Below, piece by piece: positions 1 to 64,000 of a stretch of 64,000 nucleotides of DNA. The stretch spans positions 19,755-83,754 of the IMG/VR virus record IMGVR_UViG_3300042482_001698; one strand, written 5' to 3'. The position numbers were made by a program, and so were the translations under genes. This DNA is from a virus. Each line of letters begins with the position of its first letter. The first letter of the stretch is position 1. The notes beneath the pieces were generated by a model. The model did not search any database and was not told the DNA's origin. It saw nothing but the letters and a program-made list of their open reading frames with translations.

Positions 1-105
1 AAGTAGTGCAAACTAAAATATTTTTTTTGAATATTATGAATCAGTGAGAAAAAATAAATATTCTTGGCCATTGCTTATTAATTGTTGGATTTTCCGTTTG
101 TCCAA

Positions 106-111
106 TAAATA
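106..111 (+). promoter_or_regulatory. late-type promoter motif TAAATA, probably leaderless
   Basis: TAAATA-gtttat-ATG with no Shine-Dalgarno; same geometry recurs at several genes. Confidence 0.5.
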
Positions 112-117
112 GTTTAT

Positions 118-1644
118 ATGACAATTTACAATGATACAATGTCTGATGGCGTCTTGTTAGATGGCACTTCACTTGTTTCTAAGGAAACAAGTTTGGAAGC
201 ATCTGGAGGCGTACTTGCAAATGGAATTTTTAATTTTTATTTGATTTTTGACAAAATTTCAGAAGATGGCATTTCACTTGATGGCAGCATACTTCTTATT
301 CAAGAATTCAGCAATGATCAATTAATCACATATGCCACAGACGCACAGTTTGATTTTGATATTTCATTTGTTTGGACAACAGGTATTGTTGCTCAATATT
401 GGTATGTAGTAGAGGGTTATGTTTGGCCTCCAGATGACACTCAATGTCTTGACATAACTGTTCAGGAAAGACAAAATTTTATTCAAACAATTTTGGCAAC
501 AAATGTTTCTGATTTGTGTTCGCAATTTTCTCGTCAGGATTTGAACTGGGAAATTGTAAACATTAAGCGTTATGCTCGTCCTGCTGATTTTACTTTGCCT
601 CGTCCAGATTCATATTGTAATAATTTAACCAAATTAGTTTCAGCGACATGTCCTGAATTTTCAGTAAGTGTTAGAGCTTTGACGAAAATAGGCGCTCATT
701 CGGTAGCAATGACAGTTTTAAAATATAGTGGTTCAGGAACTGCTAAACTATCTGGCAATGCTGACACCATAATATCTAGCGGTGCTGTAACTCCAGTTGT
801 TGGAAGTTATTTATATGATCCTAGTTTTGATCCTATTTATACTGGCGGTTCTGCCGAAGTGAGTTCTTCTTGGGATGCAATTCTTTTGACATATGCTGGT
901 GTTTCTGCTACATTGTCACAAGAGCAAATTATTTTTGGTACTGGAGTATCTGTAAGTGATTTAGTGGCTCCCAAAAACACTATTGCAACTGCTTGTGGCT
1001 CATGTATAGCTTTCCCTTTGAATTTGTACATTGAACACAACATCAATAATCAAAGTGTTTTTTATAATTTTATTCAGCGAAATGGGTTGACTTTGCCTAT
1101 TTCTGTTTTAGTTTCGTATAATGCCAAACTAGGTATTTGGGTTGGTCATCAGCATTTTACTGGTTTATCTGATGATAATATAAATCAAGAAAATTGGAGA
1201 TTTACATTTGAATGGTCGTGTTTAAGTGAATATGGCGGTGAAGAAATTGGCACGCCAAATTTAAAGTTTGCTATTTCTGTCATCAAAAAGAATACTGGGA
1301 CAGCTGTTAATATTGAAAGTCGTATTGTGGTATTATTTCCTTCTGATGAAGTTTGTAATTTAGTTAGAAATTTTAAAGATAGTTTGTCTTTTAGCTTGAA
1401 CACTAAGACAAATTTTATTTATAATTCAAATGGCATTACTGCAAACAGTGTTTTTCTTAATGATAAGATTGGTTTGTTCAATTCTTTATATTGGACAAAT
1501 AATCCGGGTTTAAATATAAGAATTTCTAGCAGCGGACTCAGCACAAAGGTTGAAATGAAAGACATTAGTTCTATATTCCCAGCCCCCGATACTTTTTATC
1601 AGCAAGGTCAAGTGTTCGGCAATTCCAATACTTTGGTTAAATAG
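118..1644 (+). CDS. hypothetical protein, probably virion structural
   Basis: 508-aa S/T/G-rich ORF; TAAATA motif 6 nt before the ATG. Confidence 0.55.
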   Translation: MTIYNDTMSDGVLLDGTSLVSKETSLEASGGVLANGIFNFYLIFDKISEDGISLDGSILLIQEFSNDQLITYATDAQFDFDISFVWTTGIVAQYWYVVEGYVWPPDDTQCLDITVQERQNFIQTILATNVSDLCSQFSRQDLNWEIVNIKRYARPADFTLPRPDSYCNNLTKLVSATCPEFSVSVRALTKIGAHSVAMTVLKYSGSGTAKLSGNADTIISSGAVTPVVGSYLYDPSFDPIYTGGSAEVSSSWDAILLTYAGVSATLSQEQIIFGTGVSVSDLVAPKNTIATACGSCIAFPLNLYIEHNINNQSVFYNFIQRNGLTLPISVLVSYNAKLGIWVGHQHFTGLSDDNINQENWRFTFEWSCLSEYGGEEIGTPNLKFAISVIKKNTGTAVNIESRIVVLFPSDEVCNLVRNFKDSLSFSLNTKTNFIYNSNGITANSVFLNDKIGLFNSLYWTNNPGLNIRISSSGLSTKVEMKDISSIFPAPDTFYQQGQVFGNSNTLVK

Positions 1645-1652
1645 AGGGATTT

Positions 1653-1958
1653 ATGGAATTAATTATTTATTCGTTAGTTTTGTTGATTGTGATTGTTAAT
1701 TCAGTCTTCTTATTCTTTCTTGGTGTTTATCTTGTTAGATTGAGCGACAGAATAAATTTAATGATGTCTGATCTTATAGCAATTATTTCTCAGGAACCTT
1801 CAGTTGCGCCTCCTACTCCTTCTGTTGCAAAGAAAAAACCAACAACTTGGGATGAAAAATATGAAATGGAATTAGAATCAGTTCAAAGAAGATTGCGGAT
1901 TGATTCAGGTCTTTCTGATTTGCCAAACAGTCCGTCTTATGATTTACCGAACAAATAA
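1653..1958 (+). CDS. membrane-anchored hypothetical protein
   Basis: N-terminal hydrophobic helix; GAGGG RBS. Confidence 0.7.
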   Translation: MELIIYSLVLLIVIVNSVFLFFLGVYLVRLSDRINLMMSDLIAIISQEPSVAPPTPSVAKKKPTTWDEKYEMELESVQRRLRIDSGLSDLPNSPSYDLPNK

Positions 1959-1976
1959 TAATCTTCAAAAAATTGC

Positions 1977-2005
1977 TTGCTTGTGCCGATCAAAATGGCT
2001 ATGAT
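1977..2005 (+). promoter_or_regulatory. sigma70-type promoter
   Basis: TTGCTT-17 nt-TATGAT. Confidence 0.5.
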
Positions 2006-2027
2006 CCTGTGCATTCGGAGAAGTGAA

Positions 2028-3035
2028 GTGGATCAATTAAAATTGAAATACAAAAAATTTGATAGTCTCCGAAGATTCGGAGTCGAAATAGAGGTAGGCA
2101 GTGAAGTAAAAAAGAAAGTTGTGCAAACGGCTATTATGGCATCATCTAAATATGATGCTCATGTAAGCCGATACTCTCTTTCTACGAACAATCGTTACTG
2201 GCACATTAAAGATGATGCAACGTGTGGGATCAAGGGTCGTAAAGGTCCTAAAGGCGTAGAAATAGCTTCTTTTGTTGGCCATGGAATTAATGATATTAAT
2301 CATATATCTTTCATTGCTTCCAAGTTGTCAGAAATAGGATGTCGTGTTAATGAAAATTGCGGTCTTCATGTTCATGCGGAAGTCAGCGATCTTTCTGTTG
2401 AGCAAGTGAGTATTTTCATGGCTCATTGGATAAAATTAGAAAAAATTTTTAGTTTAATTTTACCGATGCGTAGAAATAAAAGCGAATATTGTAAGTTCAT
2501 ATTTCCAATTGATGTTGAAAAAAACGAAAATAATATTTGTCGGGACAAGTTTTACTCACCTGATAATTTATGGAGTATGCTTTCTCCGAAAAATTTGAGT
2601 TATTACGACAACGATGATCGTCGATACAATTTAAATCTTGTCAATTTAGTTCGAGCAATTAAGTATAATCACAATAATAGAAAAACAATTGAATTGAGAT
2701 GGCCAGAAGGAACTCTGGACCCTCGTGACATTCGTTGTTGGGTAAAATTGTTTTTGATTTTTATAGAAAATTGTAAAAATAAAAAAATGCCTACCAATTT
2801 AAAATCTTGCAATTTAAAAGAGGCGCTTGATTATTTCGGATTATTGAATACGAACAATAATTTTTCAATCATGAGTGCTTCAATTCAAGAAACTAAAACA
2901 TGGTTTCTTGAAAGAATTATTGATTATAACCCTGATGCAATCATTTTTCACAAAGATGAAAAATTGGTTAAAATAGCGGATGAGGCAAGATTGATCTTGA
3001 ATGAAATGTGGAGGCCAATTCGTGTTTATTCTTGA
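2028..3035 (+). CDS. putative amidoligase (COOH-NH2 ligase family)
   Basis: RFGVEIE, GVEIAS, CGLHVH and TIELR motifs; GTG start after GGAG, since the upstream TTG falls in the promoter. Confidence 0.8.
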   Translation: MDQLKLKYKKFDSLRRFGVEIEVGSEVKKKVVQTAIMASSKYDAHVSRYSLSTNNRYWHIKDDATCGIKGRKGPKGVEIASFVGHGINDINHISFIASKLSEIGCRVNENCGLHVHAEVSDLSVEQVSIFMAHWIKLEKIFSLILPMRRNKSEYCKFIFPIDVEKNENNICRDKFYSPDNLWSMLSPKNLSYYDNDDRRYNLNLVNLVRAIKYNHNNRKTIELRWPEGTLDPRDIRCWVKLFLIFIENCKNKKMPTNLKSCNLKEALDYFGLLNTNNNFSIMSASIQETKTWFLERIIDYNPDAIIFHKDEKLVKIADEARLILNEMWRPIRVYS

Positions 3036-3099
3036 TTTTTATTTAAAGCAACTATATAATCTAACTAGTTAACTACCAACCTACTTTTAAGGAACTTTC

Positions 3100-3615
3100 A
3101 TGAACACAAAAGAAATTAACAATCTTATTGTTTCAAACATTGGTTATGCTGAAAAAATTGCTAAAATAAAAAAACGTAAAATAACTCATATACCATACGA
3201 TGACCTTCGTTCTGCTGCTTTTTTTGGTTTAGTTCAAGCAGCAAACCGCTTTAATCCAAAAAAAAATGATAATTTTTTGTTGTATGCTTATGCTCGAATA
3301 GTTGGCTCGATTAGTGATTATTTGCGTGAATTGAAGTGGTGTAAAAATAATTTGGAGAAAAAAGAAGTTGATTTTGAAATGATACAATCTCGTAATGTTT
3401 TCATTTCGGATAATTTTACAGAAGATTTTGAAAAATTGATAGGCAATGTTAATATTGTTAAATATAAAGAAATTTTAAGAGAATATTATTTAATGGGCAA
3501 AAACCTTCAATCAATTGCTTCTCAATATAATGTTAAAATATCAATGGCATCTCAAATGCTTTCAAGTGCTAGGGATAAGCTAAAAACTCAATTAGAGAAA
3601 AATCAAATAAACTAG
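3100..3615 (+). CDS. small sigma-70 family sigma factor (FliA/WhiG-like)
   Basis: region 2 DDLRSAAFFGLVQAANRFNP...YAYARIVGSISDYLR; C-terminal HTH LQSIASQYNV. Confidence 0.8.
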   Translation: MNTKEINNLIVSNIGYAEKIAKIKKRKITHIPYDDLRSAAFFGLVQAANRFNPKKNDNFLLYAYARIVGSISDYLRELKWCKNNLEKKEVDFEMIQSRNVFISDNFTEDFEKLIGNVNIVKYKEILREYYLMGKNLQSIASQYNVKISMASQMLSSARDKLKTQLEKNQIN

Positions 3616-3654
3616 TGAGCAACTAAATAATTACAAATGTATTCAAGGTGAATT

Positions 3655-4527
3655 ATGAAAAAATCAATTTTTATATCATTAATTTTTATTCAATCTCTTA
3701 TTGCTCAAGATAATTTACCAGCGACAACTGCAATTGATGTTGTTGCTGATGATCCTGAAATAAAAAATTTAGAATGGAATCGGTATGTTACAAATAATTT
3801 TACAATTTTAAGCATTGATGATAAAAAAGGGAAAGAAATTAGCGAAAACATTGAATCGATAAAGGCATCAGCCTTGATTCGTTGGGGCTTCCCAGATGTG
3901 AAATTCAACAAAGAATGTCGTATTTTTTGTGTTCCCAATTATAGTCTTCTAAAGAAGTTGTTTAATATAAACACTGGAAAGGTGCAGCTTAGAAAAGAAA
4001 TCAATGTTATTTGGTGTATCGGTGATGACAATCCAAGCAGATCTCTTCTTCCTTTTGTTACTCAGGTTTGTTTGTCTGAATATGAAACATCTAAGTCAAC
4101 AGTTCTGCCATTTTGGTTTAAACGTGGATGCATCGCTATCAATAATTCTATTCCAGATGTTAAAGATTTATTGAAATCTTTCAATGATGTTGCTCGAAAA
4201 GAACAATTTACTTATTCTTCTGAGCAGATGTTTACAGTTGCCGAAGATGATTATAATAAGCAGAACACAGAAAGTAAAAAGATTTTTGATCAGCAGGCGG
4301 CTTGTTTATGTTTAATGCTCCGTAAGGAATTTGGGGAAGCTAAGCTTCAGGGCTTTATAAGGTTGCAAATAAAGAATAAACCAGAAGATGTCTTAAGACT
4401 CATTTATGGTTTCAGCAGTTTTTCAAATTTTGACAAACAATATGTTCGGTACATGAAAGATTTGTGTTCTGATATTGTTGACGAAAAAACGCCAGATTCG
4501 TATCTGGAAATAAAACCGTCCAATTAA
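3655..4527 (+). CDS. secreted hypothetical protein
   Basis: signal peptide MKKSIFISLIFIQSLIA; 290 aa. Confidence 0.65.
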   Translation: MKKSIFISLIFIQSLIAQDNLPATTAIDVVADDPEIKNLEWNRYVTNNFTILSIDDKKGKEISENIESIKASALIRWGFPDVKFNKECRIFCVPNYSLLKKLFNINTGKVQLRKEINVIWCIGDDNPSRSLLPFVTQVCLSEYETSKSTVLPFWFKRGCIAINNSIPDVKDLLKSFNDVARKEQFTYSSEQMFTVAEDDYNKQNTESKKIFDQQAACLCLMLRKEFGEAKLQGFIRLQIKNKPEDVLRLIYGFSSFSNFDKQYVRYMKDLCSDIVDEKTPDSYLEIKPSN

Positions 4528-4620
4528 ACGTCTCTGCCGACTGATTCTATGTTTGATTTAGCAAGTTTTATGGTTGATGCAAGAATTGCACAATTTTACA
4601 CTTTTTAGAAAGCAGATTTT

Positions 4621-4920
4621 ATGTTTTTTATTTTTTCGTGGCTCATTTTTGGTTTAATTGTTGGATGTCTTGCAAAATCTTTGCATCCCGGCGATGAGCC
4701 GATTGGATATGTGCCAACTTTGGCTATTGGCGTTGTTGGTTCTTTTATTGGCGGTGGAATCAATTATGTTCTTGGAATGGGCCATAATCCCTTTCAGGCA
4801 TCAGGTCTTTTGATGTCAATTATTGGCGGAATTATTTTTTGTGCAGCATGGAGATACTATAAACTTAAAAGTTCAGATGGTGGTCCTAAAAGTTTTTTGA
4901 TGGGTAAAAAGATTCGATAA
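4621..4920 (+). CDS. GlsB/YeaQ/YmgE (transglycosylase-associated) membrane protein
   Basis: WLIFGLIVGCLAK..PG..G...TLAIGVVGSFIGG pattern. Confidence 0.85.
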   Translation: MFFIFSWLIFGLIVGCLAKSLHPGDEPIGYVPTLAIGVVGSFIGGGINYVLGMGHNPFQASGLLMSIIGGIIFCAAWRYYKLKSSDGGPKSFLMGKKIR

Positions 4921-4955
4921 TTTGTTTTCTTTCTTATAGATGAGTACAATTTTAT

Positions 4956-5180
4956 ATGCTTGATCAAACAGTTGTAGCGAAATTAAAAGAAACATATTCA
5001 CAATTGCATCCGCTTTTGTTCCATCGTTCTTTAGAGAGATCTAAAACCAATGGAGATTTATTTGATATCATCGATACGGTTCCAAAGGTTTATCCCTTGC
5101 TGTGGAACGAAAAGGACAATAGGTGGTCAACTGTGAGTGACCCTTATTTAATTGAACAGTTTTTAAGCGACTTTAAATAA
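4956..5180 (+). CDS. hypothetical protein
   Basis: 74-aa ORF within a co-directional run. Confidence 0.6.
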   Translation: MLDQTVVAKLKETYSQLHPLLFHRSLERSKTNGDLFDIIDTVPKVYPLLWNEKDNRWSTVSDPYLIEQFLSDFK

Positions 5181-5188
5181 TAATCTAT

Positions 5189-5842
5189 ATGCGTTTATAT
5201 GAAGAATATTTAAGTAGACATCAAATTAATGATGTGCCAATGGTACACCATGCATTAAATTCTTGTATATTTTTTAAATTAAAAGATATAAATTTGTGGG
5301 CTGAATTAGTTAATCAATCTTCAATCCAAACATATAAGCCTTTATATGGAATTTTTCAAGTTCGATGGATTCAAAGTGATCACCATCCCGGCCATTACGA
5401 AGCCTCTATTTACAATCAAATTCACGATGGATATGCACAAGATAAAATACTAAACACTTGTCAAATAGCAAACTTGAAGTGGCATGAATATGAAAACTTC
5501 ATGCAGATTTATACAAAAAAATTCAAAAAATTTGAATTAATCAAAGGTCAAAACGAAACATTTTTGGCAGGATGGGAAATGTTCGTTGGTGCTTTTGATG
5601 GTTGGTTTGCCAAGCAAGGAGGAGATATAAAATATATGCTATTCCAATCTTTAGATGAAGATGTTCCAGTTAATTTCAGAATGGAATATGCAAGTGAAAT
5701 ATTAAGAAAAATTTCTCATTTTCACACATCAGTTATGAGAAGTTGGAAAAACGAAGTTTTTCAAAAGATACAAAATTACTCTGAATGGCTTGTTAAATTA
5801 ATTGAAAAAGATGAAAAAGAATTATTGCCCTGTAAAGATTAA
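5189..5842 (+). CDS. hypothetical protein
   Basis: 217-aa ORF. Confidence 0.7.
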   Translation: MRLYEEYLSRHQINDVPMVHHALNSCIFFKLKDINLWAELVNQSSIQTYKPLYGIFQVRWIQSDHHPGHYEASIYNQIHDGYAQDKILNTCQIANLKWHEYENFMQIYTKKFKKFELIKGQNETFLAGWEMFVGAFDGWFAKQGGDIKYMLFQSLDEDVPVNFRMEYASEILRKISHFHTSVMRSWKNEVFQKIQNYSEWLVKLIEKDEKELLPCKD

Positions 5843-6650
5843 GAACCCTAGTTCTAAAAATTCTTTGGTCCAATTGTTATCGGGCCAAAAAATGAATATA
5901 TTTTTTGATGGTAAAGACTATCAAGACTATAAAATTGATATTTTAGGTACATTTTTGAAAGTTGATGAAGTTTCTGAAACATCCAATGGTTGGATGACAT
6001 CAATATCTCAAAAAAAAGATATTATCAAATACAATGAAAGTACATTGTTCCTTGGTGGAATTAATTTTTTTGATGGTAATAATGAGAATAAGTCTTCTCT
6101 TTGTGTTGTAAGTAATCATAAAAACGATGATTATCTTAGAGTCATTAATCCTAAAAACATTAGTTGCAACTTAAGACCCAATCAGGTTTTAGATGTTGTT
6201 GTTCATAGCGACATAGCCGAAAAATGGCAATGTTTTATTTCTTGCGGTGATTTGCACCTTGAACTGATTCAAAATTCAACCAGAGTTGAACGAAACATAT
6301 GTGATGGTGAATTTGATTCACAACCTGCTTTTGAATATTTTTTTAGATTTAGATTTGATCAAAAAAGCATTGAATACTTGTCAGAATTACCTTTTTCTAA
6401 ATATGATGGCGGTCATATTATATTCATTAATTCAAATAATGAAAAAAGAATAATTAAAGTTTATTGTTCTTGGCGAGGTAAAAGTTCTATTTACAAGGCT
6501 TTACTTTTGCCTAAAATACCCACAACAAACATTAATTTTTTGGGCAAAAAACCTAAAAAATGTGTTCACTCAGTCGTTGTTGTAAGTAGAATTAAGTCAG
6601 AAGAATTAGAATTCGGATGCAATGTTTTATTTTCAAAGGTTGAAAAATGA
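5811..6650 (+). CDS. hypothetical protein
   Basis: long ORF; ATG at 5811; ATGA overlap with the next gene. Confidence 0.65.
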   Translation: MKKNYCPVKIKNPSSKNSLVQLLSGQKMNIFFDGKDYQDYKIDILGTFLKVDEVSETSNGWMTSISQKKDIIKYNESTLFLGGINFFDGNNENKSSLCVVSNHKNDDYLRVINPKNISCNLRPNQVLDVVVHSDIAEKWQCFISCGDLHLELIQNSTRVERNICDGEFDSQPAFEYFFRFRFDQKSIEYLSELPFSKYDGGHIIFINSNNEKRIIKVYCSWRGKSSIYKALLLPKIPTTNINFLGKKPKKCVHSVVVVSRIKSEELEFGCNVLFSKVEK

Positions 6651-7318
6651 AAACACAAGCCAAAGTTATAAAATTGCCAATTAGGAATATAACTTTGGCC
6701 TATTGCAATCCAGCAATAAGTAGCTTTGGTTTAGAATCAGAAAACCATAAAGTAAATCACTGGGATCATTGTAGAGAACAGTTTGCAGCTAAGTTTACTG
6801 AAAACACCAAAGGCTTTTATTTTTCTCATAAACCTGATATGGAAAAAGAAATTGTAGGACTAATCAAAAAATTTGAAAATGTTTTGCATAAAAGTAAAAA
6901 TTTCTCTAACTTCCAATACACTAAATTTGCAAAAACAAATGTTCAATCAATAATTTATATCGAGCCTTCGCCATTTTGGCTCGACTGCTACTTTAAGAGG
7001 TCAATTTACACTTTGATTGTAAGATGTGGTCATAATTATAAAATAAAAGAAGATAATTTCGATGAAGCTCTATTCGGCGTTCAATACAAAGAATCATCTT
7101 GTCTAATCGATACAAAGCCAGCCGTAATGAGATTTATGTTCGGCTTCACCAAATATACTGGAATCAGTCCTGTTGTCGGACAATCTACAGTAATAAAACA
7201 TGGATGGAAAGAAGAATTTTACAAATTAGATGAAAATGAAATTAAACAAAGATTAATTCTACCAGAAAATATAAAGAAAAAAATCAATATTGTTGGCGCA
7301 GATTCTCTGTGGGCTTAA
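6647..7318 (+). CDS. hypothetical protein
   Basis: 223-aa ORF, translationally coupled. Confidence 0.7.
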   Translation: MKTQAKVIKLPIRNITLAYCNPAISSFGLESENHKVNHWDHCREQFAAKFTENTKGFYFSHKPDMEKEIVGLIKKFENVLHKSKNFSNFQYTKFAKTNVQSIIYIEPSPFWLDCYFKRSIYTLIVRCGHNYKIKEDNFDEALFGVQYKESSCLIDTKPAVMRFMFGFTKYTGISPVVGQSTVIKHGWKEEFYKLDENEIKQRLILPENIKKKINIVGADSLWA

Positions 7319-7330
7319 CTGGAGACTTTT

Positions 7331-8104
7331 ATGTCGTGGTTTTTCACTGCTGATACTCATTTTGGACACGGAAATATAATTAAATACTGCAAAAGACCAT
7401 TTTTAAATAAAGAAGAATTAGATTTTTGCGATTTAATTAAGCGTGGCATTGTACCACATACTGAATTGAAAATTAGCAAAGAAACAATTGAATTGATGGA
7501 CGAGACAATTATTCAAAATATTAACTATTCTGTTGGCAAAGATGACAACCTAGTCATAATAGGAGATTTTTGCCATAATGGGAAAAAAGAAAAAATCAAA
7601 GAATATAGAAATCACATAAAATGTAAAAATGTATATCTGATTTTAGGAAATCATGATGATAGAAAAAATTCAATAGATGTTTTTAAATCTGTATATGAAA
7701 ATTATCTTTTTAACATTGATGGGCAAAGCATTTTCACCAGTCACTATCCAGCAAGATCTTGGGACAAAGCATCAAAAGGATCTTGGATGCTCTACGGACA
7801 CGTTCATAATGCTTACTATGAAGAAGACAATGGCAGAATTTCTTCTTATCACAGTAGGATTTTCAACGATGGATTTGCCTCTGTTCTTGAAAGACATGGA
7901 ATAAAAAATAAATTAATCATAAATGATCTGTTGGCAGTTTGTGCGTCAGTCAACGGAATTGATCTTACTCTCGATGTTGGCGTAGACAACATTCGTGAAG
8001 GTGTTGGATTTGGAACACCTTGGAGCATGAAAGACATTCGTGATTACATGGCAAATAAAATGACAATGTGGCTGGCAAGGAAAACTATGTCAAAGTTGAT
8101 TTAA
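7331..8104 (+). CDS. calcineurin-like metallophosphoesterase
   Basis: DTHFGH, GDF, GNHD, SHYP and GHVH motifs. Confidence 0.9.
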   Translation: MSWFFTADTHFGHGNIIKYCKRPFLNKEELDFCDLIKRGIVPHTELKISKETIELMDETIIQNINYSVGKDDNLVIIGDFCHNGKKEKIKEYRNHIKCKNVYLILGNHDDRKNSIDVFKSVYENYLFNIDGQSIFTSHYPARSWDKASKGSWMLYGHVHNAYYEEDNGRISSYHSRIFNDGFASVLERHGIKNKLIINDLLAVCASVNGIDLTLDVGVDNIREGVGFGTPWSMKDIRDYMANKMTMWLARKTMSKLI

Positions 8105-8123
8105 ATCTCACCTTGGTTTTTTC

Positions 8124-8152
8124 TTTACATTCATCGTCTACTGCTGTATAGT
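8124..8152 (+). promoter_or_regulatory. sigma70-type promoter
   Basis: TTTACA-17 nt-TATAGT. Confidence 0.55.
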
Positions 8153-8227
8153 GTCTTTGCGTGTTGCAGAACACGGGGTTTAGCGTGAACCTGATATTAC
8201 GCTTTTTTGGTATGGAAGTGCCACGAG

Positions 8228-8572
8228 ATGATTAAGAACTTGATCGCTTTGACTTTGACTATGGTTGTTGTCACCACTAGCATTCAAGCTAGACCATTCA
8301 ATAAGACCACTAAGACAACCAATTCTAGTCGTCCTATTGCTAATGCTGTTTCTCACAGTCTTTCTTCTGCTCAAGCCGTAGCCAACCATATGTCTAAAAT
8401 TGGAAGGATTGGACACTTTGGAGGCAACCCGTATTCCCGTGAAGGAGTTGGCATGGGCGGAACTGCACAACAAGCCATTCGCAACTGTTGCTTCTATGGG
8501 CAATATTCCATCAAAGATCAAGGTGTAGCTCAAGGAAGTAATGGCATGTGGTATGCTTGCAATCGATATTAA
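8228..8572 (+). CDS. small secreted Cys-containing protein (CAP-like; resembles planctomycete secreted proteins)
   Basis: signal peptide; GH.GG...EGVG...NCC...GVAQG.NG.WYAC.RY pattern. Confidence 0.6.
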   Translation: MIKNLIALTLTMVVVTTSIQARPFNKTTKTTNSSRPIANAVSHSLSSAQAVANHMSKIGRIGHFGGNPYSREGVGMGGTAQQAIRNCCFYGQYSIKDQGVAQGSNGMWYACNRY

Positions 8573-8730
8573 TCGTATTGGGCCAGCAATACTGCATATT
8601 GTGTGTCTTGGGCAAGATGACATAGTGTGTTGTTAAGTGTTACTGGCCCGATTTATCCTAAAGATCGGGACTTTTGTCCCGATCTTTTTCGTTTCATACT
8701 ATATTATTTTGTCAATCATCGAGGAATAAA

Positions 8731-9540
8731 ATGGAACCTAAATTTTTTATTGGTCAACGAGTTATTTTCCAAAATCAAATCTCAGTTATTCTTTCGCAAA
8801 AAGAAAATTCAGATGGCATCAATAAGTATTATTGTCAAATAGGAGAATCTGGACTCACAATGTGGGTTCTTGAAAATAATTTAGAAGATGGCAATCCTAC
8901 TGGACCACCTTTGACTCATTTTAATCGAAGAACACCTCACTTAATCATTGTTGATAGTTTTTATAAAAATCCTGATGAAATTCGTTCTTTTGCCATGGAA
9001 CAAGAATTTGAAGCTGATAATAGATTTTATAAGGGTAAGAGAACTAAAGAAAGATTCCTTTGGCCTTTCCTTAAAGAAGAATTTGAGCGTATTATCGGCA
9101 GGCCAATTATCGATTGGCTCAATCAGCCTGCTAACGGGTGCTTCCAAATTACAGGCTATAATGATCCACTTGTCTATCATAGCGATGCTCAAAGCTACGC
9201 AGCAGCAATTTATTTGACTCCATTTTCACCACCATCTGCTGGCACAAGTTTTTGGAGGGATAAAAAACATCATTCTCGTCGTCCAACAAATCATCCTTTA
9301 GAATTTGATAGATTCCAAACTGATGACCAACGCAGAGCAGCAGATGAAGAAATTTACAACGATTATAACATACTCCATCCAGATAATTGGGAATTAGTCG
9401 ATAAGGTTGGAGCCATTTATAACAGATTGGCAATTTGGGATGCGAAAATGATTCACTCAGCAAGCACCTATGAAGGACTACAAAGTGATGTCGTTGACAA
9501 GGCAAGAATGGTTCAACTTTTCTTCTTTACTGTTAGATGA
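8731..9540 (+). CDS. 2OG-Fe(II) oxygenase-like protein (DUF6445-like)
   Basis: IIVDSFYKNPDEIR, HSD, GTSFW, YNRL...H and R..QLFFF motifs. Confidence 0.75.
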   Translation: MEPKFFIGQRVIFQNQISVILSQKENSDGINKYYCQIGESGLTMWVLENNLEDGNPTGPPLTHFNRRTPHLIIVDSFYKNPDEIRSFAMEQEFEADNRFYKGKRTKERFLWPFLKEEFERIIGRPIIDWLNQPANGCFQITGYNDPLVYHSDAQSYAAAIYLTPFSPPSAGTSFWRDKKHHSRRPTNHPLEFDRFQTDDQRRAADEEIYNDYNILHPDNWELVDKVGAIYNRLAIWDAKMIHSASTYEGLQSDVVDKARMVQLFFFTVR

Positions 9541-9564
9541 CGCTTTTGGTAATATTTTAATGTT

Positions 9565-9599
9565 AAAATATCTCTCTTTATGGAGAGATATTTTTTTTT
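9565..9599 (+). terminator. intrinsic terminator
   Basis: AAAATATCTCTC/GAGAGATATTTT stem followed by a T run. Confidence 0.6.
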
Positions 9600-9642
9600 A
9601 ACATATATAATATAAGATAAAATTTTCCGTAGAGGAGTTTTC

Positions 9643-10350
9643 GTGGAAAATAATGAAGTACAAGCACAAGTTGAATTAATTCGTTCTGATGCATTGGCAG
9701 ATCAGAACATTGGCGATACACCAATTAAATGGGATAGCTGTATGGGTGACCCCGAAGCAGTCGCAAACGCTGAATTTGATGGCAATAATTTTACTGCATA
9801 TTATGATAATATAAATCAGGGCGTTTACCTAACAGAAGCCACAGCTGATACAAAAGGTTCTTTATATTGGGATAAAGATTTTGATTATACTAAAAACATT
9901 TATATTTCTGGTACATTTCTTGCTGGAGGAGAAGGAGCAGTAGATGATGGAGACGGAATAACTGTTTTTTTTGGTGTAGATGATAGTCTAACAGTTTCAA
10001 GTGACGCAACAAATGGAATAGCTGTATTTTTTGATGAATATAATGATGATGTTGTTAAAGTATACAAAAACGGAGTCTTGATTGACACAACATTTAACAC
10101 AAATTTGACGTTAGATGATCTTCAGTGGAGAAAATTTGAAATTATCTATGAATACATAGACAGTTCAAGCGCCTTTGTTCAAGTCCAAATAGATAATGTA
10201 TATGTTTGCCGTGTTGATGTTGGGTCTTGGGTAGGTGACGCAGGAACATATATCGGCGCAAGCGGTTGGTGCGGTGCAGCAGATAACAATCACCAATGTA
10301 AATCATTTGATGTCAAAAACGCAAATCCTTGGCTGGCACTAAACAGATAA
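9643..10350 (+). CDS. L-type lectin/ConA-like domain protein, paralog 1
   Basis: LT...G.LYW, GDGITVF, W..FEI.Y, H.CKSF, NPWL motifs shared with the next two genes. Confidence 0.65.
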   Translation: MENNEVQAQVELIRSDALADQNIGDTPIKWDSCMGDPEAVANAEFDGNNFTAYYDNINQGVYLTEATADTKGSLYWDKDFDYTKNIYISGTFLAGGEGAVDDGDGITVFFGVDDSLTVSSDATNGIAVFFDEYNDDVVKVYKNGVLIDTTFNTNLTLDDLQWRKFEIIYEYIDSSSAFVQVQIDNVYVCRVDVGSWVGDAGTYIGASGWCGAADNNHQCKSFDVKNANPWLALNR

Positions 10351-10369
10351 TTTGATAAAGGAATAAATT

Positions 10370-11701
10370 ATGGAAAACAATCAAGAAGTCACTGCTCAGG
10401 GTGGCAAGATTGGTCATCGTAGCGGAAAAAGCAATCGTGATCCTCTTCGTCCTGTTAATATTGGAGATTCAAAAATATTTTGGAATGCTTGTCAAGGCGC
10501 TCCTTGGGATGTTGATCCCGATGCTAATTATGATGGAGATGCATCATACGATAATCATAATACAGGTTTAATTCTTACTCCTAATAGTGCCAACCAATCT
10601 GGTGCGGTTTACTGGGATAGACAATATGATCTGACAAAAGATATTTATCTCAAAGGAACATTTCTGGCTGGACTTGGAACTGGTGGCAATAATTGTGGAA
10701 TTTATGTTTGTGGTGTTTATGTTTATTTTAATGACACAGATAATTCCATATATGTAGAAACAAGTGGATTTACTAGCGATGGTTATGATTCTGGTGATAT
10801 TCTTGGCGATACCACTTGGCGTACTTTTGAAGTTATTTATGAATACAAGAAAAGCGATGTGATATATGTAACAGTTTTAATGAACGGAAAACATATTTGC
10901 AGAGTAGATATTGGTGGCGGATACACCACTGAACCAACTGTTGGAGTATTTGCCAACACAGCAACTTTAACCAATATTCATTATTGCAAGTCTTTTGAAG
11001 TAAGAAGCGCAATTCCTTGGTTTTCAATAAATGTACCGAAAATTACAAATAAAAATGATAAAATTTTTATTCTCATCAATGACACTTATGTTGATTATGT
11101 TGTTGGAGAATCGTTCTTTTCCAATGAACCAAACAATATTATTGCTTACTTAGATGCTAATACTATAGATTATGAAACATTTACAGATATATCTGAATCT
11201 GGATGGGATGATATATTTGTTTTAGGAAAAGCTGGTTATGTTATTATTCCCGAACTTGAAACTAGTGACATTCTTCCAGATTTGACTTCAGGTGCTAAAA
11301 ATAAAATTAACAATTTTGTTTCTTCTGGTGGTAATCTTTTGATGTTCAGCCCCGGAAATGGAGACTTGGTGCCTTTCTTGAATGATGTGTTTAGTTTTAG
11401 CATCACTGATGGTGGAGCTTCTGCGCCAATAAGCCTCACAGTTGATGGTTCTGGTCTTTTCCCAAGTGAAAGTGCTACTATTCCAAATCTCAGTGATACT
11501 AATTCTTTAGACACTACTAGTTTGCCAGTAAATTCTGTAACAATTTACGAGGGAAATGGTGCGGATGAATCTGTAGTAACCATGATTCCATATGGTTCTG
11601 GGAAAATATATGTTCTTGGCTGGGATTGGTATGATGCTGCGCCGATAGGTCCAGAAGATGGTGGTTGGCTACATTTGCTTGAGTCTATTTTGCAATCTTG
11701 A
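10370..11701 (+). CDS. L-type lectin-like domain protein with an extra C-terminal domain, paralog 2
   Basis: same N-terminal domain plus ~220 aa containing INNFVSSGGNL and YGSGKIYVLGWD (glutamine amidotransferase-like fold pattern). Confidence 0.6.
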   Translation: MENNQEVTAQGGKIGHRSGKSNRDPLRPVNIGDSKIFWNACQGAPWDVDPDANYDGDASYDNHNTGLILTPNSANQSGAVYWDRQYDLTKDIYLKGTFLAGLGTGGNNCGIYVCGVYVYFNDTDNSIYVETSGFTSDGYDSGDILGDTTWRTFEVIYEYKKSDVIYVTVLMNGKHICRVDIGGGYTTEPTVGVFANTATLTNIHYCKSFEVRSAIPWFSINVPKITNKNDKIFILINDTYVDYVVGESFFSNEPNNIIAYLDANTIDYETFTDISESGWDDIFVLGKAGYVIIPELETSDILPDLTSGAKNKINNFVSSGGNLLMFSPGNGDLVPFLNDVFSFSITDGGASAPISLTVDGSGLFPSESATIPNLSDTNSLDTTSLPVNSVTIYEGNGADESVVTMIPYGSGKIYVLGWDWYDAAPIGPEDGGWLHLLESILQS

Positions 11702-11709
11702 GGAGTTAT

Positions 11710-12555
11710 ATGTTAAATATTGATGTATCAACGGATAAAATTGCAGATTTGAAAAAACTATTCAACGATGCTAATGTTTATCATCGAATAGTTGGCACAA
11801 GCTCTGATGGTTTGACCACCACTTTGAAATTCAACAAAAAAGTTGATTTTGAAAAAGCCAAAGAAATAATTGATGGCAAGGTTGCCATACAAGCAACTTT
11901 GAAACGTAGTAGCCCAGTTTCAAAAGTCAGTATTGGTGATACTCCAATTGACTGGTGTGCTGATCAGGGAGATCCATCCATTGTTGCTGATGCAACTATA
12001 TCTGACGATGCTTTTTATGACACTATAAATAATGGTGTTGTATTGACAGAAGATATTGATGAGCAGCTTGGATATCTTTATTGGGAAAAAAATTATGATT
12101 ACAATAAAAATATTTACATAAGGGCTACAACTTATTCTGGCGAAGGGGATGGCGCAGACAACATTACAATTTTCATGGGGTCAAATAGTGCTGGAGGTGG
12201 CGCTAATGGCTCAATATCTGTATACATCGATGAAGATGATGGTGATACTGTTAAGGTTTATAAAAATAACTCTTTAATAGAAGACGCAATCTCAACCAAT
12301 CAAACACTTGATGATGCGACTTATAGAGTTTGGGAAATTATTTACGAATATGCTTCTGCAACAGAGCAATATCTTCATGTTTGTATGAATAATGTTAAGA
12401 TTTTAAGATATAACATGTATCTTTCTGGTGGCGTGTGGATTCCCGGTGGCAATTATATTGGAATTTATGGTGTCACTGGTACAGATAATAATTTTCATAT
12501 TTGCAGGTCATTCAAGGTAATGAGTGCAAATCCTTGGCTTGCAATCAATGGTTGA
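11710..12555 (+). CDS. L-type lectin-like domain protein, paralog 3
   Basis: IGDTPI.W...GDP, GDGADNITIF, ANPWLAING; GAGGAG RBS. Confidence 0.65.
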   Translation: MLNIDVSTDKIADLKKLFNDANVYHRIVGTSSDGLTTTLKFNKKVDFEKAKEIIDGKVAIQATLKRSSPVSKVSIGDTPIDWCADQGDPSIVADATISDDAFYDTINNGVVLTEDIDEQLGYLYWEKNYDYNKNIYIRATTYSGEGDGADNITIFMGSNSAGGGANGSISVYIDEDDGDTVKVYKNNSLIEDAISTNQTLDDATYRVWEIIYEYASATEQYLHVCMNNVKILRYNMYLSGGVWIPGGNYIGIYGVTGTDNNFHICRSFKVMSANPWLAING

Positions 12556-12557
12556 TG

Positions 12558-12852
12558 TTAATCAATTTTGAATTGTTGTAATCCGCCTTCACAAGGCGGA
12601 TTTTCTTTTTTGATTCTTTCTTGTGCCATGATACAATAATCAGGATTAAGATCTATTCCAATAAAATTTCTTTTAAGTTTATTTGCAACTGCTGACGAAC
12701 TCTTCTGGAGTCTTCTCTGTTCCGAGTTGATCTTTCTGGCCATAATCTCTTAATTGCCAGTAAGGAGGAGATGTTATGCATGTTTGTACACTATTACGCT
12801 CGATTTGTTTTAATCCTTCGAGGCAATCTGAATTTATTATTTTTGATTCCAT
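12558..12852 (-). pseudogene. N4/N6 DNA methyltransferase remnant with a large internal deletion
   Basis: frame from 12852 reads MESKIINSDCLEGLKQIERNSVQTCITSPPYWQLRDYG...EEFV, then joins out of frame near 12695 to the C-terminal AVANKLKRNFIGIDLNPDYCIMAQERI. Confidence 0.8.
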
Positions 12853-12930
12853 AAAATATTGAAGTTAGATTTCTAAATATTTCAGAGCATTCGTGCTTCG
12901 ACACGCTGATGACAACCAGTCTTAGGATTA

Positions 12931-13407
12931 TTAAATTGTTTGTACTTCGGTGCTAAACAAGCTGGTCGAGGCGGTCTTTTCTTGATAGTTTCCAAGAATT
13001 GGTAATGTTAGATTTTTATTGTCATTTAGACTCCAAACAACATTCATCAAATTAGATTTTTGCAATGCTATTTCGCATTTGTAACATGGTTTTGCCAGTC
13101 TGAATTTTCCATGTCTATTTATTTTCATGCTAAGTATTGTTGTCTTTCTGTTGTAATACTTTTCATCAAGTTTGAGGAGAAGGTCTGCTTCAGCATGAAG
13201 GAATGGGTATTTTTTCCAGTGTGCGATATTAAATTTTTGAGCTAATTTATATGCTTTCGCTGACATCATGACGGGATTGTTCTTCCCCATTTCCATGATT
13301 CTATTTTTTCTTATTGCAAACGCATAGTGAAAACCAGTGCGGCTTTTGTCCTCTCCCCAATCTTCTAACATGAGGCAAACACATTTATGGAGAGTAGAGG
13401 CTTTCAT
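12931..13407 (-). CDS. zinc-dependent cytidine/deoxycytidylate deaminase-like protein
   Basis: HAE and PCxxC (LAKPCYKC) motifs. Confidence 0.8.
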   Translation of the reverse strand: MKASTLHKCVCLMLEDWGEDKSRTGFHYAFAIRKNRIMEMGKNNPVMMSAKAYKLAQKFNIAHWKKYPFLHAEADLLLKLDEKYYNRKTTILSMKINRHGKFRLAKPCYKCEIALQKSNLMNVVWSLNDNKNLTLPILGNYQEKTASTSLFSTEVQTI

Positions 13408-13429
13408 GAAAAATTATAACCACATTCAA

Positions 13430-13458
13430 TTGACATGGCCAACACTTCTTTGTAAAAT
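13430..13458 (+). promoter_or_regulatory. sigma70-type promoter of tRNA-Arg
   Basis: TTGACA-17 nt-TAAAAT, ending 10 nt before the tRNA. Confidence 0.7.
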
Positions 13459-13468
13459 TGAATGTATT

Positions 13469-13549
13469 GCCGCTGACCCAGAAATGGAACTGGATTGCTC
13501 TTCTAAAGCAACGGCGAAAGCCATGTGGGTTCGACTCCCGCCAGCGGTA
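13469..13549 (+). tRNA. tRNA-Arg(UCU) with a long variable arm; no encoded CCA
   Basis: acceptor GCCGCTG/CAGCGGT, D stem CCAG/CTGG, anticodon stem TTGCT/AGCAA with loop CTTCTAA, V arm GGC-GAAA-GCC, T arm GTGGG-TTCGACT-CCCGC. Confidence 0.85.
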
Positions 13550-14338
13550 TTATTTTAGATCATAAAATTTAACCCATTTTCTTATGGAACTATCAGTAAC
13601 TCCAAACATTATTCCCAATTGTGAAAAATTGTGTTTTTCTAAAAGTTTTTTTAATTCATCTCTTGTTGGACGATCAACTTTTCTTTTACTTGCAGCAGCA
13701 CATTGAACAGAGCAATGTTTCGTGTTGTAGACATCAGTTTGACAATTTGGACATTTTCCTGTTGGTTTCAAAGTATTAGTTAACAATGGGTTGGCTTCTC
13801 TTGTCTGTATCAATGATGCATCTGGATTGTGTGTTTCTCGATGACAATTGGCACAAAGAAGAACACATTTTTTAAGTTCTTCAATAGTTTTATTCCACTT
13901 CATTTCTCTTGCTTTTACCCATGTCATTTCTTTAACTGATGGATCTAAATGGTGAAATTCCATTGCCGCATAGTTTTTGCAATATCCACAAATAACACAC
14001 TTTCCTCCCATTAATTTTATTGCTTCCATTTTACGATCTAACCATCTATTTTTTTGTATTTCATACAAACAAACCTTGCAATAAGAATAATATTTTCTTT
14101 TTCCCTTTATCTTGTGAAAATAATTGACACATTTATATTCATTACATTTAATACATTTTCTTTTTATTTCATTATTTTCTATTATTTGCTTTGCTTTTCC
14201 TGTTTCTAATTTTTTGGTATTGTGTTCCCCATATGGCGAGCAATCAAGACAATAACTTCTGTTGCCGAGATTTTTTTCTTTACCATCTATTTTGATGCGA
14301 TTGGGGAAATTAGCTTGACACTTCTTGCATGTTGGCAT
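13550..14338 (-). CDS. free-standing HNH homing endonuclease with zinc fingers and a C-terminal HTH
   Basis: CVICGY...EFHH.DP...CVLLCANCHRETH; multiple CxxC. Confidence 0.8.
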   Translation of the reverse strand: MPTCKKCQANFPNRIKIDGKEKNLGNRSYCLDCSPYGEHNTKKLETGKAKQIIENNEIKRKCIKCNEYKCVNYFHKIKGKRKYYSYCKVCLYEIQKNRWLDRKMEAIKLMGGKCVICGYCKNYAAMEFHHLDPSVKEMTWVKAREMKWNKTIEELKKCVLLCANCHRETHNPDASLIQTREANPLLTNTLKPTGKCPNCQTDVYNTKHCSVQCAAASKRKVDRPTRDELKKLLEKHNFSQLGIMFGVTDSSIRKWVKFYDLK

Positions 14339-14497
14339 GATAATCCTGTATCTTAATTGTTTTGTTACAATTATATATCCAACTGAGAAACAATTAGTAA
14401 AAATTAAAAATTATTTCTGCTTTTCTTGCCTTGCATTAACGATTCAAAAGTTTTAGAATCAAATTGATTTGAATTACCAACCCATTTTGGTGGCACG

Positions 14498-14749
14498 ATG
14501 AAAAAAGACATGGATGAAGACGATAAGATTGAAAAGATTCTTACTCCAGCAGGATCTTTTGTAATTGGCATTACTGCTGTTTTTTGCATGGCCTGTATTA
14601 TGGCTTTCCCTTTTCAATATGCTTGGAATAATATTTGTGTTGAAGTTTTGACTTGTTGCAAGGAAATAAATTATTGGCAAAGCACAGGTATGATTTTTTT
14701 GATTTTCTTTACAGGAAGAATATTTAATTTCCCAATAGCTAAAGATTAA
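14498..14749 (+). CDS. small membrane protein
   Basis: two hydrophobic segments; upstream TTGCAT-17-TAGAAT. Confidence 0.6.
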   Translation: MKKDMDEDDKIEKILTPAGSFVIGITAVFCMACIMAFPFQYAWNNICVEVLTCCKEINYWQSTGMIFLIFFTGRIFNFPIAKD

Positions 14750-14809
14750 CTTCTTGAATATGCAACGATTTTGCTTTGAATTATATATTATGTGTTTATA
14801 TATAAGTTC

Positions 14810-15226
14810 ATGGAAAGACTATGTTCTTTTGATGAATTTGTTTTGCTTAAAGAAGGTAATAGCCGCACGGCATTGAAGTCTTTGCTTTACCCACTTTCTT
14901 ATGGTGGGCTGGGTAATTATCCTCCTGCTCACTATCTTCCTCAAGCTGCTGATGCCATTCTATATGTATCGCAGGATGAGAGATTATGGTGTAATGGAGA
15001 TGGAGCTCCTTGGGACATCACACATCTACCCGGACATAAGCAATATGGCGATAAAATAAATAATGGTGAAGGTGAGCCGTGGAACATAAATGTTCTTCCC
15101 GGCAAATCTAAAAAACCATTAGATCATAATGTTCTCGGTAAAGAAGTGCCATATAAGGGATTTTTAAGGCTTGTGACTAAGATCAAATGTATAAGTCCTG
15201 AGTATTCAAACCTGCCACCTATTTGA
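14810..15226 (+). CDS. hypothetical protein with a putative capsid-targeting N-terminus
   Basis: MERLCSFDEFVLLKEG; internal repeat NG(D/E)G.PW.I..LPG. Confidence 0.65.
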   Translation: MERLCSFDEFVLLKEGNSRTALKSLLYPLSYGGLGNYPPAHYLPQAADAILYVSQDERLWCNGDGAPWDITHLPGHKQYGDKINNGEGEPWNINVLPGKSKKPLDHNVLGKEVPYKGFLRLVTKIKCISPEYSNLPPI

Positions 15227-15271
15227 CTTTAATTTTTAATTCCTTAATAATTGAATTAAGGGGAAAACATT

Positions 15272-15499
15272 ATGAATGATAAACATATTCGCACCATTGC
15301 CGCATTTGAACAAGTTGGAGCATTTCTCAATATCTTTGCCAATTTTCTTTATTCTTATCATAAGGATTTGGTAAACGCTGGTTTTCAGCGTGATGAGGCT
15401 TTGAAGCTTGTTCGAGAGCTTCAAGCGACTATTTTCAAGGAATCTTTCAACAGCAGCACATCGTCTGAGAATAATGATCTTGAAAATGATGAAGAATAG
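15272..15499 (+). CDS. hypothetical protein
   Basis: 75 aa; AAGGGG RBS. Confidence 0.65.
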   Translation: MNDKHIRTIAAFEQVGAFLNIFANFLYSYHKDLVNAGFQRDEALKLVRELQATIFKESFNSSTSSENNDLENDEE

Positions 15500-15580
15500 T
15501 GTTTTTGGGAAAAATATTTCTGTAGGCATCAAACATATAAAAATAGTTCGCCTTCAATGTCTTAGATAGATTAAGCGGAG

Positions 15581-16174
15581 GTGCTTGTGTTGGCCGAGAG
15601 AAAAGTTCTTGTCCTTAACAAATCATGGCGTGCTATTGCGATTATTACTCTTGAGAAGGCCCTTAGCAAGGTTTTTTCGACATATGATGATGGAACACCA
15701 AAAGCAAAAATTATTGATCCTAGCAATGATTTTATGATGTTTGAATGGCATGAGTGGTCACAGATCATGCCAGATGATGACGAGTTAAAAATTAGGACTG
15801 TAAGTGCGTCCTATAAGGTTCCAGAGGTTATATTATACACAAAATATGATAAAGTTCCATGTACTAAGGCGCAGTTTAACAGAAGAAGTATTTATCGAAG
15901 AGACAATAGTACTTGCCAATATTGTGGCGAGAAAAAAAAGAACGATGAATTATCCTTGGATCATATTGTCCCTCGTTGTCAGGGCGGCAAAACTAATTGG
16001 GAAAACATTGTTGTTGCTTGTGTTGACTGTAATTCCCAAAAAGCTGGCAGAACGCCAAAGCAAGCTGGTATGAAGCTTCTTTGCGAACCCAAAAAACCTT
16101 TGTCTAACTTGCATTTGGATGAATCAAGGGCTGAATCTTGGGTTCATTTTCTTGTTGCAGAAGATGTTGCTTGA
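15581..16174 (+). CDS. HNH endonuclease (McrA-type)
   Basis: VLVLN, RD...CQYCG, LDHIVPRCQGG...WENIVVACVDCN. Confidence 0.9.
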   Translation: MLVLAERKVLVLNKSWRAIAIITLEKALSKVFSTYDDGTPKAKIIDPSNDFMMFEWHEWSQIMPDDDELKIRTVSASYKVPEVILYTKYDKVPCTKAQFNRRSIYRRDNSTCQYCGEKKKNDELSLDHIVPRCQGGKTNWENIVVACVDCNSQKAGRTPKQAGMKLLCEPKKPLSNLHLDESRAESWVHFLVAEDVA

Positions 16175-16228
16175 TTAAATTCTTATTTTGACTACAATTG
16201 ATTTGTTCGTTAATTTTTATTTTTTTTC

Positions 16229-16257
16229 AAAGAAATTCGTCCTCTGTTGACGGACGG
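16229..16257 (+). repeat. dispersed intergenic element (TCYGTTGACGG core), copy A
   Basis: AAAGAAATTCGTCC-TCTGTTGAC-GGACGG. Confidence 0.65.
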
Positions 16258-16272
16258 GAAAGCAGTTTTTAT

Positions 16273-16521
16273 ATGTGGTTGAAATTGTCGAATCAATGGG
16301 TTAACATGTCTCATATTGTGCGAGTTGAATTTAAGGTTGAAGGCAACACTAAGGTAGCCACCTTTTATTCTACAAAAACAGGTGGTCAGGATCGAACATT
16401 TGTACAAGGTCCAGACGCAGATCTTGTAGAAAAATGGCTTAATGATCAGATTGTGCCTCCTGTAGAAATCAAGGCTGTCAAGACCAAGACCAAGGGGTTT
16501 TTTAGTTCTGTCAAAAAGTGA
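16273..16521 (+). CDS. hypothetical protein
   Basis: MWLKLSNQWVNMSHIVRVEF...; ATG just after element A. Confidence 0.6.
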   Translation: MWLKLSNQWVNMSHIVRVEFKVEGNTKVATFYSTKTGGQDRTFVQGPDADLVEKWLNDQIVPPVEIKAVKTKTKGFFSSVKK

Positions 16522-16601
16522 TTGGATTTTTGTGTTTTTCGTCTATGATTGCTAGGTGAATATGTCTCACGTTGACAGATAGGAAGGAAGGAGATTGTGA
16601 T

Positions 16602-17063
16602 ATGGCATTTCAGCCTATTGAAGAAAAGATTGCTGAAAGACGATTAATTACAGACTTTGCAGAAAAAATCAAAGCTAAGGTAGTTAAATTACAAGAAGAT
16701 GACGATGATGGTGAAACAGATGGTTTTATTGAATATGAAGGTAAGCCAAAAAGAGTTGAAGCAAGGCGGAAAGGATATCCTAACCATAGAGGAAGGACTT
16801 TCTTTTTTAGTAAAGGTTGGGAAACTAATTTTTTAATTAATGATGGTGGAATATTTCTTAATGAATTGACTATAAGAAAAAGCAAAGATAAGGGTTTTAT
16901 TTTTGTGGTTGATATTATGGGAGATAAAAGGGCTGCTGTTATAAATTCATCAAGGGTCGATGAATTGTTGAAACAGCCTCGTAGGGAAATGAAAAGCACA
17001 AATAGTGGGGTAATGCAATCTGTGAAAACAGTGCCATTAGCTTGGTTCAAGCTTAAATTTTAG
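16602..17063 (+). CDS. putative PD-(D/E)xK-like nuclease
   Basis: TDGFI....K.VEARRK resembles the D..ExK core; lies directly upstream of a DNA methylase. Confidence 0.45.
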   Translation: MAFQPIEEKIAERRLITDFAEKIKAKVVKLQEDDDDGETDGFIEYEGKPKRVEARRKGYPNHRGRTFFFSKGWETNFLINDGGIFLNELTIRKSKDKGFIFVVDIMGDKRAAVINSSRVDELLKQPRREMKSTNSGVMQSVKTVPLAWFKLKF

Positions 17064-17090
17064 ACTGTTTCAAATGCATATTGAGGTTTC

Positions 17091-17786
17091 ATGATGTTGC
17101 ATCCGTTTTTTTCATACTTTGGCTCAAAATATAGAATGGCAAAACATTATCCAAAGCCATTATATGATATTGTCATTGAGCCATTTGCTGGCGCTGCTGG
17201 ATATTCTTTATTATACCCAGAAAAAAAAATAATCTTATATGATAATTACGAACCAATAGTTGAGCTATGGGACTATTTAATTAAAGTAAAAAAGGAGGAA
17301 ATACTAAGTCTTCCTCTTGACAATAATGGTCACCAGTTTTCTAAAGAGTATCCCGTTTCTGATTGCAATATTGCAGCAGAAGCCAAGCTCTTAATTGGCT
17401 TTTGGCTAACAGAATCTCAAACTTCTTCTTCTCGTTATCCTTTGTCAAAGTCAAGAGGCGGTAATTGGACGGAACGCAAAAGAAATATGATTGCAAATCA
17501 AGTTAATTGCATAAAACACTGGGAAGTAAAAAATAAGTCTTATGATGAAATAGATTTCAACCAAAAATGCACTTGGTTTATTGATCCTCCATATTCACAG
17601 GCTGGTAAACGATACAGAAACAATAACATAAATTATGAACAACTTGCTTCGTGGTGCAAAGAAAGACATGGACAAACAATTGTGTGTGAACAAAGTGGAG
17701 CCAACTGGTTGGAGTTTTCTACTTTTCAAAAAACTTCTAATGCCAGTAACAAAAAATATGAAGAAGTCATATGGACCAATTTGTGA
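17091..17786 (+). CDS. DNA adenine methyltransferase (Dam/D12 class)
   Basis: FSYFGSK, EPFAG, DPPY. Confidence 0.85.
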   Translation: MMLHPFFSYFGSKYRMAKHYPKPLYDIVIEPFAGAAGYSLLYPEKKIILYDNYEPIVELWDYLIKVKKEEILSLPLDNNGHQFSKEYPVSDCNIAAEAKLLIGFWLTESQTSSSRYPLSKSRGGNWTERKRNMIANQVNCIKHWEVKNKSYDEIDFNQKCTWFIDPPYSQAGKRYRNNNINYEQLASWCKERHGQTIVCEQSGANWLEFSTFQKTSNASNKKYEEVIWTNL

Positions 17787-17832
17787 GAATCATAGTCAAA
17801 TTAAATTCTGTTAAAAATTTATTTGATTCTTG

Positions 17833-17858
17833 AAAAAAATTTTCCTCCGTTGACGGGA
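17833..17858 (+). repeat. dispersed intergenic element, copy C
   Basis: AAAAAAATTTTCC-TCCGTTGAC-GGGA. Confidence 0.55.
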
Positions 17859-17903
17859 TTGTTCTTGTATTTTTTTTTATTATGTGTATTATTAAATTGT
17901 TAA

Positions 17904-18225
17904 GGGCCTCTAGCTCAACTGGTTAGAGCAAACGACTTAGAAAGGAAGGCAACCTAAACAAGTTAAATCTTGCATGGTTGACTTCTATAGGGTTGCTAAT
18001 TGTTTTCATATAATTATGTGGAAGCTATTAGTAGAATCTGTCAAATTCGGTGAACCCTGTAAAATGGGAATACCGAGCCAAGCCTGAGAAATCGGGAAGG
18101 TGTAGAGACTAGACGGCAGACCCGAAAGGGAAGGTATAGTCCAGACCACAAACCCGAAAGGGGCAACGAAAGTTGTAGTGGTAAGCATAATCGTTCGGTT
18201 CTGAGTTCAAGTCTCAGGAGGCCCA
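17904..18225 (+). tRNA. tRNA-Ile2(CAU), intron-containing (exons 17904-17937 and 18186-18225)
   Basis: spliced product GGGCCTC TAGCTCAACTGGTTAGAGCA AACGA CT^CATAA TCGTT CGGTT CTGAG TTCAAGT CTCAG GAGGCCC A; C4-G69, C5-G68 and C29-G41 as in bacterial Ile2. Confidence 0.85.
17938..18185 (+). ncRNA. group I self-splicing intron (IC3/Azoarcus-like), no ORF
   Basis: 5' exon ends in U and intron ends in G; P3 TCTGTC/GGCAGA, AAATTCGGTGAACCC...GGGAATACCGAG, P7 GACTA/TAGTC within GTAGAGACTAGACGG and AAGGTATAGTCC, P8 CCC-GAAA-GGG, P9 GNRA hairpins. Confidence 0.9.
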
Positions 18226-18234
18226 TTTCAGAAT

Positions 18235-18257
18235 TTTGTCCGTCAACAGAGGACAAA
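18235..18257 (-). repeat. dispersed intergenic element, copy D (inverted)
   Basis: TTTGTCC-GTCAACAGA-GGACAAA; 18238-18254 is the exact 17-bp reverse complement of 16239-16255. Confidence 0.65.
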
Positions 18258-18282
18258 CTGAAAGGATTAAGGAAGGACAAGA

Positions 18283-19107
18283 ATGAAGTACCCAGAGGAC
18301 TTTCTAAACAAAATCATCCACGGCGACTGCTTGGATTTGATGCAGACGATGCCAGAAAACTGCATTGATCTGATAGTTACCAGCCCACCGTATAACATCG
18401 GCAAGCCGTATTCTGGGTACAACGATAGTCTGGATTTTGCCGACTACCACCAATGGCTCAGGAAGATGTGCCATGCGATGTACAGGGTCATCAAGCCCAA
18501 CAGCAACATCTTCGTGAACATCTGTGACGTTGGCATTTCCAACAAAGATGCGAAAGGCGAGCATAGGATTGGCGAGCGGGGAAACTTTTACGTTGTTCCC
18601 AATCACACGGTTGTCATCGGTGAAATGATTGCTTTGGGCGGTCAGTACCTCAATCCGATCATCTGGAAGAAGCCAAGTAACCACAACGCTCAGTTTGGTG
18701 CGAATGCTCGGTTCTGTGGTACTTATCCATATCCCAAGAACTGCCATGTCCCATCGGAGATAGAGTACATTCTGCATTTCCGAAAGAACGGCTTGTACGA
18801 GAAGGTTGACAAACAAAAGAAGGAGCAGAGCAAAATTACCAAGGAACGGTGGATGCAGTTGTCGGGGCAGATTTGGGAGTTCAACGGAGTCGTCGGAAGT
18901 AAGGGCCATCCCGCACAGTTTCCGATGGAACTACCACTTCGTTGTATTGAGGGTTGGAGTTTCATTGAAGATGTAGTCCTTGATCCGTTTTTGGGTGTGG
19001 GGACGACTGCTTTGGCTTGCAAAAAGATGAACAGGCAATACATCGGCATGGATATTTCCAAAGAGTATTGCGATATGGCGATCAAGCATTTGGAAGAGGC
19101 TGTATGA
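18283..19107 (+). CDS. site-specific DNA methyltransferase (N4-C/N6-A, beta class)
   Basis: IIHGDC, TSPPY, HPAQFP, DPFLGVGTT, GMDI; visibly more GC-rich than its neighbours. Confidence 0.9.
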   Translation: MKYPEDFLNKIIHGDCLDLMQTMPENCIDLIVTSPPYNIGKPYSGYNDSLDFADYHQWLRKMCHAMYRVIKPNSNIFVNICDVGISNKDAKGEHRIGERGNFYVVPNHTVVIGEMIALGGQYLNPIIWKKPSNHNAQFGANARFCGTYPYPKNCHVPSEIEYILHFRKNGLYEKVDKQKKEQSKITKERWMQLSGQIWEFNGVVGSKGHPAQFPMELPLRCIEGWSFIEDVVLDPFLGVGTTALACKKMNRQYIGMDISKEYCDMAIKHLEEAV

Positions 19108-19240
19108 TACAGGTCATTCACGGCGAGATTTGGGGTGAAGCCTTCCTGCAAGAACTGCTCGCAGGGAGCAAAACTTAGGTTTGTAGCCCTTGAAAGAGGG
19201 CGATTTTGGAGTCCCATGATTTTCATGGGTTTTAGAAAGC

Positions 19241-20419
19241 ATGATGTTTTCCACTATTTTAACTTTGGCTGCATCTTTTTTAGGAATATGGGCTTTCTGT
19301 AAGTATGTTGTTTTCATTGAAATGAGAGTAGACGGTAACACGTTCAAGACTCTTTATGATTATTTTAAGGATGAAAATAAATTTGTTTTGTATGAGGAAT
19401 TTACTTCAGAAGCACAATATCCTGTTTTCTATTCTGTTTTCTGTTTGCCCAAGTCAGTTCCATTTTTTTTCTTGACTCGTAATGAGCGTCTATTTCAAGC
19501 AGGTTGGCAGAGCAAAGACTATTTAACGGTGATCACTTGTTTAAGGTGGGATTATAATAGATTCAAGAATTTTTTAAATGTTGGTTTGAAAGATGCCAGC
19601 TTCAAAATAAGTGGTGTTCCAATTCGATTGTTGTTGCCTTTTGGAACTGATAAGATTGGTTCTCTGAAAATAAGAATGAATGAACCAATGATAGATCCTG
19701 TTTTATGGCGGGACTTCGACAATGAAGTTGGTGAAATGCTTGCTGGCAAGAGGATGAAGACAAGCGCACTTCTTCATGGTTTGCCGGGAACTGGTAAAAC
19801 ATCTTTAGTCAAATATTTGTCAACGAAATATGATTTGCCAATTATGATTTTTACTTTGAATCCAGAGTGGAACAACCATGACCTTTTGTTTATGTTTTCA
19901 AACATTCCATCAAAATGCATAGTTCTTATGGAAGATTTTGATAATTATTTTAATAAAAGACAATGCACTATGGGTAATGACAGGAATTATATTAAATTTA
20001 CTTTTGATATAATTCTTAATGGTTTAGATGGCGTTTATAACACTTATGATAAAGTCGTTTTCATTATGACTGTTAATGATATCGATAAGGTTGATGATGC
20101 TTTGAAGAATAGACCGAGTCGTTTCAAATTCGTCAAGCATTTTGACAATCCATCTTTTGAGGCTAGGGACAGGATATTGGGAAGAGATTGGGCTGATTTG
20201 ACAGCAGGAATGAATTTGGATCAAATCTATCGGATTAAGGAATACCAAGATCAAGGACTGACTTTCAAAGAAGTTATGCTGAAATTAGGAAAAAATATTG
20301 ATTGTACGCAAATCAATAGAATTGCTGAAAACATTTATCGGCGTAGAATGGCGTTTAATTTGCCCGGAAACGACAGAGAAGATTGGTTTGCTGCCGAGAA
20401 TATAATCACATCAAAGTAA
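19241..20419 (+). CDS. BCS1-like AAA+ ATPase with N-terminal TM helix and C-terminal DUF2934-like helix
   Basis: GLPGTGKT, VLMEDFD, LNGLDG, RPSRF; tail RIAENIYRRR...PGNDREDWFAAE. Confidence 0.8.
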   Translation: MMFSTILTLAASFLGIWAFCKYVVFIEMRVDGNTFKTLYDYFKDENKFVLYEEFTSEAQYPVFYSVFCLPKSVPFFFLTRNERLFQAGWQSKDYLTVITCLRWDYNRFKNFLNVGLKDASFKISGVPIRLLLPFGTDKIGSLKIRMNEPMIDPVLWRDFDNEVGEMLAGKRMKTSALLHGLPGTGKTSLVKYLSTKYDLPIMIFTLNPEWNNHDLLFMFSNIPSKCIVLMEDFDNYFNKRQCTMGNDRNYIKFTFDIILNGLDGVYNTYDKVVFIMTVNDIDKVDDALKNRPSRFKFVKHFDNPSFEARDRILGRDWADLTAGMNLDQIYRIKEYQDQGLTFKEVMLKLGKNIDCTQINRIAENIYRRRMAFNLPGNDREDWFAAENIITSK

Positions 20420-21353
20420 AATCTACATATTCTATTTCCATTATTTCTCTTGGAAATTTCTTACCGTTTGCTAAATCTTGATCATCACTTTTTTGCCATT
20501 TTTCTTTAATGCGGCGAAGAATTCTTGGGTTATGTGCGAAGAATAATTCCACATCATGTTTGATGATATTTTCACGCATGATTGTTAGGCCAACGCTTTG
20601 AAACATTTTTTTATAACTTTTTATTGGATTTAGAAATGCTTGTGTTTTCAATGATTTTATTCCCATTTCGTATAATTCATTTTCTGTAAAAACGAGATGT
20701 ATAAATGCTTTGTTTAGTGTTGTGTGAGTGTGGCATCCATGTCTGCTCGTCCATGGATGGCAGCGGATGAATATTCGACCAGCCTCTGATTTTATTTCAT
20801 TTATTTTTTTGAGTGAATTTTCAAAATCTTGTGCATGATCTAAAACATCATTTATCACAATCACGTCATATGGACCATTTTCTATAATTTCTGACCATTT
20901 GGTTGTATAGATTAGATTGGGGTCTTTTTTAAAATTGGTCCATTTTTTTTCTTCAATATCATATCCAACAACTTTTTTAGTTCCGAATAGATTATTAGCA
21001 ACATAACAGAGATGGCCTTCTCCGCAGCCAAAATCTAAAACTTTTTTATCTGTTATGTCAGTTGTGACTAATGAGTTTAATATTGCTGCTGCCTTGTGTA
21101 ATTTTTCTTCATCATTGTCTCCAACAATTTCTGATTCATCAATTGCTTCGGGCCATGCGCCAGTTTTTGATAAAATTCTCAGTTCTGTTAATTCTCGAAG
21201 TTTTTCATCATTCGATTCTGGTTCGGCGATCAAAGCATTTTCTTGTTCAAGAAATCGATTCATAAAAACCAACATATTTTCAAGTGTGCTTATGAATTGC
21301 TTAACATTTTTTATTTCCATTGATACCTTTTGATTTGTTGGATTATTTTTCAT
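20406..21353 (-). CDS. class I SAM-dependent methyltransferase
   Basis: VLDFGCGEG, GYDI, YDVIVINDVLDH. Confidence 0.85.
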   Translation of the reverse strand: MKNNPTNQKVSMEIKNVKQFISTLENMLVFMNRFLEQENALIAEPESNDEKLRELTELRILSKTGAWPEAIDESEIVGDNDEEKLHKAAAILNSLVTTDITDKKVLDFGCGEGHLCYVANNLFGTKKVVGYDIEEKKWTNFKKDPNLIYTTKWSEIIENGPYDVIVINDVLDHAQDFENSLKKINEIKSEAGRIFIRCHPWTSRHGCHTHTTLNKAFIHLVFTENELYEMGIKSLKTQAFLNPIKSYKKMFQSVGLTIMRENIIKHDVELFFAHNPRILRRIKEKWQKSDDQDLANGKKFPREIMEIEYVDFTLM

Positions 21354-21415
21354 GATTTACACTCATATAGAAGTGATATAATTAATTTTATATAATATTT
21401 TATAATTGGCAAATC

Positions 21416-21682
21416 ATGAAAAAAATTGAATTAATGAAAATTTATAGTGAAGATTTTCAAAAAGAAGTCACAATGGTTTCTGTTGATGGAGAGGTTTTTG
21501 ATTGGGGTATAGACCCTAATGCATTAGTTCAAGCGAAAGCAACTATTTCTAATCATAATGAATTATCTGAGTCTATAGTTTTATCTATGATAGATCATTT
21601 TCTTGAATGTTTTTCAGAATTTATTGGAAGAGATATAAATCTTGAAGAATTCAATAATGCTGTGAGAGAGGGAAAATTATAA
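21416..21682 (+). CDS. hypothetical protein
   Basis: 88 aa; TAATG coupling to the next gene. Confidence 0.65.
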   Translation: MKKIELMKIYSEDFQKEVTMVSVDGEVFDWGIDPNALVQAKATISNHNELSESIVLSMIDHFLECFSEFIGRDINLEEFNNAVREGKL

Positions 21683-22215
21683 TGATTATTTTTGAAGAAA
21701 ATGACGATAGATTTTACATCAAGGAATCAACCATAAAGACGGCGGGGAAAGGTCTTTTTGCTAAAAGAAAAATTGAAAAAGATGAATATTTGCCAATTAG
21801 TGGCATTATGGTCAAAAGAAATTCTATTGCTGATGAATGCACATATTTTTTCAATTCATATAAATTCGCAGCTAATATGAAGAAAAAAGGTGATTTGGTT
21901 GATATTGGAGAATATGTTATTGTTCCTCTTGGCTATGCTGGAATTGTCAATCATATTGACAGTTTAACATTACAAGGTGTTGAAATTCGTTATTGTGGTG
22001 ATCAATATCCGCAGAAAACTCCACATGCTGGCAAAGCTGTTTATTGGTTTTTACGAGACATTGAAAAGGATGAGGAAATATTTGGTAATTATGGACAAGG
22101 ATGGAATAATGTTTTAGATTGGGTTAATGAAGTTCACAATAAAACTGGCTATGCTAAAAAGTCTTGGCAAGAATTTTTAGATTTTGATTTGTACAATATG
22201 AAAGAATTAATTTAG
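21682..22215 (+). CDS. SET-domain protein (putative lysine methyltransferase)
   Basis: IKESTI..AGKGLFAKRKI, VNH, LRDIEKDEEI..NYG. Confidence 0.85.
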   Translation: MIIFEENDDRFYIKESTIKTAGKGLFAKRKIEKDEYLPISGIMVKRNSIADECTYFFNSYKFAANMKKKGDLVDIGEYVIVPLGYAGIVNHIDSLTLQGVEIRYCGDQYPQKTPHAGKAVYWFLRDIEKDEEIFGNYGQGWNNVLDWVNEVHNKTGYAKKSWQEFLDFDLYNMKELI

Positions 22216-22230
22216 CTTAAGGCAAAATTT

Positions 22231-22752
22231 ATGGAAACATTTGATTTTGGGAAAACAAAGCTTATTGCTTTGGTTTTTGATTTATCTATAGCTCATGATA
22301 AAAAAGGGCGAAGAATTATCGATGGAATCAAAAGTCAAATTGTTAAAAAAATATCAAAAAGCAATGAAGAGGTTTTATTTTTTTTGAATAAAATACCAAA
22401 ACATTGTGGGGAAAGTGTTCAAGAAGTTGCTTCATATCAAGATCCAATTGATTTTAATATTGGTGAAACTGTTAAGAAAATAACTAAAATTATTGGAGAA
22501 ACATCTGAAGATAAAGAAAAGTATGTTTTATTTATTACTGATCGATTTAAGGATAAATTCAAAGGTCACTACAAGTCAATTTTTAATTTGAAGAAATATA
22601 AAAATTATGATTTTACCATTTCATTTGTCGGTTTTGGTAAAAACTATGACCGTTCAATTTTAGAATCATTAGTATTAGAATGTGAAGGAAATTTTCAACA
22701 TATTGATTTAGCAGAAGATTTGTCTTTTATTTTTGAAAAGATGGGAGTTTAA
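22231..22752 (+). CDS. VWA-like domain protein
   Basis: LVFDLS, VLFITD, ISFVGFG, EGNFQHI pattern. Confidence 0.55.
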   Translation: METFDFGKTKLIALVFDLSIAHDKKGRRIIDGIKSQIVKKISKSNEEVLFFLNKIPKHCGESVQEVASYQDPIDFNIGETVKKITKIIGETSEDKEKYVLFITDRFKDKFKGHYKSIFNLKKYKNYDFTISFVGFGKNYDRSILESLVLECEGNFQHIDLAEDLSFIFEKMGV

Positions 22753-23538
22753 GTGGTAGATAAAATTTTTGTTGGTAAGCCGATTGAAAATAAACCGTTT
22801 TACATGTCGCCAGTTGAAATAATTATTCCTTTTCACAATGAGCAATCAAAAGTAATTGACCTTATTAATGATATATTTATTACTGTGCAAAAGAACATGT
22901 ATGTTATTACGCTTGTTGATGATGGTTCGGATAATAAGAATTTTTTAAAACAATTGCGAGAAAAAAAGGTTGAGGGTCTTCGTTTTTTGAGTCATGATAA
23001 ATGCAAGGGTTTTGGAGCATCTGTAAATACTGCTTTGAGAAATCCTCACAATAAAAACATTCCCTTTGTTGTTATTATGCATTCTGACGTTAGAGTCAAA
23101 GATAACAACTGGTTGTTTAATCTTGGCCAAACACTTGTTTCAATGAAAAATAACGGCGTGAAAATGATTTCATCTTTGACAGATAATCCTATGGCTGATG
23201 TCGCAGCGTTATGTGGCGAAAAAGGTGTTGTGAAAAATGATGTTGTTTTGTCAAATGGTTATTTGCCTATGTATTGTGTTATTGCAAATAGAGAATTATT
23301 TAACAGAATCGGTTTTCTAAAAGAATTTCCATATGCTGGAACAGAAGCAGAAGAATTTGCCTACAGAATGCGATCCAAGGGGTTTAAACAAGGAGTTTGC
23401 GGCAGTAGTTGGGTTCATCACATTGGCGGCGCAACATTGAAACAATATGAAAATGATAAGAAAGTTAACAAAATATTGCGAAATACATATGAAGAGTATT
23501 TGCTGACACACAAAAACACAAACGATAATAATATATAA
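22753..23538 (+). CDS. glycosyltransferase family 2
   Basis: IIIPFHN, LVDDGS, GFGASVN, HSD, VHHIGG. Confidence 0.85.
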   Translation: MVDKIFVGKPIENKPFYMSPVEIIIPFHNEQSKVIDLINDIFITVQKNMYVITLVDDGSDNKNFLKQLREKKVEGLRFLSHDKCKGFGASVNTALRNPHNKNIPFVVIMHSDVRVKDNNWLFNLGQTLVSMKNNGVKMISSLTDNPMADVAALCGEKGVVKNDVVLSNGYLPMYCVIANRELFNRIGFLKEFPYAGTEAEEFAYRMRSKGFKQGVCGSSWVHHIGGATLKQYENDKKVNKILRNTYEEYLLTHKNTNDNNI

Positions 23539-23561
23539 TGTATCTTACATAGGAGGTTTTC

Positions 23562-23717
23562 ATGCGTTGCAAAAAAGAAGACAACACTTATACCACTACG
23601 ACTTGGAAATACTACACTGCTCAGTGTACTAGAAATCAACAGGCTCTTGGCATTTGTTCAGGAGTTTCTGGCGCATGGGTTGCAGCGACCGTCGTCTGTA
23701 GCTTAAGGCTTTTTTGA
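23562..23717 (+). CDS. 51-aa Cys-containing peptide (absent from the ORF track)
   Basis: AGGAGG RBS; MRCKKEDNTYTTTTWKYYTAQCTRNQQALGICSGVSGAWVAATVVCSLRLF; followed by a terminator. Confidence 0.6.
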   Translation: MRCKKEDNTYTTTTWKYYTAQCTRNQQALGICSGVSGAWVAATVVCSLRLF

Positions 23718-23743
23718 TTGATTTTAAAATAATTTTTTAAACG

Positions 23744-23774
23744 ATGACTGGCTTTATGCCAGTCATTTTTTTTT
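23744..23774 (+). terminator. intrinsic terminator
   Basis: ATGACTGGC/GCCAGTCAT stem plus T run. Confidence 0.7.
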
Positions 23775-23777
23775 GTC

Positions 23778-23806
23778 TTGACAATTAATTTAAATATTTG
23801 TAATAT
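23778..23806 (+). promoter_or_regulatory. sigma70-type promoter
   Basis: TTGACA-17 nt-TAATAT. Confidence 0.6.
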
Positions 23807-23831
23807 AAAAAAATCAACACGGAGAAGACTT

Positions 23832-24470
23832 GTGATTGACCTGATTAAGAAAATTTTTGCCGATCTAAATCAATTTTGTTTTTCAAATAAAATTATAATG
23901 CCTGAATTTCAATTGGACGTTGTGAGAAAATTTAATTTTCGTTGGATTAGTGATGATGAAGTTTTATGTATTGGTTCAGCGTCAATTGACATGAATAAGC
24001 GTGAAATTTGTGTGGCTATGTTGCACGAAATGATTCACATGTATAATTATTCACTTCGCATTCAAGATGTTAACGAAAATCAATATCATAACAAAAAATT
24101 TATGAATATGGCTATAAATTTGGGATTGGGAATATTTAAAGATAAAAACCAAGGATGGTCAATTACTACGCTCGATCAATCTAATGATAAAGATGTTAAG
24201 ATTGATACTGCCAAGAATAAAGAACTTATTAATTATATAGAAAAGATTAATATTGATACACACAAATTGTCTCTTGATTATAATGCTATGCGTGAATCAA
24301 TTGCTTCCTTGAAGCCTTCAAAGGTTTTCTTTTTAAAGTACGAATGTCGTTGTCCCGCTCCTTTCAACAGTATTCGTTCTGGGAGAAGGCCAGACGGTAA
24401 TAATGCTCCAGAGATTACATGTGAGCGATGCAAAAGTAAATTTACTTGTGTTTCCCCGCTTGATGATTAG
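23832..24470 (+). CDS. SprT-like zinc metalloprotease
   Basis: HEMIH, YHNKKF, C-terminal C.C...C..C; GTG start after GGAG. Confidence 0.8.
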   Translation: MIDLIKKIFADLNQFCFSNKIIMPEFQLDVVRKFNFRWISDDEVLCIGSASIDMNKREICVAMLHEMIHMYNYSLRIQDVNENQYHNKKFMNMAINLGLGIFKDKNQGWSITTLDQSNDKDVKIDTAKNKELINYIEKINIDTHKLSLDYNAMRESIASLKPSKVFFLKYECRCPAPFNSIRSGRRPDGNNAPEITCERCKSKFTCVSPLDD

Positions 24471-24849
24471 CATGAGGCAATTCCAATTCTGCTTCTGGAT
24501 CGATTCTTTTGATTATTTTCTGAAAAACTAAATATAGCAATATTGTGATGATTGTGAATTCAAGAAATGAATTGAGAATTTTTCCTATTTCTATTTCCAT
24601 GCCTTCCAAAGGAATAAAAATTAAGCTGCGCCAATTGCCATTCGTAGCAGATAGCGTGTAATTGATAATAGGCATAAGTAATGATTCTGTGATACAAGAT
24701 GCAAACTTTTGTGTTTGAGTAGCAAGTATTAGTGCTAAAGCCATTACAAAAAAGTTCTTCTTGTAAGCAAATTTCTTATAATCTTTAAATTCTTGTTGGA
24801 TTTGTTCGCTTTTTATAAAATTTTTCTGATCCAATTCACATTCTTTCAT
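24442..24849 (-). CDS. MscL-like mechanosensitive channel (divergent)
   Basis: EFK..KKF..K.N...MALALIL...LLMPII...IEIGKILNSFLEFTII pattern. Confidence 0.7.
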   Translation of the reverse strand: MKECELDQKNFIKSEQIQQEFKDYKKFAYKKNFFVMALALILATQTQKFASCITESLLMPIINYTLSATNGNWRSLIFIPLEGMEIEIGKILNSFLEFTIITILLYLVFQKIIKRIDPEAELELPHANHQAGKHK

Positions 24850-25205
24850 GGAATATCCTTAAAATTTTATCTATTTTTATTTTGCGAAATATTGGCAAAT
24901 GGTTGTCTTGACTAATTAAATTAGTCGCCATTAAAAAATTTTAAAATTTTCTCAAACCAAATCACATATAGTGTCTAGAAGAAAATGATCGACCAATCTG
25001 AGGAGGTAAGACATATGTTTGTATATGGGTTTATATCAAAAGTTTCCCAAAATATTATTTCTTTGGACGATTTTTTTTGTCGTTTGGGACTAGCTTTGAG
25101 GAAGTTTTGAGTATACAACAAACACATGGTTTTTCGCCAAGGTGTTCGGGCAATCTTCTTGAATGTTTTGGCAAAGCCACTATGAAGCCATTGACGGGAC
25201 TCATA

Positions 25206-25254
25206 GGAAAGAAATCCGTCTTCCGTTGACGGACGGACGGACGCATAGACGGAT
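25206..25254 (+). repeat. dispersed intergenic element, copy E, with GGAC iterations
   Basis: GGAAAGAAATCCGTCT-TCCGTTGAC-GGACGGACGGACGCAT-AGACGGAT. Confidence 0.7.
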
Positions 25255-25290
25255 CGTTATGGTTTGTTTCCTTTACAGCGAGGTTTTATC

Positions 25291-26520
25291 ATGTCGAAGA
25301 TCAAGGAAGATTTATCTGTGAGCAATTTACCTTTGCCAGAAGGTAGTCAGCATCTGACTGGGAATCTTTTCATGGTTCCGTTTTCCAGTATTAGGGCACC
25401 AGAAGGGAACCCTAGACTTTTGACAGAGAGTGGTCTTGCCAACATCATTGATAAGCAGTTGGCGAATGAGCTTCGAGAAAGCATTAAGAATAATACACTG
25501 CTCAATCCTTTGGTTTGTCGTTGGACTAAAGACGAAAACGGTAATTTGTTTCCGATTGTCGAAGGCGGTGATCGTCGATATCGTTCGTTAGATTATTTGA
25601 TCCGTCGCAAGGAAATTGTTGTTGATCCTCGCAACATCAAGGTGGATGAAAATGGACAATGGCATCGAAGTATGGTCCCAGCCAACGAAGCTTACGAGTT
25701 TGTTCCGTGTCAAGTATTTTTCTGCAACAACGATTTAGAGGCTTTGGCACTAGCTTGGGCAGATAATAAAAATCGTGTAAATTTGACGGAAGGACATGAG
25801 ATTGCTGAAGTTATTAAGCTTCGTGATGTAGGCGCTAAAGATGCTGATATTATGAACATTCTTCAGCGAGATCAGAAATGGTTGGCCGATACTGATCGGT
25901 TAATCGGCTCTCTTGATCACAGTAGTTTGGCCGATCTCATCGAGGGTAGGCTTGATCGAAATGCAGCGATTGAACTTGCAGCAATCAATGATATAGAGAT
26001 TAGGGACAAGGTAAGAATTGCTGCCAATGAATCCTCGACAGAGACATGGGGTCGTAAGATTTATCGTTTGCAGCGGAGAATCACCCAAGTTGTTGAGGAG
26101 AACGAAAAGGCAAAGGGTGATCTTGTTTTTTCTGAAACATCTGAAGAAAAGCAAGAGGCACAAGAGCGGATTGATCAGACAGAAGCGCAAAGTCGGGCCA
26201 TTGCTCGACAACGAGATGAAACTAGGCCTGTCACGACTTCGAGAGCGGTTATTGATGCCAGTAATCAAATTGCTGGCACAAGACCTCGCCCTGTAGGAAA
26301 ACGAGGCCCTAAGGGTGGTCCTCGTCGCATGAGAGAAATCAAGATTAAAGAGGGTCGTGATCTTTTTGTTGAGCTTTTGAAAAACAATGGCGAAGCACCT
26401 GATGGTTCTTTTACAGCCAGTGTTGAATCACTCAAATTGTTAATCAAGGTCATAAACGACAATATTTTAAACAATAATCCTGATTGGGCTGCAACAATTA
26501 GAAAGCATTATTCTGCTTAA
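25291..26520 (+). CDS. ParB/Srx N-terminal domain protein with HTH and coiled coil
   Basis: NPR, L.ESIK...LLNPL, GGDRRYRS (GxRR), DN..R.NL; GAGG RBS. Confidence 0.75.
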   Translation: MSKIKEDLSVSNLPLPEGSQHLTGNLFMVPFSSIRAPEGNPRLLTESGLANIIDKQLANELRESIKNNTLLNPLVCRWTKDENGNLFPIVEGGDRRYRSLDYLIRRKEIVVDPRNIKVDENGQWHRSMVPANEAYEFVPCQVFFCNNDLEALALAWADNKNRVNLTEGHEIAEVIKLRDVGAKDADIMNILQRDQKWLADTDRLIGSLDHSSLADLIEGRLDRNAAIELAAINDIEIRDKVRIAANESSTETWGRKIYRLQRRITQVVEENEKAKGDLVFSETSEEKQEAQERIDQTEAQSRAIARQRDETRPVTTSRAVIDASNQIAGTRPRPVGKRGPKGGPRRMREIKIKEGRDLFVELLKNNGEAPDGSFTASVESLKLLIKVINDNILNNNPDWAATIRKHYSA

Positions 26521-26536
26521 AACATAGCTTTTAACA

Positions 26537-26580
26537 AAAACAACACTGCTTTTTTTAAAAAGCAGTGTTGTTTTATTTTT
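26537..26580 (+). terminator. intrinsic terminator
   Basis: AACAACACTGCT/AGCAGTGTTGTT stem. Confidence 0.7.
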
Positions 26581-26599
26581 TTATTGCATAAATATATCA

Positions 26600-26908
26600 A
26601 TGATTATCGCTTGTCCACATTGTGGTCATGATTTACACGAAAAGCTTAATGACGGTTTATCTAACTGTGATAAATGTCATCAATTTTTTGATTCTAGCGA
26701 TTTAAATCAACTTCTTTCGGCAGGATGGCTAATACGAAAGCATCACTATAATCTTGAGCAATTGAAATGGCACACTAAAATAGAAGATGATATGGCAATA
26801 TTAGTTTTTGCATATGTATTAGACAATGACTACTCTCATCAAGAATTTTTTACAATCTTGACAAAACTAGGTGTCGCAAACAAATGTTACATTAATTACG
26901 AAAAATAA
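26600..26908 (+). CDS. zinc-ribbon protein
   Basis: CPHC...CDKC; TAAATA 5 nt upstream of the ATG. Confidence 0.7.
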   Translation: MIIACPHCGHDLHEKLNDGLSNCDKCHQFFDSSDLNQLLSAGWLIRKHHYNLEQLKWHTKIEDDMAILVFAYVLDNDYSHQEFFTILTKLGVANKCYINYEK

Positions 26909-27154
26909 TCAATTTGATTGATCATCATCATCAGATGTAATTGCTGAAATTTGGCCAGTTGGCGCACGAGAATCAATCTCTACGACATTTGTTTCCAGTT
27001 CAGAACGAAGTACAGTTACCTCTTTCTGAGCCTGAATACCCAATCTGACTTTGTTCCTGTTGTCAATTCTTACAACCGTGATCCTTATGTCTTCTTTTAG
27101 ACCCGGAACTTTTAGGATGATTTCTTCGTCCTTCTTTCGACTTAGCACTAGCAT
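26909..27154 (-). CDS. csrA: carbon storage regulator CsrA
   Basis: MLVLSRKKDEEI...IRITVVRI...KVRLGIQA...V.R.EL; AAAGGA RBS. Confidence 0.9.
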   Translation of the reverse strand: MLVLSRKKDEEIILKVPGLKEDIRITVVRIDNRNKVRLGIQAQKEVTVLRSELETNVVEIDSRAPTGQISAITSDDDDQSN

Positions 27155-27335
27155 TTTACGTCCTTTCGTTGCTTTCCATGTGTTGTCGTAGACCATATTA
27201 ATTGAGTCGATCTTTTGAAATTTTTTGTTCTTTTTAAAATATTTCCCAAAATAGGGCTTTACAACCAAAAAGGATTTATATATTAATTACTTACTGGCAT
27301 TAAAAATTAACAACGCCAGCTTTAACAGGAGCAGA

Positions 27336-27818
27336 GTGATGAAGATTAATGTATGGTCTGTTGAACTGAATAACCTTCGAGCCGAACATTCCAAGATTTC
27401 CAAGAAGATTTCGTTGCTGGAAGATCTTATTGAATTAGAAAACGAACATGCATTTGATGCTCCCACATCAAATGAAAATCAATCGACTTCACATAGGCAT
27501 GAAAATAATCCTCGAATTGTTGCAAATAATGATGGTAGCGAACCTCGTCGTCGTGGTCGTCCTCGCAAAAATCCATCGGATGAAGTTGCCGTGAAATCAC
27601 TCAAGCTTCCAAATTTGCTTGAAACAATTGGTCAACAACATGGCAAATCGATGAGGTATGATGATTTGGCCATATTGGTAAAATCTTCTGGCTATAAGAC
27701 CAATAGTAAAGATTTTAACAACATGGTTTATCAGTGCCTCCAAAAGTTGTGCAAGAAGGGTGTGTTCGTCAGGAATCCAGAAACTCAAGAGTATCATTAC
27801 GCTGGTAATAATGATTGA
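27336..27818 (+). CDS. putative DNA-binding protein (coiled coil, AT-hook, winged helix)
   Basis: RRRGRPRK; C-terminal VYQCLQKLCKKGVF. Confidence 0.6.
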   Translation: MMKINVWSVELNNLRAEHSKISKKISLLEDLIELENEHAFDAPTSNENQSTSHRHENNPRIVANNDGSEPRRRGRPRKNPSDEVAVKSLKLPNLLETIGQQHGKSMRYDDLAILVKSSGYKTNSKDFNNMVYQCLQKLCKKGVFVRNPETQEYHYAGNND

Positions 27819-27832
27819 TGTCGATTTAATTT

Positions 27833-27872
27833 TTTACCAACAACCCTTTCTTAACAAAGGGTTGTTGGTAAA
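27833..27872. terminator. 17-bp inverted repeat, probable terminator
   Basis: TTTACCAACAACCCTTT/AAAGGGTTGTTGGTAAA. Confidence 0.7.
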
Positions 27873-28030
27873 TATTTTTACAGTTATCGATAGATATATG
27901 ACACACATTTTTTTCGACAGTTGTATTTTTTAATATTCATTTCGAGAATAAATTTTGGAAATTATTTTATAAAAGCTGTTTTTTAATGTAAACTAGAGTT
28001 AGACGAGTCATCCACATCAAGGAGATTGTC

Positions 28031-29305
28031 ATGGCCAAGCGTAAGCAGACCTGTTGTGATTATTGTGGTAAAAGCAGCGCAGAAGTAAATGTTCTGGTCG
28101 AAGGACCAGTTACTGAACATGAGCAAAATGGCAGGCCTGTGGGCAGCAGAGTTTATATCTGCTCTGAATGTATTAACCTTTGCAAATCAATGGTTGATAA
28201 GCAAACAAAATCTCCATCACTAGTAAATCTTGCCAAAGGGATTCCAACGCCAAAGCAACTTGTTGAGCATCTGGACAAAAGCATCATCGGTCAAGATAAG
28301 GCCAAGCGCACCCTTGCTGTTGCTATTACGAACCATTATAAGCGTTTGATGCAAAACACAATTAAATCTGATGACAATCCATTTTCTGATGTTAATATTG
28401 AGAAATCTAATATTTTGCTGATAGGTCCAACTGGTTCTGGTAAAACTTCATTGGCTCGAACACTTGCTAAAATGCTTCAAGTGCCATTTGCAATTGGCGA
28501 TGCTACGACTTTGACGGAAGCTGGTTATGTTGGTGAAGATGTTGAGAATTTGATCCTTAAATTGCTCCGTGAAGCTAGCTTTGAAGTCGAAGCGGCTCAG
28601 ACAGGAATTATTTTTCTTGATGAAATAGATAAGATTGGCAAGACAAGTCAGAATGTAAGCATCACCCGTGATGTCAGCGGCGAAGGTGTTCAACAGGCTC
28701 TGCTTAAGATGATTGAAGGCACGATATGCAATGTGCCTCCCGGCGGTGGAAGAAAGCATCCAGAACAGCAATTTGTTCAGGTTGACACAACTAATGTTCT
28801 ATTTATTTGTGGCGGTGCATTTGTTGGTTTGGAAGAAATAATTAAGCGTCGAATTGGTAAGAATGTCATGGGTTTTGGTGGTGTTAACAGCAAGCAAGAT
28901 GACGATGAATGGATTTTAGAACACATTACCCATGACGACTTGATTGAATTTGGTATGATTCCAGAAATTGTTGGTCGCCTGCCAGTAATTACGCCATTAA
29001 AAGGACTTGACCAAGAAGCATTGCTTAAGATTTTGACCGAACCAAAAGATGCTTTGGTGAAGCAGTACCAGAAGATGTGTTGGCAAGACAATGTTAAGTT
29101 ACTGTTCACCAATGAAGCGTTGGTTCAAATTGCAAGCAAGGCAATGGAAAAGGGTACAGGCGCTCGTGGACTTAGAACAGTCATAGAAGGATTCATGATT
29201 GACATTATGTACAATCTAACGGATCATAGTGGCGAAGAGATCACTGTGACTAAGGATGTGGTTCTTGGACAGCCTGCTGTTTTTAACAAGAAGTTTGCAG
29301 CCTAG
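28031..29305 (+). CDS. clpX: ATP-dependent Clp protease ATP-binding subunit ClpX
   Basis: N-terminal C4 zinc finger, [45 protein letters not shown]. Confidence 0.95.
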
Positions 29306-29318
29306 TCTGTATGGATAC

Positions 29319-29377
29319 TGGTCAACTACCTTACTGGCGCACAATACTTGAGAAGTTGACGGTCAGGTAGTTGACCA
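29319..29377 (+). repeat. 13-bp inverted repeat after clpX containing three GTTGAC cores
   Basis: TGGTCAACTACCT/AGGTAGTTGACCA with AAGTTGACGG in the loop. Confidence 0.55.
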
Positions 29378-29430
29378 ATTTTTCTTCTAATTTTCTTAAA
29401 TTTATTATTGTAAATTATGTTAATTATAGT

Positions 29431-29474
29431 TAGACTTGAATGATTATGACTTTTATAATCCGTTGACAAACGGA
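29431..29474 (+). promoter_or_regulatory. sigma70-type promoter overlapped by element copy F
   Basis: TAGACT-17-TATAAT directly followed by TCCGTT-GACA-AACGGA. Confidence 0.55.
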
Positions 29475-29488
29475 AGAGGTATTTTTAC

Positions 29489-30085
29489 ATGAATTATATT
29501 GTCTCTACTTTTTTTGATGAGGAAGATTGGAATAAGTTCGGTTTGAATTGGGTTCGCAATGCTAAATCCGCATCACTCGACGCTATAATTATAGGTAAGG
29601 ATCTGCCAGAAGACGCAATTGCAAAAATCGCAGAATTAAATTTTCTTTATTTTCCTGTTTTAGACAAATTTAAAAAAAATTGCAATGCAATGCACACACT
29701 GGTATGCAATCTACCAAAAAATAGTAGATGTTTGTGGACAAAACCTGAAATTTTACCAAAAGCTGGTATTATAGGAGAAGCAGATTTGATATGTGGTCTT
29801 TCTGATTCCCCTATAAGTAAAATAGTCAGTTCTGTTATCAATCTCTATGACAGAGCGGCGATGATAGAATCGTTGTCTCAACACATTGAGTCAGTTCATA
29901 ATAAGTATTTGTCTGCCAATTATATGTTGGGAACGACAGATTTTTGGAACGGTTTTTTTGGTTGTAAGTCTTATTTGCACGAACGAGGTTATTTGGTTGA
30001 AAATTCAGAAGACGACGATCTCGTTTTAAACTTTTTTGTTGCATTCGCACATTCTTTTTCAGTAGAAATAAAGGACTATTGTTGA
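29489..30085 (+). CDS. hypothetical protein
   Basis: 198 aa; GAGG RBS. Confidence 0.65.
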   Translation: MNYIVSTFFDEEDWNKFGLNWVRNAKSASLDAIIIGKDLPEDAIAKIAELNFLYFPVLDKFKKNCNAMHTLVCNLPKNSRCLWTKPEILPKAGIIGEADLICGLSDSPISKIVSSVINLYDRAAMIESLSQHIESVHNKYLSANYMLGTTDFWNGFFGCKSYLHERGYLVENSEDDDLVLNFFVAFAHSFSVEIKDYC

Positions 30086-30089
30086 AACT

Positions 30090-30221
30090 ATGGAATTAAT
30101 ACTCTATCACTTTGGTTCTTTTATGTTTTTCATGTTAAGCATGTTTGTAATTTGTGCTTTCATGGTTGCTCTTACAAGAACTAATAAAGAAGAAACAACA
30201 AGAATTAAGGAAGATGAATGA
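30090..30221 (+). CDS. 43-aa membrane peptide (absent from the ORF track)
   Basis: MELILYHFGSFMFFMLSMFVICAFMVALTR...; ATGA coupling to the next gene. Confidence 0.5.
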   Translation: MELILYHFGSFMFFMLSMFVICAFMVALTRTNKEETTRIKEDE

Positions 30222-30646
30222 ACATATTGCTTTTTGTTTATGGAACTCTAAAAATGGGGTTCTCTAGAAACTACGCTTTGAATGGACAGATTTATTTGGG
30301 TACTGCTAAAACAAAGCCCGAATACAGCATGTATGCACTAAATGGTTATCCAGCTTTGGTTGATCAAAGAATGGCTGAAAAAAATAAACTTCAAGTTTCT
30401 ACTTCTGTATTTGGTGAAATTTGGGAGGTAGACGAAGAAGCAATTACTAAAATCGATAAAATAGAAAGCACAGATATTGATTTGTTTGAAAGGAAAGCAA
30501 TAAATATTGATGAGTTTACGCTTTCAAGATTGCCTCTTGATAAATCTGTATGGCGTTCAATAGAAGATAAAATAGCATTATCTTATATTTACAAACAGAA
30601 TATATATGGTGCTGCTATCTGTGGTTCCTTTTGGCATAAAAGGTAG
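30218..30646 (+). CDS. gamma-glutamylcyclotransferase (AIG2-like)
   Basis: LFVYGTLKMG, YPALV, VFGEIWEV, DKIE. Confidence 0.85.
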   Translation: MNILLFVYGTLKMGFSRNYALNGQIYLGTAKTKPEYSMYALNGYPALVDQRMAEKNKLQVSTSVFGEIWEVDEEAITKIDKIESTDIDLFERKAINIDEFTLSRLPLDKSVWRSIEDKIALSYIYKQNIYGAAICGSFWHKR

Positions 30647-30653
30647 TGAAATA

Positions 30654-31022
30654 ATGAATATGAATTATTTATTATCTGGTTTTATTTTAGGTGTGTCGGT
30701 ATTAACAATTTTTTTATTGATATATCGTTCTATTATGCTGCGTAAAATTGAATCATTACAGTCACAAGCTGTTTTGGATGATTTGGAATTAGCAACGAAA
30801 GAACAGCTTCTTAATGAATTCCGCAAACGTCCCAATAATTCTTACATTCTTTTGTTGCCAATGTCTAATAAAGATGAACAAGGAATAAAAATAGAATTAA
30901 ATAGATTCACACCTTATGATAGTGTAGGATTATTACACTTGGCTACCAGTCTTATTTTTCGTCAAATGAAAAATAAAGGTATGTCTTTACCTGAACTGCC
31001 ATCTATTATTGACGAAGATTGA
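30654..31022 (+). CDS. membrane-anchored hypothetical protein
   Basis: N-terminal TM helix. Confidence 0.6.
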   Translation: MNMNYLLSGFILGVSVLTIFLLIYRSIMLRKIESLQSQAVLDDLELATKEQLLNEFRKRPNNSYILLLPMSNKDEQGIKIELNRFTPYDSVGLLHLATSLIFRQMKNKGMSLPELPSIIDED

Positions 31023-31043
31023 CATTCAAAGTTTATTTCTTTG

Positions 31044-31070
31044 GGAAAGAAATCCGTCATCCGTTGACGG
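31044..31070 (+). repeat. dispersed intergenic element, copy G
   Basis: GGAAAGAAATCCGTCATCCGTTGACGG, 26/27 identical to 25206-25232. Confidence 0.7.
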
Positions 31071-31087
31071 CGAATAAGGATTGTATA

Positions 31088-32221
31088 ATGCTCAAGAAAG
31101 TAAAAATCTGTTTGAATACAATGGTTGCCAACGAGGCACATGTTATTCACAGAATGCTAGAATCTTGTTACAAGTTTATTGATTATTGGGTCATTCAAGA
31201 TAATGGATCTAATGATGGCACTCAAGATATAATTCGTAATTTTTTTAAAGAGAAAAATATACCCGGGTTCATTTATGAAATTCCTTGGCAATATCCCGGC
31301 TACAATCGTGATCATGCTCTACAAAAAGCTTTACAGGCCTCACATAATTGCGATTGGATTTTAAGAATAGATGCCGACGAAATTATTCTAGTTGATGATG
31401 ATTTCGATTGGACACCAATCAACGATACATCAAATCAAAGCTTTAATATTACTGCACAACAAAACAATTGCGTTTATTATAGATGTTGGCTATGGAATTC
31501 TAAATTACCATGGAAATTTAAACACGATAAACGACATGAAACCATTTACATGGAAGAAGTTGGAGAAGATTTTGTCAGGAACAGTCTTTCATCAAAATTT
31601 AGACATGTTATTTATGGAGATGGCAAAACTTGGTTTAGTCCTTATAAATTTTATAGTGATGCTCTAGAAATTGAAAAAGATCTTTTGCTAGAAAATAAAA
31701 TGAATATTGACATATATCATTTGTTTTATATTGCCAAAAGTTACCGAGATGCAGTTGTTGATAAAAAAAGCATATGGCCATTTGGTGACTCACACATGAA
31801 AGAATGTGCCAGAAGAGCTATTTTCTTTTTCCAACAATATCTTAATATTGTTCACAATTTCAACAACACATCAAAAGCAGATCGCTTAGATGAAATGGGC
31901 TACATGGTCTTGGTTTTCATTTCTGAGTGCCAAAGAAAACTGGGGGATGATGAATCGGCTCTTTTGTCTTTGATGCAAGCAGAGCCTTTTTGCCCCGAAA
32001 GAAATGAACATCTTCTTGAAATTGCACAAATTTATTCCGATCATGGGCAAAAAATTGGATTTCTTAATACGACAGCAAAACTCGTTGATCCATTAAGAAA
32101 AAATCCATTTCCAAAATTTTGCTTCTTCATCAATAATGAAGCATATTATGACACAGGAGAATATGTGAAATACCTTCATAATATCTCTTGCATATTCAAT
32201 AATATTTCTACAGCTACTTGA
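31088..32221 (+). CDS. GT2 glycosyltransferase with TPR-like C-terminus
   Basis: ICLNTMVANE, DNGSNDGT, IDADE, HE. Confidence 0.85.
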   Translation: MLKKVKICLNTMVANEAHVIHRMLESCYKFIDYWVIQDNGSNDGTQDIIRNFFKEKNIPGFIYEIPWQYPGYNRDHALQKALQASHNCDWILRIDADEIILVDDDFDWTPINDTSNQSFNITAQQNNCVYYRCWLWNSKLPWKFKHDKRHETIYMEEVGEDFVRNSLSSKFRHVIYGDGKTWFSPYKFYSDALEIEKDLLLENKMNIDIYHLFYIAKSYRDAVVDKKSIWPFGDSHMKECARRAIFFFQQYLNIVHNFNNTSKADRLDEMGYMVLVFISECQRKLGDDESALLSLMQAEPFCPERNEHLLEIAQIYSDHGQKIGFLNTTAKLVDPLRKNPFPKFCFFINNEAYYDTGEYVKYLHNISCIFNNISTAT

Positions 32222-32288
32222 CAAATCGTTGAATTTTTTACTAATGATGCTATTGTCTAAAAAACAATAAATCATTATAGATAATTGT

Positions 32289-32849
32289 ATGGAAATTAGT
32301 TTTAGAAAATATATTGAATCGTATACTGATATGGGTTTACATATGGGGTCCAATAACATATTGGATGCTTGGGAAGAATTGGCAGCAGAAAAGCATATTA
32401 AAAAGGCATTGAGTTACGGCGAAAAAACTTTAAAAATAGCAGAAAAATTAGATAAATTTATAGGGATGAAGAAGATGTTTTTTCTTTTGGGTCCCACAAC
32501 ACATGTTTTGGTTAGCAGTGGAATTTCTTTGTCAAAGATATTAAATGAACCGAAAAAAATTTCAAATTGGATTGAATTGAAAGATCAACTTATTGAATTA
32601 GTCAAATTGGCAGCAATTAATCCATTAATTGCGGGACCAGCAGCAATTGGAATAGCGCATTTGACAGGTTTTGCGGCAAATCAAGAAGCCATATTGCTAG
32701 TTGCCAAATTAGCATCGTCTGTTTATTTTTACTTAGAAAGCATTCTGAAGATCATGCAAACTAGCAAATTAGACTATGTTCAGAAAATTGCCGAATCATT
32801 AAAAGACAAATTAAAAATTTTAATGCCTAAGACTCAATTACCGAATTGA
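32289..32849 (+). CDS. hypothetical protein with hydrophobic segments and a putative capsid-targeting N-terminus
   Basis: MEISFRKYIES; TAGATA 5 nt upstream. Confidence 0.6.
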   Translation: MEISFRKYIESYTDMGLHMGSNNILDAWEELAAEKHIKKALSYGEKTLKIAEKLDKFIGMKKMFFLLGPTTHVLVSSGISLSKILNEPKKISNWIELKDQLIELVKLAAINPLIAGPAAIGIAHLTGFAANQEAILLVAKLASSVYFYLESILKIMQTSKLDYVQKIAESLKDKLKILMPKTQLPN

Positions 32850-33311
32850 TGTTAATGCTTTGATAGTGCTTTCTGCATTAACATGCAATATTCCATTCCC
32901 ACCCCAATCACGCCATTCTTGAATGTTGATGTGAAGATCATCTATTAGTATTTTCCCTGCACTAGCGTAATATTTTTTCACCTTGCTTTTCTCGACACAG
33001 ATGATTCTTTTACCAGAAACACCAATATGATTCTGGCACCATATGTTTTTCCCATCACATGCTTCCTTTGATTCCGAACATGATGTCAGGATATAAGGTT
33101 TATATTTTTTTATATAATTCCATAGAATTTGACAGTCTTTTGTTTCAGGTAAATTTGCCCAAAAATCAATTTTTTCTTTGCTTGTAAGCTTGTCAATATA
33201 ATTGTTAAAATAATCTATAAATGTTTCTCCATTGTTAAGTTTAAATCCATATATCTCACTTAGCTTTCCAACTAAATCAACAAGAACACCATCTAAATCA
33301 CAATATATCAT
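32838..33311 (-). CDS. HAD-family 5'(3')-deoxyribonucleotidase-like protein
   Basis: IYCDLDGVLVD, ILTS, K..W, ILIDD, GGNGILH. Confidence 0.85.
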   Translation of the reverse strand: MIYCDLDGVLVDLVGKLSEIYGFKLNNGETFIDYFNNYIDKLTSKEKIDFWANLPETKDCQILWNYIKKYKPYILTSCSESKEACDGKNIWCQNHIGVSGKRIICVEKSKVKKYYASAGKILIDDLHINIQEWRDWGGNGILHVNAESTIKALTSIR

Positions 33312-33389
33312 AATTTTTTTTCATTTTCTGTTTACAAATTACCTTAAATTCTATAAGTTAATAGGGGATAAAACAAACTATCGAAGGGA

Positions 33390-33659
33390 ATGGATAAAAT
33401 GAAAAACCCATTAGGCAAAAATGTCGATCTGAGATTATGCTTGGTTGACAGCACCTATGACAAGGAAGTCGATGAATGGATGATAGACAAGATTTCCGAC
33501 ACTGATTCAATCTTGCAAATTTCAAGTCCAAGTCAAGAAGAAATATGCAGCAAGGTTAAACTTTGCAGGAAGAAGCATATTGCCTATATTTCCAAGAATG
33601 ACATATTTGTCGTTCATCGTAATAGCAATAAACCAATAGTATGCTTGAGAAAAGTTTGA
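33390..33659 (+). CDS. hypothetical protein
   Basis: 89-aa ORF after a sigma70-like promoter. Confidence 0.55.
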   Translation: MDKMKNPLGKNVDLRLCLVDSTYDKEVDEWMIDKISDTDSILQISSPSQEEICSKVKLCRKKHIAYISKNDIFVVHRNSNKPIVCLRKV

Positions 33660-33712
33660 TTTTTAGCAGAAGAATTTTATGAAATAACTGAGATTCAATC
33701 CGAATAAGAGAT

Positions 33713-34534
33713 GTGGAGATCAGGGTAACAGACGGAGAACTGGAAATGAACGTCAAGAAAGTTTGGTTTTACATCCATCGTTTCGATGCCGCCAAGACCG
33801 CACATGTGGCTAGCATAATTCTCAGGAAGTATCCGTTCATCAAGCCTACTGTCGAAGGTGACAAGTGCATCCTGTTGTGCAGTGATATGGGTAAAGACCC
33901 ATCCTCTTGGGTCATCGAGAAGCTCGTTGAAAACAAAAAGTTTCTGGGTCATTTCCACTCAGGAAGCAAGCGATATAATGCCGAAAGGCATGAATATTTG
34001 ACAGAAAAGCATCATGCTGCTGTCTGTCGGTTTGGTTTTTTTGACTTATATGATGTTCCCGATGATTTACAGTTTGCTAATTTTATTCTTGGGAAGTTGC
34101 AAAACACTCTTTCGGGACAGCCTGCTTATCTCGCTGAAGAGAATGCTTCTATCAGCAGTGGCCATAAATTGAATTTCTCAAATGAGATCAAAGTGGAAAG
34201 GAGGAAGATGTATATTTATAACCTCGTAAAATTCCACAATTATTCTAAGGAATTAGCAACATTGGTGATTGATCGAAGATTTCCAGAATGGAAAGACATA
34301 AAAATCGAGAAGAAAAAGATCATTCTTCGTGATGAAAGAAAAAGGGCTAGAGATGAGTACAGGAAAGCTTTAGAACTTGCTAAGAAGTTGGCTTTTATGT
34401 CACCTAAGAAGAGAAAGATTTATCTAGAAAGTGATAATTTTTTTGAATATATACTTTTTATGATGCTCTGTAAGGTAAAGGGTAAAGAGTGGATTTTAGA
34501 GAATATTGGACCTGTACCCGGAATTGTCGAGTGA
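33713..34534 (+). CDS. hypothetical protein
   Basis: 273-aa ORF (start may be the ATG at 33746); followed by a terminator. Confidence 0.65.
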   Translation: MEIRVTDGELEMNVKKVWFYIHRFDAAKTAHVASIILRKYPFIKPTVEGDKCILLCSDMGKDPSSWVIEKLVENKKFLGHFHSGSKRYNAERHEYLTEKHHAAVCRFGFFDLYDVPDDLQFANFILGKLQNTLSGQPAYLAEENASISSGHKLNFSNEIKVERRKMYIYNLVKFHNYSKELATLVIDRRFPEWKDIKIEKKKIILRDERKRARDEYRKALELAKKLAFMSPKKRKIYLESDNFFEYILFMMLCKVKGKEWILENIGPVPGIVE

Positions 34535-34539
34535 TAATG

Positions 34540-34569
34540 AAAAGGCCAGCTAAAAAGCTGGCCTTTTTT
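34540..34569. terminator. bidirectional intrinsic terminator
   Basis: AAAAGGCCAGCT/AGCTGGCCTTTT between convergent genes. Confidence 0.75.
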
Positions 34570-34589
34570 ATTCACTCTAAAAATTTCCA

Positions 34590-34928
34590 TTAGTTAATCA
34601 TGTGGCCAATTTTCATGATTATTAAGCCTATAAACATTGTTATCATTCCAAAAATTCCCCAATAGTCTAGTTTTACGTTGAAGAAAATTAAAGGGGTAAA
34701 GTAAAAAACCGCTATATAAACCAAGTCCCACATTAAAACAAATATGAAGAATTCTTCTTTATTGTCAACAATTTTGGTGGACCAATACCAAAGTAGACTG
34801 TAAAAAAAACCTATGATCATGCAAATCGTAAAATAATTATAACTGTTTTTATCAAAAAAATCATTAAATGCTATGTATGCATAAGAAAAATATACAATGC
34901 TAGCTAGAAATAAAAGTAAACATTCCAT
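34590..34928 (-). CDS. small multi-TM membrane protein
   Basis: four hydrophobic helices; AGGAGG RBS. Confidence 0.65.
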   Translation of the reverse strand: MECLLLFLASIVYFSYAYIAFNDFFDKNSYNYFTICMIIGFFYSLLWYWSTKIVDNKEEFFIFVLMWDLVYIAVFYFTPLIFFNVKLDYWGIFGMITMFIGLIIMKIGHMIN

Positions 34929-35046
34929 ATACCTCCTTGTTATGGACACTGGGCGAAAAATTCCATTCAACCATGATATTTATGCTTTTGACTGACAAAA
35001 ACATAACATTTTGGCTTAAATTTGTGGCAGTTGCTTGGAAAATTGC

Positions 35047-35075
35047 TTTACAACTGGATCTTAATACCATATTAT
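35047..35075 (+). promoter_or_regulatory. sigma70-type promoter
   Basis: TTTACA-17 nt-TATTAT. Confidence 0.55.
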
Positions 35076-35123
35076 CTTATTGTTGAGCTTTAGCTCCGAC
35101 AGACACAAGATGAGGTTAGAGTC

Positions 35124-36140
35124 ATGACGCAAGACGAAAAGCAAGGCAATGATCGAACAATGATTTTTTGCAAGTTTTTGCAAACTTCTGGCATTCCTTC
35201 CTCTGGTGATATTGGATCTTTGGAACACGCTGCATTGCAGTGGATTAAAAATATTCGTAAAAATTGCAATAATTTGTTTGCATCTGATTTGAATATTATT
35301 CGCAAGCATGGTCTTTTTAACAAAATATTTGTTGATCAAATTAGACAGAACAAGGTCGAAGAATTAGAAAAACAAATGCTTGAATTGTCTCATCAGCTTA
35401 GAGCCATTAAAGAAGGCATTCCTTCTGTTCCAGTTCCAAAAATTACAGTTCCAAAAATTACCATTAAAAAAGATGTAGAAAAAAGTTTTAGCGAAAATCA
35501 TAATAGATTTATAGCGGCCTACAAAGCAAATAGGAAAAAATATCGTATGAAGTTATTGAGAGCAATTTCTGGAAACAAAGATGGTTTGTCAAAAGGAGAA
35601 ATGCATATTGTGCTAGGTGGACACGCAACTGGAAAAATACTTCAGGACTGTATCAGTTTTCTCGAAAATAAAAATTTGATTTTTATGAAGGCAGTTGAGA
35701 AGAGAACTGCAAAAGGTTGCAAGTCTGTTGTTCGTCATTGGTTTTCTGTTAAAGGCAACAATGAATTAGAAACAACAGAAAAAGCAGTTGTTCAAAAGCA
35801 GCTTTTTGATAATTTGCCTATTGCAGATAACTTTATTATCAATAAAAGGCCATACACATATAACCCCGAATGTGTTTGGGCGAAGAATGTTGAAGTATTT
35901 TCTTCGAGGTTGAATGAAGAAGATTTGATTGGCGCTGCAAAAATCAAAAGCATTAAAACTGGTTTAGTTAGAGATTGTGGCCTAGAAAACTATTGCATTT
36001 ATCCAAGTGGCGCAATTAAGTATTATCTTCGCTGGCGTAGCCATGACGGTAGCTTTGGCTACGCTTTTTGGAGATGGAGTACCTCCAAAGATATTGTTGA
36101 AATTAATCTCAAGCCAGAATTCGATTTTGGCGGCAACTAA
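35124..36140 (+). CDS. hypothetical protein, basic, with a possible winged-helix segment
   Basis: 338 aa; GAGG RBS. Confidence 0.65.
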   Translation: MTQDEKQGNDRTMIFCKFLQTSGIPSSGDIGSLEHAALQWIKNIRKNCNNLFASDLNIIRKHGLFNKIFVDQIRQNKVEELEKQMLELSHQLRAIKEGIPSVPVPKITVPKITIKKDVEKSFSENHNRFIAAYKANRKKYRMKLLRAISGNKDGLSKGEMHIVLGGHATGKILQDCISFLENKNLIFMKAVEKRTAKGCKSVVRHWFSVKGNNELETTEKAVVQKQLFDNLPIADNFIINKRPYTYNPECVWAKNVEVFSSRLNEEDLIGAAKIKSIKTGLVRDCGLENYCIYPSGAIKYYLRWRSHDGSFGYAFWRWSTSKDIVEINLKPEFDFGGN

Positions 36141-36165
36141 CAGCGGCTAGTAAAGAAATACGTCC

Positions 36166-37779
36166 TCACCTGTTCGTATTCCAATCGCCTATTGTGGGTG
36201 GAAGACCAGCCCATTTGCGAGCATCCTTCCATGTTTTGGGTTTGAAATCTTTAGGGAAAAAGCTGGCTGGTTCTTTTTTCGTATCTTTAGATGGTTCACG
36301 CTGAATTACAGGTTCAGGTTCAACAATGCTTTGGAAGTACTCTGCATGAGGAATAAATTCGTCAAACATGTATATTTTGTTGTTAAAAAACACAATAGTT
36401 TTTAATGGGTCACGAAGTTCTCCATCTTCTTTTAATTTTTTGCAAGCTGCTGCTGCAACTGATATGGGTGTTTGAGGCCCCTGATAAATTGATATTAAAT
36501 CAATTTGATCGAAAATTCTTTTGACCTTATTGGAAATAGCGTAAAAATTTATAGTTTCAGGCCAATTTGTCTGATCATCTCCATATAAAAACTTTTTTAA
36601 ATTATTTTCTGTAACTGTGAATTTTAATTGATCAAAATCAGTCCTATAGCCTATCCTGCCAACAGCAGAAACAACATCGCCAAATCTAGAATAAATTCCA
36701 TTATAAGCTTTGATAAGTTTTCTTCCTATATTTTCGTCTTTACGGGTTTCATTGTCAATTAATTGTCTGTGATATGTTTTATTTTCTCCTAAGTAATTTG
36801 TGTCTGTGGATTCAAGATAAATAAATGGTTTATGAGCCGCTGTAAGCTCCCCATCTATAATTTCAGCAGCTGAAATATCAATGATTTCGTCTGGTTTTTT
36901 GAATATTTCTAAACCATTTTCTATAGTAGGAAAATATTCATCAGCTTCTCGCAAATTAAACCATTTCTGATGGTTTGTGTTCCAATCACCTATTGTGGGT
37001 GGAAGACCTACCCATTTTTTGGCTTGTGGCCATGTTTCTGGCTTGAAATCCTTCGGATAAAGACTCATAGGTTTTTTAATATCTTTAGGTGGTTCAACAT
37101 TAATTACAGGTTCTGGTTTATAAGGAGGCACATAATAAGAAATAAATTCACTGAATATGTATGCTTTATTACCAAAAACAACAATGGTTTTTAATGGATC
37201 AATAATTTTACCATCTTGTTCTAATTTTTTACATGCTGCTGCACCAACTGAGATGGTAGGGTGTCTAGAGGTAGCATAAATTGCTATTAAATCAATTTGA
37301 TTGAATATTCTTTTGAATGAATCGCCTATAGCGTCTAAATTCACACGTTCAGGCCAATTTGTCTGATCCTCTCCATATAAAAATCTTTTGATATTATCAT
37401 TTGGAAGCCTTCTTTTTAATTTATCAAAATTAATCCTATAACCTATCCTGCCAACAGCAGCAACCACATCAGGACGTGTTTGGTAAATTCCATCATAAGC
37501 TTTTCTAAGTTGTAGACCTATATTTGCGTCTTCTCGAATTTTTGCATAAATTAAATTATCATGATAACCTTCAGTTATGCCCGAATAAATCGTGTCTGTA
37601 GATTCTAGATAAATAAATGGAACATGGGTATCTGTAAGATTTCCATCTATAATCGAAGCGGCTGAAATCATAACATTGTCATCTGGCTTCATGAATATTT
37701 CTAAACCATTTTTTATATCAGGGGAATACTCATCAGCTTCTCTTAGATCAAACCATTTATAAAAAGATAGATTATTCAT
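36166..37779 (-). CDS. tandemly duplicated two-domain protein
   Basis: two ~268-aa halves, each starting KWF.LREADEY and ending PKDFKP.TW..A.KW.GLPPTIGDWNTN. Confidence 0.8.
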   Translation of the reverse strand: MNNLSFYKWFDLREADEYSPDIKNGLEIFMKPDDNVMISAASIIDGNLTDTHVPFIYLESTDTIYSGITEGYHDNLIYAKIREDANIGLQLRKAYDGIYQTRPDVVAAVGRIGYRINFDKLKRRLPNDNIKRFLYGEDQTNWPERVNLDAIGDSFKRIFNQIDLIAIYATSRHPTISVGAAACKKLEQDGKIIDPLKTIVVFGNKAYIFSEFISYYVPPYKPEPVINVEPPKDIKKPMSLYPKDFKPETWPQAKKWVGLPPTIGDWNTNHQKWFNLREADEYFPTIENGLEIFKKPDEIIDISAAEIIDGELTAAHKPFIYLESTDTNYLGENKTYHRQLIDNETRKDENIGRKLIKAYNGIYSRFGDVVSAVGRIGYRTDFDQLKFTVTENNLKKFLYGDDQTNWPETINFYAISNKVKRIFDQIDLISIYQGPQTPISVAAAACKKLKEDGELRDPLKTIVFFNNKIYMFDEFIPHAEYFQSIVEPEPVIQREPSKDTKKEPASFFPKDFKPKTWKDARKWAGLPPTIGDWNTNR

Positions 37780-37786
37780 ATTTACC

Positions 37787-38041
37787 TCAAATTAATTCAA
37801 GAACTTTTGGTTCTTTGCCAATATAAGTTTCATAACATCTTATTGCCTTACTTCCATTAAGGGTGAATACATCACCATGTTTTAATGGTTTGTTCCAATA
37901 AGGAATAAGAACTTCAGCATTTTTTAATCCCAAAATAATATTCTCCATGCTGTTCGGCAATGTTTGACTCGCCAAAGCAACAGGATCAATAGTATTGACA
38001 CGAAAAGTGTATTCAGGAAAATTATCCATATTTTTAATCAT
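37787..38041 (-). CDS. stand-alone copy of the shared C-terminal domain
   Basis: YTFRVN.ID...SQ.LP...KPLKHGD.FTL.G.KAI.C...YIGK.PK.LE. Confidence 0.75.
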   Translation of the reverse strand: MIKNMDNFPEYTFRVNTIDPVALASQTLPNSMENIILGLKNAEVLIPYWNKPLKHGDVFTLNGSKAIRCYETYIGKEPKVLELI

Positions 38042-38138
38042 TAAAAACCTTGAAACACAATTTGTTTTAAAAAATTATTTTTTTTACTAGCTTCACAATA
38101 CAATATTATGTATCACAACAAAAATATTTTGGTCAAAA

Positions 38139-38588
38139 ATGAAAGCAAATCAAGAGTATTGGCGTAGCCCACAACCTCATCCACTTAATCCTAATACGAA
38201 TGATGCAAAAATATATAAAGAATATATGCTTGATGGATCTACATTGCTTCTTGGATGCACAAAAAAGCTGGTTTCCATATCAGATTATCAGATGGATTTA
38301 GATCCTTGGCTCAAAGGTCCAAATGTCATAAAGGGCGATTGGATAGAGAACAATCAAGATTTTGTCAATATTATCGGCGATGGAGTTATGAATCTCACCA
38401 AAGATTTAGCAAATGGTCTTTTGAAAATGGCAAAAAAACATTCTAAAAACTTAGTCGTCAGAAGCTTCAAAAGAAAAGAATCTTGGATGAGAGTTGCAGA
38501 TTATTTTCCCGAAGCTAAAGATTTTAAGATAACTCCATATATCTCAAGACAACTAATTGATTATAATTTTTATGTTTGGAGATTTTGA
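38139..38588 (+). CDS. hypothetical protein, methyltransferase-like fold
   Basis: LLLGCT...DLDP...IKGDW...IIGDG. Confidence 0.5.
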   Translation: MKANQEYWRSPQPHPLNPNTNDAKIYKEYMLDGSTLLLGCTKKLVSISDYQMDLDPWLKGPNVIKGDWIENNQDFVNIIGDGVMNLTKDLANGLLKMAKKHSKNLVVRSFKRKESWMRVADYFPEAKDFKITPYISRQLIDYNFYVWRF

Positions 38589-39622
38589 TGCATAATCCGA
38601 ATGTTGATGTTAAGAATATAATAGACAAATTTGAAAAAAGCCAATGGATTTACAGCCCCAATTTTGATTCAATTAAACATTTCCCTGTTATTACGAGAGA
38701 AGAATTAAGAAATATGCCAATGGAAAAAGGCATGTTTGAATGTAGCACTTCAGGCTCAACAGGCGAATCTCTTAAAGTACAAAAAAGTTATGCAGATTAT
38801 GTCTGGTACACGGCTACGAACGTAAGGGAAATGATCTGGAGGAAATGGGATTTCACAAAGAATATTGCCGTGATAAGGCCTGATTCAAAAATAAGAGACT
38901 TGAGTGGGTGGGGCATTCCACAAAACATTGCTCCAATACAAGGGAATACATATCAAATAAATTTTGCACCTATTTCTCAAATCCAATCTTGGCTTGAGGA
39001 AAAGAATCCTCACTACATTCACAGTAGGCCATCTATTCTTGCTGAACTAGATTTGACTAAAATACCAAACCTTATTGATGTTAAAAGCACAGGTGAACTC
39101 GGTGGGACAATGTTCAGCAGCGAAGAGTGCGGAACGATTTCAATTCAATGTCCTGACAATCCTTCCGTCCATCATGTGATGGAAAACCAAATCGTCGAAG
39201 TAGACGAATCTGGAAACATGATCATTACGACTATGACAAACAAATACGTCAAAAGATATAAAAATGGCGATTGCATTGAGCTTGGAGAATGTAATTGTGG
39301 TAGAAAATTACAAACAATCAAAAAAATAAATGGTCGTGTAAGAAATATGTTCGTTCTGCCAAATGGTGACAAAAAGTGGCCATTGATTGGAAGTAAAGTC
39401 TATTATGAACAATTTGGCATTAAAAGGTATAAAGTAATTCAAAAATCAATCGAAGAATTAGAGCTTCATATTATTGCGGAAAATCTTGGAGAAAGAGAAA
39501 AAGAGCTTCAAGCCGTTGTTAAAAAATGGCTTGAAGCAGAAGTAAATGTGACAATTAAATATGTTGAATCATTCCCTAATTATAAGCATGAAGAATTCAT
39601 CAGCTTAGTCAACTATCTCTAA
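38588..39622 (+). CDS. phenylacetate-CoA ligase/CapK-like adenylate-forming enzyme
   Basis: STSGSTG, TGE, SSEECG, RYKNGD, CNCGR, GR motifs. Confidence 0.8.
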   Translation: MHNPNVDVKNIIDKFEKSQWIYSPNFDSIKHFPVITREELRNMPMEKGMFECSTSGSTGESLKVQKSYADYVWYTATNVREMIWRKWDFTKNIAVIRPDSKIRDLSGWGIPQNIAPIQGNTYQINFAPISQIQSWLEEKNPHYIHSRPSILAELDLTKIPNLIDVKSTGELGGTMFSSEECGTISIQCPDNPSVHHVMENQIVEVDESGNMIITTMTNKYVKRYKNGDCIELGECNCGRKLQTIKKINGRVRNMFVLPNGDKKWPLIGSKVYYEQFGIKRYKVIQKSIEELELHIIAENLGEREKELQAVVKKWLEAEVNVTIKYVESFPNYKHEEFISLVNYL

Positions 39623-40907
39623 TATTTTTGGCAATTTACCAATATATTGCTGACTGCACTTAATTGCTTTTTGACCATACAAAGTAAATGTATCACCATG
39701 CTTCAAAGGCTTATCGACATAAGGAACATAAACACTTTGATTTTCAAGATTAAGAATAATATGTTCTAAACTGTCTGGAAGATTTTGACTGACTATAGCC
39801 GTGTAATCTATAACATTAACTCTAAATGTAATTGTTGGATTAAGATAGGTTAGCCTGCTTGGTTCAACAATAAGGTCTAAAAAAGCCTGAGCAATAATTT
39901 GCCGCTCAGAATTGTCCATGTATTCGTTTTCGTCTTTTGCAATTAGTAGAAAATAAATTTCATCAATTCCAGTTAAATTTTGCAAACAATGATCATCATG
40001 CTCATTGTCGGCATCATAAAGATGAACAATTCCACTTCCGTTTCCGGGTACAAAAATAAAATGATTGATAGATGGATCGTTAGAGTCATAAACTTGCTTA
40101 TTAAAACATGTAAATTGGCGACCTTTACTTGTCAAAGTAAACACATTAACTTCATAATCACCATTGCCATCAGCGCCAATATCTCCTGTGATTGAAAATT
40201 CTTCAATATCAATACCAGTTGCCGCCATCACAAACATGTCTGGATACATATTTGTAAAATATTGGCTCCCAGCACCAAAATATGAACTGCCATCGGCAAT
40301 TATTCCATCCATGGGAGGATCAGTGTAATCTCCACTTCCTTCTGCAACTGCAACAGTATGAGTGTATGGAATGGAATTAGCACGGGCAGTATCATTATCT
40401 ACACCATCATTATCCATATTGGCATAAAGCTGAGTTAGATTTGTATTTAGGCAATTTGCATCATCATACATGTCACCGCCACCATCAGAAATGTTGGTGT
40501 TAACTCCATCATCTTCTGGTTCGTCGCTGAAATAATATGGATTGATAATGTTTTCAGTGATTGTTTGATATCCAAGATTCAATCTTGTCAAAACTGCTTC
40601 AATACCCATAATATTCCTTTTTCAATGTGATTTACAAATTCACTGTCTCAATATTTTTTGCAATGATTAATAATTCATCAGCTTAGTTAACTAGCTCTAG
40701 TATTTTCGGTAACTTGCCAATATACTGCTGATAACACTTAATTGCTTTTTGTCCATACAAGGTAAATGTATCGCCATGCTTCAAAGGTTTATCAACATAA
40801 GAAACATAAACAGTTTGATTTTCAAGATTAAGAACAATATGTTCTATTCTATCTGGAAGATTCTGACTGACTATAGCCGTGTAATCTATAACATTAACTC
40901 TAAATGT
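39594..40907. repeat. 236-bp direct repeat pair (39594-39829 and 40672-40907)
   Basis: colinear at offset 1078; 44-bp identical block at 39786-39829 and 40864-40907. Confidence 0.85.
39605..40609 (-). CDS. acidic N-terminal module fused to the shared C-terminal domain
   Basis: D/G-rich N-terminus (ISDGGGDMYD); shared tail. Confidence 0.75.
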   Translation of the reverse strand: MGIEAVLTRLNLGYQTITENIINPYYFSDEPEDDGVNTNISDGGGDMYDDANCLNTNLTQLYANMDNDGVDNDTARANSIPYTHTVAVAEGSGDYTDPPMDGIIADGSSYFGAGSQYFTNMYPDMFVMAATGIDIEEFSITGDIGADGNGDYEVNVFTLTSKGRQFTCFNKQVYDSNDPSINHFIFVPGNGSGIVHLYDADNEHDDHCLQNLTGIDEIYFLLIAKDENEYMDNSERQIIAQAFLDLIVEPSRLTYLNPTITFRVNVIDYTAIVSQNLPDSLEHIILNLENQSVYVPYVDKPLKHGDTFTLYGQKAIKCSQQYIGKLPKILEIVD

Positions 40908-41999
40908 GTAAGCTGGTAATGGATAATTTGTACTTGTATCATCCGTTATGGCCATAGTACTGCCGTAGCCTCCGGCTGAAACGAATTTCCAATTTTTGTC
41001 TGAAGCAATTTGAATTGGTGAAGAACTGTCATTTTCAGTTCCGTTTCCTAATTTACCGCTGTAGTTGTCTCCCCATACCCATAAAGTACCATTAGACTTT
41101 AATGCGACAACACTACTGGTTCCAGCAGAAGCACTTGCCCAATTAGAAGCATTTCCGACTTGAACTGGAGACGATACTATTGCTGTATATCCGTTCCCTA
41201 ATGCTCCGCTGTCTCCCTCGCCCCATGCCCAGAGAGTGCCATTTTCTTTCAGTGCTACTGCATTATATAAACTGACAGAAACACTTGACCAATTACTTAG
41301 ACTTCCAACTTGAGCAGGCGAAGACAAACTAATGGTATCGCCGTTTCCCAAAATTCCAAAATTTCCTTCTCCCCAAGACCAAAGAGTTCCATTGTTTTTT
41401 ATGGCAAAAGAAGATAAAGCTGAAGCAGAAATTTGCTTCCAATCATTATCTGTTGTTATTTGAACTGGGGAAGAATATGTAAATGTGTCATTTTGACCCA
41501 ATTGTCCACTACTACCTTCTCCCCATCCCCAAAGAGTTCCATCTGTTTTGATTGCTAATGCATGGGCACCTGTATTTGAAATTTGATCCCAATTAGAATC
41601 ACTTCCAACCTGCACAGGAGATGATCTAGCATCGGTATCATTTAATCCAAGAATACCAGAATAATTAACTCCCCATGTCCACAAAGTGCCATCTGATCTA
41701 ATAGCAGAATTATTGAAAAATCCTGCTGAAATTTCTTTCCATGAAAAACTTCCTATTTGAACTGGAGATGAATAACTAATGTTTTCGTTATTTCCAATTG
41801 ATCCTCCTGAGCCTTCGCCCCAAGACCAAAGTGTTCCATTTGTTTTAATGCCAAGAGTATGAGTGGAACTGGTAGAAACTTTTGCCCAAACGCCTCCAGA
41901 TAGTATGTTTTGAACTGGAGAAGATCTGTTAATAACAGTTCCATCTCCTAATACACCAGAATTGTTAATCCCCCACGCCCAAAGCTCATTGCCAGCCAT
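40683..41999 (-). CDS. RCC1/BLIP-II repeat beta-propeller fused to the shared C-terminal domain
   Basis: about seven GTLW.WG....G.LG........SSPVQ repeats. Confidence 0.9.
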   Translation of the reverse strand: MAGNELWAWGINNSGVLGDGTVINRSSPVQNILSGGVWAKVSTSSTHTLGIKTNGTLWSWGEGSGGSIGNNENISYSSPVQIGSFSWKEISAGFFNNSAIRSDGTLWTWGVNYSGILGLNDTDARSSPVQVGSDSNWDQISNTGAHALAIKTDGTLWGWGEGSSGQLGQNDTFTYSSPVQITTDNDWKQISASALSSFAIKNNGTLWSWGEGNFGILGNGDTISLSSPAQVGSLSNWSSVSVSLYNAVALKENGTLWAWGEGDSGALGNGYTAIVSSPVQVGNASNWASASAGTSSVVALKSNGTLWVWGDNYSGKLGNGTENDSSSPIQIASDKNWKFVSAGGYGSTMAITDDTSTNYPLPAYTFRVNVIDYTAIVSQNLPDRIEHIVLNLENQTVYVSYVDKPLKHGDTFTLYGQKAIKCYQQYIGKLPKILELVN

Positions 42000-42008
42000 A
42001 ATGCTCCT

Positions 42009-42587
42009 TTACTTTATTTTCTTGAAAACAGAATATGGATAATTTTCATTATATTTCTTGTTATCTTTTCCAAATTTTACAAATGTGCCGCTATCATTTT
42101 TCACTGATAATGGTTCAAATGAATCAGCAATACTTGTATCTGTCATCTTGAAATTTGAATTATAAATTACAAAATAACCATCCTTGTTGAGCTTATTGGA
42201 CAATTCAATAACAGCTTTCTCAAATTTAGAGAAAGGATAAATTTCACTGCAATCTTCTTTATTTTCCAATTGTGGATATCGACAGAAAACAGATAATGCA
42301 AAAATAAAATCAAATGTACCATGACCTTCAACCGTTGTATCATAAGATATTTTATCACTATTTTTCATTCTATTAGCAACTTTTATAAGTCTTTTATTAA
42401 TATCAACTCCAACAATTTCCGATTCTGGGAAGTAATTTTTTAATGTTTTGCATTCTAATCCAATTGAACATCCGAAAGACATAATTCGGATTTTTCCTGT
42501 TTTTAATTTTGAACAGTAATCAAACAAATCAGGATAACGATTGTTTTTCGTTATTCCAATATATTGATGTGTTTTATTTCTATCCAT
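42009..42587 (-). CDS. class I SAM-dependent methyltransferase
   Basis: MSFGCSIGLE, GVDIN, FDFIFALSV. Confidence 0.8.
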   Translation of the reverse strand: MDRNKTHQYIGITKNNRYPDLFDYCSKLKTGKIRIMSFGCSIGLECKTLKNYFPESEIVGVDINKRLIKVANRMKNSDKISYDTTVEGHGTFDFIFALSVFCRYPQLENKEDCSEIYPFSKFEKAVIELSNKLNKDGYFVIYNSNFKMTDTSIADSFEPLSVKNDSGTFVKFGKDNKKYNENYPYSVFKKIK

Positions 42588-42650
42588 AATATTCCTTAAA
42601 ATAAGTTTTAATTCACTTCTTTATCCTAAATGCATAAAAAATCACCTATG

Positions 42651-42658
42651 TATTTATA
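42651..42658 (-). promoter_or_regulatory. T4-like late promoter consensus TATAAATA
   Basis: exact TATAAATA on the minus strand ahead of the 42587-39605 run. Confidence 0.5.
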
Positions 42659-42743
42659 AAATTTTCTTCAGATTTAATTTGACAACAGACTTTATTGGTA
42701 ATATTTTATGTATATGGCTATTTATTTTTGATCAGAGGCATCT

Positions 42744-43646
42744 ATGAATAAGTCTGATTTTTCTCACGAAAAAATTAAATTCTTTCATCATGTTAGTTTT
42801 GATGACATTAATCAACGTATGAAAATAATGGGAATAATTCCCGAACACAAAGAATTCCAGAAAAGTCTAAACAAAGTTCAAAAAATCAAGACTGATAAAA
42901 TAAACCCAGAAATGCTTCCATGTTATCAATCTGCTCTCCTCAACTTCCCACAAGAACAACATCTTTTCAGAAAACTTAATTTTTTGAAATATCGTGCAAA
43001 GAATTTATTTGCTAATACAGACGTAAAATACCCAGAAGCGAAAAAAAAACTTGCAAATCATATTCATCGAAAATCTCTCGAAGTCAGAAACCAAATTGCT
43101 GAATGCAATTTCCGTTTAGCAACGCAAATCATGAAACATAAAAATGCAATGCAAGATGGCAACAGCACTGAACAAATGCTAAGTGATGCTTATTTCGATG
43201 TTTTGAAAGCTGTTGATTACTTCAACTGGACACTTGGCCACAGGTTTTCAACATATGCTACTTGGGTAGTGAAAAAGAATTTCTTTCGAGACGCTAAGAC
43301 CAAAATGAATCAGGCTGAAAAAGTTGCCTACCTCGATGATTCCCGTGCGGAAATGATCGAGGACAGAGGAACTGGAGAAGCTGATGAAAAGAACCATGAG
43401 TCGAGACAATGTCTAATTAAACGACTGATTGGAATGCTGGTTCGTGAGAATATTGGCACAGACAGAGTGAGACAGGCATATGTGCTTGAAAAATACTTCG
43501 GGGTTAACGGTCGTGATAAAATGACGCTTGAACAAATCAGCGAAGAAGTAGGAGTCACGAAAGAAAGAGTCCGACAGTTAAAAGAAAAAGGCTTAGAATG
43601 GATTAGGGAAAAGGTGCTGGAATTAGGACTTTCTATTGATGATTAG
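42744..43646 (+). CDS. sigma-70 family sigma factor (RpoD-like regions 2 and 4)
   Basis: RNQIAECNFRLA, KAVDYF...GHRFSTYATW, TLEQI..EVGVTKERVRQL. Confidence 0.9.
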   Translation: MNKSDFSHEKIKFFHHVSFDDINQRMKIMGIIPEHKEFQKSLNKVQKIKTDKINPEMLPCYQSALLNFPQEQHLFRKLNFLKYRAKNLFANTDVKYPEAKKKLANHIHRKSLEVRNQIAECNFRLATQIMKHKNAMQDGNSTEQMLSDAYFDVLKAVDYFNWTLGHRFSTYATWVVKKNFFRDAKTKMNQAEKVAYLDDSRAEMIEDRGTGEADEKNHESRQCLIKRLIGMLVRENIGTDRVRQAYVLEKYFGVNGRDKMTLEQISEEVGVTKERVRQLKEKGLEWIREKVLELGLSIDD

Positions 43647-43654
43647 ATTTTTGC

Positions 43655-43683
43655 TTTACATTCAATAAAAAGACGAGTATACT
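43655..43683 (+). promoter_or_regulatory. sigma70-type promoter
   Basis: TTTACA-17 nt-TATACT. Confidence 0.65.
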
Positions 43684-43778
43684 GATTTTGTTGACGCAAA
43701 CGATGTGGTCCTGACTCACAATGTGTGGTAAGTCAGGTCAACCTTCGCAAAGTATGTGTCAGCAAAGGGTTAGATGAC

Positions 43779-44672
43779 ATGTCAACTAAGCGTGCTGTTT
43801 CTTCGCAACAGATTTCCTCTACTGTTGCCTCTGTGGGTGTCAAAAAAACTGGTCTGGCTGGTCTTGCCAATATTGCCAGTAAGTCATCGTCGTCAAACAA
43901 CAAGCCCCAGAAATGGGAAATGCCTTTGACTCCTGAGTCTCAATTGCAGGCTCAACGATGGATCGCCGCCAAAAGCGTCCTTGAGCCTGTGATGGCTCGT
44001 GTCGAGAACAGCAAGGACGAATTCGTCCAATATGCCATGGGTGTGATGGCCCAGAAGCTTTTCGACAGCAAGAGCAAACCCTCCAACCCAGTTGTTGTCA
44101 TCCGCAAAGAGGATGGGAGCATCGATAGCACTTTTCAGTTTTTGATGACAGACAAGTTCAAAGTGAAGCTGCCTGAAGCTCCAGTTGATCAGGATGTAGC
44201 AGAATTTTACGCTACCATCTTTTCTGATTTGGGTTTGCATCCTCACGATGCTAACAATTTGGTTGAAAGCGAACTCGATCTTTCGCCAAGCATTGAATTC
44301 CGCAGTCCCAAAGAATTGACTTCGGGTCGTTACGGCGAGAACAGGGAATGGGTCGAATCCACTCCAGCAGAAAAGTTGGCAGGTGAAAAAATGACTGCCC
44401 TTGTCTTGTGGAATGGACAAGGTAAAGCTCCTGCTGCTTTGACCGATGAAGAGAAGGCTTTGGTGGTTGTGAGTTCAGCTTCCGTGAAAATCAGGGCTGG
44501 GTTCTTTGATCGTCTCTCAACCTATTGCCGTTCTGTGGATCAGGTTGTGGCAGTTTTAGGCTTGATCCAACCTGTAGTCTATCCAGCGTATGCTAAGTTT
44601 GCCACGAATGATTCTGTGACAGTGCAGGCACAGCGAAAAATCACGGCTGCTGCGGAAATTTTAGGTGGATAA
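43779..44672 (+). CDS. hypothetical protein with relatively GC-rich codons
   Basis: MSTKRAVSS...; has its own promoter and terminator. Confidence 0.75.
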   Translation: MSTKRAVSSQQISSTVASVGVKKTGLAGLANIASKSSSSNNKPQKWEMPLTPESQLQAQRWIAAKSVLEPVMARVENSKDEFVQYAMGVMAQKLFDSKSKPSNPVVVIRKEDGSIDSTFQFLMTDKFKVKLPEAPVDQDVAEFYATIFSDLGLHPHDANNLVESELDLSPSIEFRSPKELTSGRYGENREWVESTPAEKLAGEKMTALVLWNGQGKAPAALTDEEKALVVVSSASVKIRAGFFDRLSTYCRSVDQVVAVLGLIQPVVYPAYAKFATNDSVTVQAQRKITAAAEILGG

Positions 44673-44691
44673 TAAAACCTAAAGTTGTTAA

Positions 44692-44730
44692 TATAAGGGG
44701 GAAGGCTCAATGCTTTCCCCCTTATAATTT
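44692..44730 (+). terminator. intrinsic terminator
   Basis: TATAAGGGGGAA/TTCCCCCTTATA. Confidence 0.7.
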
Positions 44731-44741
44731 GCTGGTGAATT

Positions 44742-45323
44742 ATGACAATTGATTTTTCAGAAAATAGTTACAAGTTAACTGAATCATTAAGTTTGTGTAA
44801 ATCAGTTAAGCAAAAAGCATGTTTGATTATTGATTTTTACAATTCAAGGCGTATCAATGGATCATTAGAGCCAAGATGGATTCATCGTGCTTACGAATTA
44901 TTGCAAGAATATATTGATGACAAAATAGACAAAAAAGATTATTCTATTTGTGCAGAATTAATTCGTAGCCATGAAATGGCTGATGGTTCAGAGGTTCCTG
45001 CATTTCCGAATGTTCCTAGCAGTCCTGTAAGGATTATTCATGAGGGGTGGAAAATTGGCACACCAACTTGGATATTTCTTGGGAGGAATTATCCTGATGC
45101 AGCGCATGAAGTTGGATATGGTTGGGTTGTAGTTAAGCGTCAGGTTCCCAGTGATTTTTATAAATTATTTGATTCTTCTATTTCAGACACAGTTTGGATT
45201 GGGTATCATTTAAATGATCAGATGGGTTTTGATGCTACGAATGCCAATTGCATAGGGCCAGCAATTAATTATGAAGATTTGATTGCTGCAATAAAAAGGC
45301 AAACAATAAGTAATGGAAAATAA
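44742..45323 (+). CDS. hypothetical protein
   Basis: 193-aa ORF. Confidence 0.65.
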   Translation: MTIDFSENSYKLTESLSLCKSVKQKACLIIDFYNSRRINGSLEPRWIHRAYELLQEYIDDKIDKKDYSICAELIRSHEMADGSEVPAFPNVPSSPVRIIHEGWKIGTPTWIFLGRNYPDAAHEVGYGWVVVKRQVPSDFYKLFDSSISDTVWIGYHLNDQMGFDATNANCIGPAINYEDLIAAIKRQTISNGK

Positions 45324-45414
45324 ATATAACTTGATAGGTAGAATTGTTTTCATTTTTTCTTAGAAATATATTAACTGTCAGTGGTGTTTATTTTGTTGTC
45401 AATGGAATTTCATA

Positions 45415-45600
45415 ATGGAAATTGAAATTAACAAAGATGATATTTTGGATTATTTTGATGATGGGAAATCCATTCTTTTGTCTTACAGAAATATTTACAA
45501 GGAAATTAAAATTTTAACTCAAGTTAAAATTGAGGAAAACAAACATTCTATAGAAAATGTTTGTTTTGTTAAAAATAGAATTTTGCTCAACATTTCTTGA
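45415..45600 (+). CDS. hypothetical protein
   Basis: 61-aa ORF in a co-directional run. Confidence 0.4.
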   Translation: MEIEINKDDILDYFDDGKSILLSYRNIYKEIKILTQVKIEENKHSIENVCFVKNRILLNIS

Positions 45601-45624
45601 TATTTTCTAAATCTAGAATCATGA

Positions 45625-46302
45625 GTGGAAAGCTATTATATTTTCATGTATTATTGCACTGATAAAATTATTGTAAATCGCCATCTTGCTGGATGTTTTG
45701 CTGGGTCTTATTCAAATCATATAATATATATTTTTCAGCATAATTCAAAAGGTGCAATTGGTCTTTTGCTTAATGGCGGAAAGATCGGAAACATTACTAG
45801 CAATCAGTTGAAGGACATATTCAATACTAAGGAAGGAAAATATGAAAAATTTAAGGACATGTTGATTAATGGCAATTTGTCTGATATCCCTCTTTTCCTT
45901 GGCGGTAATGAAACGACCAAGGGAATTTATTTTATTCATTCCTATCCAGAATACAGTCAAATAATTGATTCACATGAAAACAAAGAAAAAATTACGTTAA
46001 ATTCGGTTATTGGTGAAGAGAAAAATAAGAATAAACTGAGAGAAGGAGTTTATTTCGGCACTCCTTTCACTTTTGCTGAAATTGTCGAGTCAGAAAAAAT
46101 TGATGTAAATAGGTTTCGTTTTTATTTTGGTCAGCAGTCTTGGGTTTCTGGCCAACTTGAATCAGAGATTCAGGCAGGTTATTGGTCAGTTATTGACGCT
46201 GATGAAGAATATTTTTTTAGTGAATCTAAATGTGAAAATCTTGCTTCTTTAAATCAAAAGCGGCCAGATTTTTTTTCTATGATAGCGCCAAGTCTTAATT
46301 AA
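45625..46302 (+). CDS. YqgE/AlgH family protein
   Basis: H...GAIGLLLN, LFLGG, FRFYFGQQSWVSGQLESEI..G.W. Confidence 0.8.
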   Translation: MESYYIFMYYCTDKIIVNRHLAGCFAGSYSNHIIYIFQHNSKGAIGLLLNGGKIGNITSNQLKDIFNTKEGKYEKFKDMLINGNLSDIPLFLGGNETTKGIYFIHSYPEYSQIIDSHENKEKITLNSVIGEEKNKNKLREGVYFGTPFTFAEIVESEKIDVNRFRFYFGQQSWVSGQLESEIQAGYWSVIDADEEYFFSESKCENLASLNQKRPDFFSMIAPSLN

Positions 46303-46367
46303 AAGAAATTTTGATTCATTTGTTTTATATTTTTTGCTTCCTTAAAATTATCTAGGAGGCAATTTTC

Positions 46368-46799
46368 ATGGACTTATCCTTTTTGAATAAATGTCTTGAT
46401 AAAGATTATTCTATTTGTTTTCGTTTGCCATGTCATAATTATGTTCCACGTCATTTCCACATAACAGAAGCTGCTGTTGTGGAGAAAAAATTCACGGACT
46501 GTGGTGGTAATAAGCATCAAGAAAAATATATTAGCTTACAGATTTGGGTATCAGATGATACAGATCATCAATTGACATCTGAAAAAATGCGTAAATTATT
46601 ATCAACGATTGATAAGGGCAATGAATGTTTGCCTGTAAAAATTGAATATGAAGAAAAAACTTTAGTTTTTTATGATATTTGTGAGGCACAATATAGTTCT
46701 GATCACTTGATCTTTAATTTGGGTCGGATTGTTGCTAAGTGTCTTGCTGAAGATCAATGCAAGCCAAAAACTAATTGTTGTAATTCTAACTGTTGTTGA
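46368..46799 (+). CDS. DUF6428-like Cys-rich protein
   Basis: VP.HFHITE, F.DCGG..H, LQIWV..D.DH, C-terminal CLA..QC...CC...CC. Confidence 0.7.
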   Translation: MDLSFLNKCLDKDYSICFRLPCHNYVPRHFHITEAAVVEKKFTDCGGNKHQEKYISLQIWVSDDTDHQLTSEKMRKLLSTIDKGNECLPVKIEYEEKTLVFYDICEAQYSSDHLIFNLGRIVAKCLAEDQCKPKTNCCNSNCC

Positions 46800-46809
46800 G
46801 GACATTCGC

Positions 46810-47067
46810 ATGTTTGAGCCTATGTTGCCTTTAGTCCAGCCTGAGACATGTTTTTCTATTGAAAAAGAATGCATGAATGTCAATGATATTGATCTTGTTA
46901 AAAAATTGTATAAACAAGTAAAGAAGAAAAACCCTGTTATTGCAACTTGGATTAATGCATGGGCCAAGAAGACCAAAGACAGATTTGGCGCTATGGCCTG
47001 TGCTCTGATTGTTTATCGTCTCCTTGAGAGTCAAGACGAGGCTGACATGATGAATGAACTTTTGTGA
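46810..47067 (+). CDS. hypothetical protein
   Basis: GAGGA RBS; ATG at 46810. Confidence 0.6.
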   Translation: MFEPMLPLVQPETCFSIEKECMNVNDIDLVKKLYKQVKKKNPVIATWINAWAKKTKDRFGAMACALIVYRLLESQDEADMMNELL

Positions 47068-47138
47068 AATTCTTGGTTGTGGGTCATTTTTGCTTATTGA
47101 TTGTCTAAATAAGTTAAAATGACTCATAACCAAGGAGC

Positions 47139-47570
47139 ATGATGGAAAAAGATTGTCGCACCTTGGGTGAAAAGGTAAGTGATTCAGTTGCTAGATTTGG
47201 AGGTTCTTGGAACTTTATCCTTTCTGGTTTTGCTATTATTTTAGCATGGGGCATAATTAACAATATTTATTTTCTTCCTCACTGGGATGAATATCCATTT
47301 ATTTTGTTAAATTTATTTCTTTCTCTCATAGCAGCTTTTCAAGCGCCATTTATTCTAATGGCACAGAAAAGAGTTGAAGTAAAACAAGACGCCATTTATA
47401 GGACTCTTTTCAGGGAAATCAAAGAATTAGTGGAAATTGATTTGAGTTTAGAGCATGAAGTTCTTGAGACAAATAAAAAGTTAGAACAAGAAATTCAACT
47501 CATTAAACAAATTTTAGAAAAGCCGCAAGATGAAGAAAGAAAAGATGAAGAGAAAAAAACAGTTTTCTAA
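47139..47570 (+). CDS. DUF1003 membrane protein
   Basis: D.VARFGGSW.FI, D.YPFILLNLFLS..AA.QAP.ILMAQ. Confidence 0.9.
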   Translation: MMEKDCRTLGEKVSDSVARFGGSWNFILSGFAIILAWGIINNIYFLPHWDEYPFILLNLFLSLIAAFQAPFILMAQKRVEVKQDAIYRTLFREIKELVEIDLSLEHEVLETNKKLEQEIQLIKQILEKPQDEERKDEEKKTVF

Positions 47571-47627
47571 GGAGGGGGCATTCCTGCTCGACCCTAAAAA
47601 GGTCAAGGTACATTACGCCACAATATC

Positions 47628-48527
47628 ATGAAGTATCGTGCAACTTGCACTATAATTTTTAATTTTGAATCTAATTTGCCATATGAAAAATCTATGGAAT
47701 TAGCTAAAAAATATTTGGAAGAAATTCCAATAAAAGAAGGTGTGGAGGATATTCGCACAATTCTTTCTTTGGACAAAATGAAGGAAAAAGTAGAAAAGAT
47801 TAATTTAGGAGAATTTCTTTTTGAAGAAGTAATGCCCTATATCACTCACGATCCAATTAAGCGTGAATACAAGAATAACAATGACATCTATCAAGTAAAG
47901 ATGAACACTGACAGGTATCATGTGTTTAGAGATAATATTGCTTGTGTTTCATGTGGGCTGAAAGCTACAAAAATTTTACTAGAATGTCATCCATCTGATA
48001 TGGTGCCACATTTTAATTTTTATGGCGAAGAAGATAAGAAAATGATTCTTTTCACTAAAGACCACATAAAGGCGAAAGCATTTGGCGGCGAAGATCAATT
48101 AGACAATTATCAAACCATGTGCTGTATTTGTAACAATTTGAAAGCACACAGTAATTTAACTTTAGAATCAGTTTGTAAATTAAGAAAATTATATAACAAC
48201 AATAAAAGAAAACTAGGAAAGAAAAAACTTCACGATCTAATTGAAAAAGAAAGATCAAGAATTGAACAGCCTTGGCCACACCTAATCATTAAATCAACAT
48301 ACAAACCAAATAATGCTGTTCAATGTTTAGTTGATTTAGTCATCATAGAGAAAGATGGAAACTTAGTTTGCATCCATGCTCAAAACTTAAAAGAAACGCT
48401 AATAAGTAAGGGATTTATTGAAAAAGGAACTTACTTAGAAGAAATACTTGAAATAAATGATGATGTCGCTTGCAATTTACCTAATGGAAAAACAATATTA
48501 ATATACAAAGGAGATGTTGTAAAATGA
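47628..48527 (+). CDS. HNH-domain protein
   Basis: CVSCG, TKDHIKAKAFGG.D...N.QTMC..CN..K. Confidence 0.75.
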   Translation: MKYRATCTIIFNFESNLPYEKSMELAKKYLEEIPIKEGVEDIRTILSLDKMKEKVEKINLGEFLFEEVMPYITHDPIKREYKNNNDIYQVKMNTDRYHVFRDNIACVSCGLKATKILLECHPSDMVPHFNFYGEEDKKMILFTKDHIKAKAFGGEDQLDNYQTMCCICNNLKAHSNLTLESVCKLRKLYNNNKRKLGKKKLHDLIEKERSRIEQPWPHLIIKSTYKPNNAVQCLVDLVIIEKDGNLVCIHAQNLKETLISKGFIEKGTYLEEILEINDDVACNLPNGKTILIYKGDVVK

Positions 48528-48569
48528 AAAAATAATGATAAATAATATAAAGTAGAACAGAGGAGACAA

Positions 48570-49157
48570 ATGGCACTAGAAGATTGGGAAAATGAATTAA
48601 GAAAACAATTTGAAGAAACTGAAGAAAAATCAGCATCAGAAAAATATGTTGATTCAGTTCCACAACAAAAAAATAAAATTGAAGTCCCTTCTCCCGTTAT
48701 CGTTCCCGTCACAGAAAATAAAGACAGTAGCACTTTTGTTTTTTTTGTGCTTCTTGTAATAATTGGCTTGGCTACAATTTTAGTTTATGATAATAAAACT
48801 GGTAATCATTTTAAAAATTGGATTTTTTCCAGTTTTCAAACTAAACAATCTGTTTCAGTCGTAAAAGAAGAAACCTTTGACCCTGAACTTGTTAAATTGA
48901 AAAGCGATATAGATAAATTTAAATTAGAAAACAAATCTTCATTGGATGCAATTAATGCAAAATTAAATGTTAATTCTTCTAAAATTGGTCTGATGGGATT
49001 GTTATTGAATGAAAACTTTTCAATGATTATGAAAGGTGCTGATGCAAGTGACTTTATTTTCTTCAATCGTGATTGGACTCTTGATAGAATGCCCAAATAT
49101 ATTGAACTCACAGAAGATGACAAGGAATATTTGAAAAAGTTTGTTAGGCCCAATTAG
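48570..49157 (+). CDS. single-TM hypothetical protein
   Basis: TM segment near residues 56-74; AGGAG RBS; TAAATA upstream. Confidence 0.7.
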   Translation: MALEDWENELRKQFEETEEKSASEKYVDSVPQQKNKIEVPSPVIVPVTENKDSSTFVFFVLLVIIGLATILVYDNKTGNHFKNWIFSSFQTKQSVSVVKEETFDPELVKLKSDIDKFKLENKSSLDAINAKLNVNSSKIGLMGLLLNENFSMIMKGADASDFIFFNRDWTLDRMPKYIELTEDDKEYLKKFVRPN

Positions 49158-49846
49158 TATAATTTAAAAGCATCATTTCCTGTATAACCACTTGCAACAC
49201 TTGTGTCGTTTATTACTGTGGCCATATAATCAGCAGTAATTATTGCTAAGTCTTTATCTTGTCTTAATTCATAAATAACTTCTATTTGCATCGATGAGAC
49301 ATTTGGATCATAATCCCATTTGCGAAAATATTGATTTAAGTTATTTTTAGACCAACCACTCATCTGACCACCAGCTTTTCCTTCATACGATGTGATTCCA
49401 TTTAAATTTAAATAATTTAAAAAAAGGTTCTTTTGCCAAATATCACAAGATAAACTATTTGGCTTTCCTGCGCCATAGCCGACAACAACATCGAGAAGAG
49501 GATCTTGGGCTATTTTCCTGTGGCGATTGCTCATTCCATGTAAATAAAAGATGTAGACAATTGGATTTGTTTTCAGTATTTTATTTTTAAAGCGAATGAT
49601 TGGGTCTAGAAATTCTTCACGGACAACATCTTCTAAACAATGGTAGACATTATTGCAGTCGGCCTTGTCTCTCATGAAGTCAACGGTTTCGCTTCTTTCC
49701 CATCCTTTATTAATAACTGCATAGGCATCAATTGACTTGGCAATATGATCAGCCATTATGTCAGTATTTTCATCGTCTCCACTATAGCCATGTGGGGCTA
49801 CAATGATTACAGGAATCTTGCCTTCAATAATGCTTACTCTTTCCAT
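49154..49846 (-). CDS. N-formylglutamate amidohydrolase/poly-gamma-glutamate hydrolase-like protein
   Basis: IIVAPHG, D.NT, LHGM, MQIE. Confidence 0.6.
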   Translation of the reverse strand: MERVSIIEGKIPVIIVAPHGYSGDDENTDIMADHIAKSIDAYAVINKGWERSETVDFMRDKADCNNVYHCLEDVVREEFLDPIIRFKNKILKTNPIVYIFYLHGMSNRHRKIAQDPLLDVVVGYGAGKPNSLSCDIWQKNLFLNYLNLNGITSYEGKAGGQMSGWSKNNLNQYFRKWDYDPNVSSMQIEVIYELRQDKDLAIITADYMATVINDTSVASGYTGNDAFKLY

Positions 49847-50149
49847 GTTTATATTATATATTATTCAATAGAAAATCACGACATTTTTAATTGAATAATT
49901 TTCATAAAATAGTAAATAGTATCTATGCCTAACAAGTGGGCCTAAATTTAAGGAGGTGGACGATTAAGTATAATAAATTTCATTTGGACTTATCATCAAA
50001 AAATTTCGAGGAAGTAAATTTGTATCTTGAGGCTATTTTCGATGTTTGCTGTAAATTGAATAAAATGGGAATTACAACCAATATTAAAAAAATTAAGCCA
50101 AATCGCAAGAAAAACTCACACAATTTACCTAAATAATTTAGATTCAAAA

Positions 50150-50578
50150 ATGGAGAAAAAAATGAGCAATAACAACCTGATGCCACCTATCGGATATAAC
50201 GAAGCAGCATCATCGGGTGAAAAATCAATATCAATTCTTTTCAGCAAACTCTTTGAATCTCGTGATTTTGCTCATTATGCACATTTGCAATCAAAGTCTT
50301 ATAGCCAGCACAAAGCACTCGGCGGCTTTTATGAATCAATTGTTGATCTTGCCGACACAATTTTTGAAACATATTCTGGGAAATATGGACTTGTTTCATT
50401 CAAAATGAATTCTGTGCCAGCCAATCAGGATGTAATATCTTATTTTGAATCATTCGCTAAATTTGTAGAAGGCTTTCATAACACGATTGATAAAAAAGAT
50501 ACATTTATTCATAATCAATTAGATGAAATTTCTACCGAAGTTTATCATCTAATTTATAAGCTTAAGAATCTTAAGTAA
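50150..50578 (+). CDS. ferritin/Dps-like protein (DUF5856-like)
   Basis: H..HLQSKSYSQHKALGGFYE...D...E.Y.GKYG...LDEI....YKL..L. Confidence 0.75.
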   Translation: MEKKMSNNNLMPPIGYNEAASSGEKSISILFSKLFESRDFAHYAHLQSKSYSQHKALGGFYESIVDLADTIFETYSGKYGLVSFKMNSVPANQDVISYFESFAKFVEGFHNTIDKKDTFIHNQLDEISTEVYHLIYKLKNLK

Positions 50579-50579
50579 A

Positions 50580-51608
50580 TCATTCGGCTTCGTAATAATA
50601 AACTGTATGAAGAGGTGTTGGACACAAGTTTAAATCTGCTGCCTCTTTGATGAATAAAACAATAGCAGGCAAGCTTTTTTCTACAGATGGTCCAACTTCT
50701 GTGTATTCGACAAATTGGCGGCTTTTCTTGCCCCACATCATCTTGATACTTGCTGATCCAGCAGAATAGAACCAGTCAACATCTGTTCCAGAACCTTGAG
50801 CATTTTCAAGTCTTTCAGTTTTATAACCATTTATCCCAATCATCTTAGCAATAAGATTATTTATCTTGTCGCCATCTTCTTTTTGACAAATCTCAGGAGC
50901 ATAAATTGATTCTCCAAATGTGTGCATGTTCATAACAGCTTTGAACTTCATGTGATTCATTAGACACATTACAAGCTTAATTGGTGAAGGAGAAGGATTG
51001 TTGGGTCTTTTAGGGTAAGGGAAACTAATCGAAGGATTGTAACCCTCAATCTTGTCAGATTTCAAATATGTATCTGGCGACATTGTTGGAATGAAATAAA
51101 TATCACGATTATTAAGAATCCATGTTATGTCATCGTTTTTTCCATAACCATTCAAAAGCTTTTCTATTGTGTGCATCGTAGCAAGTATCGCATACTCTTC
51201 ATCACCATATAAACCTGCGTTGATAAGAACCTTTGGTTTGTCTTTTGTTCCTATCCTAAAATAATGACATTCTGTTCCATTGGCAGTTTTACCATATGTT
51301 GCAATGTCAGTGAAATCTGGTGCTTCTTTGTTCCACTTCTCAAGCTGGTCAATTATATCACTTTGTTTTTTATAATTTAAGGCCACATTGCTTACTTGAA
51401 AAGATTTATCTGAAACTTTTTTTGGCAAATATTTATCAATAATTTTGTTTGTAATTTTTTCTATTTTATTTTTAACATAATCTTTAGTTTCGTGTTTAAC
51501 CACACTTATGGCAAATTTTTGCAATATATTTTTTTTATATAAAAGAATTACGTCTGCCACGAAGAGCAGAGAAATAGTGGCCAAAACAATTAACCTGAAA
51601 TTTCTCAT
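50580..51608 (-). CDS. M14 carboxypeptidase-like protein, membrane-anchored, probably degenerate
   Basis: YGKT, NAGLYGDE (H to Y), IYFIP.MSPD, NMHTFG, G...DW. Confidence 0.7.
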   Translation of the reverse strand: MRNFRLIVLATISLLFVADVILLYKKNILQKFAISVVKHETKDYVKNKIEKITNKIIDKYLPKKVSDKSFQVSNVALNYKKQSDIIDQLEKWNKEAPDFTDIATYGKTANGTECHYFRIGTKDKPKVLINAGLYGDEEYAILATMHTIEKLLNGYGKNDDITWILNNRDIYFIPTMSPDTYLKSDKIEGYNPSISFPYPKRPNNPSPSPIKLVMCLMNHMKFKAVMNMHTFGESIYAPEICQKEDGDKINNLIAKMIGINGYKTERLENAQGSGTDVDWFYSAGSASIKMMWGKKSRQFVEYTEVGPSVEKSLPAIVLFIKEAADLNLCPTPLHTVYYYEAE

Positions 51609-51746
51609 ATCATTATATATGATTTGAACAGGTAAAAGACTTAAATTCATTTTGCCAAACGTCAATTGCATAGATTTTTTAGAAGCAAATTACTTCAATA
51701 AAGTGCCGCCAGAATTAATTTTTGGATTAACTATAATATAAAAATT

Positions 51747-52151
51747 ATGAAAAATCCATGGAAGAAACTTATTTCAAACGTAAAAATATCTGGTCGTGTC
51801 GGCTTGGCCTATGCTGCTTTACATGGCAATGAGGAAAGAAATTCATTGCATAAAATATCTATAACTTGGCAGGACTTACAGAAAAAATTCGCTGAACAAA
51901 AAAATAAGTGTTTCTGGCTAGGTGTGCCAATTGATCCAAATTGGATATTTAAGTCTTGGTTCCCTATGGCTCCTAGTGTCGATAGAATTGATAATCTACA
52001 AGAATATACATATGAAAACATTGTCATTTGCACTCGTTTCGCAAATTTGGCAAGAGGAAGTTGCGAAGCTTCCAAATTTGCCAAGATAATTGTTGCTTTG
52101 AAAAATAAAGGAATTAATCCAGACATGGATGGATTCAATAAGTTATTTTAA
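51747..52151 (+). CDS. HNH-like endonuclease (DRID type)
   Basis: Q..KC...G, SVDRIDN...YT.EN....T..AN. Confidence 0.65.
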   Translation: MKNPWKKLISNVKISGRVGLAYAALHGNEERNSLHKISITWQDLQKKFAEQKNKCFWLGVPIDPNWIFKSWFPMAPSVDRIDNLQEYTYENIVICTRFANLARGSCEASKFAKIIVALKNKGINPDMDGFNKLF

Positions 52152-52167
52152 AAATATCTTTTGTGAT

Positions 52168-52377
52168 TTATTGCGTTTCCACTTCCATTATGAATTCTTT
52201 GCCACCTTCTCCAAATGGCCAAGGATCGTGAATACAACTTGTTATTTCAACCGAACCTGTTGATGGCCAATCATTTTGTTTTAAATCAAATTCTGGCAAT
52301 CTTGGATGCCATAAAATTCTTCCGTTAAGACCTTTGGTTATGTGACCGGGATACAAGAAAATTATTTTTCTTCTCAT
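52168..52377 (-). CDS. hypothetical protein
   Basis: 69 aa; GAGG RBS. Confidence 0.5.
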   Translation of the reverse strand: MRRKIIFLYPGHITKGLNGRILWHPRLPEFDLKQNDWPSTGSVEITSCIHDPWPFGEGGKEFIMEVETQ

Positions 52378-52650
52378 TGCGATGCCTCAATTAAAACAAA
52401 ATTGTAACACAAAATTATTGATCAGTCAATTTTTTAATCTTCAAATCAATAAATATACTTGTCACATCAAGTAAGGAGGCTTATGTGGATTTATCTATTA
52501 ATCATTAATATTATTGCTGTTCATGTTTGTTTTTTAGTGTTAATTTTTTTATTAATCAAAATAATCACTGATGATAATCATGATTACATGATCCGAGAAG
52601 TTCATGAATTTTATATTCACCTATTAAAAAGAATGATTAGGAAAAAATGA

Positions 52651-52908
52651 TTATTCTGTGATGCGATAAAGAAATAGCGGTGTATTTGGACCCATCCAAG
52701 CACCGCTTACATTGAATTCAAAATATTCTTCTGCTTCTTCATAACTCATATCTTTGGCAAGTATTTTAATACATTTTTCACGATCATAAATTGCTAGAGA
52801 AGGTTGGCTACATCTTCTGGCAACACCAATCAAAGCTTCCTCAAATCCATCAGCAAAAAGAGCATCAGGATTCTCATCAGCAAGTTGAATTTTAATCTCT
52901 TCGTACAT
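52651..52908 (-). CDS. conserved phage hypothetical protein
   Basis: ADGFEEALIG...YD..KCI..L.....EEA.EYF.FN..GAW.G..TP pattern common in phages. Confidence 0.7.
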   Translation of the reverse strand: MYEEIKIQLADENPDALFADGFEEALIGVARRCSQPSLAIYDREKCIKILAKDMSYEEAEEYFEFNVSGAWMGPNTPLFLYRITE

Positions 52909-53029
52909 GGTCTTTCCCCCTTGATTAAAACATACAATAACTTAAAAAAATGAAAAAACAATAGTGATTTTCATTTTTTGTAAGTTACAATCAATTTTAG
53001 AAACATGAAGTAATCTTAGAGGTTTGACA

Positions 53030-53125
53030 ATGAGTGAAGCTGGTGTGTTGGCGTTGATAATGGGTTTTATAATGATCACTGTTTTTATAATTGTTAAAGT
53101 TTGGTACGATCTAACAGAAACATAG
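53030..53125 (+). CDS. 31-aa membrane peptide (absent from the ORF track)
   Basis: GAGG RBS; MSEAGVLALIMGFIMITVFIIVKVWYDLTET; terminator follows. Confidence 0.45.
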   Translation: MSEAGVLALIMGFIMITVFIIVKVWYDLTET

Positions 53126-53130
53126 AAATC

Positions 53131-53172
53131 AAATTTTAAAGCCTCGCCATAAATGACGAGGCTTTAAAATTT
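53131..53172. terminator. bidirectional terminator
   Basis: AAATTTTAAAGCCTCG/CGAGGCTTTAAAATTT. Confidence 0.7.
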
Positions 53173-53190
53173 AATGGGTTTTCAAATTAA

Positions 53191-53874
53191 TTAGTTTGTT
53201 TCATCAGGTACAGTTACTGTATTAATTCTTTTTATCTTGAAGCCGGGAATTGAATCATCTTCAGTTTCAACTAAAATCTGCCTTGTCCGCACAGGTGGCT
53301 TTTTCGGTGGAATTACCGCTTTGACCTCCATAAGATTGTTGCTGCTTTCACGAGGGTTTCTTTTGCGAGAAACAGATTCATCTGGACTCACTTTTTCAGA
53401 AGAATTGTCAGGGATGCGATTTTTTGCGTAAAATATACGCCAAAGATTAGCAGCATCGGCTCTGTGCGCTGGATCTGAATTTGGGAATGGGCCAAAATCA
53501 ACTCGCCTGTTCAGTTGGACCATGGCGATATGAGTTAATGCCTCCCTAGCAGCTTGTGATACCAAAGGCTCAGGATCATCAAGCAACATATACAACGACT
53601 CATTAGGCTTATAGCTCATTCCAGAAGCGAAAGCTGCTGCAACACGGTAAGTTGGATCGCTCGACACAATAGCTGGTGCAATCATATCGCTGTTCGTGTT
53701 TAGGTTACGAGCTAAATTAGTGGCGTGAAGCCTCATCTGGACGATACTGGCGGGTGTATTTAGGTAACTGCTGCGAGTTGGAGAGCAATTAGATCCATGG
53801 CCACAACCAACAGCTTGACACATCGACTCCAGCCCATTTTGGCTGAATGTAAGTAAAACAATCATAGTGAGCAT
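53191..53874 (-). CDS. secreted HEAT-repeat-like protein
   Basis: signal-like N-terminus; LLDDPEPLVSQAAREAL...VDFGP. Confidence 0.6.
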   Translation of the reverse strand: MLTMIVLLTFSQNGLESMCQAVGCGHGSNCSPTRSSYLNTPASIVQMRLHATNLARNLNTNSDMIAPAIVSSDPTYRVAAAFASGMSYKPNESLYMLLDDPEPLVSQAAREALTHIAMVQLNRRVDFGPFPNSDPAHRADAANLWRIFYAKNRIPDNSSEKVSPDESVSRKRNPRESSNNLMEVKAVIPPKKPPVRTRQILVETEDDSIPGFKIKRINTVTVPDETN

Positions 53875-53967
53875 TTTTTGCTTCCATCCTATATTAGAAA
53901 AGTTGACACACTTGTTAATATAGACAACCAATCCATTGTTGTAAAGAAAAAATCAGGATTGTTTTTC

Positions 53968-55899
53968 TCAAATTTCTAAAAGTATTTTTAATTTAACTTT
54001 TATATCTTCAGATATCTTTTTAGCATGTTCATTTTCGACAAGGGCATCTGAAATTTGTGACAAGTAAAAATATATTAATGATTTAAACTTATTGTCTCTG
54101 GCGTATTTGATCCAATCATCATGAGTTGAGCTAAAAGAAATCTTTTTGTCCAATGAGCTTTTGAATGATTCTTTAGAAATTGTCAAAAGATTTTCAATAA
54201 TTTCCTTTAATCTTCTGAGTTTACATTCTTCCCTGTCATTGGAAAGCTCATGTAAAAATTCAAATAAGGCCAAGCTGGTTGCTGCGTCTGATCCTATAAG
54301 TGTAATCATTTTCTCATAGCCAGAAAAAAAGCTATCACTTTTAAGTTCTTTTCTAATGGATGGATTTTCAGTTGCGTTCAGATAAATGTTTGACATCTTA
54401 GAATTCACTAAAAAGTTTTCTTTTAATTTTTTTATTACATCCATATTTGACGCTTTGCGACTTATTTCGCTGTAAGATTCAGGCAAAGAAATTATTTTGT
54501 TGCGTTTTAAGCTTCTTGGTTTTGGCAATTGATAAATAGCATCAATTTCTCTTCTAATTTGTGGATCTACTTTAACGCCACTGGCTCTACGAACATGGTG
54601 TCCGATAATGTCTTGGAATTTATCTGTATTAATTCCTTCTGGTGAAAGTGCCGTTGTGAATCCATATTTTACTGCTCTTGGCAAGTCTCCTCTGAGATTT
54701 ACCGATCTCGCCCAATCTTCTGGTTCTTTTGTAGATGGATCAACATGTCTTTGTAATTGTCTGAGCATTTCTTCTGGTTTTTTTGCCGCTAATATGTGAG
54801 TAAGACTTGCTCCTCCTCCCTCTGGAGATCCTACAGCCAAAGGAACCTCCCATTTTCTGTTTTTCTGGGTTTTGGGGATTTTCATGCCTTGCATCATTGC
54901 ATATTCAGGACTATTGGGGTCAAGAGCCGCTCCCATTTGAGCGTAAGGTCCACCGGGTTTATTTACAGAAGCATTCATTTTGTAAAAATTAGCCACGAAA
55001 TCAACCCAAACATCCCATAATTGTTGGCTACCAATATTTCTTTTTGCTAATTTATTAATTGTTCCAAGATAATCTCTTATTGGCTTTACTGCTTTGCTTG
55101 GAACATCCAGTCCCATTTTTATATCTTTTTTTGTAAATTTTTTATCAATGTTCCATAGTTCTGGGTCTATTTCACTGACTAAGTCTGGAAAAACTTTTCT
55201 ATATATATCAACATTATGAGTATCTATACAACCAATTCTACCGAATATTAGTTGTGCCATAAAACCAGCCTTAACTGGCCCTGCTCCGGGTATCATGGCT
55301 AATATACGAATCAATGTTTCATCATCATCATTCTTAGCAGCCATTAATCTTTCATATAGTTCGTGTCTATTGTTCCAAATATGAACAATAGTATCATATT
55401 TCCATCCAGCGACAGTCTCAAGAACCTTTGCGTCTTCAACATTTAAAGTGTGGAATATTGCTGAAAGTATTTCAGCAGGATCATTTGGCCACTCGTCATA
55501 AATTGTTTTTCTACTGTCATCTCCTGTTCCCTTTATGTCTAGTGGTATGTTTTTAAGAGATGTTTTCATGATATTTTCTTTTGAGATTTTATCAGGAAAT
55601 AATGTTTTTAAAATATTCATTATAATCGGGAAATTGTCCCAATGAGCACTAAAACTTACATTCGCAGTAAGTGGACTAAACATAAGAACTTGTGCCATTT
55701 GGTCGGCATTTGTTTGAGCAAAAGCTTTGATAAATTCTATTTCACGAAGATAAGCACTGATTGGAGTTTTAACACATACTTCTCCACTAGATGGATTAGC
55801 ATCTGTGTTTTCGTTTAGTGGACGTGTGCATAGTCCAAATAAAAAATAACTTTGAAATGCTTCTTTTAAATATAGCCAATCAGAAAATGAATTTAACAT
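53968..55899 (-). CDS. HhH-GPD DNA glycosylase-like protein with a putative capsid-targeting N-terminus
   Basis: IPGAGPVKAGF (HhH) followed by GCIDTHN; starts MLNSFSDWLYLKEA. Confidence 0.6.
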   Translation of the reverse strand: MLNSFSDWLYLKEAFQSYFLFGLCTRPLNENTDANPSSGEVCVKTPISAYLREIEFIKAFAQTNADQMAQVLMFSPLTANVSFSAHWDNFPIIMNILKTLFPDKISKENIMKTSLKNIPLDIKGTGDDSRKTIYDEWPNDPAEILSAIFHTLNVEDAKVLETVAGWKYDTIVHIWNNRHELYERLMAAKNDDDETLIRILAMIPGAGPVKAGFMAQLIFGRIGCIDTHNVDIYRKVFPDLVSEIDPELWNIDKKFTKKDIKMGLDVPSKAVKPIRDYLGTINKLAKRNIGSQQLWDVWVDFVANFYKMNASVNKPGGPYAQMGAALDPNSPEYAMMQGMKIPKTQKNRKWEVPLAVGSPEGGGASLTHILAAKKPEEMLRQLQRHVDPSTKEPEDWARSVNLRGDLPRAVKYGFTTALSPEGINTDKFQDIIGHHVRRASGVKVDPQIRREIDAIYQLPKPRSLKRNKIISLPESYSEISRKASNMDVIKKLKENFLVNSKMSNIYLNATENPSIRKELKSDSFFSGYEKMITLIGSDAATSLALFEFLHELSNDREECKLRRLKEIIENLLTISKESFKSSLDKKISFSSTHDDWIKYARDNKFKSLIYFYLSQISDALVENEHAKKISEDIKVKLKILLEI

Positions 55900-56828
55900 A
55901 TTTTATTTAGCGTTTTAATTAAAAATTTACCTATTTTTTTCGGAGCAAACCAATTTTCCCAAACCGATCTAGCTTTAACTGACATTTCAGAAAGATTGTA
56001 TTCTTGCTTGTAATCTTTTATTCTTTTTTCGATTGATTCTATATTGTCTTCTTCAATTCTAATCAAAAAATTATAATCTATCTCATCTTCTAACGGTAGT
56101 TTTGCCTCATCAGAAATAACTATTGGTATTCTACCAAATGACATTGCCTCAAATAATCTTATCGATGAAACACCAAAGCCTTGTGGACATAAAATAAATT
56201 TTGACATGTTCATCAAGCCAGAATAATATGACTCCAAAGAACTTGTGTCTCTTTCAAAATAACGCTCTAGCCAAAATCTAATATTAATAATGACAAATTT
56301 CATTTCAGTACAAGTCATCCTTTTGACCATTTTTTTTCTAATATCATTACATGCGTAGCCCATAAATGAATAATCATACAAAGCAAGATCTATTGGCGTC
56401 ACTGTCTCTGGAGGTGATACAATCGGTTGATAAGCCATGCAAAACATGTTGCTGCTTTTTTTAACAGAAAAAGAAAAAACAATTGATTCAGACACAAGGA
56501 AATTGATTTCTACATCAGTGTCAGATCCAATAAAGAAAATATGCTTTCCTTTGTTTTTTTCATAATATGGTAATATTTCTTTTATTACTTGTTGTAATTC
56601 CAATTGATCAACAAACCGATGAGTGTGTCTTATCAAAAGTGGCACAATTAAAAAATCACATTCCAACCAAGAATTTATGGTTGGAATTGAATCATAATCA
56701 CCTATCACATGAAATGCATTGTTCATAACAGGCTTCGACTTGTCGAAGAAATCTGTCATCGGTGTGATCGACCATTCTTTTCCTGTTATTTCAACAAAAG
56801 ATTCTACTGGATAAATAAAAAATTTCAT
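55893..56828 (-). CDS. exostosin-family (GT47) glycosyltransferase
   Basis: SFMG, SKFILCPQGFGVSSIRLFEAMSFGRIPIVISD...LP. Confidence 0.9.
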   Translation of the reverse strand: MKFFIYPVESFVEITGKEWSITPMTDFFDKSKPVMNNAFHVIGDYDSIPTINSWLECDFLIVPLLIRHTHRFVDQLELQQVIKEILPYYEKNKGKHIFFIGSDTDVEINFLVSESIVFSFSVKKSSNMFCMAYQPIVSPPETVTPIDLALYDYSFMGYACNDIRKKMVKRMTCTEMKFVIINIRFWLERYFERDTSSLESYYSGLMNMSKFILCPQGFGVSSIRLFEAMSFGRIPIVISDEAKLPLEDEIDYNFLIRIEEDNIESIEKRIKDYKQEYNLSEMSVKARSVWENWFAPKKIGKFLIKTLNKIC

Positions 56829-56839
56829 TATTTTATGAC

Positions 56840-56868
56840 TTGAAAATTTGTAATGTAAACACTAAAAT
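56840..56868 (+). promoter_or_regulatory. sigma70-type promoter of tRNA-Ile(UAU)
   Basis: TTGAAA-17 nt-TAAAAT, ending 8 nt before the tRNA. Confidence 0.6.
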
Positions 56869-56876
56869 TGATTTAA

Positions 56877-56948
56877 CGAGCCGACGCATCCGGTGATGCA
56901 CCAATTCTTATACAGTTGTACAGTTTGGTTCGACTCCAAACGGCTCGA
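56877..56948 (+). tRNA. tRNA-Ile(UAU) with an atypical D arm; no encoded CCA
   Basis: acceptor CGAGCCG/CGGCTCG, D stem GCAT/ATGC, anticodon stem CAATT/AGTTG with loop CTTATAC, T arm TTTGG-TTCGACT-CCAAA. Confidence 0.8.
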
Positions 56949-56975
56949 TAAAAAAATCATATGATTTCTATTGTT

Positions 56976-58187
56976 TTACCATTTTCGCATTGCTGCTCTT
57001 CTAGCATATGTCACGTTTGCGGCAAATGGATTATCAGTTGACCTGATGATGTTTTGTTCTGGGGGAACAGTATCTGCAACAGGCATTGGCCTATTAGCAT
57101 TTCCATCTGGATTTAGACCAACTCGTTTGTAATAAGCTGCTTTTTGTTCTGGGCTAAGACCAGAACCACTAGAAGGACTAGAAGCGGTTTGTCTTTCAAT
57201 TCCATCAAGACTGCGTGGTGTTGCTTCAGATGGTGAATTAAAACTAGTTAATTGATTTGAAGATGAACCTATTTCTGGATTGTATGACATTTTGTCATTG
57301 CCAAAACTCATAGTTGATCCTGTTCCTGATCCTGTATCGGCTACTGGTGCAATCTTTCCTTTACCGCTCATTCTTTGTTGATAAGCTGCTATTTGTTCTG
57401 GGCTAAGTCCAGTTCTAGTATTACCCATTAATGATCCACCTGCACCATCAGTGTTGAATCCAGATCCCATTGACAACATTTTACTTGTGTCTGATGGGGT
57501 AGAAGAAAAATTGTAATCTCCTCCAGATTGACCTTTGCCTGCCATATAAGTTGGCTTTCCTCTTTGTTGTAAGCCTACAGAGCCAGATTGATCTCCTCCA
57601 GAATCGAGTTTTGTTCCTGTGCTGCCTACTTGTCCAAGTCCTACTTGTCCACGAGATACTGGTTGTCCAAGAGATTTTGATTTTAGCATAGCAATCATTT
57701 CTTTGACTTTTTCTTTTTGTATATTTTTTGGAAAACTTAATATTTTAAATACTGTTCTTTTCATCGTCTCATCACTGTATTTGGAATCATTTATCCCATT
57801 TTTCCTAAGATGATCACGCAAAATTTCTATTTGCTTTTGAATGTTATTTGTATTTGGCTTGGCAGAGAGTTCTTTTTGTTTTTCTCGTGCTTGAATGTCT
57901 GATGCAATTGCGTTCAAATCATAACTTGGTTTTGGTTTAGGTCTTGGTTCATATGGCTTATCTTTAAAAGGATTAGAAGAACTATCGTACCCTGCTGATC
58001 TTGATCCAACATCTTTGGAAATTAACTCTAAATCATAGTCTGGAGTTGGAACTCTTTTACCAAAGCCCCACAGTTCGTCTATTCTATTAAATTCCTCTTC
58101 ATCAAACACATTTTCATTAATCATTGAACTATTATTGATTAATGAAAATTTATTTTTATGTTCAATGAATTCAAAATAACTTCGCAT
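56976..58187 (-). CDS. low-complexity G/S-rich protein with a putative capsid-targeting N-terminus
   Basis: MRSYFEFIEH; internal repeats YDL..I..D and GLSPEQ.AAY...PVADT. Confidence 0.7.
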   Translation of the reverse strand: MRSYFEFIEHKNKFSLINNSSMINENVFDEEEFNRIDELWGFGKRVPTPDYDLELISKDVGSRSAGYDSSSNPFKDKPYEPRPKPKPSYDLNAIASDIQAREKQKELSAKPNTNNIQKQIEILRDHLRKNGINDSKYSDETMKRTVFKILSFPKNIQKEKVKEMIAMLKSKSLGQPVSRGQVGLGQVGSTGTKLDSGGDQSGSVGLQQRGKPTYMAGKGQSGGDYNFSSTPSDTSKMLSMGSGFNTDGAGGSLMGNTRTGLSPEQIAAYQQRMSGKGKIAPVADTGSGTGSTMSFGNDKMSYNPEIGSSSNQLTSFNSPSEATPRSLDGIERQTASSPSSGSGLSPEQKAAYYKRVGLNPDGNANRPMPVADTVPPEQNIIRSTDNPFAANVTYARRAAMRKW

Positions 58188-58296
58188 ATTTACCTCATAA
58201 AATAATTACTTGCTTTATTTATTCATTTTTTTTAAATAATTATCATTAAAAAATGAATTTAGCAATACAACTTCATAATGATTCTGTCACGAAAGC

Positions 58297-58304
58297 TATA
58301 AATA
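58297..58304 (+). promoter_or_regulatory. T4-like late promoter TATAAATA, probably leaderless
   Basis: exact consensus 6 nt before the ATG at 58311. Confidence 0.6.
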
Positions 58305-58310
58305 ATTATT

Positions 58311-59036
58311 ATGCAAAGTTTTTTTTCATTTTTAGTCGAGCGGGAGACAACTCTTCAATATCATGACGAGTTGAACCCCAAATTGTGGAAGAACAATAAT
58401 TTGGATCAGGAAGTAAGAAAACATCTTTTGAAAATAGCTGAATTTTTCCGTGATTTTGCGAAAATTCCCAAAGAAGCCATCAAAGATATTATTTTCACGG
58501 GTGGAAATGCAAATTTTAATTACACGGAATTATCTGATATTGACGTGCATTTGATAATTGATAAGAAAAAACTTAAAGTTTGTAGTCCAGAAATAATGGA
58601 TGATTACCTTTCTAACAAGAAGGCACTTTGCTCTTTAACTCATGATATTAAGGTTAAGGGTTATCCTGTTGAACTTTACGCTCAAGGAACTGATGACAAG
58701 TCAAGTAGCGATCAAGGTGTTTTCAGTTTAATGCAAAATAAATGGATCAAAGACCCAAAGAAAGTAAAAGTTGATTACAAAGATCCTTATCTTCAGAAAA
58801 AGATTAAGGAAATAGCAAGCAACATGGAAAAGTTCATGAAGCATAAAGGCAATAAAGTTGCACAGATGAAAGCTTACAAGGAAAGAATTCGTTCACTTCG
58901 TGGAATAGCTCTTCAAAAGGGAGGAGAATTCAGTTTAGAAAACTTAGCTTTCAAAGAACTCAGAAACAGAGGACTTATTGACAAGTTCTCAAATTACATC
59001 AAAAATATTGAAGATCATGAACTAGGTTTAGACTAA
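58311..59036 (+). CDS. Pol-beta-like nucleotidyltransferase
   Basis: FTGGNANFNY...SDIDVH, VELY, GEFS.ENL.FK.LR. Confidence 0.8.
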   Translation: MQSFFSFLVERETTLQYHDELNPKLWKNNNLDQEVRKHLLKIAEFFRDFAKIPKEAIKDIIFTGGNANFNYTELSDIDVHLIIDKKKLKVCSPEIMDDYLSNKKALCSLTHDIKVKGYPVELYAQGTDDKSSSDQGVFSLMQNKWIKDPKKVKVDYKDPYLQKKIKEIASNMEKFMKHKGNKVAQMKAYKERIRSLRGIALQKGGEFSLENLAFKELRNRGLIDKFSNYIKNIEDHELGLD

Positions 59037-59115
59037 TAATTATTCAGCAACTGAATAAAGCGCACTATAATTAAGCTGTGGTCATAGAGAGGTCGGAGTT
59101 TTTGCTCCGTTTTTG

Positions 59116-59958
59116 ATGAAAGTTGTCTACATTGTTAATGAGTCTCCATTTTACATGGTTTTAGTTTATTTTAGCCTTATTTCTTTGAGGCGATATAATC
59201 CTAAAATTCCAGTGGAAATTCTATGCATTCGTGATAAAAATCAACATAGCCGTCAAATTTCTGGTTACAAAGAAAAAAAACTTGGTGTTCCATGGTTTAA
59301 TTTTAGTCAATTTGTTCATGAATGCAGCAAAATGAATGTAATTTTCAATATAGTTGAAGATTTAGACATGGGCGAGGAACAAGGATTTACTCCAATTCAG
59401 AGAAAAGAATTTGTAAGAGTGGACGGTGAAAATATTCTTTTGTTGGACGCAGATACATTTATTTTTGCTGATATTACATCATTGTTTGATTCGTACAAAA
59501 ACTATGACATTGTTGGCGATAAAAACAATATGAAAAAGAATGGTGTTAATTTACCAATTTGTGAAAAACATTTCTATCCTTTTAATTCTGGAGTAATTTT
59601 GTTTCGCAATGGAACATTCCAAGAGTATGGAAGAAAGGTTTATGATTTATGCGTCAATATAAAGAGAGAAAATCATTCTGTTGGTAAGTATTTTTCAAAT
59701 TTGGCAAATAAAATAAACGAAAGTGTTGTTAAGTGTATGGGGTTTAGAGAAGAATTAGCTTTCACCACATTTGTTATTGAAAATAATTTTAAAAGCACAT
59801 ATTTTGATTCGACAGAAGTGCAAACGTATAAATTAAATGGTCCAACTAAAATATTTCACACAATAACTCCAAACTGGTATGCAACATGGCTAAAATTTCA
59901 TAGAGCAGGAAAATGGCATGGGCCAAAGAAGATTAAATGCAAGTTTTTCAACCGCTAA
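59116..59958 (+). CDS. GT-A fold glycosyltransferase (GT8-like)
   Basis: SL.SLRRYNP, LLDADTF, FNSGV. Confidence 0.75.
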   Translation: MKVVYIVNESPFYMVLVYFSLISLRRYNPKIPVEILCIRDKNQHSRQISGYKEKKLGVPWFNFSQFVHECSKMNVIFNIVEDLDMGEEQGFTPIQRKEFVRVDGENILLLDADTFIFADITSLFDSYKNYDIVGDKNNMKKNGVNLPICEKHFYPFNSGVILFRNGTFQEYGRKVYDLCVNIKRENHSVGKYFSNLANKINESVVKCMGFREELAFTTFVIENNFKSTYFDSTEVQTYKLNGPTKIFHTITPNWYATWLKFHRAGKWHGPKKIKCKFFNR

Positions 59959-60803
59959 CGCAAATCTCCTTGTCGTGTTTTACACACAACAAAATCATGA
60001 GGAACAATATTGTTTCTGCGTAAATATTTTGCAATCTTGTTTTGAATGTAATTAAGCTGATTATAAATTGTTTGTCTACTTAATGGCGTGTCAACTTTGG
60101 GACTTTTATAAATTCTTCTGTATTCATCATACCAATTAGATCCATCCTCAAGACCTCTGTTGATATAACTAATTAACATAAATGATTCTTGTTCGCTAAG
60201 ACGACATTCCTTAATAACACACTGAATATCATTTTCAAAATTTGAGTAATCTTCCGAATAGTTTTTTGGGAAAACAGTCAGATCAAATTTATTTTCTTTG
60301 TAGTCTGATTCATTATAAATGTTGATTTTTGAGCGTCTTGCAATTTTCAATCGCTCTTTATGCATTTTCCCACGAATTCTCATAAAGATTGCTTTGTGAA
60401 CAAATGTTGTGAATTTAGCTTCAATTTTATATGTTCGATATTGCCAAGTGGCAGAGCGAATAGCTAAATAACCATCAGTTACATATTGATCATATTGATC
60501 TATGGTTAAATTAAATTTACGCATGATGTTGAAAATCATGGCGCTATATTGTTCTAATAATATATTTTCAATTTCAGCCGCATAAAACATCACCTTGAGA
60601 TCTTTTGATAATTGAGACCTAAAGTTTTTTTCTGTAATGCTTTTGTAATGGCTGGAATCTCTCCTGAGAATTTGAATGAACTTCATGTAATCACGTTTTT
60701 TAATGTTGAAATATCTTGACCACTTATAGCCAAGATCATTGGCTGTTTTTAGTTTTTGAAAATCAACTAGCTCGTTAATGTTATTACGCATCTTGCTGAT
60801 CAT
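59955..60803 (-). CDS. sigma-70-like factor, paralog B
   Basis: region-2-like YVTDGYLAIRSATWQY....AKFTTFVHKAI; LSEQE; SRQTIYN. Confidence 0.7.
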   Translation of the reverse strand: MISKMRNNINELVDFQKLKTANDLGYKWSRYFNIKKRDYMKFIQILRRDSSHYKSITEKNFRSQLSKDLKVMFYAAEIENILLEQYSAMIFNIMRKFNLTIDQYDQYVTDGYLAIRSATWQYRTYKIEAKFTTFVHKAIFMRIRGKMHKERLKIARRSKINIYNESDYKENKFDLTVFPKNYSEDYSNFENDIQCVIKECRLSEQESFMLISYINRGLEDGSNWYDEYRRIYKSPKVDTPLSRQTIYNQLNYIQNKIAKYLRRNNIVPHDFVVCKTRQGDLR

Positions 60804-61642
60804 GTCTTTATCTTTCTGCTAATATCGAAATTTTTTGGTAACATATCATTTTTTTCAAAGAACTTTAGAAGTTTTTTATGAAGAATCTCAAGTTGATTGT
60901 AAATTGCCTGACGACTATAGGGCAGGCCTATTTTTTCATTTATATATTTTTTTCTATATTCATCATACCATCTTCCATTATCCATCTTATGATTTGCAAA
61001 ACTACGAAGCATCATCGCTTCCTGATCATTTAATTTATTTTGAATAATAACATTTTCTATGTCTGACTCAAGTTCTCGTTCAGAATCAGAATATTGTTTG
61101 CAATTAACATGATTGTTAATGTTGAAAGATCCTTCGTCGTAATCACTTTCAAAACTTATCCTCAAATTATGACGACGATCTCTTTTTTCTTTCTCTTTGC
61201 AAAGCTTACCTTTAATTCTCATGAATATTGCCCTATGGGCATAAGTTGTGAATGATGCTTTCACTTTATATGTTCTGTACTGCCAAGTAGCAGCACGAAT
61301 TGCCATGAAACCGTCTGTGACATATTCATCGAAATCATTCTGATCAATCCTGAATTTCTTCATAATGTTGAATATCATGGCGTGATATTGCTTGATAAGA
61401 ACATTTTCAACTTCTGCTGCGTAAAACATCACCTTACAGTCTTTTGTAAACTGTGACCTGTATTTTACTTCAAGTTGTTTTTTAACTGATTCTGGATTTT
61501 TAAAGATATTATACATGAATCTCATGTATTCTCTTTTGCCAATACCAAATCTTGTTGACCATTTATGACAAATGTCATTGCATTTTTTAAGTTTTTCAAA
61601 ATCCACAAGTTTTTTTATATCGTCATGCATCTTGCTGATCAT
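60800..61642 (-). CDS. sigma-70-like factor, paralog A
   Basis: YVTDGFMAIRAATWQY....ASFTTYAHRAI; LNDQE; SRQAIYN; colinear with paralog B. Confidence 0.7.
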   Translation of the reverse strand: MISKMHDDIKKLVDFEKLKKCNDICHKWSTRFGIGKREYMRFMYNIFKNPESVKKQLEVKYRSQFTKDCKVMFYAAEVENVLIKQYHAMIFNIMKKFRIDQNDFDEYVTDGFMAIRAATWQYRTYKVKASFTTYAHRAIFMRIKGKLCKEKEKRDRRHNLRISFESDYDEGSFNINNHVNCKQYSDSERELESDIENVIIQNKLNDQEAMMLRSFANHKMDNGRWYDEYRKKYINEKIGLPYSRQAIYNQLEILHKKLLKFFEKNDMLPKNFDISRKIKT

Positions 61643-61656
61643 GATAACTTCCTTAT

Positions 61657-62097
61657 TTATATTATTTCTTCCAATCCGAAATTAAAATTCCAATGTCTGT
61701 TTGTTGATTCTATTTCATCTACAATTTTTTTCAAGAAGTTTCTTTTGTCAGTGTAATGTTTAATTCCATTATTTATCTGATCTTCTCTTGGTCCATCAAC
61801 ATCTCCATAAACTAACATCTCAGAAATCATACCTATCGGATCTCTATTTCTTGAATCAACTGTTGATGTAACATGATTCGTGATATATTCATCTGTAAGA
61901 TATGCTTGTTTTTTCATTGACTCATAATCGAAGCAACGAGTCAGACTGATTACTTGTTTGAGATTCAACTCCATTTTAATTAAAACTTTGGGATCAGATC
62001 TTTCTATTATGATATTTTTTTCGTCAAAACATTCTTGATAAATATGGACCACCCCGTCCCAATACATACTGCATTTCGTTGACATTACTTGCTCCAA
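61657..62097 (-). CDS. hypothetical protein
   Basis: 146-aa ORF. Confidence 0.6.
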   Translation of the reverse strand: MEQVMSTKCSMYWDGVVHIYQECFDEKNIIIERSDPKVLIKMELNLKQVISLTRCFDYESMKKQAYLTDEYITNHVTSTVDSRNRDPIGMISEMLVYGDVDGPREDQINNGIKHYTDKRNFLKKIVDEIESTNRHWNFNFGLEEII

Positions 62098-62267
62098 CGA
62101 TACTTTGTTTCATTTCTCAACTCGTCAATTATTTTACATTTATCAACAATCTGATGCAATAGATAAAAAATTAAATTCGCTTCTTTTTCATTACCTGATT
62201 CACGCATTTTTATAGCATCGTCAAAAAGATGTTGATTATTTTCATGAAAATCTGAAACTTCACTCAT
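62085..62267 (-). CDS. hypothetical protein
   Basis: 60 aa; GGAG RBS. Confidence 0.5.
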   Translation of the reverse strand: MSEVSDFHENNQHLFDDAIKMRESGNEKEANLIFYLLHQIVDKCKIIDELRNETKYRWSK

Positions 62268-62281
62268 TTTTTCTCCAATAT

Positions 62282-62563
62282 CTAATCAAGACTTTCTCTC
62301 AATAATTCTGATTCTTGCAAAAAATTAATTATTGTTTTAGATTTTTCACCATCAAGCAAAATTTCGTCATAAGAAAAGACCTGATGACCAAAGATATATT
62401 TAATTGCAATCCATATTCTTCTAAAAAATGATCTCTCTGGATTTAAATAGATATCTATTGAAACATCTAGATCGCAAATCTTACCATCTTTTTCCCATTT
62501 GTTCATCGACAGTCTGACAATGTGATCTGGGCTTCCACACTTACATGTGATGAACTTTTCCAT
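62282..62563 (-). CDS. conserved phage hypothetical protein
   Basis: C.C....H; F.RIWIAIKYIFG; AGGAG RBS. Confidence 0.65.
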   Translation of the reverse strand: MEKFITCKCGSPDHIVRLSMNKWEKDGKICDLDVSIDIYLNPERSFFRRIWIAIKYIFGHQVFSYDEILLDGEKSKTIINFLQESELLRESLD

Positions 62564-62685
62564 TCTTTTCTCCTTTGGAACAAAAAACTGTAAAGATTTT
62601 TACCATTACCATTTTCTAATGTAAAATAGAGGTGTTGACAAAATTGTTTTGTCCACATGCTGAATTTTCTTAAAAGGCGGAAGTC

Positions 62686-63039
62686 ATGTCAGAAAAGGAA
62701 TGTTACGAAAAAGCAAGAAACAATTTGATTAAAAAATGCAAAAGAATCATCGCTTTGGCCAATCTGAATGCCCCAGAGATTATTATTTGCAATGAGATCA
62801 AAGGCATCCATACTATGATGCCTATGTTTGAAAAAGGATACCGTTATTTTCTGGAACGTGAAATCGAAGACAAAATGAAATTAGAGAAAAATAAACTTGG
62901 ATTATGCATTGAAATTAACTGTAAAAATGAAATTTTAAAGGCTAGTAAATATGATTTTGGCCACATAATGTGCTATATGTGTCAAAATAAATATGATAAC
63001 TCCCTTGAAACACAAATAAATGATGAGAAAAATTTGTAA
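62686..63039 (+). CDS. hypothetical protein with C-terminal Cys cluster
   Basis: 117-aa ORF. Confidence 0.55.
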   Translation: MSEKECYEKARNNLIKKCKRIIALANLNAPEIIICNEIKGIHTMMPMFEKGYRYFLEREIEDKMKLEKNKLGLCIEINCKNEILKASKYDFGHIMCYMCQNKYDNSLETQINDEKNL

Positions 63040-63073
63040 AACAATCTAAATAATTTAAGCAATGGGGAGAACT

Positions 63074-64000
63074 ATGAGAAATTTTGATAATTGGTTATTT
63101 GGTCGTGATCGTAATCTTTACGAAACAATGTCTAGAGAGAATATGTCAGACGATGATATGGATGCCCTGAAAGCGGCTCACCGTCAGGCCAAGGAAGAAG
63201 ACGAACTTGAAGAAAAAGCTCGTTCTATTAGGTATCTTGCAAACATTAAGAAGAAAATTGAAGGATGGGTAGACTCTCATCGCAAGGGAACTAAGAGTCT
63301 GAAATTTATAGCCGCAGCATTAGTTAATCACGCTAAAACCAAAGAGGGAATTCGCAGCAATCTTCGTCAAGTCTATAATCATGAATTTAAAAATTTGAAG
63401 GACTTACAGCATGTGTTCTCTCACGAAAGCCTGATTAAACATTTGACTAATATTGATTCTCTTCACGCATTGAATATGATTGTCAACTCCGATTTCGATG
63501 ATCAACTCTTGAGTCTTGAAAAAGATCCAATGCATCACAAGACAGATCATTCTCACGGAGATCTTGGCAAGAAGTTTGCTAATTTTGTTGTAAGCCACAT
63601 TAAACACGCTACCGATGATGTTCTAGGAATTTTACTTGGCGGTCATCATAATAAAGAAGATGATAACAAAGATAAACCAGAATCACCAGAAGGGGCAGAC
63701 CAGTTTAATATGGCAAACGCTGGCGGTCCCCAATCACAAGACGCAAATAATATGAACGCTGCTCCACCTCCTCCGCAAATTGGACAAGGTGGCCAAAATC
63801 AAATGGGAATGATGCCTGACGATCCAATGGGAGCAAGCCCTCAAATGGGAGCAAGCCCTCAAATGGGAGGTGACCCTCAAATGGGAGCAAGCCCTCAAAT
63901 GGGAGCAAGCCCTCAAATGGGAGCAAGCCCTCAAATGGGAGCAAGCCCTCAAATGGGAGCAAGCCCTCAAATGGGAGCAAGCCCTCAAATGGGAGCAAGC
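63074..64000 (+). CDS. partial CDS running off the window, with PQMGAS repeats (absent from the ORF track)
   Basis: GGAG RBS; open frame from MRNFDNWLFGRDRNLYE to the end of the window. Confidence 0.8.
   Translation, partial: MRNFDNWLFGRDRNLYETMSRENMSDDDMDALKAAHRQAKEEDELEEKARSIRYLANIKKKIEGWVDSHRKGTKSLKFIAAALVNHAKTKEGIRSNLRQVYNHEFKNLKDLQHVFSHESLIKHLTNIDSLHALNMIVNSDFDDQLLSLEKDPMHHKTDHSHGDLGKKFANFVVSHIKHATDDVLGILLGGHHNKEDDNKDKPESPEGADQFNMANAGGPQSQDANNMNAAPPPPQIGQGGQNQMGMMPDDPMGASPQMGASPQMGGDPQMGASPQMGASPQMGASPQMGASPQMGASPQMGASPQMGAS
63827..64000 (+). repeat. 18-bp coding tandem repeat ATGGGAGCAAGCCCTCAA, at least 9.7 copies
   Basis: directly visible; the third copy is the variant ATGGGAGGTGACCCTCAA. 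Confidence 0.95.

Follow-up and report, generated by a model that had tools for sequence, protein, structure and literature searches.

A phage tRNA(CAU) gene, most likely for tRNA-Ile2, split after U33 by an ORF-less group I intron of the IC3 type

The locus at positions 17904-18225 raises the question of which tRNA a phage might obtain from a gene whose anticodon loop is divided by an intron, whether that intron is still a working ribozyme and what maintains it there. The window, meaning the whole stretch of DNA that was analysed, is 64,000 nt long and corresponds to positions 19,755-83,754 of the IMG/VR record IMGVR_UViG_3300042482_001698; the 83.7-kb record is placed by CheckV at 19% completeness, and its sequence is contained completely in 14 lake-water DNA runs. 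The reading that we consider probable is that the gene specifies a phage tRNA(CAU), most likely the Ile2 species that receives lysidine and reads AUA, and that it is split after U33 by an active, ORF-less IC3 intron.

Anatomy of the gene and fold of the intron

The gene lies on the plus strand, as do all of the intron elements described below. Its 5' exon (17904-17937, 34 nt) supplies the 5' strand of the acceptor stem, the D arm, the 5' strand of the anticodon stem, C32 and U33. It is followed by an intron of 248 nt (17938-18185) that terminates in the omega-G at 18185, and by a 3' exon of 40 nt (18186-18225) that opens with C34, A35, U36, A37 and A38 and continues through the 3' strand of the anticodon stem, a 5-nt variable loop, the T arm and the 3' strand of the acceptor stem to A73, with no encoded CCA. 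When the exons are joined in silico, ARAGORN calls a 74-nt tRNA(cat) that has four perfect stems and the loop CU-CAU-AA; the unspliced gene draws no call from ARAGORN and none from Rfam at gathering thresholds. The preliminary description had placed the junction after U33, proposing a U-G pair at the splice site and a G as the last intron base, and this placement is borne out: the U that precedes the 5' splice site (U33, at 17937) faces G17991, G18185 precedes the 3' splice site, and the joined exons form a cloverleaf. A junction one base to the right, after 17938, would give the anticodon UAU and is ruled out, as the intron would then end in C. The observation of an intron-split tRNA(CAU) gene is confirmed. 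In the closest relative, the viral contig L010, the 5' exon is identical and the 3' exon differs solely by A67 to G, which retains the pair with U6 as a wobble. The 21-mer spanning the exon-intron junction has no match among viral contigs, the 3' exon has none by BLAST in E. coli genomes, and no consensus match to a sigma-70 promoter or an intrinsic terminator is found near the gene.

Rfam's group I model (Intron_gpI, RF00028) matches 17997-18166 over its whole length (model positions 1-253) at 42.5 bits, with E = 2.5e-9 in a 900-nt search and 5.5e-11 in a search of the 83.7-kb record, where it detects no other group I intron. The covariance-model check that had been proposed gave a full-length and significant match whose score lies under the curated gathering score of 50 bits. 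The Rfam seed is without bacterial introns, and a working threshold of 18-20 bits has been used for them (Williams, 2020; bioRxiv 10.1101/2020.01.27.920355). The earlier view that the intron is complete and ORF-less is upheld by the full-model match, by covariation of the core and by the finding of no plus-strand ORF of at least 40 aa inside the intron. Two minus-strand ORFs, at 18006-18188 and 18041-18280, run antisense to the conserved ribozyme. The local helices are recovered in the minimum free energy (MFE) fold, whose z-score relative to shuffled sequences is -5.0.

P1 is formed by 17933-17938, that is, the last five exon bases (CGACT, positions -5 to -1) and the first intron base (T), paired with 17990-17995 such that U(-1) opposite G17991 makes a wobble. 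Its loop contains a hairpin of 43 nt (17944-17986) that is predicted in the MFE fold, with 17946-17954 pairing with 17976-17984 and an inner helix of 17959-17962 with 17969-17972; the outer helix, of 9 bp, is fully paired in L010, which has T in place of G49. The 3' strand of P1, GGGTTG (17990-17995), is the internal guide, which covaries with the exon and directly precedes P2 (17996-18031), a long A+U-rich hairpin of the MFE fold with a 4-nt loop. P2 lacks a GAAA tetraloop, and aligns with the GAAA-tetraloop P2 hairpins present in most relatives. P3 (18037-18042 with 18115-18120, spanning 18037-18120) encloses P4 (18047-18052 with 18071-18076), P5 (18055-18057 with 18066-18068), P6 (18077-18079 with 18099-18101) and P6a (18083-18086 with 18093-18096). 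P7 joins 18105 and 18107-18111 to 18137-18142, leaving A18106 bulged, and over its span (18105-18142) encloses the 3' strand of P3 together with P8, a helix of 3 bp with a GAAA loop (18121-18123 with 18128-18130). The intron closes with a three-way P9 (18145-18149 with 18178-18182, spanning 18145-18182) that carries P9a (18153-18155 with 18160-18162) and P9b (18164-18167 with 18172-18175), each with a GAAA loop. Two features place the intron in group I, namely a P3-P9 core with a P3/P7 pseudoknot that is upheld by covariation, and a P1 in which the internal guide makes a U(-1)-G wobble, together with guanosine as the last intron base. Its core and architecture are those of the Azoarcus, Anabaena and fMet tRNA introns, P5abc is absent and the insertion site is in the anticodon loop, all of which point to subgroup IC3, an assignment made by inspection against the published seed alignment and our family alignments.

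The guide had previously been given as GGTTG pairing with exon CGACU. The U-G splice pair of that proposal holds; however, GGTTG is present twice, at 17976-17980 and 17991-17995, and only the second copy works as a guide. The first is ruled out, sitting as it does within the 9-bp P1-loop helix that is perfect in L010, whereas the second, as part of GGGTTG, is taken as the working guide because the guide of the family always adjoins the 5' side of P2 and covaries with the exon. Where detected in relatives (five of them give no clear call), it reads GGGYYN directly 5' of P2, and at exon position -3 an A is matched by T and a G by C. Most relatives have approximately 34-45 nt between guide and J3/4, and the window has 52 nt.

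Relatives, covariation and the search for spliced RNA

Two sequence words were used to find relatives. A 28-nt word from P4-P5 gave 16 viral contigs: L010, which has the same tRNA and intron, two capsid genes and a remainder that consists mostly of tRNA-Leu(UAA) genes with the intron after U34, many of them with an HNH ORF. The second, a 15-nt word that runs from the last part of P9 through the fifth base of exon 2, was scanned in viral and genome collections. The raw matches to it were mostly due to chance, and loci were kept only if group I core motifs lay upstream, their exons being mapped by stem complementarity. With this pattern, which is biased toward intron-bearing genes, 32 viral loci were recovered that represent 17 distinct elongator-type tRNA(CAU), all split after U33, together with around 20 loci in bacterial genomes, nearly all of them tRNA-fMet. 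In its core the window intron is 77-80% identical to the nearest phage Ile2 introns and just as close (81.7%) to a bacterial tRNA-fMet intron, L232, while identity to a second phage clade is 60-65%; viral tRNA(CAU) introns after U33 fall into two or more intron lineages.

An alignment of 19 related introns (A1) was tested over a specified core of 43 pairs. Of its cells in these pairs, 94.8% are paired, a value that falls to 29-39% when the partners are slid by one to three columns, and 27 of the 43 pairs vary on both sides; none of 500 shuffles reaches the observed values. P3 (6/6 pairs), P6a (4/4 pairs changing on both sides), P8 (3/3), P9a and P9b (98.7% paired) covary throughout, P4 and P5 are 92% paired, and P7 and P9 are invariant, P7 in all 19 introns. 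The window carries the family residue at each of the 63 invariant columns. The same pattern is seen at closer range: a contig from an RNA library that is 96% identical over 17951-18133 has three compensatory changes in P6a, and the differences in L010, in an intron-bearing variant from metagenome contigs (L243) and in the RNA-library contig of run X15 are confined to loops or preserve pairs. The 94.8% pairing and the 27 pairs changed on both sides indicate, beyond chance, that the fold is under purifying selection and is not a relic.

Direct traces of splicing were sought in four RNA-library runs over 17700-18400; not one contig has 17937 joined to 18186. The pieces present are unspliced, are fragments of the intron or are the conserved cores of relatives, and may reflect DNA carry-over. 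Searches of three collections turned up no intron-less allele of this tRNA: an exact scan of viral contigs for exon 1 returned L010 alone, a 21-mer scan of metagenome contigs returned L010, L243 and an unrelated tRNA-Lys(CUU), and L239, a syntenic relative reached through the upstream methylase, has no tRNA at that place.

From the anatomy and conserved fold we infer that the RNA splices itself, by the following route. The gene would be transcribed as a 322-nt precursor in which P1, with its U(-1)-G wobble, is made by GGGTTG (17990-17995) and the six bases around the 5' splice site, five from the exon and one from the intron. A free guanosine held in P7 would then attack after U33, following which G18185 would take over the guanosine site, and U33, through its newly released 3'-OH, would attack before C34 to yield the 74-nt tRNA. 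The anticodon loop would exist only after splicing, and host modification (lysidine at 34, t6A at 37), CCA addition and charging would follow.

Identity of the tRNA and persistence of the intron

A CAU anticodon is compatible with initiator tRNA-fMet, elongator tRNA-Met and tRNA-Ile2, and the preliminary description had judged the body of this tRNA to be Ile2-like. Tests of that judgement can draw on a classification of CAT tRNAs in 234 bacterial genomes (Silva, 2006; PMC1635315), whose sets served as training data for the bacterial isotype models (Met, fMet and Ile2) in tRNAscan-SE 2.0. In that work the presence of G3, A3, C70 or T70 serves as a complete negative discriminator against both Met and fMet, Ile(CAT) often has C4:G69 and C5:G68, and A11:T24 together with G12:C23 is the mark of fMet (PMC1635315). 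C4:G69 and C5:G68 are in addition identity elements for E. coli TilS, and G3:C70 is one for Burkholderia TilS (PMC12514573). The window tRNA has G1:C72, G3:C70, C4:G69, C5:G68, C11:G24, U12:A23 and C29:G41, with the anticodon stem AACGA/TCGTT. It consequently lacks the C3:G70 of elongator Met and all of the marks of fMet (a 1:72 mismatch, A11:U24, G12:C23 and a G:C base to the anticodon stem), and has both of the pairs that are frequent in Ile(CAT). These residues, along with 87% identity to E. coli ileX against 75% to metT, sustain the earlier judgement, and on this comparison the window tRNA is quite probably Ile2. For the family as a whole that assignment would be held with lower confidence. 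The ileX/metT comparison is ambiguous for several of its members, and several are slightly nearer to metT.

The most serious alternative, which we regard as rather unlikely, keeps the same intron and junction and takes the product to be an elongator tRNA-Met that is charged by host MetRS and reads AUG, AUA being left to a tRNA-Ile(UAU). Such a tRNA is called by ARAGORN in the window, at 56877-56948, a tRNA-Ile(tat) call also adjoins L010, and the same call is found in eight related viral loci, such that a second reader of AUA would be redundant. Some related viral tRNA arrays, L109 among them, hold Ile(GAU), Ile(UAU) and an fMet-like CAU tRNA with no other elongator Met, and in these the CAU tRNA that bears the intron could serve as elongator Met. 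A Met.2Ug class exists in the seed set of Williams (2020), and the members of the family that lean toward metT fit the same interpretation. However, the C3:G70 pair that Met and fMet tRNAs keep (Silva, 2006) is lacking from all 17 distinct intron-bearing viral tRNA(CAU), and C3 is kept in four of five intron-less CAU tRNAs from the same viral arrays. C4:G69, C5:G68, C29:G41 and the greater resemblance to ileX speak against elongator Met in the window gene itself, and its tRNA-Ile(UAU) is atypical, having A8 and, as its best Rfam match, tRNA-Sec at 25 bits, while falling under the tRNA threshold.

On the Ile2 reading, host TilS would convert C34 to lysidine to allow AUA to be read, and the tRNA would be charged with isoleucine; a host enzyme is assumed because there is no TilS homologue in the 83.7-kb record. 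The codon usage of the phage is in keeping with this role. In a phage of 34% G+C, 28% of Ile codons are ATA, at a frequency of 22.7 per 1000 codons, and the other clear tRNA of the window reads AGA, the commonest Arg codon. The tRNA would thereby enable an A+T-rich genome to have its AUA codons read. Exon 2 begins with C34, and splicing would therefore have to come before any modification of the anticodon loop. The preliminary description had suggested that this could gate AUA decoding, which is hypothetical: the order from splicing to modification would be a necessary one and is not evidence of regulation.

The presence of the intron is best read as that of a selfish passenger whose homing endonuclease would have been lost. 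Bacterial fMet copies often have an I-Ssp6803I-like (PD-(D/E)XK) ORF that begins in the P1 loop, and the 43-nt hairpin in the P1 loop of the window may be a remnant of such an ORF; the long viral introns (490-696 nt) contain no intact same-strand, ATG-initiated ORF of more than 37 aa. The selfish reading is favoured over an adaptive one. A far-reaching proposal, which we hold to be unlikely, is that phage tRNA genes, above all those for Ile2(CAU) and Leu(UAA), form a large undescribed reservoir of IC3 introns that exchange with bacterial tRNA-fMet by way of the CU|CAUAA loop, and that the intron is retained because it pays, either by delaying or conditioning the AUA tRNA or by shielding the anticodon loop from host anticodon nucleases and MetRS until splicing. 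Also improbable in our estimation is the plain claim that the intron benefits this phage, be it by timing or gating AUA decoding, by hiding the anticodon loop from host nucleases or premature MetRS, or by making the gene immune to homing endonucleases that target tRNA genes. In its favour are a site that two or more intron lineages fill in no fewer than 17 different tRNA(CAU) genes of viruses, the failure to find an intron-less allele in three collections and the position of C34, which would keep modification of the loop from preceding splicing. This support is wholly circumstantial, however, and comes in part from the scan with its bias toward genes that bear introns; bacterial relatives at the same site with I-Ssp6803I-like ORFs fit plain homing, and for selfish group I introns, persistence after loss of the endonuclease is a usual stage of the life cycle. 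That the intron is a dead relic in a tRNA pseudogene is very unlikely, since, despite the lack of a spliced product among RNA-library contigs, the sub-gathering Rfam score, the short P8, the atypical P2 and the missing endonuclease ORF, every invariant core column is intact, all helices pair, L010, L243 and the X15 contig vary by loop or compensatory changes only and the exons still form a flawless cloverleaf.

Comparison with known phage and bacterial introns

All phage introns known in 2014 were in protein-coding genes, despite the many tRNA genes of phages (Hausner et al., 2014; PMC3984707), and introns in phage tRNAs were unreported before the 'enigmatic' ones of Lak megaphages (Devoto, 2019; PMC6784885). 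A search of the literature, in a library that is incomplete, returned no published group I intron in a phage tRNA, and the phage setting of group I tRNA introns seems to be undescribed. The contrast with the protein-gene-only view of 2014 lies in the sequence data, where aquatic phage contigs frequently carry IC3 introns in tRNA genes: 32 plus 13 viral loci have tRNA introns, besides two GenBank phages in which an IC3 intron divides a tRNA-Leu(UAA) that lacks annotation, namely Atu_ph07, a cultured jumbo phage of Agrobacterium (MF403008, complement 112890-113251), and LR756501, a phage of 735 kb. BLAST of a common variant against 50,697 phage records detected no cultured phage with the Ile2.2Ug layout. 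It appears from these counts that IC3 introns are common in phage tRNA genes and are missed by annotation. Standard tools (ARAGORN, and Rfam at gathering thresholds) miss the gene, which means that phage tRNA repertoires and analyses of codon compensation under-count. The kinship of these phage introns with those of bacterial tRNA-fMet and tRNA-Leu bears on the movement of introns between bacteria, and the location of the intron one base before the nucleotide that decides between Ile and Met offers a way to follow by experiment the order in which splicing, lysidine formation and charging take place.

Among phage introns, the well-known group I examples (T4 td, nrdB and sunY; SPO1, Twort; pelagiphage capsid) interrupt protein genes, unlike that of the window, and the nearest DNA matches in phage GenBank records are likewise capsid-gene introns, in Pelagibacter phage HTVC120P and Chosvirus KM23C739. 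The Lak introns resemble that of the window in that they, too, interrupt phage tRNA genes at the anticodon region; they are described as enigmatic and the term 'group I' is never used for them (PMC6784885), whereas the window intron is a canonical ribozyme.

Among bacterial introns, a survey of 80,413 bacterial assemblies lists the classical classes Leu.3Ug, Arg.5Ug, fMet.2Ug and Ile2.5Ug along with 17 new ones, and its seed alignment includes Gba28.Ile2.2Ug and Sba135.Met.2Ug (Williams, 2020; bioRxiv 10.1101/2020.01.27.920355). The four insertion positions given in the preliminary description agree with the classical classes. Its view that position 33 in an Ile2-type tRNA is an unusual combination does not stand, given Gba28.Ile2.2Ug and Sba135.Met.2Ug and the 32 viral loci with 17 distinct tRNAs, and with it the argument from rarity fails. 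The Azoarcus-type Ile2.5Ug intron (IC3; seed Aol6.Ile2.5Ug) shares with the window intron its isotype and the IC3 motifs at J3/4-P4, P6, J6/7-P7 and J8/7, but is bacterial, sits after U36 and has a short P9 of a single hairpin. The window intron has the site of Ile2.2Ug: it separates the second from the third nucleotide of the anticodon loop, follows a U (position -1) and ends in G (omega), and in Gba28.Ile2.2Ug a tRNA-Ile2(CAU) is split in the same manner, at U33|C34, by an intron with a terminal G. That class is found in bacterial assemblies, and its seed is of another lineage, with a visibly different core and P9, whereas the window intron is in a phage and has a lineage in common with fMet.2Ug.

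The bacterial tRNA-fMet intron, whose Synechocystis copy encodes I-Ssp6803I (Biniszkiewicz et al., 1994, as reported in PMC8450103), occupies the same site in CU|CAUAA. Like the window intron it ends in P9, P9a and P9b, and in one RNA contig the same last 25 intron bases are followed by an fMet-type exon; it can also bear a large insertion in the P1 loop, and in the case of L232 its core identity is as high as that of the nearest phage Ile2 intron. It differs in its initiator host tRNA (C3:G70, A11:U24, G12:C23 and a 1:72 mismatch), in its guide (GGGC against GGGTT in the window) and in the PD-(D/E)XK endonuclease ORF of many copies. The window intron is accordingly a phage-borne example of a recorded class, in which a tRNA-Ile2 or tRNA-Met is split by a group I intron after U33.

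Surroundings of the split tRNA gene

DNA methyltransferase genes lie on both sides of the intron-bearing tRNA(CAU) gene of the window (17091-19107). The upstream one is a fragment-like ORF of the D12 class (17091-17786), and the downstream one is an N6_N4_Mtase gene (18283-19107), in which G+C stands at 48% compared with 33-34% for the genome. A syntenic relative (L239), with an upstream gene 79% identical to that of the window, lacks both the tRNA and the downstream methylase, and this suggests an inserted island. Copies of a dispersed element with a GTTGAC core flank the tRNA gene (17846-17860 and 18233-18255), the second of them forming a 7-bp hairpin directly after A73 of the tRNA; a simple scan around the gene found neither a sigma-70 consensus promoter nor an intrinsic terminator. 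A free-standing HNH endonuclease gene (15581-16174; Pfam HNH_5, E 7.6e-16) is situated 1.7 kb upstream of the split tRNA.

The window also carries a tRNA called by ARAGORN as tRNA-Ile(UAU) (56877-56948). It is atypical in having A at position 8 and C38, and its top Rfam match, at 25 bits and below the tRNA gathering score, is tRNA-Sec. The sister viral copy of the split gene (L010) is also adjoined by a tat tRNA.

Other split tRNA(CAU) genes

The sole well-mapped match in a bacterial genome other than to tRNA-fMet falls in an Accumulibacter sp. MAG contig (L164, NZ_JAZKUD010000090.1). Its exons are identical to the Ile2-type exons of a viral contig (L043), and the contig, though binned with the genome, probably belongs to a phage or prophage. 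In two IMG/VR tRNA arrays (L052 and L084) the intron-split tRNA(CAU) is accompanied by a tRNA with anticodon CUA, labelled 'Pyl' by ARAGORN. This tRNA is an amber suppressor, and these phages may therefore recode TAG.

Related introns in other phage genes

Major capsid genes of Chosvirus KM23C739 (L001:1129-2205) and Pelagibacter phage HTVC120P (L002:1281-2455) are each annotated as two 'capsid protein' CDSs. Because the gap between the CDSs matches the core of the window's group I intron at 83-91% identity, both genes are, on sequence grounds, evidently split by an intron. A further group I core match, in crAss-like phage cr116_1 (MT774389.1; L238:688-892), lies between the DNA polymerase I CDS, whose annotated end it directly follows, and the next 'hypothetical protein', so that the polymerase gene, too, looks to be intron-split.

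Group I introns likewise interrupt phage tRNA-Leu(UAA). Cultured Agrobacterium jumbo phage Atu_ph07 has one of 278 nt after U34 (L236:583-944, or MF403008.1 112890-113251, complement); the split gene is not annotated in the record, and its 3' part is overlaid by a CDS annotated as 'hypothetical protein' (AUZ94936.1). An uncultured 735-kb phage (LR756501.1), whose record bears no annotation at all, has an IC3-type intron of 205 nt at the same position (L237:630-920). Among IMG/VR contigs of 21-251 kb, tRNA-Leu(UAA) introns occur in L004, L006-L009, L011-L017 and L019; many contain an HNH endonuclease ORF, that of L013 is ORF-less, and all share with the window's intron an exact 28-nt P4-P5 core.
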